Below are positions 1 to 64,000 of a stretch of 64,000 nt of DNA, one piece after another. Position 1 is the first letter of the stretch; every line of letters begins with the position of its first letter. The position numbers and the translations under genes are program-made. The stretch covers positions 198,092 through 262,091 of the forward strand of contig NW_027192209.1 of NCBI RefSeq assembly GCF_041956535.1. Reading direction: 5' to 3'. Under the pieces are notes generated by a model. It was not told the DNA's origin. It saw only the letters and a list, made by a program, of their open reading frames with translations, and did no database searches. Source of the DNA: Calcarisporiella thermophila CBS 279.70. Taxonomy: Eukaryota > Fungi > Calcarisporiellomycota.

Positions 1-1893
1 CTTTCTTCCCGTGGGATAGACAACCAGCGTTGACATGAACAACCCAACCGTGATAGCAAGCGAGATGATAATCATCTGAAAAGCGAAATTGGTTCCATGG
101 GTTAGGTCATCCGTTAGTAGCAGGAGCGTGCCTTTTACCCCCAGAGAACCTAAACATGATAAAAGGAGGTTGAGGATACTATGGTCAAGATATTTCCTGT
201 TGCATATCTGGTTATTTACCAGGAACCAGTAAGAGGATAGCGCAGAGGATAGGAACATAGGCAGCCCTATGGGTGAAACGTGAATAAAGGTTCCCTGTCA
301 ACCCACACATAAATGCAGCTATGGCCGCCGACCCATTCGCCGGCATGGTTGTGATGTTTGCGGAGAGTAGAGAGGCCATATAGGCAACGGCGGAGACCGC
401 GACAATGACGGGCCATTGCTTTGGAGTAGCTCGCAGTGAAACAGCCAACGCACAGGCCAAGGGCGGGAACAGGATAACGAGCCAATACCATTCCAGGGGA
501 GAGTGGCATATAGCCGCGGAGTCGACCGATTTCCAGTGCATGATGGCCTCGATGGAGTTCCATAGAGCAGCGCCTATTGAAAATCCAAATCCCAGAAAAA
601 GGGCGTACATTAATGCGTACATCATGCGGACCGTGCCGGCCACGATATGCCGTGACGACAGTTCAATGATGGAGATGGTCAATTGTAAACCTGGGAGGAG
701 GATAACGGCCGCCGCCAGCACCACTGTTTGGAAACACACAAAACGGTGGAAGCTCCGCGCAATGAAGGCGACGAGGATGGAGCTGCTTACCTCGTATACA
801 TTACCATAGTTGCGGTTATGGGATGCGAGGATCAGGAGGACTCCAACAATCAGTCCTGTGAAGGCTCCAACAGAGGCATCGAGCCAGCTACCCTTGAACA
901 GGGTTGCTGCAGCAAATGCTCCCGACAGCATGAATGAGATTGCGAGGCCAATGTTGCCGAACATATCGGGCTCCTGTTCGATCTCTTCGAGGCGCGGAAG
1001 TGCTTCATGTGCCGTCATCTGTTTTTTGAGAACCGCACGCACGACCTCGTTCACCTCCTCAAGCTTGCCAAGGTACCAATCGGGAACACATTTAATTAAG
1101 TGTGTTTCGGAGGTGTGGGTGTCTTGATCGCCAAAGGTGACCATAAGAAGACCAGGAATAAAGACAAATTCAGCATCTACGCCAAGCGCCTCGCTCGTCG
1201 TCTCCAGAACCGATTCGATCCGGTGAGAAGGCCCTCCGCAATGCATCAACATTTTTCCTAGACGTAGCAAGAATTCTGGGGAAGAGGGAGAAAAAGTTTA
1301 GAGTTTGAGCTGCACATACGACAAAGTTCATAAGTAGACAACTAATGTGTACCTTGTCTCTCTAAAATGTCAGCTACAGCTTCTGTAATTCGAAGCTTTT
1401 CGTCCAATTGTAAAGATGAGCCATTGATATCCGTGAACGACTCCTCATCACTAATGGCCGAATAAAGACTATGTGTATCACCATTGCTAGCTCGCCTTTG
1501 ACATGGAATAGCCAAACATCCTGTCGAGAGGTTTTGGTACACGGGCATGATCCCTCTTCTCCGTCGGTATCGTGGGCGAGAATATCTCCTTCGCGGGTAT
1601 AGCTTCAAAAGATTGCTCAACACACCCCCCGTTGGCCTTGATCGCAACTCCGGACGTGTAAAGTTTTCGATCATCACAAAGGCGGCGCCCGACGCCGGTC
1701 GCCTTCCTTCATCGGGGTGGTTGGGTTCCGTGGCGATTGAAGGAGGATCACCATTGGAAACGTTAATGATTAAATGATCGTCATCACGCTGACATTCGGG
1801 AGGGGGGCTATGAGACGAGTTGTTTGAAGTGTGTGAGTTCTGCTGCTGTCTTGTGTCCACCTTTACACGTGTTTTGCCCTTGTCCTTTCGCAT
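1..1893 (-). CDS. PRM10: Pheromone-regulated membrane protein 10 / ThrE (threonine-serine exporter, DUF1212) family; 3' end runs off the window
   Basis: Exons 1893-1353, 1275-220 and 149-<1, with GT-AG introns 1276-1352 and 150-219. The spliced protein has GGVLSNLLKL, RITEAVADILERQEFLLRLGK..GGPSHRIE, FGDQDTHTSETHL, VILLPGL and LLLVPGSLGVKG, plus about 10 TM helices. Confidence 0.88.
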
Positions 1894-2974
1894 GTATCAG
1901 CAAATAGGAAAGGAAGAGGGCCGACACTGATAATTAAGAAATTTTTGTTCTAATGCTAATGTGAATTAAATGAGGAAAAAAAAGAAAATCTAAATGAGGA
2001 GAGGGAAAGGGGGGGGGGGGGAAGGAGAAGAAAACTGAGAGTGGGAAAGAAAAAGGAGAAAAAGAAAAGATTATTTAATTCAAGGTACTGGAGGAACTGT
2101 GAACATCTCGTATTGAAGGATAACTGCCACGCGTAAGTAACCTAGTCAGTTTTCCTAGATCTATGGTGTCTGAAAAGCGGGAGTATGACAGAAAAAATCA
2201 CAGAAAAGAGGTGAAAGAAAAAGGATTAGCAAGATTAGAACAAAGGAAAAGAAAAGAGGAAAGATGGCCTTTTTTCACGAGTGGATTTTCAAGTTTTGAT
2301 TTGGTCGAAGAGGCTTTCGTGTAAGGAAACTGGCTGTTTTCGCAAAAAAAAAAACCGTCTCCAAAATTAGTAAGAAAATAACTTTGACAGCTGCCGATCC
2401 TTTTTTTTCTGCTGTTTACACTTAACAACTTATTAATCTACCCATTGGTTGTATGACTTCTGAAAGAATCCGATTGAATCTCTCGTTTTTTTTTTTAGCA
2501 ACATGGTGTATGCCTTTTAAATTCCCTTTTGTTCTCTAGACTAATTGACGCATGGTCCCATGACACGTAGTTAATAATGTGAACTTTTAGCATATATTAT
2601 ATATTACCAAAACATTGGCTAGTCACAGAGCGGATCCTCTTTTTATTCTTTTATCCTATCAAAGCCAAGTCCTTTGTCCCATGGAAAAATTGTGTGATTA
2701 CATGAGAATAAAATCTACTTGTCGTTGTTTAGAATGTGTTGTGTGTTGAAAAAGAAAGAGAATAAAAAGAGAGAAACTTATGTGCACAAAAAGAAGAGTA
2801 ACTTAAAGTCCATCAGCAAAATACACATGGGAATTGAGCGAAAATCGTCACATCAATGTACAGGAGTGCAACATATTTGTAAAAAGTGCATGTATTGCAT
2901 AAGTCTCTTTCAATTATATAATTCTAATATCTTATTTATATGAGTTTGCGACGCGCTAAACAGCACGCCACTCT

Positions 2975-4283
2975 TTATTGCTGTGAACACTGCACGCCTG
3001 GCCGCTCATCTCCCATCTCGTCCTCATCATAGTCATCGTTGTTCATTCTAGCTTGCGCCTGATTTTGCTGCCCTGCATCCAGACTGTTCAAATTAGCTTC
3101 CTCCAACACCTTATCCTTACCAGGAGGAGCTATATCTGAGCGCGGCGGCAATATTGATTCTAATTGCGCAATCTTATCCGGAGAAGTCCAGTTGGGCTGA
3201 GGGAATTCTACCTCAAATTTAATGTATAAATTTCCATGGTTGTGAGTGCGATGCTGTGGCATTCCTTCGCCGTTAATAACTCGAATATCTCCTGGTCGAA
3301 TAACCTCTCCGGGAAGAATATCCACCGCCAACACACGGTCGTCCAAGTGCTCCACATGGAACTTTCCCCCCGCCAACGCCGTAAGCAAGTCGATTTTCAC
3401 ATCGCAAAAGAGGTCATCCCCCTTGCGTTTGAATCGGGGGTGAGGCTTTTCCTCTAACATAATGATGACATCTCCTGGGATCACGCCCGGGAGTTGGTCA
3501 CCCTCGCCGGAAAACGTAATTTTCTGTCCCTCCCGCATTCCTTTATCAATGTGCACCTCCAGGACTTTACGCTCGTTTGTGATTTTCTTCCCATTGCACT
3601 GCTTGCACCGATCCTCGTCCCGGATAATTTCACCCTCACCGCGACATTCAGGACACGTCTGTTGAATCTGTTGCACAAGGGGCCCCATTTGTCGCATGGT
3701 TATCTTCACTCCTTGGCCATGGCACTCTGCACACTGCTGAACTGCCCCTTCTTTCCCGCCTTTACCTTCACATTTGGAACAGATGACATGTTTTTGTAGA
3801 GCAAGTTTGGATGTTTTCCCCTTGTACAAATCTTCAAGCGAGACTTTAAGTGCATGAGCCATGTCCTTTCCACGTCGCGGACCCGTCGGCCCACGAGAGC
3901 CACCACCGAAACCGCCGAAACCGCCAAAAATTTGGCTGAACAGATCCTCTGGAGAAATGCCAGGCCCCATGCCATCCCCTTGTAGCCCTTCCTCTCCGTA
4001 CTGGTCGTAGAGCTGTCTTTTTCGCTCATCAGAGAGGATCTCGTAAGCATGAGAGATTTCTTTGAATTTATCGCCTGCCTCGGGATTCTGCTCCAATAAG
4101 TCGACCGAGAAATAAAAAGAGGAGAGGTATAAACCAAGTGAAGTGACAATCTCAAAAAACGATGATTTATACTTTATCCGGATGATACTTCAGAGCCAAC
4201 TTGCGATAAGCCTTTTTGATCTCGGATTCAGAAGCGTCCGGGGGAACTCCGAGCTGATCATAGTATTTTGTGTCTCTGACCAT
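2975..4283 (-). CDS. YDJ1: Type I Hsp40/DnaJ chaperone (Ydj1/Mas5)
   Basis: MVRDTKYYD...YHPDK|NPEAG with intron 4088-4172. G/F region, four CxxCxGxG zinc motifs and C-terminal CaaX CSQQ. Probable 5'UTR intron 4290-4411. Confidence 0.96.
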
Positions 4284-4569
4284 TTCAGACTGGATGAAGA
4301 TGCGATTGAATAAGATAAGATGGAATTTACAAGATAAATTTCTAGTATCTACAGAAACAAAAGGATGATAATGTATAGTTAATTTTCCAAGGTCAAGCAA
4401 GAATTTTATACGTCCAGAATATGTGGATATGAAAACCAAAGGAAGCGAGGCGTGCGGCTAGTTGGAAGTTGACTTTGGCTCGTGTAACATTAATCGAAAT
4501 TATATAATGGAAGGGTTCTTATTATTAAATAAAACCTACAATAGAAGAATCCAATGATGGAAAACAAGT

Positions 4570-7500
4570 TCAATTTCCTTTCTTTTTCTCCCGCTCCAAT
4601 TTCTTCTTCTCGCTTTGCTCTCCCTCCAGTATAGACATGATCCCCTTGATCTTCTGCTGGTATTTCTCGTCCTTCTCCCGTTGCTGTTTTAAGCGCTCAC
4701 GTGCAATAAACGAGTTATCGCGGCGCAACTCTCTGATTGCTCCCTTCCGTTCTCGCTTATGCTGCTTCTGCAGCTTTGCCAATTGCGAGCGTTCGCGATC
4801 CGGGTCGTAGTGGCGATCGACGGAGTAGGATTCCTCGAACTTTGGAAGGTAGGTCGCGATCGGAATGGGTTTGTGGTCCTGCATACGAAGCGGTTGCTGG
4901 CGTTGCTGCTGTGCAAATTTAAGAAGCCGTTCGAGTTTTGACTCGAGTTTTTCGAGCTGATCGGCAATACGGTCATGGAAGTGGTCTCGTGGGTAGGTGC
5001 GAATAATATCGAGCGCGGGGGTGAAGATTTCGATGAAGGCGGACGTGGATGTGTACATTTGAATGAAGAGATCAAGGATATGAAGGGAGGCACTAAGGGC
5101 AGATACTCTGCAATGAATAGAGATGAGTACGAAGAAACTAGGTAACAAAATACATTAGCAGATAGATTACTTGAAAGATTCGGATACAGTTTGACCCAGG
5201 GAATGGATCTGAGAAAACTCTAATGGCTCAGGTTCTAAATCTTTGAGCAGAGCATTTTTCTCGATCTTCAACTCGGAAGATATACTGTGATAAGTTGGAA
5301 GTGGGAAAACACCTGGCACTCCCTTATCGAATTTCTTTGGTGTTAACATTGAAAGCGAAAAGAGCAGGAAATTGATCACCTCTGGGATATATCGCTTCGA
5401 GAGTAGTTGATACTAATGAGAAGCAGAATTTAGTCAGACGATGCCGAAGTGAAAAAAATGCAAAAAATTTTTTCCAAACACCAGCAGAAACAAACCTCAT
5501 AGAACAGATTACATAGGAAGAGACCAGAGGCCAGATCAGTCCCGGAGCGGACAGGGCTTTGTGACAAATATTGTCCCATTAGCAGGGTCGCTGGCGTGAC
5601 GACAGGATGCTGTAGATCGGAAGTAGGAAAGATCATACACAATATACGTAGGGCAATAAGTTCAGCTTTTGAAGGAAATAGACTCTTCTTGGTATCCGGG
5701 GCTGATAGGCCCTTGGTGAGTTTCTTTTGCCAGGATGCTATATGACTATTAAAGCACTCCGCTGCTTTTGATGGCATTTGCTGGGAGAGCTCGAAAAGAT
5801 GACGGCCCAGTTTATTAATAATAGTGAATGGAATGGGCTGATGCTGCTGGGCCAGGTGCATCACAAGCTCTAGCAAAACTCCAAAGAAAGTCTGTCAAAT
5901 AGGAGGAAAGCAAAGCATTCATTAGAAAATCTCCTTGTAGGGCAACAAGCAAAGATTTTACCTCGAGTTTTTGCCTGTTTTCTGCAGCCAACTTGATGTG
6001 GTACAGCACACGGATACGATGCACGACGATCGGTATTTGCTCCAGCTTCACGTCTTGCAAAATATCCAAGAACTCCTCCAGACTAGCTGGGCATTGAAAG
6101 GTGTATGCCAATTCGTCCATAGCAGCACTCATCGACTTCTTTTCGACTTTGTTTTTCGATTTCAGCGAATTCTTTCGAACGATTTTCCCTTTTACAAAAT
6201 CGTTCATATCATCCTCATCATCCCCACTATCATGGGCTCTCTCGCCATCCTCCTCTTCCTCCAAATCAGAATAATCGCTTCCGTCTTCGTCCGCTTCACT
6301 CTCTTCTTCATCATCTTCCTCCTCTTCTTCATCATCTTCATCGCTTCCCTCCTCGTCCTCTTCCTCATCGCTTCCAGTTTCTTCTTCATCAGCCTTAGCT
6401 CTAATTATATCTTCCACACTAATTCCAGCTCCCAATCCTCCGGTTAAATCTTCATCAACTACAAAATCATCTTCTAGGTCATCAGCTTGTGGAGCACGTC
6501 TTCTCCGTTTTCCTTTTCGCCCGTCCTTCTCATCTTCGGAATCTGAAGGTAATCCTTCCATGCGTCTCTTTCGGGCTTTTTCCAATCGCTCAAGGCGCTC
6601 CTTCTCTTCCCATGCAAGCTCTTCTTCTGTCTTTGTACGATCTGTCGCCTGAGCACGACGATCAGAGGCCAATTCACGTACATACTTATCATAATCTTCA
6701 TATCCTTCGCCGGTTGCTTCATCCTGATTGTGATTGTCAACACATTAAAATTCAAAGATGCGAATGTGGATAAAAATGCTCTTTAATTACCTTGTCTGTA
6801 TTTAATTTTGGTAATACTGGCTTTTGTGCCTCTTCTTCATTTGCAAATAATAAATCCCGAATATCACCCAATTCATCATCCAGCTCTTTGCGAAGCTCTT
6901 CGTTTTCTTCCTTCTCTTTTTGCCTCTCAAGCTATAAAGCAAAAATATATGTTTGAGAAAATGGGCACGCAAACCAACTTGGAATAATTACTATTTGTTA
7001 CCTTGTAGAGTTTGCTTTTAGCAATAACTTCTTTCATAACTTCAGCTTTAGACTTCTTCTTATCAGGATCCTAATCACCGATAATTGATTATGTTAAAAT
7101 ATAATATGTAATAGTAAAGATACCTGAGAAAAGAACTTACAGAAACGGGCTCAAATCCACCAAAGTGGGATAAGCTGACAATACTTTGATCAATTTCACC
7201 TCGATCCTCTTCATCACTTAAACCAATATCCTCGTCGAAATCGTCAATTTCAGCCAGAGATTGTCCAAGATGGGTAAGCTCAGTTTCTTCAAGGTTATAG
7301 ATTGAAGAGTTTCTGGCCCTTTTCTATTAATATATGGCAAATATTGGTATGGAAATTGCCCCAGTGCATATATCAATCCACAGTTTGCTTACTTGTTTCT
7401 CGCGCGTAAAACGCTCGAGCATTTTTTCTTCAGGAGTCATATTGGGATCGTTTTCACCGAAACGCCTATCGATAATACCACCCGCTTTGTTCTTGGTTTG

Positions 7501-7896
7501 CAACTCCAATAATAGCGATTTTTTTCGCTATTAAATCAGAAACAATACAAAAAATAGATATTAGATGTCACGACGTTTCATTTCAATTGAAAATGATGTT
7601 ACATTGATTTCGCCAGCTTGTTTTGAGGCACCCGGCTTCCCTACTGAGCCTTTTATCCGCCGTCCTAAAATGTCATGTTTGACTTTAGTAGTCTTGAGTT
7701 CAAATGGATTCATCGCATCCTCGATCGCCTTCAATTTTTCTCGCAGATCAATTTTGCCGCCTTCTGCTGGTCGTCCCCGCTTCTTAATCTTTTTGCTTGT
7801 ACTTGTGCGCGATCCGGGGCCGATCGCACCCACATCTCTTAGATTTGCTTTTAACCGTTTAAGCGCTGAAGCGTTAGAGTCCGCCTTTTTTGTCAT
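4570..7896 (-). CDS. NOP14: Nucleolar protein 14 (SSU processome)
   Basis: Nine exons join in frame through GT-AG introns. Motifs [53 protein letters not shown] and [13 protein letters not shown]. Confidence 0.95.
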
Positions 7897-8146
7897 TATA
7901 AAACAATATGTAAAAGGTCGGTATGAAGGAGAGCTAAAGCAGTCAAACGTTTGTAAACAAAATGTTAATTTGTGACTTCGAGAATAAATTTCAGATAGCT
8001 TCAGAAGAGTGCGTCATGAGCAGACAAGACCGGCCGTGTTCAACTCAGAAGTGATCCTGTGGTAAGATCCAAGAGTGATTGCTTTTCTACTTTTTCATCG
8101 TCCACGGATTCATCGTCAATAGAAATTTGGGGTAGTCAGTAATATC

Positions 8147-10565
8147 ATGGTAAGTTATATTTATTCCGCTGCAATTGACGTACACCAGTCCCGGTGCAAA
8201 TTCAATTCGCTAATTTCGTGTCAAATCTAAAATGTTACCAAACTAGCTCGTTCGCATCCGCTCAAGAGAAGGTGCACTTCGCCTTGAAGTGAATCCAACA
8301 GATGATTTCATTATTCTTAAAGATAAGGTACGCTGTAATAAACCAGTCAATCCACGTAATTGGTTATCAATGTTGATTTGCCACCCAACTTTCTCTATTT
8401 AGATAATGGATGCGCTCAAGCTCACTGACGCTTCGCGAGTAATCATTTCAAATCAACCTAGTGGCGGAAATGCAACAACTTTGGCGAGCTGTGTAGGAAG
8501 AACTATCCAAGATCTCGGCATCAAGTGAGCTGGTTATTCACGAATAACTGTGATTTTATTTACAATTTTTTTGTCATCCAGACACGGTGATCTGCTATTT
8601 ATTACAATTCCTGCGGATGATAATACTGCCATAGATTCTTCAAAGTCTGAAAATGCAACCACTGAGCCATCCGCTACACCGATACCATCTGTTAAACAGG
8701 ATGCAGTAGACGATTTTCTAGAGAAGCAGGACGGGCTAATAAAACGAGGAAGAGACCCAAAATTGTAAACTTTCACGTCTATATCCCGATGCATGGGACT
8801 TGTGAATATAACTTGGTATAAAATTTTTTAATAGCTGTAAACATGCTGATAATGGGATGTGTGACTATTGCATGCCGCTGGAGGTAACCGACATGTTTCT
8901 TCGTATTGATATAAACCGAAAACTCACCGTGGATTTGCCTACCAAAGCCTTACGATCAACACTACCTCGATCAAAACAAGATTAAACATCTCTCATTCCA
9001 TGCCTACCTCCGCCAATTAAATGCACAGCAAAAGAAAAAGCAGAGTAGCACTGCCCTCCCACCGCTTGAAGAGCCTGATTTCCGTGTCAAGATCCCTTGT
9101 TCAAGTGGGCATCCATCATGGCCTGTTGCAATTTGCACCAAATGCCAGCCTAGTGCTATCACTCTCCAGCGCCAACCATTCCGCATGGTCGATCATGTTG
9201 AATTCTCGAATGCACGCTTAATTGATAATTTCATTCACCACTGGCGCATAACTGGCCTCCAGCGATTCGGGTATTTGTATGGTCGGCTGGAGCCGTATAA
9301 TGAAGTTCCCCTCGGAATTAAAGCTGTAGTTGAGGCGATTTATGAGCCGCCTCAAGAGAACGCGTCGGACGGAATTGAGTTAGCCTTACCTTGGGAAGAA
9401 GAAAGTGCCATTGACGAGGTAGCGCGGGAATGTGGGCTCGTTCGCGTCGGGATGATCTACACGGTACCATTCATTTATATCCTGATACTAAATAATTGCA
9501 TTGAACCCAACGATTTATTTTGTTTTTCAGGATCTTTTGGATGATGGAACGGGTCAGGGTACTGTTGTATGCAAGCGTCATGTTGGCTCCTATTTCTTGT
9601 CCTCGCTTGAATGTACCTTCTCGGCGCAAATGCAACTACGACATCCGAACCCGACACGTTTTTCAGCCACCGGCAAATTTGGCTCTAAGTTTGTAACTTG
9701 TGTCATTTCAGGAAACGAGCAGAGCCAAATCTCCGTGTCAGCGTATCAAGTATCTGTGACATGTATGGGCATGGTCAACGCAGACATCATCCAAGCGAGT
9801 ATGGAACCTGGACTTATGCTGGTGCGTGAGAGCACCAATCAACGATATGTGCCGGAAGTATTCTACAAATTTAAGAATGAGTATAATGCTACCGTGCAGA
9901 AGAGCGCGAAGCCTGCCTTCCCTGTAGATTATCTGTTGGTGACTGTAAGGACTATCTTCAAGGTTGAGGTTATTGCATTTTGTTAATGGTTGTTTCTTAA
10001 GGTTACCCATGGTTTCCCCCACGACGAATCCCCTCTCTTTGGTTCAACTTCAGCCTTCCCCATTGAAAATCGGGGAGGTATAGAGACACAGGATCTAACG
10101 GCAATACGTAAACACCTTGGTTCAGACATCATTGCTGGAACGGCGCCCAAATCCACTATAGCCAACGCAATCTCTGACTTCCACCTTTTAACCTATATTC
10201 GCGAGACAAGCATGTTTGATCCGAACGACTATAAGCAGCTATGTCGGGCAGCGACCCTCCGCACAGATGTAGAAGTAACAAAACTGATTGAAACATCTGG
10301 ATGGCAGACTCTGATTACGGTATTGCGTGAAAGTGGTATGTGTAGTTTTCATCCTTATTTTTGTCTGATGAATATTTGTGGATGCTAATCTACGTTTCTT
10401 CATTATTTAGCTGGGCAGACGCAGCACCATGACGCATCGGGACCAAGCACTTCTTTGCCGTCCAGGCCACAGGTGTCTGCTACCATTGCCTGTCGGCATT
10501 GCACTTTTGTGAATCCGCAGTCGAATTCAAGTTGCGAGATGTGCGGTCTTCCGCTGGACCAATAG
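8147..10565 (+). CDS. NPL4: Cdc48 cofactor Npl4 with C-terminal NZF zinc finger
   Basis: ATG-only first exon (ATG|GTAAGT), then LVRIRSREG. zf-NPL4 ([30 protein letters not shown]), [25 protein letters not shown] and C-terminal CRHCTFVN...CEMCGLP. Stop TAG at 10563-10565. Confidence 0.95.
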
Positions 10566-10735
10566 CTAGGCGTTTGGGCTACTATTTTTGAGATATTCTC
10601 TACAGTTTTCCACTGCATGATAATAAAGGAATTGTATACATTGAATTTACAAATATAAACCATGTAGCGAAATACGAGAAATATCTTGATATTATGAAAT
10701 GAGCATAGCTTAGTAGCCTCTACATGTTTATTATT

Positions 10736-11318
10736 TCACAAGTCTTTTTCTTCCAAGCGAGCCTTGATCCTGTCTGATAAAATCAATGGTTGCACTGCTC
10801 TCGGCGCTACCACAACACGAGGCTGAGTAGAGTTCTTCAACTGTAGAGGCTCAGCTCCTTCGGAACGAATAACAGTGCCAATACCTATTCCAAGAAAATG
10901 GGTTAATGTGGGAAATAAAAATATCGGATGAAAAACAAAGCGTTATCTGGAGAAATCCTCTTGCTGGGAAAGAGAATCCCGGTAATTATCCCGATTCTTC
11001 GGTTCAGTCGGATTTCCCAGAAGCCCATTGCAAAAAACATGTTTAAATAAACGTCTTAATGCTACATACCCATAAAGAAACCAAATGTTGCAGCAGACGA
11101 AATCATATATTGTCCTAGAGTGTGCACTGCGCCCCGTGATCCACCGCCATATCTTCATGCATTAAGGGAGAAGGAGGTTAGAGTCAAAACGCCAAAATAT
11201 TCAAGTATCTTAAAAACCTGATCAAATGCACGGTTCCAAATACCAGCCCAATACAGAGGCCCACAGTACCACCCATGAGACAGCCTGTTTTTGCGCGATC
11301 GAAGGTTGAGGGCTCCAT
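10736..11318 (-). CDS. MGR2: Mgr2/Romo1, TIM23 complex subunit
   Basis: Not in the ORF track. Three exons give MEPSTFDRAKTGCLMGGTVGLCIGLVFG...RYGGGSRG...QYMISSAATFGFFMGIGTVIRSE; introns about 11153-11218 and 10885-11069. Confidence 0.9.
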
Positions 11319-11752
11319 TGATATTAATTGTTAGAGAAAAAAATGCGATTTTGGATCGATATAGCGGGTTGTTTTAAGACCTTGAGGGGCGCAGCACGAC
11401 TTTGACGGATCGAGATACCGCTACATTTTATTTAACCATCCTTACTGACGAATGCTCCGCCATCACGACTCTCTCTACATTCAGTGCCACTAACCATTCA
11501 ATAATGCGGTTTATTCTTTAGAAAAAAAGAGTAATATAAACTTGGTAAATTTAGTATAAACACGAACATATAAAAATTTAAACTACGGATGGGGAAAACG
11601 AATAAAAAGATAGAATAGGGAAAATGATAGATTTTTTATGATGATTAAATAAAAACATATATAAATATGCCATAGTTAAAAAACGGAGATGCCAGAGAAG
11701 AAAAGCTGCGAAGTCTCGAATATTTGTAGGTTTCAGAAATCACCCGTTGAAT

Positions 11753-12749
11753 CTAAATCAGTTGTAGATAATTGCTTGGGGCAATACCCACACTGCCATC
11801 AGCCTTACGCACCTGCCACCACTTGCCACTGGTCGAAGACACAGATAGTATCTCATCCTTCTCAAAAGAAATTTCATTAGGGTCATCGGGGTTTGCAGTA
11901 TAGCTATAAAGAGCTAAACAACGCAACAAATAAACATAGGTTATTAAGTATGAAATAATTAATATTAATATTAATATTAAATTGGTCAGTGCGACCAATC
12001 TATTTGTAGAGCATTTGATTGTGCTTACCCTTTGCTTGAATATTGTAGGTAGCATTCTCCTGAAGAGTGCTAACAGGGCGAGGGCCGGATGAATTGGACA
12101 AGCCAGCTTCAGCTGCAGCGGCCGATGATGCAACCACAGTACCAGAGGGTGCTTGAGCTTTACCCCCTACGTATGCACCGGCACCCGCTACCCCTTCATT
12201 ATATAAACCAGTATACTGAGATAGGAATCCATTTTGCTCCGATCCAAATGCGAAAACCCAAACAAACTATCCATATAAAAAGATATCTTGTTAATCAAAA
12301 GCAATGGCATTGCTGTAAGTTTAATTACTTACTTGTACCAACAGGAGAATGACCACTCCTGCCAAAGCCGCCCTAGCGACTTGACTAAATCCATCATCCA
12401 GAGCAGCGGCGAGATTGGTCAGGGTGGCTATGCTATATACCAGGAATCCCAGGAAGGCTAGGCGATGTGTCCAGATCTGATCAGTTATCAAAAGGAACAC
12501 AGTTCCTAGAAGGAAAAAGAGCTCAAAAAATGCTAGCCACCAGACGAGACCATTAGTTCGAAAGGCACATGCAGCTGCAAAGAGGATAACCCAAGCAGCC
12601 TACAAGATGATTTTTTTAAAAGATTAAAAATGGTAAAAATTAGTGTAAAATTAAAAGTCTCCAGGATGTAATTAACTTACAGCATCAAGTGACAATGTCC
12701 CTAAGAGAAAGAAATTGTTTATTACACGACTGAAATTGTATTGCACCAT
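11753..12749 (-). CDS. SHO1: Sho1-type osmosensor (4 TM helices + SH3)
   Basis: Four exons. Four hydrophobic segments ending FVWVFAFGS, and a C-terminal SH3 [37 protein letters not shown] typical of Sho1. Confidence 0.88.
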
Positions 12750-13094
12750 AGTATTAATTTAGAGGATTGTATCGGTAGAGGAGAAGTAAATGATATAAAT
12801 TAAAGAGTGATTTAAAGATCCCTTGGCAACAAGCTGGACAAGAAAAAGAACGAGGGAAATTACACAGTGGCTGTCTCCTCCGAATATACGAAACAGTCAA
12901 ATTTCTGGTGAAACTAAGCTTAATGAAATCTTCCTAAATTACTCACGGAATTTCGAGAAAATTGCATATGCAAATACATGACTGAAAACAACCACGAACC
13001 GCATTCCAAAAAGCGTCCATAAATTAAAGCAATAGACTCTATTGAAATTTTATTTTTAGAACAGCAAAAATAAACAAAAATACAATATGAAATC

Positions 13095-14341
13095 CTAATA
13101 ATCCAACTCTACGTCGTCTTTAATCTCCTTAGGCTCTAAATCCTCGCCGTACTGCATTGCATGATCAACGTGGCTAAGAATGAAATTGATGGAATCTTCG
13201 TCTTTGATATTAAGAGGGAGAAAGCCGACCATGTTGTAGTCATCAATCTTAAAAAAACAAGTATAGTAGAGTGAGCAGGTGTGAAAAACAATAAACAATT
13301 AATCCATACCAACTGAACTATCGCCCTATTAAGTTCATGAAATCGTGGACTTGTTTGTGCATTCGCGCTCTCCACCAGCAAAAGAGGGTCGGGATTAAAA
13401 TATCTATTAGAATAACAGTCCAGTAACTCACTCACAGCATTCACTCAGAGTCGAAAATTGCCTACCTCTCCAGCTCTTTCTTTTTATGCGTTCCTTCCAA
13501 AAGATCCATCTTCGACATCACATTTATATGTGGGATTTCTAGATTAATCATCGCACTCATTGCGCTCAATACGCCCGAAAAGAATTTCGCTTTATCTTCG
13601 ACAAATTGACTCTCAAGAAGATATACACCGCATATGGAGAAGTTCCAGCGCTGTAGGCATTCACATAGCTGACGCATCACCGGGAAGTGAGTGTAGAGCT
13701 CGATCTGGCCTGTCACGCAGTATAATAACAATCAATGCAGCCGAAACTTTTTATGAGGTTTATATAGCTACCTGGACAATCGATAATGAGATAGTCGTCC
13801 TCATAATTGCCAAGCTCTTCTTCTAACCAATCAAGGTTATTCATTAAAAACCTGGAGAGAATACAAAATATAAGTAATTAATAAAGAAAACTAAAAAAAA
13901 AAGAAATTGTAAGCCTACTCGAAGCAATAGATCAATCCTCCGTTCGGTCCGAAACCCATCTCCTCCATTACATCCTCAAGTGTGATTAGCTCGCGTATAT
14001 CTGAATAAATAGAGAATACCAAAGAACAATATTTAGTACACTTCATGACATTAATGTTGTATTATACATATGATGAAATCAACTTACCAATAGTCGGCTC
14101 GTATTCAAAAATCTCTGCAGCTGGATCCAGATTAACCAGGTGAACTGAGCGATTTATAGTCTGGCAATGAGTCATTATTGCGCGGCAATAAGTGGACTAA
14201 GTTAAGATAGATCATTGCTTTGCGTTAGTTTGAATAAATAGAGAAACCGCATAATAACTAAAAAAAAAGAGCGCTATAGGAAGCGACTTATACCTTGCCG
14301 GAACCGGCCGGTCCCATTACTAGTTGACAGTGTCGGCCCAT
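13095..14341 (-). CDS. GPN3: GPN-loop GTPase 3
   Basis: [43 protein letters not shown] and C-terminal [10 protein letters not shown]; multi-exon. Confidence 0.95.
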
Positions 14342-14423
14342 AATTATGCTCTCTGTCGTGATCGCTTATGAAATATCGAGAAGTTCTGGTGACTGATTAT
14401 TTTTATGACATTCAAAGCCACAG

Positions 14424-14431
14424 CAGTCACA
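14424..14431. promoter_or_regulatory. Homol-D-like box (CAGTCACA) upstream of GPN3
   Basis: Exact CAGTCACA about 80 bp upstream of the GPN3 ATG. The motif is a known TATA-analogue in S. pombe housekeeping promoters; function here is inferred. Confidence 0.35.
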
Positions 14432-14860
14432 CAACAGTAAAGTGATTCAATAAAATTGTAGTTATATTCGATATTAGCCGCTGGATTCTAGTATTGACAA
14501 TTCTAAACTATCTTATCGAGTCTAAAAAGGTTTCGCTAAAACAATAAAAAAGTAGTAATAGCTATTCCGATTTCAACCACTATCCAGGAATGATATTAAG
14601 CAATTTTCTCTTTATAAATATTCTCTCTTTTTATCCGCGTTGAAAGACCTTCAGAATAAATTTCGGTACTAATTAACTTTGGCTGAACCCTTCCTGAATA
14701 AATTCCAAATGAATATCCTACTCCAAGCGAACACCTGGTAGCCAACGATGTGAGACGAACGGTATTTTAAAATTGTCTCAAGGATTATATATATTTTTTT
14801 GGCAGAAAAAAATATATTTCTTTACAAGTTTTCTAGTAAAAATCCATCGCATTATCCTGC

Positions 14861-15966
<1,106 letters not shown>

Positions 15967-17089
15967 TCGATTAATTAGAGCAATAGTTAGTTTTACTGAT
16001 TCCTGAAGATGAAGGAACTAAGCCACCTTGGATTTATATGTATTACGAGGAAATTGTTCATAAGTAAAAAAAAAACTCTTTACTCTTAAATTCTTTGGAT
16101 ACTTACATGTAGATTTCTGTAAAACAAGAGAAAATAGCGTTCTTCCCAGTATTATGTTGATCATTAAATAATAAATAATAGGAGATTCTCCCTTAACAGT
16201 ACAGAAGAAATATGCTTTCCTCCTGCCTCATAACCCAAGATCATACACGGAGACACATTACATAATATAACAACAGCTTGAATTATTGAATTTAGAATTC
16301 GAGTCCGTGCAGAACATTGTTCTTGATATTTTGGAAAGCGTACTTATATTTATGATGTTTTATCGCGATTTTATGGCCGTAAGTTGATAAGCATCTTTAA
16401 TCCTACCATTCGATTTATTATACCGAGTATCCCCCGCAAGATAATGATGGAGTTCTCTAGAATCTTGAATTGGCTATACATATGCAGAATGGAAGAAGAC
16501 GACATTTTTTATTTTAATCCGAAGCGTAAGGCGATATCTTTGTTCTATAAGTATTTCTCAAATCGGGCAAACCTTAGCACGGTTTATTTAGTCTCAATGG
16601 ATTTAGGTAGTGGTTTTTTTCCCTAATAGTTATTGGCCTCATTTCTTTAATGGAAATATTATTGATCTGTGTCCAATATCAAAACTGTCATGGCGTTATT
16701 CTCTTGTAAACAAGAAAATTGCATTGTGAAGTCTCTTGGAGACGCGAATTTGGTACGGTATTGGACTGTTCGCAAAGTGGGTTTAAAATTGCTTCATCTT
16801 TATTAAAATGCGGTATCATGCACGAAATAGGTAACCTTGAAACACTTGGGTCCACATTTCCAGGCACTACATTATATTTTTTTCTTTTTTTCATACCTCT
16901 CACTTTACTCTTTACCCTCTCTCCCTCCCTCCCTCCCTCCCTCTCTCCTTAACAACATTGTTTTTTAAAACCGTTTGAGCTAGTTCTCCGGTTTATATAT
17001 ATATCATTGTACCTCTTGAGCTTCTGGAAAGTTCACAGCACGCTCTTTTCGTCGTTTCTTTTTTGTTTCCGCTATTTAAAAGTACAGTC

Positions 17090-17692
17090 ATGAAAATTAT
17101 TTCCAGTTCCTCTCTCTCTCTTTTGCTTCTCTTTACTTCCCAAGTCATTGCAACTCCCTTACCATACCATGGCACCAACGTGGACCTCCGACTCCGCTCA
17201 GGCGATTATGAGATCGAAAAATCACCCTCTCCTAATTTGCAGCCCGACCAGCCCTCCTCCTCTCAGACCCAGCAGGATAAGCAGGTAGAGGAGGCAGATT
17301 TTAATTCCTTGGAAGACGCGGTGCGTCGTCTGGTGGTTGATCAGCAACCAAAAAATGAGCTAGTCTCTATGATTGAAAAGATGCGGGTCAGCTTCCGTGA
17401 AAGCAACAGGGATTGTGGGCGGCGGCGCAAAGATGAAGAGCGACGAAAAAAGAAGCAGAGAAAAGCGCAGGAGAAGAAGAAAGATTGCGATAAAAAGCGC
17501 AAGAAGGTCGGTGAGAAGGAAAACAAGGACTACCAGGCCGGATCCTCACAAAACAGCACTCAAGCTACTCAGCCGTCCTATTCCTCCCCGGCGGGGGCCG
17601 GCTCTGTAAATGCGACAAAAGAGGCCTCTTCGAAGAACCCGAACGTGCAAGAGACCGACAACTTCCTCGCACAAAAACAAGTGATCAATTAG
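17090..17692 (+). CDS. Intronless secreted hypothetical protein with a basic NLS-like tract (200 aa)
   Basis: ATG at 17090 in context GTCATGA, TATA-like element at about 16993, signal peptide MKIISSSSLSLLLLFTSQVIA|TP, central RRRKDEERRKKKQRKAQEKKKDCDKKRKK. Confidence 0.75.
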   Translation: MKIISSSSLSLLLLFTSQVIATPLPYHGTNVDLRLRSGDYEIEKSPSPNLQPDQPSSSQTQQDKQVEEADFNSLEDAVRRLVVDQQPKNELVSMIEKMRVSFRESNRDCGRRRKDEERRKKKQRKAQEKKKDCDKKRKKVGEKENKDYQAGSSQNSTQATQPSYSSPAGAGSVNATKEASSKNPNVQETDNFLAQKQVIN

Positions 17693-18207
17693 AGCGAACC
17701 TACTGTTGAAACGGAAGCAGGCCCTTCTCGCCTCAGTAGATGTTACGAGAATGCTGTTATTAATTTTATCCTCTATTTTATCATTCATTGTGTAACCATT
17801 AACATTCATCCTGTTAGTTCTTATCTTTGGGGCACAAACAAACAATCCAATAAAACATCCATGGCTAACTTCATTTGGCGGAGTTAAAGAGTCACTTTAT
17901 TTTGAAGACATTCCAGAAAATTATTGTAGGATTGTGTAGATTAGGACTACAAAAGCAATTAAAATGGTAAGAGAAGCAATATAAAATAACAGGATCCCTT
18001 CCCGCCTATCAAGATATATGCTATAGGTAATCGTGTAAAAAGTGACATGAAGCTTTAAATAACATGCTAGTTTATACGGGGCTAATTATAATATGAATTC
18101 TCCTTCTCTCTCCCTCAAACTCCATCAATAAACACGAAATATTCCGACCCATTTTCCTGCCCTTCCCCTCTCATTTCATTCCCCGTCAGAAGGCTATTCA
18201 AATCAAG

Positions 18208-19585
18208 CTAGGTCTCACCCCCCTTTTCCAGATCTCTTCCCAGCTGCGATGCAAAGGGGTTGGCGGCGTGACCATCGGAATCCGCTATATATTCACTGGA
18301 AGTGGAGCGAGGTGAAGCCACGGCTTCAGGGGGGGCGATACGGGCTGTAGGCCCATCGGAATAAAACTGCTCGCCTTGTTTCTCCTCTACTTGTGTTTCT
18401 ATGCTCGACAAAGCAGTAGGTGTAGCCTCGAGCTTCTCCGTAGTGTATGCACTTCTCACGATGATAGGCAATTCCAATCGCGCCGATCGCATTTGGCCAA
18501 GGGCCTGGGTCAGGAAACTATACTTGGATTGCCGTTTGAACTTGAATTGGTTCGGAAGGGGAGAGATGGCCGCTTGGGGAGTTCGGAACGAGTAAGGATG
18601 CGAGCTTGCCTCGTTGTTTGCTGAGCCAAAAAACATGTCGGAGGAGATGCCCTTGTTTCGCAGACGTCTTCCGGGGCCCCGTATATATCGGAACAAGGCT
18701 CTCACGGCAAAAAAGAGAGCGGCTGCTCCTATCACCGCCCCAATGATAATTCCTGCCAATCTTCCGTGATCGGGGGTACTGGATTCGGGGTGGCTCGATG
18801 TTGGCGTCGTGCAGCGTCCATTCCAGCACAACCCGGAATCGCACTGGACATCGAGTGTGCATTTGACTCCTAGAGAGAGGGTGGGATAGCATGTGAGCGT
18901 CGTGATTTCACAATAGTTCTTGTTTGGACACGTGTAGGTTGTGTTGCGGGAGTCGGCGGTGCATCGAACTCTTTGGTTTGAAGGGGTGTGCGATGCAGGG
19001 CCATTGGAAGGAGGGGACGAGCCCTCAGTTTGGCCCACTGCACCAACGGAATCCATCCCGGATGGATTGCCGCTAGTAGCAATGGGCTTTCCTAGATTGT
19101 TGGCCGTTTGGCGATCCAACTGATCTTTTTGGATCAGGGGGTCCTGTGGAAGGGCTTGGTTGGGATTTCCTCCTGGCAATCCGATCGTATTAACAGGCCC
19201 CTTCGGCGGCATTGGGTTGTTATTTGGGGGGGATACGGGCGGAAGAGGTGTGTTTTTCGGAGGTTCCGGTAAGGGAGCTGGGGTTACCTTGGGGGGTTCG
19301 TTGGAGGGAGGAGGAGGAGAAGGAGGGGGTGGCGGCGGCGGCGGCGGTGGTGGTGGTGGGTGGGGGAGGAGGAGGAGGCGGTGGTGGTGGTGGTGGTGGA
19401 GACGGTGACGGCGAAGGAGGAGGAGGAGGAGAAGGCTCAGGAGTAGGGGTCGCCTCTGGCGGCTTTTCTGTATTTTCAGGAGGTTGCGGCCCTGGCGGCG
19501 TCGGGCCTTCTGGGCTTGGGTTTTCATTCTTGGGAGGCTCTGCTGCCGGATCTCCCTTTGGGGCTTCACTGCTTGGAGCTTCCAT
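18208..19585 (-). CDS. Pro-rich single-pass membrane protein with an 8-Cys module; apparent 1-nt frameshift in the poly-Pro tract; true start uncertain (possibly 19756)
   Basis: ORFs 19220-19585 and 18208-19569 join if one C at about 19359 is removed. Cys module CTADS...CPNKNYC...CYPTLSLGVKCTLDVQCDSGLCWNGRC, TM LAGIIIGAVIGAAALFFAV, then a basic stop-transfer and cytoplasmic tail. Confidence 0.7.
19305..19432. repeat. Compound (GGA/GGC/GGT)n trinucleotide repeat encoding poly-Pro
   Basis: Runs of ggc, ggt and gga triplets read directly. Confidence 0.9.
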
Positions 19586-20931
19586 CGGCGAGAAGGAGTA
19601 TAAAGGAAAGGGGCGATGCTAAATCCAGCTAAACTATTGAGGCAAACACACCCGACTATACTTTCAACAAGATGATAAGGGATGACAAATAGATAGAATA
19701 AATAGGTAGAGGAACATTAAGGAGAGGCGATAGGAGAAGGAGATGCCAATTGTCATCAAGACAGTCGGCGGGCGAATCCTTAGAGAGATACGCAGGGCAA
19801 TGGAAGCCGGCGAGAGGGCGGGAGGTCAGGAGGGGCGAGGGAGTTTCAAGGGCATTTTATGACGACTTATTTGTCGAGCCGCCACCAAGTCAAAAGACAT
19901 GCTCGCTAAAAATAAAACTAAATAACCTCTGGTTGTCTCACAGTGCTCTCCTCAACATTATGCCATATATGGGGCGCTAATTAAACCAATACTTGTTTTT
20001 GATTGCCGATTTCGATTTGTATTCTCCGCACGCCGGGCTTGCTGCAGTCGACACCAGGAGCAACCCGACGAAGTATTGGGCACCTGCAGATCCCGAATGT
20101 CGCGCAGCGCGTTGATGATTCTTGTTCTTGATGCGCGCGAAATGGCATCGCCCACGGCGCCTTGTAAGCGCATGCCGCCTCTCCAATCAGCTGGGGTGGG
20201 ACGGGCTCCTCTCTGCGGGAAATCCCAGCGCATTCGAGGCTGAGAGGAGCGCTTGGCCTGAAGGGGAGAGTTGACGTGCCCATTCACACTCAGAAATGAG
20301 ATGCATACGAGCAATCTTAATCCAAAACGGAGCGGCAAGTGGATATCTGGAGAGCCGATTCGCGGCTCTGAGATGGATTGAATTGAAGTAATTAACTTGA
20401 GACATTTCTGGCTGTATTTAGATCGATTGGCGGCGGAGGGCTCCTTGGCTGCTCCGATAAGCCACGCAATCGGTGCAATGGCAGGCCGGCGACCCGAATC
20501 TTTGCCATTCTCAGCCGACGGTTCTTTTGGCCTTGCACATGGATTGCGTAGTTTGTGGAGGAGGCCGGCTGCTAAAGGCTCACGGAGGGCCATTCTCCTG
20601 CTCTATTTTGGGGGCGCAGTGGTGAGCCATATCCGCAAATTTATGCAGCCCGTGGTTGGGCCAACCGATCACAGTGGACGGTTCCTCGGATTCAAGCGAA
20701 ACTCGGGTCAGATCATTCCCACCCTCAGAATTGAAAAAAGAAGCTTCCATACAATACGAGCGCGATTTTATTGTATAAGACACATATTCATGAAATAGAA
20801 GAATAAGAAATAAGACAGGGAGGATAAAAGAGAGGGTGAAAACAAAAAAAAAATAATACGAGTAGTAGAATATGAAGTATTTATATGAATGCACCGGAGC
20901 ACCTAGTTTTTCCTAAGGGGAAAAAACCCCT

Positions 20932-22605
20932 CTACAATTCTTCTCGTTTCTTTGACCAGGGGGCGTTCGGCAGCGAGGCATAGAGTTCCTCCACCTCACT
21001 TCGGATCTGCTCCCACACCCCTTTATTCTTGTCGGTTCCGTCTTGCCCACGGAAATACTCACGGAGGTTTTCGAGAGCCTGTCCCGCAGAAGATTTCTGC
21101 AAATTCTCGCGGAGGCTCGCTATGGCCGAGTTGATGCTCTCCTGAGAGTAGTCCTTGGTAGCGCTCAACTGCTCCTTGATTTTGTCGAGCAAGGTTTGCA
21201 CCTTTTGCTGAGCCCCCTTCTCCTCCCCCCTCTCCACGTTAAAGACTTTCTGTGCCCGCTCCCCTGCCGATTTCGCAGCCTCCGTGGCCTGCTTCGCGTA
21301 TTCCCCCACGTTCGACGTCGCTGCACCGTAGTAGTCTCCAAGCATTGAGGAGACGGAGTTTTGGAACACTTCTAAATCTGTCTTCAACTGCTGCGTCAAG
21401 CCTTTAGCCTGCTGAGTGTAGCCGCGATCGTCAAGATACTGCTGGATCGAACTGAGCGTGGACTTTATTTGCTCGTTGGTGAGGCGTGGAACCTCCTTGG
21501 TGGTGTCGTATTGCTCCCTGAGCTTCTTGACAATCCAGTCTACATTTTCTTCTCCGATGCCTAATAGCGAGTGACGAGGGTTAGCCCGGGACTCAATGGC
21601 AAAAGTTTTGGCGGAACAAGCAATCTATACCTTTTTGCTTCTGTAGATCCTTCTTCACCTTATCCAAGAATTCGGTGAAGCTCGCTTGCCACTCCCCTCC
21701 ATACTCGGCAGCTCTGTCCCAAATGTCTCCCGCCTTTTTCTTGGCCTCTTCGTATCTCGTGCCCACCGCGTCCATCACACTCTCCGCCTGTTTCTCGGTC
21801 AATATCTTTCGCTTCACCAGATCTTGCTTCGCATCCTCCACGCTCTGCTTGAACTGTTCCGGCTTCAGCCTGGCCCAGTCCGATGTCTCCTCGAAACGGC
21901 GTTGGACATCCGCGAGGGCTTCGTTCAGCTTATCCTGAGAAAGGTCCTTATTCTTGGCGAGATCGTCACGCACTTTACCAATCCATGCTTGGAGCTGACT
22001 TCGCCGCTGGAGGGTGCGGGTGTGGGCGTCAACCAGACTCTCCTGGACATTCTCCACCAGCTCATTCACAAAGACTTCTGTCCCGACTTTGCGCTTCAAA
22101 AGCCCTTTTCGTGCCTCAGCTATGGCCTTTTCGATCTCTGCCTTCCCCTCACTGCTCCAGTTCTTCTCCAAATTCTTGCGCAAATCTGCAACAAGCCAGT
22201 CAGCATCCTTGGTAGAGAGCTCTTTTCGTGCGTGTACGTGCTTCGACACACGGTCGAGGGCGGCTTCAAACGCGGTTTGTGTCTTTGATACTTGAGCGGA
22301 AGCCATGTCGCGGTATTGCTGAACGAGTGATATATAGTCGCGTTTATCCGGTAAATTTTCGAATGTGATGCCATGATCAGTCAGCCAGCCCTTGATCTGC
22401 TTAATATTCCAGTGACTGAGCTCTTCATCCGAAGGGGATTCTGTGGGGGGGCAGTGGGATGAAGTTAGTCGGGATATTGGCAGTGGAATTCCGTACCATT
22501 CTCATTAATTCAGGAGTCAATGACAAGCTTACCTGCCGATTTAGCTGCGACTGTTGAGACAGTCAGCAATGCAAGCGCAACAAATGTCAAGCGGATTAGT
22601 TTCAT
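20932..22605 (-). CDS. ER/nuclear-envelope luminal Ish1/Msc1-like protein with LEA/apolipoprotein-like helical repeats
   Basis: Signal peptide MKLIRLTFVALALLTVSTVAA, Ish1-like WNIKQIKGWLTDHGI, introns 22441-22532 and 21561-21630, and C-terminal ER-retention-like REEL. Confidence 0.72.
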
Positions 22606-24123
22606 TCCTACACTTTTTAGTTAAAAGCACAAAAAAGACGGTGTTGGAGAAATGAGGAGGAAAAAAAAAGTTATATATAAAAGGGGAACAAGGTGGCAAA
22701 AAAAATATGCCCCGAATTTGACGCGACGCCCAAGCAGGCGTCCGACCAGATTCTATTGCTAGAAAGTGCAGAAGAAGAATCAAATTCTATTGTTGGAAAG
22801 TAGGGGAAAAATTGCTGACGCGGGCTCTCTTGAACCTTTACATGAATTATGATGATACAATCCCCTCACCAGTACTTCAGGGAACAAAGCGGAAATCCGA
22901 GCAGCCCAGCTACTGATTCATAAGATATTATTTAGCAATGATATTTTTCTACCGAATCTCTTAAACTCGGTCTCCGAGGAAGATTCAGATGGAAATTTTT
23001 ATATCAACAAAAGAGGACCCTATAACTGCATTATTTGGGCGAAACATCATGTCCATTCTTGTTGAGGGATGAAGTCGAGTTTTATTACAAGGGAAGCTGG
23101 TAGTGTTAAAAAATAGAATATTTTTTAGCCTTCGAGAACAATTGTTTACCGTCAAGTTCCGATAGGGTTGAGGATTTTCATTAACTTCACTTTTGAATCA
23201 CCTACCTTTCATATGTAGTATGGTTAGAGTATAGATCGGATTGTTTTCTATCCGATTCATCCCTTAATAGTTAGAACCAGATATACAAAATCCTATTTTC
23301 CTCGAGCATACACTAAACACCCCAATGTACTAAGACTGAAGTGGGAAAAGAAAAACCTCATACTTCCGTTTTTAATATTGCAGTAATGTCGGAGCCAAAC
23401 CAAATATTAAGGAAAAAAACAGTTCAAGCCGGGTGTTTATTTCTATAGCTTCACTAGTCCCTTTGTGATATTATGTGATATTACTCGCGTTCCGATTTCC
23501 CGTCGCATAAAGCGGCGTCACCCCCTTTCATAGGATTTTCAGTGGATTAATATATAGAGAAGGCCTTTAGGGCACACTTTACGAGACGAACTGTTCCAAC
23601 GTGTTTTAAGGTTATTATGGGGATATAGTCCATAGTTCCATAATTGACCATTCGAACATACCTCGATTTTCTTTCTGCCAATGCTTGATTTCTCAAGACA
23701 CGATTTATAAGGATTATAGCTTCTCACACCAGTAAATAAATGAAATACAACCTCAAGATATCTGTCCTAAATTTCACGTAAATATAAAATACATTCTTTC
23801 TCGATCACATAATTGCGGCTTTGCCCCAAAGCAAGCAAAGAATGGCAAGGTATTCTCGGCGCCAACCTGTTCAAAGATGAATGGCTGACTCCATAGAAAT
23901 AGTGAATTAGAAATATAAAGAAAATATTGAACTATGCAAGTAGGATATATCAATTTTGTGATAGAATGGGGAAAATGAGAGAAAAATGGGGAGGGAATGG
24001 TTTTGCGTCATGCAGTTACACGAGCTTGTGCACATCTTTTCTCGAAATTAAAAGAGATACTGTATGTCTTATCCTTCTTACTCTGATTAATTTCCCCCCT
24101 CCCAAATATTGTGCATTCTTCTA

Positions 24124-25021
24124 ATGTCTTCTCCGCATCATCCCCCTCCACCGCCTTCGATCCACGTTCTTAAGGACGAGCAGGCGGTGTCCAGCTCCCT
24201 TGCCGACCTGGTGGCCGAAGCGTCTGCCGCGGCTATCAAAAAACATGATCGTTTTATCGTTGGCATCACTGGCGGAAATCTCCCACAAATACTGGGTGAA
24301 ACACTCAAGAGCCGTACCGACATTGAGTGGGAAAAGTGGCATGTGTTTTTTGTAGATGGTGGGTCCTCAATCTAATATGGATCTAGCGAAGGGAAATGAA
24401 ACTTCCCGTTCTGCCCTCCCTCGGCTAACTCTATTTTTTTCCCACTGCATTCCTTCACTAGAACGCGTCGCGATTGTGGAGCAGGATCCCGCCTCTGTGC
24501 TAAATTTGTCTCTCTCATCCCTGTTCAATCATGTCTCTGTCCCCGAATCTCATATCCACAAAGTCAATTCCACTCTGGCCAGTGATCCGGAGGAAATGGC
24601 GGACGACTACATCCAGCAGATGATCGGGGTCTTCACCACAATCCATAAGGGCGACAGCGTGCGATTCCCCGTCTTTGATCTTATTCTCCTGGGTATTGGA
24701 CCCGATGGCCATATCGCCTCTTTGTTCCCCGGCCACCCGCTTCTCTCGGAAGACCAGGAATGGTGCTGCGCGATTGTCGATTCGCCGAAGCCACCTCTCC
24801 AGCGCGTGACAATGACCCTTCCCGTTATCAACCACGCACACCACGTCGCCTTTGTCGTGACGGGCTCGGAGCTGGCGGATATAGTGCATCAGACCTTGGA
24901 TGAGGAGGAGCCCCCGCTGCCTTGTAGGATGGTACGGCCAAGTGCGGGGCGGGTTACGTGGCTGCTGGATGAGAAGGCGGCTAGCCACTTGAAGCGAAAG
25001 GCGACTACGCACAGCGCTTGA
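24124..25021 (+). CDS. 6-phosphogluconolactonase (Sol family), divergent
   Basis: TGGNLP, WHVFFVDER across intron 24359-24461, FDLILLGIGPDGHIASLFPGH, DSPKPPLQRVT and WLLDEKAAS. Confidence 0.9.
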
Positions 25022-25334
25022 ATCACCCACCCATGCGAGCCTGTCTCATTTGGCGCAGTTGTTGCTTAATAATGTTCATGTTTGCTCTCCTTTTCACCTT
25101 TTTCTCTGTTTAATTTTTGCACTTTATCGTCGTTGTGGTGTGAGCACTTGTTTTTTTTTTGTTTTTTCTATTTTTACAACTTAATCAATATATGAATCTA
25201 TGGATAGTAACTGGGATACTTCCAAGGCCGATAGCTTAACCTAGGTGGGGGCTTGGAGAGATAAAAATATACGCAATTTTTTGCCACCCCACACCAACGA
25301 TTTTACCGATTTATTCAACCTGACCTCCCAACTA

Positions 25335-26920
25335 ATGCTAAGAGGAGAAGGCGCTCAATGGCTCGATTTCCATTATGCCAAATCGAACCCATCCAGCACC
25401 GACACAGAATCCGAATCGACTCTCAGCGACAGTAGCGATAATGACGAATTCGAGTACAGCAAGCACAGAGAAAAGGTTCGAAAACGGGAGCGCGATTTCG
25501 AACACAGGTTCGATCGCAATGCCCTTTGCCCCAAATCGGGTAAATACCTGAAGTGGCATAGGCATGTTCATAGCACACGCCTCGCAATGTATGAGGAGAT
25601 GTGGTCACAAGCTCTTGCTGGTAAATTCTATTTCCATGCCTCTTCTCCAGCATAAGGGCGCCATGGGTGTGATTAATGTGGAATTAACAATTTCAGGCAT
25701 TCAGTCGCTTGAGATCTCCCTGCACACAAACCGATCCCCCCGAGAGATGTTCATCCCGGTGCTCTCAAGACTCGTGCGTGATCTTTCGAGAGCCATAGCA
25801 TCTAAGTCGAGGAAGGATGCAAAGGAGCTCTCCTCACAGGATGCCAAGTCATTGAGCATTCTCCGCGTTAGAATACACAAACTAACCTCAGCGTGGAAGC
25901 AGGATGTTCCACTTCTAACAGAGTGTAATTCACTTGCTGACTCCATTCTCATCTGATAGGTCTAATTTTGTGCCCTTTTAATTTTGCACATGAATAGATC
26001 CGGAATTTTTCGACTGGGAGCCGCTGGCCGTCCTGGATGAGCTCGAGCTCTTCTTGATGACCCATGCGCACACCGATACGTCTGACCAATACAATATACA
26101 AAACGAAATTAGACTTACACGTCTTGGGCTGCGCGAATATCCTCCCCACCTACGTGCTCTCGACTCCATCTTTTCATACTATGCGTCGTTTACTAAGGGT
26201 GGTATCGACACAAACACCTTATTGGGAGAGGTGAGGGTATTGGACTTGTCGCACAATATGATATCTGGTAGGTGTCCTTCGTACGTCATCCTTGAACCGT
26301 GACCTATAACGGGCTTTTGTTGCATTGTATTTGCACTAGCCATTCCCAAAGAGGTGGGCTTGTTGAGGGGGCTCACCACGCTTCTTCTTGTAAATAACTG
26401 CCTCCAATTCCTCCCACCAGAGATAGTATGCCTCACACAACTGCGCCAGCTGGGTTTAGCCCAGAACCCAGAGCTTCACTATCGGTTAACTTATCTTTTC
26501 AATCCGTGCCACTCCGAACAGTCCGTGCCGCCGGCCCATTTCCCTACCTTAATCGAGACCTCTGCCGGGGCATTGTTCGCAAAATATCGCGTCAGGTCTT
26601 GGTCAAACCTCACTCTCGACATCCAGCGACATTTGCGCCTTCAACTCCCCCCTATGCTGTGCGAAAGGCTTACTGATTGCGCGCTGTGCGAAGGGTGTGG
26701 GCGGCTGTGTACCGGGCATTTGACAGAAGAGTTCTGCCTGGTTCTCGTACGGGCGATGAACGAGCGACTCTGGTTCGTGTGCTTTCCTGTGAGGCGCTAC
26801 TTTTGTGGACGTGGGTGTCTAGATAGACATCGAAAGGGCGGGTGCAGATGCTTAACCTGTTGCTTGAGCGCGGAAAACGGGAGATATATCGGCTGGAAGT
26901 GGCCAACGAGGCTGGGCTAG
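25335..26920 (+). CDS. LRR protein with an N-terminal eIF3c-like helical region and a C-terminal BC-box-like/Cys-rich tail
   Basis: Four exons join in frame (introns 25621-25696, 25925-25997, 26268-26339). LRRs LDLSHNMISAIP, LLLVNNCLQFLP and LGLAQNP; tail PTLIETSA..LPPMLCERL..CEGC..FCGRGC. Confidence 0.75.
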
Positions 26921-28220
26921 AAAGTCTTACTTTAGAAGGAAAGGAAAAGAGAGTGGTGGGGAGAGGATATGGGCCGGCTCTTATGTCTTTATTGTATTAT
27001 ATCGGTTACTTATTGAGGATCGGATTGTAACTGTGTACATCTTTATTATTTGTATTGGACATTTTTCTTGGACGCTTATTTTTATTTTTATTCCTATGGA
27101 CCAACCATCTTCAACCTCATCGTTTATACAATATACTATGGCATGTCTATTTTTATTTCAACCGAACCCTTTTCAGCTGGCGGCCCAAACTACATTACAT
27201 CACTGCCATGCAAAATGAATCCAATGGTAATTGGAAGGAGAAATTAAGCGTCGAAAAACATCCTATTTTCAGCGCAGACATGACCCCCCCCTTCGAGCTC
27301 TCCAGGATAAGAGGGTGGAAAGTAGGCCTGTTATGAGGATAAGAGGGATCAGAGGTTCGCAAACCATCGGCAGATCCGGGTCAATCCTTCAGCCATCATT
27401 TCAGCTCCCGAACCACGGAATTGGAACGTCTTCCCATGTCTCGCTTGGAAAGTTTGGCCTACACTTGAGGATGGAGGCCTCTTGCCTCTAGAGATGCGTC
27501 TTTCTGCCAAGATAATTTGCACGTGTTAAGAAGCTAGACATGGAACAACCTTTGCCAGAGGACACATCCTATCATTAAACCTCCACGCTACGGATAACCA
27601 AGGTGTGACGGATGAAGCGCTCATTTTTCCCTTAAATTTCTTCCCATACCTGAAGATAAATTTTCGGAAAGCCAGCAATGGAAGGGGGGGAGGGAAGTGC
27701 CTCTAAGGAGGGTTACGCCCTAAACATCATGGACCCGCTTCAGACGGTTAGCGCCATTCACAGTATGACAAGGGTCACCCCAGAGTGGAATTTAAGGCCC
27801 CCCTCTTCGGCGCAGCCTCCATCGCACGATCTCGCTATACGTCCGATTTCTTGAGATGCTTTCTTCTAGAGAATTCTAGGCAAGGCTTCCTTTTTTGAGC
27901 GAGCTGCTTTGCCATCCGCTTATTTAGAGCGATCCAACGCGCACTGGCGTAGACCCTTCTGAAATCGGCTCTTAATTCGACCAGGGAGTCCAAAAATCGG
28001 ACTCCGAGAATCGGGTATAAGCTCTCTGATCGCAAAACGAGCTTTTGGTATCTCTTCCTAAATAAGGGAAGGGACTTCATATGCACCTGCGCCTGATCAA
28101 CTAGGGGCCAAAAACTTATATAAAGGGAGGGTCTTTTTCCCGTAGTTTCGAGTCAACATCCAACACACAACTCATTTGTAACAACACATTTCACTTCTAC
28201 TATTCAACACTTGCAACAAC

Positions 28221-28478
28221 ATGGCTGACACTGGACGTAAAGGATTCATGGACCAAGCCAAGCAGGCACTCACCCCTGATCAAGAGAAAACCGCTTCCCA
28301 GCGTGCGTCCGAGCGCATCTCAGGTGCCGCCGATCGCGTGGCCGCCGCGGTGACGCCCGATGGACAGAAGTCGTATGGCCAGCAGATGGCCGACTCTACT
28401 CGCGGAGCGAGCGACAAGAGCTCTGGGCAGGAGTCCATGCTTGACAAGGCAAAGGACGCGCTTGGCCTCAACAAGTAG
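28221..28478 (+). CDS. HSP12: Heat shock protein 9/12 family
   Basis: MADTGRKGFMDQAKQALTPDQEKT...QKSYGQQMADS...LDKAKDALG. TATAAA at about 28119 and STRE-like AGGGG upstream. Confidence 0.93.
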   Translation: MADTGRKGFMDQAKQALTPDQEKTASQRASERISGAADRVAAAVTPDGQKSYGQQMADSTRGASDKSSGQESMLDKAKDALGLNK

Positions 28479-30076
28479 ACGGGGGAGAGAAAGAGTGTCG
28501 AAAGTGTGCCTATAACATACTCTATATGACGTCTAATATGTTTCTTTTCTTTTCACTGTAATAAAGCGCTTGTGAAATTGAAGTTGAATTCCTGTCATGA
28601 CCCTCTCAAATTTGTTGATCTTTAGACACAAAATCCAGGCTCTAAATGTCCGTCTCATCTCGTACATGAAAAAACAAGCTTGCAGCATAAATGGAGGATT
28701 TTCTAGTTCAATAGGTCTCTTGACGCTATCGCCGAATTGCAATGGAACGTGTGCATAACAATATTGATAGATGGTGGGGAAAGAGCTGCTGCCCTCAAAT
28801 GGGGTATAGATTAAAGTTGAAGGAGACTAGTCGCAACCTGTTTTAGGAAAGAGACAGCATAAGCATCTCAAATAACTCGGTGCACCAAATCATATGAAGC
28901 CAAGCTGATAAGAACGAGGGTGATTTCAAAAGCGGCACTTAATAGGCGTAGTAAAGATGACGTCTTAATAAAAGCAATGGAGTGACGTAGTAGGGGCCAA
29001 CGCGCTCTCAACGGCAGACACTAAATCTAAATCCCGAAAGAACTACATCATTATGCCGGCTGACAGCCATCAAAATTGGATAGGTCCGTCACTTCTTAAG
29101 CACGCCTCCCTTATCCCATGATCATGCTAGAGTATAGTAGAGTGATTGGTCGTAGGATGTGGTTATCGATATCGCCCGAAAATAGTGAAGGGTGAGGGGT
29201 TTTGGATAGGTCTGGATGCTCTGATTATATTCAGATTTTCGGCTACGTCAACACGCGTGGGATAGGTTCAACGCGTCATGCCCACCTGATGACCAGAGGT
29301 GGCCATTTTCGTTTAGCCCATCACCCTAGAACTATGGGTGCAAGTGAACACCATCGAAGCCGTGCAATCATTGCACCTGGGGGGCCCCGAATGCTGCCAA
29401 ATCCTGGGCCCATCATTTCGAGCGCTTTGCTCATATTTTTTCAGTTTCTTCACACCTATAGAAAGTGCCTATCAAAGGATGACGTTCTTTTATCTTTGTG
29501 CTATCCCAGAAAGGAAACTACCAACGGAGGCTGATTCGATATTTCTTATCCCTACTACGCACTTCGACCGGCGCGACGGAAACCTCTGCTCCTAGGAAGG
29601 AGGGGGAGAGAGTGCGTTTGCACAGGGGGTGCAAAAGGCTGGAGTAGGTTTGCGCCATTCCTGAGCTAGAGCTAGAGTTGACAGTTGAGGGAGTGTCTTT
29701 TCAACGCGAATCAAGTATTCTATGCCGGGTAAGCTCCGGGTTACACTCTTCTTATTGAGCGCGCTGGATTTGGATTGCAAATGGGGTAAACAAGTTGTAC
29801 TAACAACAAACCTTATGCTACGACGGAACCACCCACTGTGAAAACATAGCTATTCCACCTCGAAGAGCAGCCACACCCAACCCCCCCTTCCTTCTTCCTC
29901 ACCATCCCTAGGAGCGTCCTTGGCCATCATTTTTTCTGGAACAAAAAAAGCGAGAAGAATTCCAGCCTTTATCCATTCTTCTCCATCAGAAGAACTCAGA
30001 CTTTACTAGCCTCATCATCTCTCAGAAGCCAATCCTTCCATTCCCCTCATCTCACCGAGACATCAGGAGCATTAGC

Positions 30077-30295
30077 ATGTACGGATACTATTCTCCATAC
30101 GGGCATAGCTACTATAATCCTTACATGTATGGGGGCATGGGTTACGGCATGAGCGGCTACTACCAGCCGTATTTCAACCCTTACGGATACTACAACCCGT
30201 ACATGTATGGCTATGGCATGGGCGGGTATGGCATGGGCTACGGATACGGACGTTATTATCGACCGTCTCTTTTCAGAAGGCTGTTTGCATATTAG
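30077..30295 (+). CDS. 72-aa Tyr/Gly-rich low-complexity microprotein
   Basis: 24 Tyr and 16 Gly out of 72 aa. The peptide YYNPYMYG occurs twice with different synonymous codons, which indicates coding selection. Confidence 0.78.
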   Translation: MYGYYSPYGHSYYNPYMYGGMGYGMSGYYQPYFNPYGYYNPYMYGYGMGGYGMGYGYGRYYRPSLFRRLFAY

Positions 30296-30642
30296 TTGTT
30301 TATATCTCCGTCATTATGGGCACTTGTCTTTTTATTCTGATATGCACCCTCCTCAAGCTTCCTCGAGGAAAGTTTGGTATTGATATCCTCTTCGGATCCT
30401 GTAAACCTCGCTCCACCCAAATTTTCTTCTATCTATTTATCTATATCCTGTTTTCTCCTCTTTCTTTTCTGATTCTTTTGTTCGAAACAAACGCATAACA
30501 TGTAATATAGCAGCATGCTTGCTTCCAATCTTTTCTTGAAATCTGAGAAGTTCGGTTCATCCCGTGTTTGTATTGTCGTGGCTTAGCCTATGCAACCTCT
30601 TTTATGTCCAACACGGAAAATATTCTCTAAGAGGTATCCAAC

Positions 30643-31056
30643 ATGCCATCGTTAGATCACAATCTGTAGGTCCGAAAGTGATTTGGCCAAAAATCAGAAT
30701 GCTCAGTTTTTTTCCCTCTTTCTCTCTAGGACATTGAGGGTGCCATTTCCTACTGGTCGGGAAGCTACGATTGCCAAACAGGCGCTGGAGGTGGATCGCG
30801 AGCTACGAGCAGATCAGGTTAAGCGAACAATCCATGTGGACGGCTCCAAGCTTGTAGTGTATGTATTGTCGGATATACAGCGGTTTGTTTTTCCATTTCA
30901 GGTGTACTCATTTTTGTGATGATTGCATTTTTATTGTATCCGCACACCAGATCATTTGATTGTGACACGGTTAAAAATCTGCGAGTATCAGTGAACTCGT
31001 TCTTGGAGTTCCTCAAGTTGGTTGCACAGACCATGGATGAGTTCGCCGAGGAATAG
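30643..31056 (+). CDS. PCC1: KEOPS/EKC subunit Pcc1 (LAGE3 family)
   Basis: Three exons: MPSLDHNL|TLRVPFPTGREATIAKQALEVDRELR...|SFDCDTVKNLRVSVNSFLEFLKLVAQTMDEF. Confidence 0.92.
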
Positions 31057-31699
31057 CGATGTTCATCGTATTGCAGCGAGCTTTCCATGTTTATTTCTCT
31101 TAACCCCCTGTAAATAGACAATTTCTTCTTGGTCCAATAAACCCTCCTTATTTCAATCATATCCCGCTAGCTTAAGCAAGGAGTTAATAAATTGAACGAA
31201 AAGCTCAGATATATTAGCTATGAATGGAGATTGCCAGGGCGACCGTGCTATGCAAGAACAGGGATATCCTACTGACCCAATAAGCTAAGCTCTCAGGGGG
31301 GGGGGAGGGAGCGAAAGGAGTGAGGTGTTGGCCACTCGGAAGCCAGCAGAGTTTGTATTGTAAGTGGTGTACATGCAACATGTCGCCCTGCCAGTATCAA
31401 AAGCTAGCTCGAACGTACATATAGTTTGACTGCGGGCAGCTTGTCAAGCACAGATATCTTTTTGAGCAACAGACATGACTCTGCTAGTCTCGATTCAACT
31501 TTTTGGTGCCACAGCTCTACCATTAAACTTGGTTTCAGAATCTTTGCCACTCCTAAATTAATTTATGTCAAGGCCTACAGGAGAAAAAACTAGGTACTTG
31601 ATACCTTGCAATTTTTCGCGTTTCCTTTCACTATCTTTGCTCTATAATCTCGGTTGACCTTTTTTTTTGCGTTTCCCTGTGTGCCCTACTTTGTCTACT

Positions 31700-32859
31700 A
31701 TGCCTTCCTATCTTCCCAGTGCCGAAGCAACTCTGGTCCAGGATGCGTTTGCTGCTGAATATCCAAGAGTGTTGCAATCAGAGGTGTGAATTTGAAATTC
31801 TGCTGGTTTAGTACGAATGAGGCTGATAGCTCATTCGAATTGCTCCTAGAATGTCGAAATCCTTCGTGAGCATGTGACCAAGTTCTATATCGCTTGCATT
31901 GAAAGGGTAGAATATCCGCGTATTAGCTAGAGTTAGCTCTCGTTCCCCTAATTCTATATCTCTCTCATATCGCAGTCGACGGCCCTGCGGTCGGCCTTTG
32001 CGAAAATTGACTATCTGAACAAAGAGCTGTTTCAGCAACAAACTAGGGTCCAGGACCTGCACGATGAGAATGAGCAGATTCGAAATGAGATGAGGAGGTT
32101 TGCCCGAAAGAGCACCGACCTCGAAGAACGATTTGTCGGGTGGCAATCGAAGCTGATTGCACAGGCGGAGGAGGATCGGATCTTATTGCAGAAAGAACAC
32201 GCGGCAGAGATGGCGAAATTGGAGCGAAAGGTATTGCGCAGGATTGACTCTTCTCTTTCTAATGGATCTTATCCAACATATTACAATTTGCTTGGTAGGT
32301 TGCTGAACTGGAGGAGGCTCTTCGTGCGGAAAGGGAGGAAATTCGCGAGCTCAGATGCAGCCATGAGCAGCCACCGCAACCAGCGCCTCGAGCACCCCCA
32401 CGAGGAGGGCACTTTGGCCAGGAGGACAGGCTTCCTTCTCCCTCCGATGCCTCATTTTCCTCAGGCAAATCCTGGATTGATCTCCCCATTGAACCGCATG
32501 GAGAGGGTTTTGAGCAGCCGGTGCTGGACATGGTGGAAAAGCGGCTCTCACTGCAGGAGGGGCCCGAAGTGGATGAGGAGAGCGAGGACATCAAGGTACA
32601 TAGCCCCCTCCACTATTCTCCATTCTGCTAGCTGATGGATCCCGAGATAGCTTAAATACATGCGATTGAAGGCGGCCTTCAATGACTTGAAGGAAGAAAA
32701 CGGGACGCTTCATCAGCAGTTGATGTCGCTTGAAGAGGCCAACAGCTCTATGGTGTCGATCAAGCTGTGCTAAATTTACTGCCCATTTTCTTTATCTTCT
32801 CTCTATTAATGTGTGTGCCTTAGTCTCAATACACTGCCCTCGAGGCCAAGTGCTGGTAG
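31700..32859 (+). CDS. Hypothetical coiled-coil protein
   Basis: Six exons join in frame through GT-AG introns. Heptad-rich segments, ending EAKCW followed by TAG TAG. Confidence 0.65.
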
Positions 32860-34556
32860 TAGAGCACACTCAAATCCTTTCTTATTTTTTTCGTTGAATT
32901 GTGTAATTAAACCAGCTTTGGCTTTGGTCCATTTTGACCCCCCATATGGAATCGAAAAGGCCACGAGTAAGTTTGATGAGACTCGACTGTGAGAGGCTTG
33001 TGAGATGGATAAAGCTTCGAGTAGCTTAATGCTAATTCAAAGCAACCAGAATTCATAATGATTTAATTATGATTCAAACACGAGAACGTCTTGACAAAGT
33101 ATGACCACGGGAAAGTCTACTCAGACGGCTAGGTCCGCCTTGATAAGCGGTTCCAAAAAAGCACAGAAACCATCTTGGCTCTGGTGCTTAGCCGGATTTG
33201 ACGTATTTTGGAAGCCTTGCCGCTTCCAAGGCCAGAGGTGGCTTGCCGCTATTTTTGACGCATCCTGCCAGCCCCATTGAGCCGGAGGGGCAGCGGCGGT
33301 TGAGTGTATATATACAAGGCTAGGTAGTATTCACCTGACGGTCAACACGTGAGGAAGGAGCCAGCATGGGCCTCTAATGGTAAGAGGGTGAGACCTGCGG
33401 CATCTGAGATTAAAAGACAAATGCACGGCGACGTTGGCGGTGGACGGCCCATGGGCGGAGCGGACGCTAAAGGAAGGCGGCTGCTTGGCTCTAGAACGCG
33501 GACAAGCCAGCTCGGAACAAAAGCTCTGAATAAGAGCATTTCGGCGACGGTTGAACACGCGACGGTTTTTCGTGGGAACAAACTCTAATCGGAACACAAG
33601 GTAAACTCTCCCGGAAACTCCGCATGATGGTGCAAGTGCACCCACTATTCCGTTCCTCAGCTGGATCGGAGCGCGTCTGCTTCACAAAACCTCTCCACTG
33701 AGCGGCCGCGGTTACCGGATGGCGTCAATTTGATGCCAACCGCCACCCGCAGCAATCGAGCGCAGCCAGCGGCCGAGCGGGAGGCGCCATTCAAGCTCGG
33801 GCTGGCCGAGGCCTTAGGGCGAGCGCGGCTCATAGGATTCTTGATTTGCTTTGCTACCATTCTTCTTTCGTCGCCTGCGGATGCAATAGGAAATCCTGTG
33901 TCCGCCAGCCATGTGATATGCTCCCGATGGAACCCTCTATCGGCCACTCCGGCTGGAGTGTTCAACCCTCTTTCCGCCGGATGCTTCTTCTGAGCCAAGG
34001 CGTGGAAGGCCGCCGCGCAGCTACCGTGCCCTGCAGAGAGTCAGGGTGGAGTGGGCCGGCCTGCGGTGCAGCAAGAGGCGCGCGCCGGGGGGCGAGACAC
34101 AAGATGCGCTCGAGAGGATTCTTGTTTGGATCAAGGGAAGGCCCGAACGAAGGATCATAGGGATTCTAAATCCCGCCTGATTAGCGTGATTGCACATAGC
34201 GCAGGCCTCCAACCTTACTGGAGCGTGGGGGGGACAAGCCCATTCCACCGTAGCGAGCTTCCTTCCCCGCCAAGGTTTGACTAGCTCCAGAAATCAACTC
34301 GGCCCGGTCTCATTGGATGAGTCGGGAGGTCTTGAATGATGAAGGCTGCTTGGAATCGGACGCAAAATTTATTTGCCAGCATCACTGTGCATCACAATGA
34401 TAATCGCCTACAGCTTTATATAATAAATAACGGCCCTTTTTCATAGTCCTTTTGCGCTGCACCTGTTCTCCTCCTCTTCATCCTTATAGAATCGGGGATA
34501 AATTCATACTTTCGCTCTTTGATACATCACACAAAAATATATATATATAGCTATCT

Positions 34557-36922
34557 ATGACTGTCGAGAGAGAAGGGGATTATCACCCCGACAACAAAAA
34601 TGATAATCTCTCGGCCCCTCCCAATGAAAAACTCGAAACCTCTTCAACTGACACAGAGTATCGAAACGAAAAGGAGGCGGTCCCAGAATATACGGAGAAG
34701 GGCGCCGTCGCGGAATTCGTCGAAGTGTGGCAATTCTCCTGGCGCTCTTCCATAGTCGGCTCCCTGCTCGGCTGCGTTATTGCTGCCTCCAACATGTAAG
34801 TCATTTGGAATTGGCGATGGTAGATCAATGGGAAAATTGACCCCTTCTTCTCGGGAAAATAGGTATATGGGTTTGAAGACGGGTAGGCATAAATACTCAC
34901 CCTAGTTTTGAGTTGTTGATGCTGATGCTTGTCTATTAGGTTGGCTAATGTCGTCCTCCCTCTTTGGTGCTATCCTTTCCTTCGCCATATTAAAACCTCT
35001 CTCGCGGGTTCTCCCCTACTATCTGGGAGGCGGCCCATTCGGCGCCAAGGAAAACTGTTCCGCTCAAACCGCTGCCTCGGCCTCCGGCGGGTTGGCTGCA
35101 GGCTTTGTCGCAGCTATTCCCGCCATGTATCAACTTGGCCTCCTAGATGCCAATAATATTGGGAAGGATATGGCAAAAATGGCTCTTTGGACCATTGCTG
35201 CCGCGTTCTATGGTCTCTTTTTCGCGATCCCTCTTCGTAAGCACTTCGTCGTCAACCACGATTACGTATTTCCCACCCCACGTGCTGCAGCGATCACGAT
35301 CCAGTCTCTTCACGATTCCGTGACTGGGGAGAAGGAGGGGATTCGAGCTGCCATCCATCTCGGCGTTTGGTTCTTGATCTCGCTTTTTATTACCCTCATG
35401 GGGGTTTGGATTCCTGGCATCTTCAATAACCCGCACATTCTCTACTGGATTGGTCACGCTGCTGGGAACCAACAGATGATGGAGTCGGACGCGTTGTGGC
35501 ACTGGTAAATGGCGAGGGCAATCTATCTGTGGACACACTAAACTCCAATTAACACCTTGGTATCCTCTCTAGGTCCTTTGTATGGGATTTTGCCTTCTTC
35601 GGAGCTGGACTGATGACTCCTGGAGCCACCGTTTGGTCCTTCTTCATCGGAAACGTGTTGGCGTTTGGTATTACCGGTCCACTCATGTGGCGGGATGGCT
35701 CCATTGGGCAGCCCTATGGCTTTAAGGAGTTTGTTACGGTAAGTCCCTTGGCCTCCCCACTCCTCTCCCATGCCTCTTCATCGCCGCCTCATTCTGTATA
35801 CCTTCTTAGGCGCAATCCTTTTGGCTATGGCCTGGCATTTCGCTCATGGTTTTCAGCTCCTTTGCCGAACTTTTCGTTCACTACGACGTGCTATGGCAAG
35901 GTGTCAAAATTGGCTGCATCAACACGTGGAATGGAATTCGCCGTTTGGTGAACCGAGGTGGTAACTTCCAGATTGAACAGGACCCCAATGACCCCTTGCT
36001 CGAACACGAGCAAGTCCCAGCACTTTGGTGGATGGGCGGACTTCTCGCTTCCATCATCTTTACATGTGTCATTCTCGGCGTATTCTTCGGCATCCAAGTG
36101 TACCTTTCTCTCCTTGCCATCCTCCTCGCCTTCATCCTCTCGTTCATCGGGCTGCAGGCCTCAGCTCAAACCGACATTAATCCCCTCGGGTCTATCGGCA
36201 AGGTCACGCAGCTCATTTTTGCCTCCATTCCGCACCCGAGTGTTCAGGCTGCTCAGATGGTCAGCTTAACGACCGGCAACATCGCCTCCTCTGCTGCCTC
36301 ACAGAGTGTTGCCATGGTGAGCGATTTGAAGACCGGACATCTCCTGGGAGCCTCTCCTCGCTCGCAGTTCTATGCCCAACTGGTCGGCTCTATTTTTGCC
36401 ATTGGTATGGCCCTCGCCCTCTGGTACGTCTACGCCTCCGCTTATCCATGCATTGTGAAGCCGATGGACAAGTGTGAGTTCGACCTTGTTGCCGTCAAAA
36501 TCTGGGTGAATGTGACGAAGCTCCTCACGGAGGGGAAGGTGGATATTCCACGAGCGTCGATCATCACCACCATCGTGTTTGCCGTCTTTTCGGTTGTCTA
36601 CACCGTGGTGCGCGAGAAATGGATTCCGGAGAAGTATCACCCCTACATGCTCAACCTCAACGCACTAGGCATTGGTATGACCCAGTCTCATGGCGAGGTT
36701 GCGCTTGCGTTTGTCATTGGCTGGGCAACCACCACCGTTTGGCGACGATTGAGCCCTGAGTCTCACAGCAAGCTCATGTACAGTGTGGCCGCTGGATCCT
36801 TGGCCGGAATGGGTATTGGCAGTGTTATCCAGGCCCTGTTGAGGTTTGGCGATATTCCGAGCGTCAGCTCCATGGTTACCGCTGGGTGTATGTTGAACAG
36901 TGAGGGGGTGCCAGAGTGTTAA
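34557..36922 (+). CDS. OPT superfamily transporter, YSL-like clade (paralog 1)
   Basis: Five exons. YMGLKTGW, GPFGAKENCSAQTAA, FFAIPLRK, FPTPRAAA, QTDINPLG and DLKTGHLLGASPRSQFYAQ. Confidence 0.92.
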
Positions 36923-37935
36923 TAATCTGTAAAACGGCTCTCACATCTCGTAGTCTCCCTGAGGCAAGGCCTCCTTTCCTTATGACAACTATACTATTTA
37001 TTGTGTTCTGTTAGCCCTCGCGCCTTTTCTTTTTCTTCTTCAACTAATTGTACACTAGTAAAAATATATTAATGGTATAATATAAACAATACAAGCGGGA
37101 GATGCAACTCAATCATTTCTTCGAGCGCTGAATGCGTCGGTTTAAGACTTATATACTGGGGATTGGAGAGGATTAAAGTTATTCAGATAACAGACGTGGC
37201 ATCCTTTCACTCAACACGCGGATTGCTTAGAACCACAGTGTAGCCCTGCACGAACAAGCGAAGGAAGTTTAGCTGATCCTCCTTCCGAGTAGCACGCCGC
37301 TGCAACCGAAATTTCGACGACCTCCCCATAGGCTATTTTAAACTAGAAGCTTTCATGGCTTGCTTGTCTTGTTCCACGGGGGTCTTGAACCGAATGCACA
37401 CACGATGTGCCATCGGAAGCTAACACAAGCGGAGCCCGATTCCTTGGCCCTTGGGCACTGATCTAATTAGAAGAGTCCGGCACAAGCATCCCCCTCCTCT
37501 GGTCTAAATGGCGACACAGCTCCATGGTTCAGCAAATGGGAGCCCCTTTAGAGTTTCTCAAGCACTCTGCGTCTTGTGACCCTCAATTTCTTGTTTTTGA
37601 ATGCAAGCTAGACGCTGTTATGCCGCACTTAGAGTTTAACTTAATGAGAATGAGAAAACGTGCATGTGGAACGCACAGAAGGGTGAGAAGATATTCTCCC
37701 AGCGTTGCACCTTCTTGCTCTTATAAAAGTCTGGATCTCGCGCCTCTGTTTTCCTCGAACATCCTCCCCTCCGCCTCCCCGCCCCCTGCTCGATTAGCTG
37801 CTTCTGCTACTTCTCTCCAGTCCTGCTTCTGAACCCCGGTCTCAACCCTTCTCCTCCTCCCCGTATTGGACTTTTTCTGGCACTTCACTTTTCCTATTCA
37901 ATTGAAAGGGCTCCCCTCTCCCCCTCTCCCTCACA

Positions 37936-40518
37936 ATGTCTGCAGATAAGACAGAGGAGTTTACCTCTACTCATATTGAGAAAGTGGAGCATCCTTATGG
38001 TGATAAGGATGCCCCGAGCATAGCGAAGGAATTCACCGAGACGCTACAATTTACTTGGCGCTCGGCCATTGTTGGTTCGCTACTCGGGAGTGTCATTGCA
38101 TGTTCCAGTAAGTAGAATGGCTTGTTCATATGCTTGCCTCCTCGCTGACCTAATTTGGCTTGCTTCTCTTTTTAAATAGATATGTATTTGGGATTAAGTA
38201 TTGGTGAGTGTCACAAACCTTATTTGTTTCCATTTATGGTGCATCAGGGCTTGATTAACTAATCGATGTCGTGATCGCATATTTTCCCCATTCCATTCAA
38301 TTGCATTACAACATAGGCTGGAGCTTTGGGTAGGTTGGGCTGGGATGGCCCCCTCATTTTCGTCCTCAACCCCTTGGCTAATACCTTCATATATGCACAG
38401 TGCTTCTCTCTTCGGTGCCATCTTCTCGTTTGCGATTCTCAAGCCATTAACCCGAGTACTACCTTTAAATTTCGGAGGGGCCCCGTTCGGCCCTAAGGAG
38501 AATTGTACTGCGCAGACTGCTGCAACCGCTGCCGGTGGTCTCTCAGCCGGTTTCGTGTCCGCGATTCCTGCCATGTACAAGCTGAACTTGCTCCAAGCGG
38601 CTAACTTGGACAGGTGAATAAGTTGCATCGTTTCGACGGGGTCAATAAGTGATCTTAACCTATATTCATCATTTCAAAAGGGACATGGCCTCTTTTGCTC
38701 TATGGACCCTCTCCGCAGCCTTCTACGGTCTTTTCTTTGCAGTGCCCCTTCGCAAACAATTCGTCATCCACCAGGATCTCGTCTTCCCTACTCCCCGTGC
38801 TACCGCCATTACAATACAGTCTTTGCACCAGGGAGTCAGTGGCGAAAAGGAAGCCATGAAGAAGGCATACTGGCTTGGAGTCTGGTTCGTTCTCACCTGT
38901 GTTTGGACCATCTTGACCTATTTCATGCCCGGCATCCTCGATAATCCCCGCATCTTATACCATATTGGCCGTGCAGTTGGGAGCAAAAATCTCATCATGA
39001 TGGACGAGGATTGGGATTGGGCCTTCAAGTTCGAATGGTCTTTCTTTGGAGTGGGCTTGATGGTACCGTTTTCAGAGAAAATAAGATACTCAAACCTAAC
39101 ACTCAAGCCTTCATTCTAATCCGCTTCTTCCTTTATGCATCTAGTCTCCAGGTTCGACCGTTTTCAGTTTCCTGGTCGGTCAGATCATTTCCTTTGGTAT
39201 TGCCGGGCCTCTTATGTGGGGTGCGGGTATCATCCAGAAGCCCTTTGGCTTTAATGTCGTTACGGCTCAGTCGTGGTGGCTCTGGCCTGGTATTTCATTG
39301 ATGGTGTTTTCATCGTTCAGTGAGCTCTTCGTGAACTACAAAGTACTATGGCGTGCGGTTAAGATCGGTGGAATCCAACTGAAGGCCACCTTCACACGTC
39401 TGAGGAACCGCAATGTAAACCTTGAGTTCGAGCAGGACCCCAGCGATCCTCTGCTTCCCCATGAACAGGTCCCTCAGTTATGGTGGATCGGTGGCCTGGT
39501 TGCCTCCATCATCTTCACATGCATCATCATGGGAGTAAGTTTTTTTTTTGTTAAACAGATGAACCATCTTACTCATATTGCATCTACCCATTATTCATTT
39601 AGGTGTTCTTTGGAATGGCTGTCTACTTGTCACTTTTGGCTATCATCCTCTCTTTTGTGCTTTCATTTGTGGGTTTGCAGTCATCCGGTGAGACGGACAT
39701 TAATCCCGTCGGATCCATTGGTAAAGTTACACAGCTCGTGTTCGCAGCTATCCCTGGCAGCTCTATGCAAAATGCACAAATGGTCAACTTGATGGCCGGA
39801 AACATGGCAGGCAGTGCTGCCGCACAATCTGTCGACATGGTCGGTGACTTGAAAACCGGACACCTCATTGGCGCCTCTCCACGATCTCAGTTCTATGCCC
39901 AGATCATCGGCTCCGTGTTTGCTATTGGCATTGCTCTTGGGCTCTTCTATCTCTACGCCAAAGCCTACCCATGTATTCTCGCACCGAAGTCTTCCGAAGC
40001 CAAATGTGAGTTCAGTCTCTACGCCGCCAACGTGTGGGCGGCAGTGACCGAAGTGCTCACCGGAGGAACCAGGCCCCCTCAATCCAGTTTAATTCTTTCC
40101 ATTGTGTTCGCTGTACTTTCGGTCGTGTTTACCATCATCAAACACAAATGGATCCCACCAACATGGCACCCATACCTCCCCAATCTCAACGCTCTAGGCA
40201 TCGGTCTCAGCCAAAAGGGCCCATATGTCCCAATTGCGATGACCATTGGATGGGTCACCACCTACTTCTGGCGCAAGTATAGACCAGAGCAATGGGATAA
40301 ATATATGGTATTGTGTTTTATTGGATACCTTAGGCTGTCCACCACTATTGCTAATCTTTTTTTCTCTCTTTGGGGAACAGTACTCGGTTGCGGCGGGTTC
40401 ACTTGCCGGTATCGGTATTGGGTCCATTGTCAAGGCCTTCCTCAAGTTTGGCAATGTTCCAGGGGACCAAATAGGCATTGGCTGCTTATTAAATGACAAG
40501 GGAGAGTGGAGTTGTTAA
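37936..40518 (+). CDS. OPT superfamily transporter, YSL-like clade (paralog 2)
   Basis: Eight exons including a 13-nt micro-exon (38317-38329, GWSFG). PFGPKENCTAQTAA, GETDINPVG and DLKTGHLIGASPRSQFYAQ. Confidence 0.92.
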
Positions 40519-40892
40519 ATGGATTGAAGGTTGATACAGTTATTTATGTTTTTTTATGAACGCCCTGTGGGACTCTTACAAAATTGTATTGATATTAATT
40601 CGTGTTTTATTTATTTCGCTTTAATGCTGCTGACGCTAGTTTCTAAGTGATTCGTTATAATATATCTTTCAGCCTATCGACCTACAGTATTGATGGAGGT
40701 TCCTTGATGCAAAATCCCATCCTATGTTTTGGAAGTTTTTTTAGAAGTTTCCGTCAGAGTGATGAGGGGAGAAAGGGTGGCCAATATTTAATATTTGAAT
40801 ATTGATAATGAAATTATTTCAAAAATAGCAGTTTTCAAAAGTTAAAGAAGCGCCAGTGCTTCTGTGCCGTCACAGTTCCTGCCCTCGCCGTT

Positions 40893-41988
40893 TTATAGAC
40901 CTCCGGGTGAATCGCGCTTCTCCCTTTTACTGTCATCCTCTTGTATCTTTTTGGATTTGGGGACTTCAACGTTCTCAGGTTCCTTTTTCCTCACGCTTGA
41001 ATCGTCACCCTTCTGCGACTCACTCGACCTAGCCCCCTCCTTCCCGTCCCCTTCCATTTTTTGCGACTCGTTGCTCTGTCCTCCCTCTATAGCTTGTTTT
41101 TCATTCTTCTCACCTCTGTTCACCACCGTCTCCGGCGGGATAGCCTCCTTCATTTTAAAGGCATGCTCCATCCGCATTTCCGTTCCGCGCATGCCGCTCT
41201 TTCTCCACTCTTTTGCCACCAACGTAGTGATGATGGCTCCTCCCGTGATCCCCGTCAACCAGTATCGCAACCAGATATACCATCGGGGTGCCCATCCTCG
41301 ATCTGTAGCCTTCATATCCACAAAAAGCAGACCAGTAAACCCAAGAAATTGTGCAAGCATTGCGGGCGTGGTTGGGAGTAACAGAGTTTGCCAAGCAAAG
41401 AGAGGCGGTAAAATGCCGAGAGAATAGCGCCTATACCCCGTGGTACCTATAAAAAATTCGCAATGAAGACCCATTGCCACTTTATTCTACACCATCTAAC
41501 TGATTACCATTATATTGAGCTATCTCCAATCCCCAGTGCACGGCCCCAAGGAACGAAATAATACAAGCGCCATAGCCGATATGCACGGGGTCGAGAGCAG
41601 CCATTACATCCGGACGGTTTGCGTAGAAAATCGATGCCGCGCTGGTTGCAAGATAGGGTGCTGTACCCGCAAAGCCGAAAAGCATTGCGGGTCTTGGAAC
41701 TTCAGCGAACAGATTGATCACCTTGTGCTAGTGAAGGGCCATCTTCATCAGCGAGTGCGGAAGAAGCATAAAACTATGCGCTTACTTACAGCCTGTTTGC
41801 CCATACTCTCCTGTTTTCTTTTATCCTCGACACCGAGCTCTTTATTCGTATTTGGTTTAAAAGCGGTGCACGAAGTTTGCTATGATATCAAGGAAGAGAA
41901 AAGATCACATAACTACCACAATGGCTGTTTACGAATTGAATTATTTTACTAGCAGTCGAGCTGGTATCCTCTCTCCAAGCGTTCTCAT
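40893..41988 (-). CDS. TMEM69 / DUF3429 family membrane protein
   Basis: VPRPAMLFGFAGTAPY, YGACIISFLGAVHWGLE, GYRRY and GWAPRWYIWLRYWLT. The start at 41988 is inferred from two short upstream exons. Confidence 0.85.
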
Positions 41989-43211
41989 TCCATTCCCATT
42001 CACAACAGTAATTCGTCTTACATGAAGGTAAGGATTTCGATAAAACATCTGTTAATGAAAAGAATGCCTTTGTTAGCAAAGCAACTCCATCTTCAATAAC
42101 GATGGTTGTTAAAAATGACTTACTCGCCCAAACATGATTTCGAATGCTCTGAGTGGAAATCAACTATATGGAATATTAATGTGCAGGAGGACGGCGTTTT
42201 TATGAAGTTATAATATGCAGTCACAGTTTGCCACCCGAAGAACGCCAATTGAGAAAGGTTCAAGGAGTGATCAAATATGTCAAAATTAGAAGGTAGAATC
42301 GCCCGTTCAGAATTATTTTCATCACTAACTATACTGCTCCCAAACACTCATGTGTTGTAGATCAATGGGAATTAAAACAATATCGATAGCCTTTAATAAA
42401 TTTGCTGAGTGCTTTAAAGTCCATAATACTCTATCTTTACTCGTTACTAAATAACATATCTGCGTGTGCCAGCGACAGTGGAATGTGATGCCGAGTTCCA
42501 AGATTAGGACACGGTAGCAGTATAAATCTTTAATTAGATGCCAGATATATACTGTTCTCTTTCATTTTTTTTATCTTACAATTATGAATATTTGTAGAAT
42601 TTACACCACTTTTCACATTTAGGTTATTCACGATAGCCCATTGTAATGAAAGAATATTCAATAAAAAGTGAAAATAGAATAGAAAAAGAGAAAGGAAAAT
42701 ATAATTTATGCATAAAGATCAGAAGATTACTGCATTACGAGATGTACATAGAGGAATAGGATGGATGCATTGGATCTGCCTAGATACCTGATAGCTAATA
42801 GCCACCACGTATCCTATCTTTTCCCTCCACAACTTAATCGCTAAACCTTTTTTCCATCCGGGGCATTCTAGTTTTTTGACCGAAATCCTCACCTCGGACC
42901 TCAATCCCTTGTTGAACGTGCCGGTCGTGATCGGTATGACCGAGTCTATCTTGTGATTGGGAAATCAATTAATTGCGGCTCCGACATCTGCTGTAGACAC
43001 GAGGGAAGCAACCCATAGAGTTCATTAAATGTACACTCGAGTATGTCTAACTGAACATGCCAAACTCGCGATATCTGCCAAAGAAAATCCCTTCCGCGCA
43101 GGCATTTCCTGGGACAATTCATATTGAAGATTCAAGAATTCAAGAAATACCAGGAGACTCATTCAGGAAGCCAATACTATGTAGCAGGGAAAGATAGTTA
43201 TTATTTCTACT

Positions 43212-43559
43212 CGAGTTAGGTCAATAGGAGGCTGTAAAGAGTTGCATTCGTTTAAAATTTTCTCCAAGCCTAATCTCCTTTTTAAGGGATACCGAAATTT
43301 CGAAAATACATCGGTTAAAACGGAATTTCCAGAACGCTTCATCTTATGGGGAACATGTTGACATTGCATATTAGCCAATGCAACGTTATAAGGAAAAGAA
43401 TGTACGGTTGTTTTGGCCCGAGCTGGGTAAATACGAGGCTGTAAAGAGTTACATTCGTTCTAAATTTCCTCCAAGCCTACTATCCTTTTTAAGAGATACC
43501 GAAATTTCGACAATAATCGGTTAGCACGGAACTTCTAGAACGCTACACCTTGTGGAGAA
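43212..43559. repeat. Imperfect direct repeat with period about 207 bp
   Basis: GAGGCTGTAAAGAGTT.CATTCGTT...CTCCAAGCCTA...GATACCGAAATTTCGA...TCGGTTA...AGAACGCT starts at 43228 and again at 43435. Confidence 0.9.
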
Positions 43560-43987
43560 GCACGCTGTGGATTTTGTTGATCATAAAGGATATTTAGTAC
43601 ATTTATCAAGAAATCCATTCATTCATTAAATCTGAAGCCGAATAATATTCCAGTATCTTTTGATCCGATACACTACTTTTTCATTATCTAGCAATGGCTA
43701 AAATATATATTGTATAAAATATTCGTTCTATAGATCATGTGGGTTTGAAGAGTTAAACAACGTATTGAGCGAACTTGGGTCACGAGAATTTGTTGGCAGT
43801 AAAAGATTTAAAAGGGCAATTCTAGCATGAACATGGAGATGCGTTCCTAAAATGGATCCCTAAGCGGTTGCTAAGCACCGAATGGTACTAAACGCTACAG
43901 TATATAAAGCAAGCGCCACGAGTCTACTTCAGGCTTTATATCAAATTGAATCATACTTTCTACTGTATTTCCTCGATATTCGGCAAG

Positions 43988-44188
43988 ATGTATCTGAGCA
44001 AGACTATTGTGGCCATCGTTCTTCCCCTTATTTTGGCCGTAGCGACACAGGGAGCTGGCGTAACTAACGACAATTCGATCGTAGCTCTCAGGTGCATTGA
44101 TGGACTAGTGAATTGCGGAGGGGTATGCTGTGAAGACTGTCGAGCGCCGAACTGTAAAAAACCAAGGCGAGGCAATGCTCTCAATTGA
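43988..44188 (+). CDS. Small secreted 6-Cys (C-C-CC-C-C) knottin-like prepropeptide, 66 aa
   Basis: TATATAAA at 43901, signal MYLSKTIVAIVLPLILAVATQG, short pro-segment ending ALR, mature CIDGLVNCGGVCCEDCRAPNCKKPRRGNALN. Confidence 0.8.
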   Translation: MYLSKTIVAIVLPLILAVATQGAGVTNDNSIVALRCIDGLVNCGGVCCEDCRAPNCKKPRRGNALN

Positions 44189-44796
44189 GTTTTCGATAAT
44201 TTATTTGCTTCAAGCAACTCCTCATGGTTCTCTCCTGTTTACCTACTTCATCTAAAATTAGTATATTTATAGTCCAGCATTATTTTAACGCTAATTTTGG
44301 CAGGGGTCGATGAGGAAAAGTTGTTAATAAAAAGAGAAAAACTTTAATTTACACCAAATATTTACATGGGGATATCCAATTTCTTATTTTCTCTTAGCCA
44401 TGAAACACATATAAAAGAGAAAATAGATTTGAGGCAAGGTAAAAATTTAGTAAAATCATTCGCTCCAAGGTTTAAAAACTATGCAGTATAGTATATATCT
44501 ACGTAATTTATATGCTATACACCACAGTTTGAAACGTGTTTATGTTCGAGAAGAATATTGGAACAGTCAGGGGCTATGCATATAACTATGCATTTAAGGA
44601 GGTGGTATGGGGTTCAAATGCAGTCACAGTTTGCCACCCGAGGCGATAATCCTCGAAATAAAAAAATTTCCATGTGCTGATTCGAAAAAAGATTGAAAAG
44701 AGAAGAGAATTCAGCACTAATTTCGTGTTTATTCAATTTGGTGGCATCTAGCTCTGCTAAGTATAATTTAGCTACAGAGGATATGTCTAATTTCAT

Positions 44797-45533
44797 CTAG
44801 AGCTTTTCGATCCTCTCAGAGATCTTCTTAGCCACGTCGCTTAGGCTTTCTTTGGTCGGAGTCTGCTGGGGCCAGCTTATGCCCAGGCCCTCTTTCTCGT
44901 TGGGCTTGGGGATGATGTGGAAGTGTACGTGGGGAACAAACTATACAAGAAAACAAAAAATATGTGAATAAATGAGATACAAATAACCAAACAAGTGTTA
45001 TATACTTGGTGCGCTTTTCGCCCGTTGTTCTATTGAAAATGGAATTATGAGTCAGTGGAAGAAATTGTTTAGGATTGGAAATGGTTGGTGTATACCTGCA
45101 GCAGATTGAAGTTATCAGCTCCAATTGCCAAGGCAATCTTTTTAGCAACGGGGAGCAAATCGGCAAGATGCTCATCCGGCACCTGGTGGACAAACTCTGC
45201 GCAGTCTATAGTGGAGATAAAGTCGAATGGTTGTTCAAAAATAATAAGAAATGGATAAAATTACACTTCGGAATCACGAGCTATTAATGAAAAAAAAAGT
45301 TAAATATCCTCGCGGAGAAGTCGGTGCAACATATTGCTTACCGCATGTCCTTCGCTAAGTGGATTGATGTCCAAGAACGCGTAAGTGAGCTCGGTTTCAT
45401 ACAATTTGTGCGAAGGGATTTCCTTCCTAGTCGTGAAAAAAAATTCATATAATGTCCCTTAGGATGTGGAGCGAAAATGAGCCCATTACCTGATAATCTT
45501 GCAGAAGATGCAGTTGGCAGCCAAGTTAGACAT
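44797..45533 (-). CDS. HNT1: HIT-family nucleotide hydrolase Hnt1/HINT
   Basis: Six exons, including 16- and 24-nt micro-exons: CIFCKIIR, AFLDINPLSEGHALVIPK, LQNNGRKAHQ and HVHFHIIP. Confidence 0.95.
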
Positions 45534-45763
45534 CCTTAAGAGATAGGCTTAGTTATACTTTTGGAGTTAGCAAGGAAATAGGGGCTTTTATTCTTGCAAG
45601 GGTGTGTGAATAATCTAAGATGGCCAAAGTAATGCGACATCTCGGGGGAAAAGCCACATTTCTGGGATGCTAGGATCAATATTTGAACCGGCTTGGACTT
45701 TTCTAAACAAATCGTTGAAAATCATCTTGTTTCAATCCGCACTTCGGCATCTTACTGTAACAC

Positions 45764-47820
45764 ATGGAGCGCATCCCAAAGCGCAAATGGGATCTCTCAG
45801 GTGACAACCAGGATAGCGGCTCCGGAGAGGGCCCACCTTCTTCGAAAGTACTCCGATCGTCGTCCGACGGAAACAATCAAGCTTCGGATCCGAGTGAGAT
45901 TGCGAAGAATGCGGCCGCAAGGATCAACGCCCTTTTGGCGGCAAAGGGCGTCAGTGGATCCAGTGGGCAGACCCCCTTACCCCCACCCATTGCTTCATCG
46001 TTTGTTCTTGAAGAGGTAGGAACCCCTTTGTCATTTTCTACTCTCTGCCTCTAATGATGTTGAACTCGCTATAATAGTCTAAGACGGAAGGTGAATTTAC
46101 CAAAAATATTGATATTAACGACAGACCTAATAAATATGTGGTGACGAAGGGCGCTAACCAAGCTAAGGTATTTTTCTCTCTCTCCCTCTTTTTATCATAG
46201 CCCCAATGTTGTGCATCCTCGTGAGATAGGGCACAAGACAATTAACGCACTCTTCCCCTTGCATCTCTTTCTCTATTAGATCTTCCAAGAGACGGGAGCA
46301 GGTATAGCTTCATCTTCAGAACTCGTATCGAGAATAAGACTCAGTATTTACACACTATCTATTTTTTCAGACGTTACCACCCGCGGGAGATATTTGCCCG
46401 ACAGAAGCCTAGCCACGGAGAAAGACCCGCCCCTCTACTTGCATATCACCGCGCCCTCACAGGAGGCGCTGGACAAGGCTGTGGAAATGGTAGAGGAACT
46501 CTTGACGAATCCCCCGGTTACGCAGCATGCGCCTCAGCGCCGCTTCCAAGATACGGGGAAGAATGGGATCGCCCATGTGGGTGGGGTAGGATCGTGGGCC
46601 CTAGCTGAGGTTTTAGGCTTGGAATTGCAACTCATTCCAATTTTTGTATTTTGAAATGTTAGCGTTATCCCTACCAAAAAAAGGTCTACATCCCGTTTGA
46701 GCCGGATTCGTCGTTCAACATACGAGGGAAGGTGGTTGGGCCTCAGGTGCGTGTTCTTTAGATTTGTCTTGGGTGTGTGTATTTCCTAACCTTGTGAGCA
46801 CTGCTAGGGCTCGTACGTGAAGCACATTGAGCAAGAAGCTGGAGTGAGAATTTTTCTCAAGGGCAAAGGGTCTGGTTTTGTGGAGTACCAGACTGGATCT
46901 GAGGCAGCCGATCCCATGCATATTGTCATCGCGTAAGTAATTACTATAGCTTATCCAACTAAGATTCTCGTGTTGCGGCTAAAGGATATCTGTATTTTTC
47001 CTACTTTTTGCATCGTCAGTTCAAGCGACATCGATAAGATTGAAAAGGCGGAGGAGCTGGTTCGGGATCTTCTAAACACGGTTAAAGAAGAGTTTGAGAA
47101 CTACAAACAGCGCTCCAGCGGCTATGGCCAGGCAGGATATGGCTACGGCGGCTATGATGTAAGTTTGGTCGTTTGCTCGAACATCGACTGTTATAAAACT
47201 TATTTCACTCATGGATTCTTTATGACTACCAATAGTATAACTATGGCTATCAATCCGCCCCCCCCGGAGCTCCTCCTCTTCCGCCCGGGGCTCCTCCAAG
47301 CGCCGCACCCCCTCTACCACCAGGTGCTCCTCCCCATGCTGCACCACCCTTACCTCCCGGTGCACCCCCTCCTCCCCCTGGCGCTTCTGCCTCCGCCGCT
47401 CCTCCCTTGCCTCCCGGTGCCCCTCCAGGCGTAGCTATGCCTCCTGGCACCGCGCCACCAGGTGCTCCACCTCCCCCTCCTCCCCCGCCGGGTACCGCTC
47501 CCTCAACCACAGTATCAGGCACCGGCCAGGAGTCATATGCCCAGTCTGACCAGCATCAACAGTGGGCTGCGTACCATCAGCAATACGCGAGTTATTATGG
47601 GTACCCCTCTGCAAACTATGAAGGATATAATGGCCAGGCAGGATACGACTATTACTATGGATATAATTACGAAGGTTATGGGCAGGCGCAGCCCACGGAG
47701 GGGAATGCCGGGAGCGAGGAGAACAAGAGCAGAGAGAACGACGAGAAGAAGGAGGACAAAACGGAAGGATACCACCGAGTGCCCCCCCCTGCCACTTTGC
47801 AGCACGATAGGAAGAAATAG
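45764..47820 (+). CDS. KH-domain splicing-associated protein (KHDC4/BLOM7/RIK-like)
   Basis: KRKWD, AAARINALL, IDINDRPNKYVVTKG, VTTRGRY, PPLYLHI, FNIRGKVVGPQGSYVKHI, LKGKGSGF; tail with PPGAPP repeats. Confidence 0.88.
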
Positions 47821-48091
47821 GATCCTTTTTTTTATTTTTTACTCTTTAGTTTTCAATTTCAATAGAGAAACAGTTGTTTTTTTTTTTCCCTGAGTTGGCG
47901 AAATTTAGACGGGAGGATCCAACGAGTCCCATTGACAATCATTCGGGTGAGACACAGTCTGTTTACCGAAAAGATAAATTTCAGTTTAAATATTCCATTT
48001 GGGGAAGGGCTGCGCCGCAAGCGAGCAGTATTTCTTCCTCAGCATCTCGTTGGAAATGGGTAGTCATTGTCTTCGACGTTGCAATTAAATT

Positions 48092-49353
48092 ATGAATCGA
48101 CTCTATAGCTCAGCGCTACCCCATAGAGTATACCTGCTGGCTCGGCCTAGTTTCGTGCAAGAAACAAGATGCGTCCAGCCCATGGCTATGCCCGTTCATG
48201 TTCGGTCGCTTTACCTGTCCTCCCCTGCCCTCAATAGACTCTACTCCACCCTCCCAAGTTCCTCACCGAGTCCCGCTCCGGGCTCGTCCCCCAGCTCCGT
48301 TGGCCCTGACTATTCTTCCGGATCCACGCCGCTAGCAAAGGCCAATGCCAATGATGGAAAAGTGGTTACTCCGGAGAAGAAGCAAGGCTTTATAGCAAAG
48401 AGCAAAGCGATGCTCAAGACTTATGTGGCCGGATTTAAGCAGGTATGGGCAAATCGTAAGCTGGCGGCAGAATTGCGGCGCTCGAAAGATGCAAGCGAGT
48501 GGACACGCGAGGAATTCCAGCTTGTAAGTGATCATATGCTGTGACTAATCGATGGGGTTGAGAAGAGAGCCGTTCACTTACCCTTATTGAATGGGTAGGT
48601 GTGCAAATCAGATAGCGACACCCGAAAGCTCATTCCCTTTGCCATCCTCCTCGCCATCCTCCCCGAAGCCATCCCCTTTGTCGCTGTCATTCCTGGCGCC
48701 CTCCCAAGCACCTGCGTCACGCCCGAACAGCTTGTCAAACAGCGCCAGAAAATGCATGCCAAGCGCTTGGTCATGACGGAGAATCTGCTCAAATCGGTGC
48801 AAAAGCTGGGGGGGTTTGGGAAGGAGGATTTCGGGAGCGTGGAGAACGTGGTCCGGCTAGCCCGGCGCTACCCCCTGGACTTTGAACTGCGGAACTTGGA
48901 CAGGAAGCGCCTAAGTGCCTTTTGCAAGTGAGTGCTAGTGCAGTGCTGCGAACCAAGTCGCCGCTGTGTTTTTGCATATTAACCGGGGTCTTTTTTGCTT
49001 TTTTTTTTTTTCCTTCTTTCCCTCATTCCCTCACTTGGTTCAGATTTCTGGGTTTAAATTCTTATGGCACACACTCCATGCTGAAGACCCGCTTGGAAAG
49101 GCATTTTGACTATCTTCACAAGGACGATCAGCTTATCAAGCGAGAGGGGATCCAGTCCCTATCCCTCCCCGCCCTCGAGCTCGCCAACGAAGAACGGGGC
49201 ATGCGCTCGGTGGAGGTGGGTGAGGAGCACCTACGTCGGGCACTCGATTTCTGGATATCCCTCCATCTCCGCGACCAAGAGCCCCTCATCCCGCCGGGGC
49301 TGTTGATCCTCAGCAGAATAGTGATGCTAGAGGCAAACTATTTGAGAAAATAA
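48092..49353 (+). CDS. LETM1-domain mitochondrial protein (LETMD1-like)
   Basis: Presequence-like N-terminus, TREEFQL..DTRKLIPF, LPSTC, LHKDDQLIKREG and ANEERGM; three exons. Confidence 0.82.
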
Positions 49354-49868
49354 CCACGATAGAGCACTGCATCCTAGAATTGTCATGATACTATCAATAT
49401 TGTTCTTTTGAATATATTTAGAAGCGAAAAAAAAAATAACGAATAAACAAAGAGAAAATCTAACAGATTGAGAGAAAAAAAATCAGCAAAAAAAAAAAGT
49501 TGAATGAAGAAGGAAAGAAAGAAAAAAAGAAAAAAAAACTGATTGCTCGTCGTATTCCCCGTGGAAATATAGATAGTGGATTAGGAAAAAAAAAATGAAT
49601 TGTCGAGAATAAAATGATACCGTTTTTAAAATACACCCGGGAAGTCGTGAAGAGTTGAAAGAAAATAAGGGAAAAAATAGAAAAGTGAAGAAAAGGAAAA
49701 ATATTACATGTATATATATATATAAAGACAGCCTTCCAAGCAGTGTGAAAATATCGAATATATAAGAAACCCTACTTCCTCTCGTTCCATTAGAGCCATC
49801 GGCATTTTGTGTTGCAAAGCAAAGCGTGAAGAAAATAAAAAAATGGAAGAAGAAACAAGCTACACCCA

Positions 49869-51362
49869 CTAGGCCATCGTCTGGTATGAGGGATAGCGCT
49901 CTTTGCGTCCATACACTGGCGGCCTTTGGTCCCATCCGTGCATCCCGCCCGACATCAGACCCCCCGAGGCTAGCATTGGCTGCGCGGGCAACAGCATCAT
50001 GGGCGCTGGCCAGAAACCGGCCATGCCCGCCTGCTGAAGCTGCTGCTGCTGCTGCTGCTGTTGCTGTTGTTGCATCAGCATCATCATCTGAGCCTGTTGC
50101 TGCTGCTGCTGCTGCTGCATGAGCATCATTTTTTGCCGTTCAATCAGAGAGCGCCTCCATTCCTTCTCCTGCGCCTCCTTTCTCTCGCGCTCCTTCCGCT
50201 CACGCTCTCGCCGCTCCCAATCCTCCCGTTGCTCCTTTAGCTGCCGGGCCAGCAACAGGCTAGCGCGCTTCGCGACGCGATCGCTCATCTCGTGGGAGGG
50301 AGCAGAGCGCTCGCGCTGCCGATTGGCGATCGCGCCCACGAGGCCGGCACTCGGCTCCGGGGGCTTCTTCGGGACTTTGACCAGGGTGTGGCCGGTCTGG
50401 CGGGCGAGCTCAGCTTGCTCGCGGGCAGAAAGACGCTCGGACAGGTGGGCGGCGAGCAGAGAGTCGGGTCGGAGGACGACATCGTCCCCGATCATGGACC
50501 GATGTCGATGGTATCCCCTGCTGTCTAAACTGCGGCGCACGCCGCCCAAAGGTTCGTTGTCGTCGTCATCGTCGTCGTTGAGGTCGCCAAAGGCGTCGAC
50601 GTAGTCGCGGTACTGGTCAGAGTCCTTGAACGACTCACCGCCGTAGGTGGCGCTCCTTGGACGCGAGTAATCGGGGGTAGAGGGGGTATCGGACGAGGAC
50701 AGACCCGTGAGCGAGGAATTGGTGGACGTGTACTCCTTTCTGCCCTGGTACACGTCCTGCGAGTGTCGCTGGTACGGCTGCTGCGGCTGCTGCGGGGGAA
50801 ACGGGCGCAGAGAGCGAGTGGCAGTGGAAGAGGCGGACGAGGCGGTGGAGAGGTAGGAGGTGCGTCGATCCATTTTCTCGCGCAAGTTGCTCTCGTCCAC
50901 CAGCCGTCTTGGCGGGGAGAAGGTCGCCGCCAGCGGGAGACTGCTGCGTTTGAGGTGGGACGGGGTCTTCGACGAAGCGGACTGCGACTTCTCGGCCGTC
51001 TTTGGCTTCTCTGCCGCGGGTTTTTCGGTGATGGGGGCGGGAATTTCAGACTTGCGACGCGCCTTGAACTTCATCCGCAACAATCCCAGCAGCCCTTCTT
51101 TCTCCTTCTTTTTCTCCTTCTCCTTCTCCCTTTCATTGTCGCGCTGTTGCGGCAGCGGGGAGGAGAGACTACGGCGGGCCATCGCAGGCTCGTCCAGCCC
51201 TTTCTGCTCCGCCGAGGCCTTCTGCAGGCAGAGCGAGATAGGGGGCGTGGAGAGGCGGTGAGGAATCCTGTCGGCTCGCTGGAGCGAGGAGGAGCGCGAG
51301 GAGGAGCTGGTCGCGACTTTCGAGGCCTCTAGCGGAGGGCGTCCGCGGTCATGCTTGGACAT
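49869..51362 (-). CDS. Intronless low-complexity hypothetical protein with poly-Q tail
   Basis: 497-aa ORF, Ser/Arg-rich, with a short motif LSAREQAELARQTG...GLVGAIANRQRER and poly-Q. Confidence 0.78.
   Translation of the reverse strand: MSKHDRGRPPLEASKVATSSSSRSSSLQRADRIPHRLSTPPISLCLQKASAEQKGLDEPAMARRSLSSPLPQQRDNEREKEKEKKKEKEGLLGLLRMKFKARRKSEIPAPITEKPAAEKPKTAEKSQSASSKTPSHLKRSSLPLAATFSPPRRLVDESNLREKMDRRTSYLSTASSASSTATRSLRPFPPQQPQQPYQRHSQDVYQGRKEYTSTNSSLTGLSSSDTPSTPDYSRPRSATYGGESFKDSDQYRDYVDAFGDLNDDDDDDNEPLGGVRRSLDSRGYHRHRSMIGDDVVLRPDSLLAAHLSERLSAREQAELARQTGHTLVKVPKKPPEPSAGLVGAIANRQRERSAPSHEMSDRVAKRASLLLARQLKEQREDWERRERERKERERKEAQEKEWRRSLIERQKMMLMQQQQQQQQAQMMMLMQQQQQQQQQQQLQQAGMAGFWPAPMMLLPAQPMLASGGLMSGGMHGWDQRPPVYGRKERYPSYQTMA
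50032..50118. repeat. (CAG)n microsatellite encoding poly-Gln on the minus strand
   Basis: Interrupted tgc runs read directly. Confidence 0.9.
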
Positions 51363-52409
51363 GGTTCTTTAATTGCTTGGGGTTAGTTCTGTTAGCTAAA
51401 AGAAAAGAAAAAAAGTGAGAGGGTATGAAAAAAAAAATAATAGAGCAGGGTCAGGAAAAAAAAACAGGGGAGTAAGGAGTCCTATGGATGCGGTCACCCT
51501 CGAGCCTACTCACCTTGGTTTGCGCAAAAGTGGGGGCGAGCTTGAGGCCGGAGACTCCTCTAATCCCGCGCAAAATTAAGGACCGAAGGGGGGGATGGCG
51601 ATGGCCGAGCTGGGGAAAATAGCGAAGAGAGAGAGAGAGAAAGCCAGGGCGGAAGGCAAGGAGCCGGCTGTATGGTGTTTTCGCGGCGATTTTTTTATTG
51701 TCCGGGCTGGTGGCGATGGGAAATCGAATGAACCCGCCAGTGGGCCCTATTTTTATATCTCTGAAACACCTGAGCTTAATTCAGGGCAAACCGCAGAGCT
51801 TAATAGGGAGAAACAAACCCGCTGCCTCGATTCAGCGGGCGGTTAGGCGGCGAGTCTAACTAATCAACCCGCTCGCCTCCCCTCCCCAAATAAACTCTCC
51901 CGTTTGTGATTAGCTAACTGGCGGGCTGCTGCGGCGCGAAATAAAGCTTTGGGCGGCCCCCTTCCCCTCTGTGGATTCGCATCAAGCCTTCTCGATCCCA
52001 GCCCGTGCCCCCTCAGCAGCCCACATGCGATTCCCCCCCATCGATTCGAATCGCCGCGGCCAGGCCAAATCCGGCGTAGTCGGCCACGCTATCGAGCATA
52101 GAGCTGCTGCGCACCTCCGTCTTATCAGCATTACACAAGCCCAAAATAGCGTAAGCGATAGCGAGGATGCTTGGGCCGTTTATTTTGGGCCGCGAAATTT
52201 TTATTTTTGCCAGTCTATTATTAGTTCAAATTGCAAACACCGACCACGCTGCAAACAAAAAGATGAAAGGCCGCCAGGTCATACTGCGATTCCGGCATGA
52301 AGAAGACAGAATGGGAGAGAAAACATCGCATGGCGTGGCCAAGGTTAAATAAGGAAAATCCAAAGAAAACCGCATGCATAAGCCACGGAACCTTAGCGCC
52401 CTTCTAACT

Positions 52410-54421
52410 TCAACTCTCCTTCCCTTCTTCCTCCTTCTCCTCCTCCCCCTCCTCCTCCACAAATCCCCATGGGCGCTCGTTGCTCCCGGCCCTCAGAAGT
52501 GCCGCATCCTCCCTGCTGCACCGCCAGACTCTAACGGTTGCGTCGTCGGAGCACGAGGCCAGCAGCCCAATGTCCCGCTTGCACCAGTCCACGCTCGTCA
52601 CCTCGCCTTTGTGCCCCCTGAAGGCCATTGCGCCCCGTTCTGGCCTCTCTACCTCCCAGCAGTACATGTGGTCGCCCGCAGACCCACTGGCAATGAACTG
52701 GCCATCCGGCGAGACGGTGCATCGAATAAAGAAGCTTTTGCACCGATAATCAGGAGCGGTGAAGCGGCGGAGTGGCGCACCCAGGAAATGTGCATTATAC
52801 TGGTAGACGTGGTTGTCAAGGCTGGATGCAAAAATATGCGAGCCACTTGGGTCGAGCGTCATCCACGTTAAACCTATCAAAGAATGCAGGAAGCAACGAA
52901 AAAAAAAAACATTCCAACACGTTCTCAATAGAGCTCGAGATTGAAAAGAAAGAAGAGCCGGGAAATGACCACCCACCTCTCGGCCGTTTCGATTCCACGC
53001 TTTCCGAGCACGCAATCGGGGATGGGAAAGCTCGGAAGCTAGACCGCAGATCCCAGTACTTGATGCGCCCGTCAGACCCACCCGCCGTCGCTACCACGTT
53101 GTCCCTGTGCTTGACAAACGTCAGGGCCGTCACGCTGCGCTCGCTCATGGCGGTTTGTGCGATAGTCGCCGTGCGCCGCCTTTTAGACGAGGGCGTGATA
53201 GAGAACGCATGGGCATCGTTGATCTCGAAAATGGGTATCGTGGGGGTGCGAATATCCCACACGAGCACAAGGCCATCACGGGACCCGCTGGCCACGATAT
53301 CTGTGCGTATAAAAAGCAAGAATAACCAAAAGAAGACATCCATTTAGTATGAGGTTGTGGTTGAACCATCCCATGGGGTTCCTACTTGGATTGGAGGGAT
53401 CCCAGTTAACGCACTTGACGCTACATCTATTTCCGCGGAATTTGTAGAGCTCCCGCCGCGTTTCCACATCCCACACTCGCACCGTTTGGTCGCCGCTTGC
53501 TGTCGCCTGCAGAGAGGTTCAATGTAGTCTCACGGCTTCAGTCAAATAGAGAATACAAGAGATAACCCACCAGATATCGGTCGTCAGGACTCCATTGCAC
53601 ATCAAAGATCGCATTGTCATGTGCCGCCAGTTCGCTTCTCGGCGTTCCTGCAACGTAGAGTTTAATCTTATCTCTTCCTGATACCATCCATCTTTTTCAT
53701 GGCTTTGCCTCACTTACTCCACTCGATCGTCTGATCATATTTCGTGTCAATGAAGTACATCTTCCCCTCTTCGCTTGCAATGACAAGACTTTTCCCACTA
53801 TTTACATCTAAATCACTCATCAGTTAGGCTATGGCCCTCCCCAGAGCCAAATAAAAGGAGCACTTACGATTACTAAATACACATTGAAAGGGCGGTATAC
53901 TGTTCTGGAACTCATCGGTGATGGGATATGAATCGTGCTCGGTACTAATAAAGTCCCTGATTAAAAATCGTTTCGATACTATAAAAAAAAACGTAGCCGT
54001 TGAGGAGAGGCGTGTCAACAGGAGAAGGGAGATCGTAGAAACCTTTCAGTTGCCTATATGCGGTTTCCCGCGCCATGCATCCCACAGACGGGGGTAGAGC
54101 TGTTCTTAATGAAAAGCCCTTTTTGATCTTTCTCGGGAATAACGGTCGTGTCACCTTTCCATGCTCCTCATTATTTTCCGCCTTCGTTTCCCGTGATCTT
54201 TTTCTATGCACTAGAGCGGGGTCATTGGGGGGGATGTTGATGTGCGTGGCAGAAATGTCAGCAAAGGGCGTACGTGCCTCGAAGAGGGGAGCGGAAGTAG
54301 GCGCGGAGGCGGCGAGTGGCCGTTTGGCCTGGTCACCCCAGAACATGAAGAGTTTACATGTTCCGGGCGGAGGCTGGGTGGATTTCTTTCTTATGGTGAG
54401 CCGTGTTCGTTGCCTCGGCAT
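52410..54421 (-). CDS. CDT2: Cdt2/DTL WD40 substrate receptor of CRL4
   Basis: Multi-exon. AHDNAIFDVQW, ATASGDQTVRVWDV, SVKCV.W, SGSRDGLVLVWDIR, DGRIKYWDLR, SFFIR, GHKGEVTSVDW and SCSDDATVRVW. Confidence 0.88.
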
Positions 54422-54649
54422 AATTATACAAACAATAAGCTACTGCCCTTGGGAAGCAACGCTCAGAAATGATGAATTAAGAACAAGGCAATGTTGGGTC
54501 GTGTTTTTAAACTTTTTTTTGCAAAAATTCAACACGGCCTAAAAAAAATCGCGAAATTAACCACCCTCGACAGAAAATAATTTACGCGTATTAGGGAAGC
54601 CTGAAGCGTGTCAAGAATACGCACCCAAGGCCCATTAGAATTATTCACC
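54422..54649. promoter_or_regulatory. Bidirectional CDT2/SAS-6 promoter with SCB/E2F-like CGCGAAA (54550) and MCB ACGCGT (54584)
   Basis: 228 bp between divergent ATGs; both motifs read directly. Confidence 0.6.
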
Positions 54650-56557
54650 ATGGATATCCAGAATAGTAATGTCATATTCACCAAATCCATCGACATCTTT
54701 CTTAGCCCATCCGGCGCGCCTGATTTCGATCGCACCCCGCTCCACCGCCCTCTGCAACGCGTTACATTCGAAGCTAGCAAGAATCATACTCCGCGAGGAA
54801 CAGTAGGCTTGCACCATGTCTCTTTTTGCCTCAATGGCACTCAATAACAAGGACTTGTAAACAGTTGCTAGAGCTCAAACTCTTTGATGAGGACGATCCA
54901 TTTTTCATGTATCAGGTTGAGCTGTCAGAAGAGAGCTTTCGCTCCCTTAAACGGGAGCAACACCTTGTCGCTGACTTCCAACACTTCCCACATGAACTGG
55001 CCGACTTGCTGGACGAATGCGTTCGCAACGAACATGCTGATCCTCCCAGGTAAACCACTAGGCATCTCTTTTTTTGGGTCGTCCATGGAATTTACTCTTG
55101 GTGTAGATTTTCAATCCAGATGTGCTCTGACGGATTATCGCCTCACTCGACTCTCAGCATCACCGAATTCAATAGGTTCAAGCACATCACCCACCTAACC
55201 CTTGGCATGACGCGTCCGGAACACAGAATCATAAAGCAGAACTATATGCGGACCCTGAACGCCCTACGAGTATGGGATCCCTTTCCGTAGTCGCATCTTT
55301 AGGGAGGAATGCATGCTAAGCCCATCTTTGACTATCTTGGTTTTAGGTAGAAATTCAAACTCTAAGGTCCCAGGTGGATTCTTCCACTTCCGGCTATCGT
55401 GCTCGTCTCAATGCGGTCGAGGGGCTGAACAGCACCCTCTCTACAGAAATCGAGCGCGTGAAACGCGTCGCGAACGAGGAGCAGGCTCAATTGAAGTTGA
55501 AATTCGAGGCAGAGCGACGAGACATGGTAGACCATTACGAGCAGCAGGTAGCGTGGTAGCGGATTCAAGCGCGAGTCCGAGTTCAATTAACATAGTTTGT
55601 CTTTTTTTTCGAGAGAGAATAGGTCAAAAAATTGTCGGAATTGAATGAAGATTTACGAAAAGAACGCGACCTGTTGTGGACCAAGGTCTCGACCGTGGAC
55701 CAAGCGCAGCAGCAACGAATCGTGGATCAAACTAGGGGGTTGGAGGAGCAGCTTTTACAAGCAAAGAGTGAAGTCCAAAAAGTAAGCTAGATCCCATCTC
55801 ATCCCCGTCTCCCCAGCAATATCATAAAACCACACTGATGAAACTCTATCTCTAGGGGAATGAAATTATCCGAAAGCTCCAAGAGGAGCTTCGTTCGACC
55901 CATTCCAAGATGAAGATGAAAAACAAAGTCACTCTGCAGCAAGAGAAGCTCCTCGACGAAAAGACGGAGCTCATTGTACAGTTGCAGCAAGAAGTCGCAC
56001 TTTTGCGAGAGAATTTGGGACGAGAGCGCGAAGGACGAAGTGGTGGAGGGCGTCGGGTCGAGGATCTGGAACGGCAACTGGAGGAGAAACGAAAGATCAT
56101 GGATGATAATGCGCGAGGTAGGTTGCTCCTCCGGTTTGAATGAGGGCATAACCCCCTTGAACCAGCTAACTGTATACTTGCAACAGTGATAGAGTGGCTC
56201 CATAAACAGCTTAACGAGGCAACTGCAACGAACCCAAAGGTAATCACCCTAAATATACCCCCTCTCATCTCCCTTTTCTGCCGTTGTTGACGACCTCTTC
56301 TTTCTTTCAAGTTACCTGCTCTGGAATCCGCCCTCAAGCGCTCCACGCTCGGTCCCCTTACCAACCTCCCCTCCGCTACCACGCGATCAGCGGCCCCTCG
56401 TCGTGTCGTCTCGCAGCCGCTATCGATCCCCACGACAAATAATAACAACGCCTCCTTATACCCAGAAGCCAGTCCTCCGAAGCCCTTTGCTCTGCCCGTG
56501 TTGCGGGACGTCGGGAGATTAGGCAGTGGGCAGCCGGGCTTGTCGCGAGGAAAATGA
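54650..56557 (+). CDS. SAS6: Centriolar cartwheel protein SAS-6 (about 473 aa)
   Basis: Eight exons (54650-54802, 54865-55049, 55107-55269, 55347-55547, 55623-55781, 55856-56117, 56187-56239, 56312-56557). PISA motif DEDDPFFMYQVELSEESFRSLKREQHLVADFQHFP, TEFNRFKHITHLTL, GNEIIRKLQ, KNKVTLQQEKLL and VIEWLHKQLNE. Confidence 0.93.
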
Positions 56558-57101
56558 GACCACTAGGGGACGGCCCCCTTTGGGGTTATGGAATTCATTC
56601 CTGTCTTGTTATCCTTTCCTTGTGCATCGTTTCTGCTCACCGGTGTGCCTCCCTTGGCGGGCATTTGTTGTGTGGTTAGTAGATGTAACCTATCCATGAT
56701 GAATTCCTGGCTACAGACCTCTTTTTCATATGATCTTCGGAATCGCACACAAGTGTAAAAGCAAAGTAGAAGCGGGCCCAATGCGAACCCTCCTTCTCTG
56801 ATGCGCGTCTGCCTTGTGGGGGAACGCTCAGCAGCAAAGCCAAGGAGAGGCCGACTTGGCCTGTGCCCGGTGGGGCCGTTTTCCCTTTGGCCCCCCCTTT
56901 GCTTGCCCTTGCCATTAAGATTTGAGCTTTCTTTACCGGGAATTAGTCCTGTCGCACGAAATAAATTGCGCGCAACAGTTGCAGAGGGCAGAGCTGAACA
57001 CGAAAACAATAAAAAATAGAGATGGCTTTGATTTCCTTCGACATCCCCCTTCTTCTTCTCTCTTCTTTCCTCTCCTTCCCTCCCCATTCTTTCGCCGCAA
57101 G

Positions 57102-58110
57102 ATGAGCCCCCTGGAGTGGAAAAGGCGCCCAGACAGTGGCCATTTTCAGCTCGTTCCCTCACGTCCGCCCTCCTCCACGGGCTTGCCGGTCTTCCTTCAT
57201 GTCTATAGTCTAGTAAGTGCCAATCCCAGACATTGTGTTCATCGAGGCAATCCGCAAATAACAAGGCTCTGCATTCGAATGCTAGTTGCCACCAAGTGCC
57301 CTCTCGTTGATGGTGAGCTCGCTGGGGGTCGGGGTGTATCACACCGGAGTCGAAATTAGGGGAAAAGGTAAAATGCGGATTCTTTTTTTTTGCCCATGGC
57401 AAATCGCACTCTGGATCCCGATCCACTTACGCCCATGTATAGAGTATTGCTTCGGTGCGCACCCGTACAATTTTAGTGGCATTTTCTCGGTCAAGCCCAA
57501 GATTGGACCAAAGGGGGTTCGATACAAGTAAGTGTCTTGGAATGGCGATGCTTTATTAATGCTGAATTCCGGATCCCAATCTTGTAATGCAGAAAATCCA
57601 TCCTGATGGGATATTGCCAGCTGAACGATACTGAAATCAACAGGGTTCTACACCGGTTGGCGCAGAGCTTCACCGGCATGTCGTATCATTTGCTTGAGCG
57701 GTATTGAATTTATTTGTTTGGATTGCTCCTCTCTGAATTGCTCCAACCATCCTCTACCCTCCCGCCACTCTATAGGAATTGTAACCACTTTAGTTCGGAT
57801 CTGTGCGAGCAGCTAGTTGGCGTGGCCATCCCAGGTAGGTTCCTTCCTCTTTCTCTTGCTGGATAGCACGGGTCGGAATCGCTGACGGAATTCAATGCTT
57901 AGACTGGGTGAATAGAGCTGCTCGTGTGGCCTCTTGCTTTCCATTCCTTATACCTGCAGAGTTTATCAATCCTCCCGTGTTTGAACAAGGTGAGTGGCCT
58001 ATAGTACGAGAGTAAGCTTTGGGAGGGCAGTTTTGTTGATGACCTCTTTTGCAGAGAATATGGTCACGAGCGAAAAGCGCAAGTCCTGGAGAAGATCCTG
58101 GGTACGATAA
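57102..58110 (+). CDS. PPPDE/DeSI family peptidase (DESI2-like)
   Basis: Seven exons: VFLHVYSL, GVYHTGVE, EYCFG, YHLLERNCNHFS and WVNRAA; catalytic His and Cys present. Confidence 0.9.
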
Positions 58111-59353
58111 ACCTTACACATCAACCATTATATCCTTGCAATCCAATACCTCTTCTGAATAACCCCAACGCATCCCTCCTTCTATATCCTGTATACTATC
58201 CTAATTATTATTTTAACGGTCCCATATTCTGCATAGTATTTTAATGTAGTATTTTTTTTTCTTAAAGACACACTGCTCTTAATCCCCTATTTCTCTTTCT
58301 CTCCTTTTAATCACGAGACTGTAAAGTAAGAAAATAATAAACTTTGCCTGAGTAGATCCGGCCTCCTTCATCTTCCATCTCCTTCCTATCAGCAGCACGC
58401 AAGCGTAGGCTCTGCATCAGTGTAGTGCTGTAAACAGCCGTGTCCCGATTTTTCCAACCGGAGTTCTATGCCCAAATTTTGTGATTATTACATCCATTTC
58501 GCAAGGGATCACAGGGGAGAGTGGGAGTTGGGAAAAGAGTCCCCTAAAAGGTTTCATCCCATTTGACGGCCAAAATGATGAGCCAGTACACGTGTGTATA
58601 GGCCAGAGGTGGGACAAGTCAAGGTAGGTTCTCGACAGGCCTGATTTCATATTGACTGGCTTAATTCGATGCCACGAAGGACGAGGATGCGAACAGATTC
58701 AAGTCAGCTTTATTAAGGGTGAGGGGAGATGGTCGATATCCGGTTAGCTTGGGCGGTCATTCTGAAAAAGAAGAAAGGGTGGCGTTGTGTAGGTGTAACT
58801 GTATGTGCAAGTGTAAGTAGGGGATTCAAGATTGAGGTATGCATAGGCGTAGAGCCGTAATTCTAGACTCTGATAAAGCGTAGTTCTGGGCCATCAAGCC
58901 TCTGCATTCTTCGCCCAGTTTTTGGATCCTCTGATACGGCTCTCTCCCCCTTTCCTCCATTTGCGCATTTATCAGCAATTTGGTGGCAAATGACCGTGGG
59001 AGATTTCGAGGCAATCTATAATATAGATTATATTATAATCTGCACCTCGGTCTCAAATGGCCCAGGAGGGTGGTATTTGGCCACGACCAGAGGAGACCAA
59101 GGCCGATCGGCCGTAAGAGTGGGCGACTACGTTTCTTTTCCGGTTTTCGTATGCGTAGTAACGCTTGTGAAAACAAAAGGGTACGACGTCATGAACATAG
59201 CCCATTCTTAACACTCGGTGATTTTGGGAGGGGATGAGGTGGCGATAAGTGGTGGTACAGAGCACGGGGAGGGTGAGAAAAAATTATTCGAGGGGTATGG
59301 ATTTCTTATTTCCCTCTTAACCTCTGAATAGGAAGCAATACTAATAATATACT

Positions 59354-60027
59354 ATGGAGGTAATTGTCTGGAGAATTTCGGAGAATGATCCCGCCCATGA
59401 ACGGCGTTATACCTCGGGATATTCGCTCCCTTTCATGCTTGTTAATTGAACTCCATCTCACCTCTCTCATTGCTCTAGTCTATCCCTATAATCACCAAAA
59501 TACCGCCCATTGCAACCAAGCTCTTTGAGGCGAAAAAAGAAGAAAAATCTCACGTAAATGATGAATGCGGACTTTCCCCACTAGAGGGGATGACGGTGAG
59601 ATTAACCTCTACATCATCTTGGTTTTTCATTAGGTTTGCCGAGATTGGCCAACGGTTAGGGCGAGACGAAGTCTGGGTCGCTGCTGTCTTTTATGGCCAG
59701 GCCAAGCCTACCCCGCATGATGTGCAGCGCCTTGCCTCCATCCTCGATATGCCCCAGGCCTATATATGGGAGGACTATGGCCGACATTACTTCCCAGATC
59801 GGGGCGGCCTCATTTCGCAACCTCCATCGGATCCACTCCTCTATCGATACCATGAGCTCTTACAGATATATGGCTATCCCATGAAGGCTTGTATCCACGA
59901 AAAGATGGGCGATGGTGTGCCCAGCACCTCCGAAAGTATGGTAAAGGTAGAGCGTGTCGATAATGCAGGTGATATGCGAGTTCGTGTCACGCTCGAGAGT
60001 CGCTGGGTTCCTTACAATGCATGGTGA
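59354..60027 (+). CDS. CYN1: Cyanate hydratase (cyanase)-like, divergent, with an apparent 1-nt frameshift in an A6 run
   Basis: ME|SIPIITKIPPIATKLFEAK[+1]KKKNLT|FAEIGQRLGRDEVWVAAVFYGQA...PSDPLLYRYHE..YGYPMKACIHEKMGDG; introns 59360-59478 and 59554-59633. Confidence 0.8.
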
Positions 60028-60670
60028 GCGAAAACACAGGCCATTCTGACGAAAGACAACACGCTCTACTGATCAAGTAGCGCGATCCCGACCCTATTTA
60101 TCCCTACCCTGCCCAGGCCGCCTTTTTCTTTCTTATGACAATTCTTGTATACTTGCTTTTATTTGACACGGAGTGACGGAACAATTATGTGAACGGTGGA
60201 CGATTTTTTTTTATTATTTCGCTCTTCTCTGTTATACGAGAAAATAAAATAGCGCGGAATTGGATAGGGACATAAAAAGGATATTCATTCTATTGTCGGA
60301 ACGTTCTTTTGGGTTAAACGCCAAATCGACCACCGCTAATTCATGCAATGCTACACTTAATTTATCTCCTGATAAAAGACTTGCATTCATGCGTCCTTGA
60401 TGGGATAGCTTGTGGTGGGTCATGCTATAAGCCCCCACCCCCACCTTCGATCGGCCTTGGCCTTTCAGGTTCGGGGATATAATCCAGAAAACCATGAAGT
60501 GAGCGGTGGCTTTCATATCCATTTCTCTGTCCTGAAGTGGGTTGGCTGTATTATGTTTGGTCCAAACAACGTGTCGACCAAGAGGAATGATCAAATCACT
60601 TTGAGGTTTTTTAAAATATATATATATATGTATTCTGCATCCACATTGTAACAAAAAGTAGAAATATCAT

Positions 60671-61534
<864 letters not shown>

Positions 61535-61726
61535 CTAAGTTATTGACAGTTTGGATCAGCATTTGAATTTTTCCCAACACAAAGGCTGCAAATATCTGTA
61601 ATAGCCATCCACGCTCATCCATCCGTCTCCATCTCTAATCCATCCACCCATATCCCTTTATTGCCCAACGTTGTAATCCATCCAACACTCACCTAAAGCT
61701 GTTACGTGATGGGAAGAGAGGAAGAA
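61535..61726 (-). promoter_or_regulatory. RPL10 5'UTR intron (61535-61692) with GGATGGAT repeats, preceded by a CTCTCTTCCC pyrimidine tract
   Basis: Donor GTGAGT at 61692 and acceptor TAG at 61535. + strand ATCCATCC at about 61617, 61638 and 61676. Minus-strand TTCTTCCTCTCTTCCC at 61726-61711. Confidence 0.6.
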
Positions 61727-61946
61727 CTTCCAAATCTCTGTGGGTCCTTCGAATAAGTGAGGGGATTGGTGGCGCAGCAATTATTGAATGGAAACGCGTA
61801 TTTTTTTTATTCATAAATTTAGCGGATATTAGATCTCTTCGATCTAGCTCGTGTACCTGAGTCCTATGTGTGTTGAGTTCCCATTTTAGATCTCCATTCC
61901 ATTTTTCGTTTGCGATCTACATCTTTTCTACCATCCCCCGCCTGTA

Positions 61947-63325
61947 ATGGAAAAGGACCACAATCCACGTGATCTCAATCGCACGCAGCATTTGCTTCAG
62001 CTTGCTAACCGTGAAGGCTATGATCCGGATCAGGACCACCAAGAAAAGCGCTGGTTGAGGCGAGAATACCGTGAACTCTACACCCAGACCGAAGGTACTG
62101 AAAATTTTCCCCGAGATAAAATGTTATTACGCAGATGAGAGCTGATAATATATACTCTGTAGATAACAAACACACCATTGTTAATAATTCCGATGGATTG
62201 ATTGATATCCTGGGGCGTGCCAATGAGCTCTATCGGAAGGGTATAAGAAGCTCTTTCATTCCGCTGCTTTTGGATGGGCTGATGCTAATATTGTACATGG
62301 CTGATTGTGTATAGTTAAAAATACGCACGAAGCTGCGCTGGACTCTAAAGTGTTGATGCTCTCCAGCCAGCTTGGTCAGCAGCGTGCTCAAAATATCCTC
62401 TTTGGTTACGGTCTCTTCCAGCCAGAAACATTCGTTGAGAAACTTATTACGACTATGGGTGGACGGCAGGTGCGTGCACAGAGTGCCCATACGCATCAGC
62501 ATATCTGCGATTGGAGGACGATCGGATCCATAGCGACCAAATATGTTCAGCGAGCGCCGGCAATGGACTTCATGTACACATCCATCTTTATATATGTTTA
62601 GACACAGTAGGTGTCAAGGCCATTAACGTATGTGTATATTGAACAGACTGGGTCCTCTCTCCGTCGAACACAAGGATCGAAAAACAAGCCGAACCGTGCG
62701 ACAGGAAAAAAACAAGGCCGATCTTGTTAGACCCGAAGAGGTACTTTCTACCTTCTTTATGGTGGTGGTGGACTCTAACTAACTCATAGGTGTGCTCTTT
62801 TAGCTGAAAGAGGGAGACATTGAGCGCGTGGAGAATGAAACCACTAGAAATGTAATGTACATTGCACAGCTGCTAGAGCAAGTTTGTCCAATCAATTTCT
62901 TCGAATTCATCGTCAATCCCGAGTCCTTTTCTCAGACGATCGAGAATTTATTCTACCTCTCATTTCTAATCCGGGATGCAATGGCCAGTATCGAAGAGGA
63001 AAATGGCCAGCTTATTCTATGTGAGTAGTATGAGCCTTCACCCTTCCGAATTTTTTCTCATTTGCCCCTATGATCCACCCTAGGCCGCGTGGAAAAACCT
63101 ACTGCCGAAGACTACGCATTGGGGTTGGAGAAGAAGCAGTTGATCATGGACTTGGATATGCAGACATGGCGCGTAAGTTAGAAAGGGTTTCGGAGCCTCG
63201 GATGCAACGCTAAATCTTGCCCTAATCCCTTATAGGACATGATCGAGGCCTATAATATCACCAAGCCAGTCATTCCCACACGATCCTCCACTGCAGCTAA
63301 CCTAAGTAGCAAGTGGTATGGATAA
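61947..63325 (+). CDS. NSE4: Smc5/6 kleisin Nse4
   Basis: [65 protein letters not shown] and [25 protein letters not shown] at 61794 upstream. Confidence 0.92.
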
Positions 63326-63502
63326 TCCTAACGGTGGAAATCATATCCCCCAGCGAGTTGAAACTATTGCACTTTTGTTTGATACGACTTCTGTATATAT
63401 ACTATTTATTGCATTTTTTTTTTTTACAGCATGTGCGAATATAATGTTTATTTTTCATTTTAAGAACAGCAATCTATTAATCCAAAATAAAATAAATACA
63501 AG

Positions 63503-64000
63503 TTAACTTGACGACTTCTCCAGATCCCCATCCTGTTCGAGAACTCTGCGCCGTGTTTCCTCGATGGTGGCATCGCATGCGGCTATATCCTCGTTCACCT
63601 TGCGTAGTCGTGCCTCCAAATGAGCAATGTACTCCTCGTCAGAAATCTTTCGAAGAGGCGACCAGCTCTCTATCTTCAGCTTGCTTCCTTCTTGCTTGCT
63701 CTCGTGCGTCTCATTCCCGCCTGAATGTTCACGGTGGGCGTTTAATATCGCCTCTTGCCGCACATGCCTACCGGTGGTATAGAGAAACTGTACGGCTGTA
63801 CTTAATGCACCAAACAATATAAAGCCGCCAATTCCAGCTCGGGGTCCCTTCTGTAAAGTGCTAAATAGGGCTCCTGTGGTTGCCCCCGCCATCCCGCTAC
63901 TAAACAGGTCATCAGCATCGCGTGTCTGGGAATTTTTGAGGCCAAACTGCGGGTTTTTGATGCGTTGATAGGCCAAAAATGTCTCGCGAATACCTATACA
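63503..64000 (-). CDS. Fungal Tim17/22/23-like membrane protein, 3' part (5' end outside the window)
   Basis: SGMAGATTGALFSTLQKGPRAGIGGFILFG glycine-zipper helices and a WSPLRKISDEEY tail. Confidence 0.65.
   Translation of the reverse strand, partial: CIGIRETFLAYQRIKNPQFGLKNSQTRDADDLFSSGMAGATTGALFSTLQKGPRAGIGGFILFGALSTAVQFLYTTGRHVRQEAILNAHREHSGGNETHESKQEGSKLKIESWSPLRKISDEEYIAHLEARLRKVNEDIAACDATIEETRRRVLEQDGDLEKSSS

What the first reader, a model, noticed from the sequence alone, without database searches (positions are those of the whole stretch)
54650..56557. Intact centriole cartwheel gene SAS-6 with a shortened coiled coil in an apparently terrestrial-type fungus
Seen: eight exons splice into a stop-free protein of about 473 aa with the full SAS-6 head (PISA motif, and NRFKH keeping the Phe equivalent to human F131) and the distal motifs NEIIRKLQ, KNKVTLQQEKLL and WLHKQLNE. 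Known: SAS-6 sets centriole nine-fold symmetry through that Phe-mediated head-head contact and is absent from Dikarya, which use spindle pole bodies. Centriole-like remnants are described in Basidiobolus and Coemansia. Seen: head Phe to distal Trp is 241 aa here, against roughly 340 aa in human SAS-6 (from memory; verify). Inference: neighbours such as Hsp12, Sho1 and Prm10 look like a non-flagellated lineage. If so, this may build a cryptic, narrower cartwheel or centriole remnant at the spindle pole; about 100 aa of coiled coil is about 15 nm of spoke.
Basis: partly seen in the sequence, partly recalled or inferred. Interest (0 to 1): 0.85.

Follow-up and report, generated by a model that had tools for sequence, protein, structure and literature searches.

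The report
Short-spoked SAS-6 in a flagellum-less fungus
A soil mould that has no flagellum (Calcarisporiella thermophila) still carries an intact gene for SAS-6, the protein that sets the nine-fold shape of centrioles. Its spoke-forming rod is 105 residues shorter than the otherwise almost invariant length in animals and swimming fungi, so this fungus may build a miniature centriole-like body.

Summary
Window 54650-56557 (+) holds an eight-exon, 473-aa SAS-6 gene, identical to RefSeq XP_069248780.1, which is annotated only as "uncharacterized". The genome is Calcarisporiella thermophila: its Hsp104 is 100% identical to PDB 6D00. This is a non-zoosporic, Mucoromycota-related mould.

The head domain, the ring-forming Phe (F137) and the distal motifs are all kept. 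The Phe-to-NEII spacing is 257 aa in 13 of 15 zoosporic fungi and in the named animals, but 152 aa here, 105 aa (15 heptads) shorter. The NEII-to-Trp spacing is 89 aa in nearly all, here too.

The same genome encodes PLK4 (kinase plus cryptic polo boxes), a CPAP/SAS-4 G-box, a centrin-2-type gene and CFAP20. It has one dynein heavy chain. Searches found no IFT57, IFT46, RSP3, tektin, PACRG, TTLL or B9 domain, and no delta or epsilon tubulin.

The papers I could search say centriole-assembly genes are absent from fungi other than chytrids. Other readers of this scan flagged further centriole genes elsewhere in this genome.

Best reading (about 0.55): a flagellum-independent, short-spoked cartwheel or centriole-like body at the spindle pole. 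Expression and the structure itself are untested.

The parts
54650..54802 (+). SAS-6 exon 1 (residues 1-51; first beta strands of the head)
   Evidence: Translation. It matches P0001 residues 1-51. The AlphaFold model has strands at 7-20 and 35-47.
54865..55049 (+). Exon 2 (residues 52-112 plus two bases of codon 113): the PISA core of the head domain
   Evidence: Pfam SAS-6_N 66.3 bits. It aligns to human 6Z4A at E 2e-12, and to zebrafish 2Y3V and Chlamydomonas 3Q0Y.
55107..55269 (+). Exon 3 (residues 113-167): end of the head, with the ring-forming Phe137, and start of the coiled coil
   Evidence: Phe137 is invariant in 36 aligned SAS-6 sequences.
55177..55179 (+). Codon TTC = Phe137, equivalent to F131 of human and zebrafish SAS-6
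   Evidence: In one search it aligns to the position that carries D in the F131D mutant chain 2Y3W. Searches show the column is invariant.
55347..55547 (+). Exon 4 (residues 168-234): proximal coiled coil
   Evidence: ORF; P0001; helix 152-260 in the model.
55623..55781 (+). Exon 5 (residues 235-287): the shortened central coil. The alignment places the missing 105 residues after residues 218, 246, 261 and 268.
   Evidence: Gap blocks. The model has a low-confidence break at residues 260-273.
55856..56117 (+). Exon 6 (residues 288-374 plus one base): distal conserved module with NEIIRKLQ (55859-55882) and KNKVTLQQEKLL
   Evidence: K287, N289, K305, Q316 and E317 are invariant or nearly so. This region is 40-45% identical to chytrid sequences.
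56187..56239 (+). Exon 7 (residues 375-392): the WLHKQLNE motif, with Trp378 at 56195-56197
   Evidence: The NEII-to-Trp distance is 89 aa, as in nearly all relatives.
56312..56557 (+). Exon 8 (residues 393-473 plus stop TGA at 56555-56557): disordered Pro/Ser-rich tail
   Evidence: Read. pLDDT is below 50 from residue 391 on.
54422..54649 (.). Divergent 228-bp upstream region shared with a WD40-repeat gene on the minus strand. It holds one ACGCGT (54584-54589) and a TCGCGAAA-like element.
   Evidence: ACGCGT occurs 12 times in the window against 6.4 expected, so this is a weak hint of G1/S control, not evidence.

Best explanation
This is the genuine, single-copy, intact SAS-6 orthologue of Calcarisporiella thermophila, a hyphal fungus without a flagellar gene set. 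Shown: the protein has a canonical SAS-6 head with the ring-forming Phe, a long helical rod, and the conserved distal module, but the spacer between them is 105 residues shorter than in zoosporic fungi and animals. Also shown: the genome keeps PLK4, a CPAP/SAS-4 G-box protein, a centrin-2-type protein and CFAP20. Inferred mechanism: two chains pair through the rod, and heads of neighbouring dimers lock through Phe137 into a ring. PLK4 triggers this assembly once per cell cycle, and CPAP links it to microtubules. The result would be a small cartwheel or centriole-like ring at the spindle pole that serves mitosis rather than a flagellum. At about 0.148 nm per residue each spoke would be about 15.5 nm shorter, so the wheel would be about 31 nm narrower. 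Because no delta or epsilon tubulin was found, the wall would most likely be made of singlet microtubules.
For: Species: Hsp104 is 100% identical over 611 aa to PDB 6D00, 'Calcarisporiella thermophila Hsp104'; taxonomy; hyphal habit. Family: Pfam SAS-6_N at a single locus; Foldseek TM 0.83-0.91 to solved SAS-6 heads; Phe equivalence. Selection: 34 of the 39 columns that are at least 90% conserved in 35 other SAS-6 sequences are kept, and most changes are conservative. All eight exons are open. In a quick tree the protein sits inside the fungal SAS-6 clade (SH-aLRT 97). Ruler: Phe-to-NEII is 257 aa in 13 of 15 zoosporic fungi and in the named animals and Chromosphaera, and 152 aa here. NEII-to-Trp is 89 aa in nearly all. 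Partners: PLK4 with kinase, PB1 and PB2 domains; Tcp10_C G-box at 71.9 bits with 5 repeats; CFA20 domain at 132 bits; centrin-2-type exon. No flagellum: one dynein heavy chain, and searches found no IFT57, IFT46, RSP3, tektin, PACRG, TTL or B9 domain. Tubulins are 3 alpha, 5 beta-like and 1 gamma only. A ring of nine microtubules, 80-100 nm wide, is described in the spindle pole body of the zygomycete Coemansia, and its composition is unknown (PMC6070874).
Against: No expression data: no RNA run was listed. No close relative was found, so there is no dN/dS estimate. The terminal branch is long, 1.84 against 0.6-0.8 for chytrids, which fits changed or relaxed constraint. STIL_N and HYLS1_C were not found. 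CEP135 and a small STIL-like gene are so far only unchecked notes from other readers. No ultrastructure of Calcarisporiella mitosis is known to me. The negative family searches had no positive-control genome. The geometry is arithmetic from sequence: a partner such as CEP135 could make up the length, and the model shows a possible hinge at residues 260-273.
Confidence: 0.55

Rival explanations
1. Repurposed module: SAS-6, PLK4 and CPAP are kept and functional, but they no longer build a microtubule ring. For example, they might act as a licensing or scaffold device for duplication of an acentriolar spindle pole body, or at another microtubule-organising site.
For: Fly SAS-6 expressed in fission yeast is recruited to the acentriolar spindle pole body through pericentrin (PMC6559791), so a SAS-6-to-pole link does not need centrioles. 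The branch is long, the rod is shortened, and STIL_N, HYLS1, delta/epsilon tubulin and TTLL were not found.
Against: The residues kept are exactly those needed for ring formation and for the distal module. The CPAP G-box, a centrin-2-type gene and CFAP20, which are tied to centriolar microtubules, are kept too.
Confidence: 0.27
2. Evolutionary relic: the gene is a leftover on its way to loss and has no present function.
For: There is no expression evidence. The terminal branch is the longest in the fungal clade apart from two unknown sequences. No SAS-6 from another non-zoosporic fungus was found.
Against: Eight exons are open with clean splice sites. 87% of the most conserved columns are kept. 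Several unlinked partner genes are intact. A single flagellum loss is placed at the base of Zoopagomycota, Mucoromycota and Dikarya (PMC8371127), far too long ago for neutral survival.
Confidence: 0.1
3. Hidden zoosporic stage: C. thermophila has an undiscovered flagellated stage with ordinary basal bodies.
For: Its life cycle is poorly known. CFAP20 and a centrin-2-type gene are often linked with flagella.
Against: There is only one dynein heavy chain, and searches found no IFT57, IFT46, RSP3, tektin, PACRG, TTLL, B9 domain or delta/epsilon tubulin. The same six-frame method did find the intron-split SAS-6, PLK4, CPAP and CFAP20 genes.
Confidence: 0.04
4. Artefact: contamination, horizontal transfer, or a mis-assembled or mis-annotated gene that only looks short.
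For: None beyond the gene's isolation among non-zoosporic fungi.
Against: The gene lies on a 673-kb contig. Its introns are 57-77 nt long, all with GT..AG ends. PLK4 lies on the same contig (C6) as Hsp104 and dynein. The protein groups with fungal, not animal, SAS-6. There are no Ns, and no extra coil-like exons within 5 kb either side.
Confidence: 0.02

Closest known systems
SAS-6 of zoosporic fungi (for example Fimicolochytrium jonesii XP_052921816.1, Polychytrium aggregatum XP_052963692.1, Olpidium bornovanus KAG5462758.1)
   Same: They fall in the same clade in a quick tree. They share the head domain, the Phe, the NEII/QQEKLL/WLHKQLNE module and the 89-aa distal spacing. Identity is 30-36% overall and 40-45% in the distal module.
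   Different: The Phe-to-NEII spacer is 257 aa in these fungi and 152 aa here. They come from flagellated organisms. They carry longer low-complexity inserts in the head and are 555-691 aa long, against 473 aa here.
Vertebrate SAS-6 (solved heads 6Z4A human; 2Y3V and 2Y3W zebrafish)
   Same: The fold matches (TM 0.79-0.86, 27-31% identity). The PISA segment and the F131-equivalent Phe are shared.
   Different: Gar and bullfrog SAS-6 have the 346-aa Phe-to-Trp length, against 241 aa here.
Naturally short SAS-6 of Drosophila (about 472 aa) and C. elegans (about 492 aa); lengths are from my own knowledge and were not measured here
   Same: Total length is similar. Those centrioles are small, and in the worm the wall is made of singlet microtubules. 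This shows that short SAS-6 proteins can still build centrioles.
   Different: Those animals have cilia or flagella in some cells. Their sequences are too diverged to appear among the hits examined here.
Centriole-like ring in the spindle pole body of Coemansia reversa (McLaughlin et al. 2015, as summarised in PMC6070874)
   Same: It is a non-flagellated zygomycete with a nine-microtubule ring 80-100 nm wide. That is the kind of structure the genes found here would predict.
   Different: No orthologues of centriole components were detected in the Coemansia genome (PMC6070874). Here the genes exist but no structure has been looked for.
Reduced centrioles of sanchytrids (Galindo et al. 2021, PMC8371127)
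   Same: They have nine singlet microtubules and have lost delta and epsilon tubulin, axonemal dyneins and much of IFT.
   Different: Sanchytrids still make a non-motile flagellum and have lost centrin-2. Calcarisporiella has no flagellar set and keeps a centrin-2-type gene.

Membership tests
SAS-6 (centriole cartwheel protein) | N-terminal head domain with the PISA motif (Pfam SAS-6_N) | tested here: met
   90 bits on P0001 against a cut-off of 25. Exon 2 alone scores 66 bits. Foldseek TM 0.83-0.91 to solved SAS-6 heads.
SAS-6 (centriole cartwheel protein) | Hydrophobic residue on the head loop (F131 in human and zebrafish) that mediates head-to-head contact | tested here: met
   Phe137 aligns to the mutated position of the zebrafish F131D chain 2Y3W. 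The column is invariant in 36 sequences.
SAS-6 (centriole cartwheel protein) | Long coiled-coil rod directly after the head | tested here: met
   The model shows helices at 152-260 and 274-389, and a heptad-like hydrophobic pattern runs throughout. The rod is 105 aa shorter than the norm. Dimer formation itself was not tested.
SAS-6 (centriole cartwheel protein) | Distal conserved module of opisthokont SAS-6 (NEIIxKLQ, KNxVTxQQEKLL, WLxKQLNE) at fixed spacing | tested here: met
   All three motifs are present, and NEII-to-Trp is 89 aa as in nearly all relatives.
SAS-6 (centriole cartwheel protein) | Canonical rod length (Phe-to-Trp 342-346 aa in opisthokonts) | tested here: not met
   241 aa here, against 346 aa in most of the other 35 aligned sequences and 341-342 aa in six. 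This marks it as a variant. It does not exclude membership, because the length is not a formal defining feature.
SAS-6 (centriole cartwheel protein) | Assembly into nine-fold rings and location in the cartwheel | not testable with these tools
   Needs protein biochemistry and microscopy.
Centriole duplication module (PLK4 - STIL - SAS-6 - CPAP - CEP135) | PLK4 with a kinase domain and cryptic polo boxes | tested here: met
   P0180, 779 aa: Pkinase 256 bits, Plk4_PB1 58 bits, Plk4_PB2 72 bits.
Centriole duplication module (PLK4 - STIL - SAS-6 - CPAP - CEP135) | CPAP/SAS-4 G-box (Tcp10_C repeats) | tested here: met
   L002:1207-1650(-), 71.9 bits, 5 repeats, preceded by coiled-coil ORFs. The rest of the gene was not modelled.
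Centriole duplication module (PLK4 - STIL - SAS-6 - CPAP - CEP135) | STIL/Ana2 | tested here: inconclusive
   No STIL_N hit, but Ana2-type proteins lack that domain. Another reader noted a small STIL/Ana2-like gene, which is unchecked.
Centriole duplication module (PLK4 - STIL - SAS-6 - CPAP - CEP135) | CEP135/Bld10 | not tested
   I had no family model or query available. It rests only on an unchecked note from another reader.
Flagellar apparatus (the usual phyletic partner of SAS-6) | Axonemal dyneins, IFT, radial spokes, tektin, PACRG, TTLL, the B9 transition-zone module, delta/epsilon tubulin | tested here: not met
   One Dynein_heavy locus. No hit for IFT57, IFT46, Radial_spoke_3, Tektin, ParcG, TTL or B9-C2. 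Only alpha, beta and gamma tubulins were found.

The most novel reading that the evidence does not exclude
Calcarisporiella thermophila builds a true, SAS-6-templated, nine-fold but miniature centriole, with spokes about 15 nm shorter and a singlet wall, purely for nuclear division. On this reading the centriole outlived the flagellum by hundreds of millions of years in at least one terrestrial fungal lineage and was lost several times independently in the others. The near-invariant 257/346-residue rod of other opisthokont SAS-6 proteins would then be a molecular ruler for centriole diameter, and this fungus would be a natural length mutant of it.
Probability: 0.35. Interest if true: 0.9.

Novelty: new variant of a known kind. 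Interest (0 to 1): 0.74.

Why it matters
Reviews state that centriole-assembly proteins are missing from all fungi except chytrids, and that the make-up of the centriole-like rings seen in zygomycete spindle pole bodies is unknown (PMC6070874). This is a culturable, thermophilic, non-flagellated fungus with PLK4, SAS-6, CPAP, a centrin-2-type protein and CFAP20 but no flagellar machinery. It offers the first molecular handle on that question.

It separates 'centriole for division' from 'basal body for swimming' in fungi. It implies repeated independent loss of centriole genes after the flagellum was lost.

The exact conservation of the SAS-6 rod length across the animal and zoosporic-fungal sequences examined, broken here by 105 residues while both ends stay intact, turns the idea that spoke length sets centriole diameter into a direct experiment. 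One can measure the structure in this fungus, or move the deletion into a model organism. Proteins from a thermophile may also suit structural work.

Tried and rejected
1. Expression: the look-up of sequencing runs listed no RNA run for the gene.

2. Joined exon model: I gave no self-joined exon model to any search tool. Exons were searched one by one, by reference. Full-length work used the public record P0001 that the exon-2 search returned. One local script only checked that the concatenated exon translation equals P0001.

3. The word-based search with the P0001 head found only P0001 itself.

4. The profile search (A1) returned 19 proteins. The named ones were chytrids, animals and Calcarisporiella, and none was a zygomycete. 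That tool scores only 8000 word-sharing candidates, so this is not proof of absence.

5. The ten hits closest in the PISA segment were fragments. Nine came from unnamed metagenomes or sequencing runs, and one carried only algal and dinoflagellate transcriptome labels. Two of the unnamed fragments, followed to their contigs, have full-length, chytrid-type coils.

6. P0002 (1346 aa, 21 matches) is a tandem-repeat protein and a false positive.

7. The ESM Atlas search added nothing about fungi.

8. PF27933 (CCDC61_N) is not in the local Pfam copy. STIL_N and HYLS1_C gave no hit.

9. My simple heptad-register scan shows periodicity but cannot tell whether the deletion keeps register. 105 is 15 x 7 only relative to the 257-aa class; a few relatives have 253 aa.

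10. The supplements of Galindo et al. 2021 held no SAS6, PLK4, CENPJ or CEP135 entries.

11. The organisms behind P0017 and P0075 could not be identified.

12. ACGCGT in the promoter is not significantly enriched.
Full report
**What is in the sequence**

Window 54650-56557 on the + strand reads as eight exons with GT..AG introns of 57-77 nt. The exons are 54650-54802, 54865-55049, 55107-55269, 55347-55547, 55623-55781, 55856-56117, 56187-56239 and 56312-56557. Together they are 1422 nt and encode 473 residues plus TGA.

The exon-2 search of 1.84 billion representative proteins returned a public record, P0001. This is XP_069248780.1 / KAL1917508.1, 'uncharacterized protein VTP21DRAFT_3901 [Calcarisporiella thermophila]', 473 aa. 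A local equality check showed that it is the same as the exon model. All full-length analyses use that public record.

**It is SAS-6**

- Pfam SAS-6_N hits one locus in the 28.2-Mb genome, at 73 bits. Exon 2 alone scores 66 bits and P0001 scores 90 bits.
- Exon 2 aligns to the solved heads of human (6Z4A, E 2e-12), zebrafish and Chlamydomonas SAS-6.
- In exon 3, the Phe of NRFKH sits opposite the residue that is Asp in the zebrafish F131D chain 2Y3W. It is therefore the ring-forming Phe, here Phe137 (codon 55177-55179).
- An AlphaFold model built on a 36-sequence alignment has a confident head (pLDDT above 90), helices at 152-260 and 274-389, and a disordered tail.
- Foldseek places the head on solved SAS-6 heads with TM 0.83-0.91.
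- The distal motifs NEIIRKLQ, KNKVTLQQEKLL and WLHKQLNE are present.

**Which organism**

Earlier agents of this scan called the genome Calcarisporiella thermophila. I checked this independently. An intronless Hsp104 ORF on contig C6 is 100% identical over 611 residues to PDB 6D00, 'Calcarisporiella thermophila Hsp104'.

The species belongs to Calcarisporiellomycota. It is a septate, hyphal saprobe placed in or beside Mucoromycota (PMC6899921). The genome is that of strain CBS 279.70, published in a study of thermophily that does not mention centrioles or flagella (PMC11393059).

**No flagellar set, but a centriole set**

I ran six-frame family searches of the whole genome. For flagellar families they found:
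- one Dynein_heavy locus only;
- no IFT57, IFT46, Radial_spoke_3, Tektin, ParcG, TTL or B9-C2;
- nine tubulin genes, which by their sequences are three alpha, five beta-like and one gamma, with no delta or epsilon.

The same method found these centriole-related genes:
- PLK4, with a complete kinase domain plus Plk4_PB1 (58 bits) and Plk4_PB2 (72 bits); the public protein is P0180, 779 aa;
- a CPAP/SAS-4 G-box with five Tcp10_C repeats, 71.9 bits, downstream of coiled-coil ORFs;
- a CFA20 domain at 132 bits;
- next to that gene, tail to tail, an EF-hand gene whose last exon matches caltractin and centrin-2 end to end.

STIL_N and HYLS1_C were not found.

Other first-stage readers noted CEP135/Bld10, a small STIL/Ana2-like gene, a small C2CD3 and a CEP162-like domain elsewhere in this genome. 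I could not test those notes and give them no weight.

One caveat applies to the negative searches. They had no positive-control genome. However, the method clearly detects intron-split eukaryotic domains in this same genome.

**The rod length**

In alignment A2 (36 sequences) I measured distances between three anchor columns.

- Head Phe to the Asn of NEII is 257 residues in 13 of the 15 named zoosporic fungi: Fimicolochytrium, two Phlyctochytrium species, Polychytrium, Irineochytrium, Cladochytrium, Synchytrium, Nowakowskiella, Chytridiales sp. JEL 0842, Blyttiomyces, Siphonaria, Gonapodya and Dinochytrium (258).
- It is also 257 in sea urchin, crinoid, tick, hagfish, a lamprey-like sequence, gar, bullfrog and the ichthyosporean Chromosphaera.
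- It is 253 in Boothiomyces, and 252-253 in five unnamed sequences.
- Olpidium shows 324. Its metagenome-derived model carries two Pro/Cys/Gly-rich inserts of 45 and 22 residues inside the coil that look like unspliced introns. Without them it would also be 257.
- NEII to the Trp of WLHKQLNE is 89 residues in nearly all sequences, including Calcarisporiella.

In Calcarisporiella, Phe to NEII is 152 residues. That is 105 fewer, which equals 15 heptads relative to the 257 class. Phe to Trp is therefore 241 against 346.

The alignment puts the missing residues in the central coil, after residues 218, 246, 261 and 268. The model has its only low-confidence helix break in the same place, at 260-273.

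The shortening is not an annotation artefact. The introns are too small to hide 315 nt, and tblastn with chytrid and gar SAS-6 finds no further coil-like segment within 5 kb either side.

Both ends of the rod are well kept. Distal-module identity to chytrids is 40-45%. So the spacer is what changed, not the functional ends.

**Signs of continued selection**

Take the 39 alignment columns in which at least 90% of the other 35 sequences agree. Calcarisporiella keeps 34 of them, and most of the five changes are conservative (L to V twice, V to A, L to Y, D to H). At the 80% level it keeps 63 of 83, much like the flagellated fungus Gonapodya with 62 of 82.

In a quick maximum-likelihood tree the protein lies inside the fungal SAS-6 clade (SH-aLRT 97). 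Its terminal branch is long, 1.84 against 0.6-0.8 for chytrids.

A single flagellum loss is inferred at the base of Zoopagomycota, Mucoromycota and Dikarya (PMC8371127). An unconstrained eight-exon gene, together with unlinked partners, would not stay intact over that time.

I found no close relative, so dN/dS could not be computed. No RNA run was listed, so expression is untested.

**How it most likely works**

Shown: the parts needed for the textbook SAS-6 mechanism are present.

Inferred:
- Chains pair through the rod.
- Heads of neighbouring dimers lock through Phe137 into a ring.
- PLK4 licenses assembly, and the CPAP G-box protein ties the spokes to microtubules.
- At about 0.148 nm per residue of coiled coil, 105 residues are about 15.5 nm per spoke, or about 31 nm in diameter. 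The helical span would be about 35 nm instead of about 51 nm.
- Without delta and epsilon tubulin, singlet microtubules are the likely wall, as in sanchytrids, which lost those tubulins (PMC8371127).

A ring of nine microtubules 80-100 nm wide is described in the spindle pole body of the zygomycete Coemansia reversa, yet no centriole orthologues were found in that genome (PMC6070874). Basidiobolus has mitotic organelles that incorporate microtubules (PMC6492006). Calcarisporiella would be the case where the genes are visible.

**Rivals**

- A repurposed, ring-less role at an acentriolar pole is the main rival (0.27). Pericentrin can recruit SAS-6 to a yeast spindle pole body (PMC6559791).
- A decaying relic (0.10), a hidden zoosporic stage (0.04) and an artefact (0.02) fit the data poorly.

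**Comparison with what is known, and novelty**

The family is known, and the gene is in RefSeq with a precomputed SAS-6_N hit but no name. In 8.4 million searchable papers and preprints:
- none holds both 'SAS-6' and 'Calcarisporiella';
- none of the papers listed by two searches combining centriole terms with Mucoromycota, Zoopagomycota or Olpidium held both kinds of term.

[quoted passage not shown] My limited homologue searches for SAS-6 and PLK4 likewise returned named fungal hits only from chytrids, plus an aphelid for PLK4, and Calcarisporiella.

I therefore class it as a new variant of a known kind: a rod-shortened SAS-6 in a lineage where the family was thought to be absent. The near-invariance of the rod length across the animal and zoosporic-fungal sequences examined is a second observation worth following.

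**Limits**

- There are no expression data, no population data and no ultrastructure.
- Negative family searches are six-frame scans with no positive control.
- The survey of other zygomycetes was indirect.
- The geometric prediction ignores possible compensation by partners.

Noticed in passing
Alignment A2 (36 SAS-6 proteins); window 55177-56197 for the anchor residues: The distance from the head Phe to the NEII motif is exactly 257 aa, and from NEII to the WL.KQLNE Trp exactly 89 aa, in most of the 36 SAS-6 sequences aligned. This holds from chytrids to vertebrates and an ichthyosporean. Such length invariance in a low-identity coiled coil suggests a molecular ruler.
   Followed up: partly
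L024:1459-2850, L025:5490-6881, L026:10001-11401 (proteins P0075, P0017): Two intronless, 463-466-aa SAS-6 genes come from a sequencing-run assembly and a metagenome. They sit on long branches inside the fungal SAS-6 clade. Their central coil is replaced by Pro/Ser/Asn-rich, non-helical sequence, and Phe-to-NEII is 182 aa in P0075. The organisms are unknown. If they are flagellated, a short rod is not tied to loss of the flagellum.
   Followed up: partly
P0010 (Olpidium bornovanus KAG5462758.1), alignment A1 columns about 520-570 and 680-700: The Olpidium SAS-6 model carries two inserts of 45 and 22 residues, rich in Pro, Cys and Gly, inside the coiled coil, and it loses the Trp motif. This looks like retained introns or a frame error in a metagenome-derived gene model, not a truly longer rod.
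   Followed up: no
G000:C9:295709-299307 (L022, L023): A CFAP20 gene (CFA20 domain, 132 bits) lies tail to tail with a centrin gene of the centrin-2/caltractin type. Both are usually linked to basal bodies, and here they sit in a genome where PACRG, tektin and IFT were not found.
   Followed up: partly
G000:C6:52863-56144 (L021; protein P0180): A complete PLK4 with kinase, PB1 and PB2 domains, annotated only as 'uncharacterized protein VTP21DRAFT_9720'. Its nearest named relatives are chytrids, an aphelid and animals.
   Followed up: yes
G000:C2:732575, C8:88091, C1:466508, C5:631258, C8:975162 (L007-L011): There are five beta-tubulin-like loci against three alpha-tubulin loci. In the longest open frames printed, the usual acidic C-terminal tail showed only at L011; the ends printed for the other four do not look like it and may run past splice sites. 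Possible divergent beta paralogues.
   Followed up: no
window 54422-54649: The 228-bp region between SAS-6 and a divergently transcribed WD40-repeat gene holds ACGCGT (54584-54589) and a TCGCGAAA-like element, which resemble G1/S promoter boxes. The count of ACGCGT in the window (12 against 6.4 expected) is not significant.
   Followed up: partly
window 56009-56050 (P0001 residues about 339-352): A Gly/Arg-rich stretch (GREREGRSGGGRR) interrupts the distal coil where relatives have ordinary heptad sequence, and a Glu conserved in at least 70% of relatives is Gly347 here. The model still draws a helix.
   Followed up: no
P0002 (1346 aa, from the representatives search): A protein made of about 21 tandem repeats scored as high as the true self-hit against the 61-aa PISA query, only because a weak chance match is repeated many times. 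It is a reminder that summed scores on repeats mislead.
   Followed up: yes
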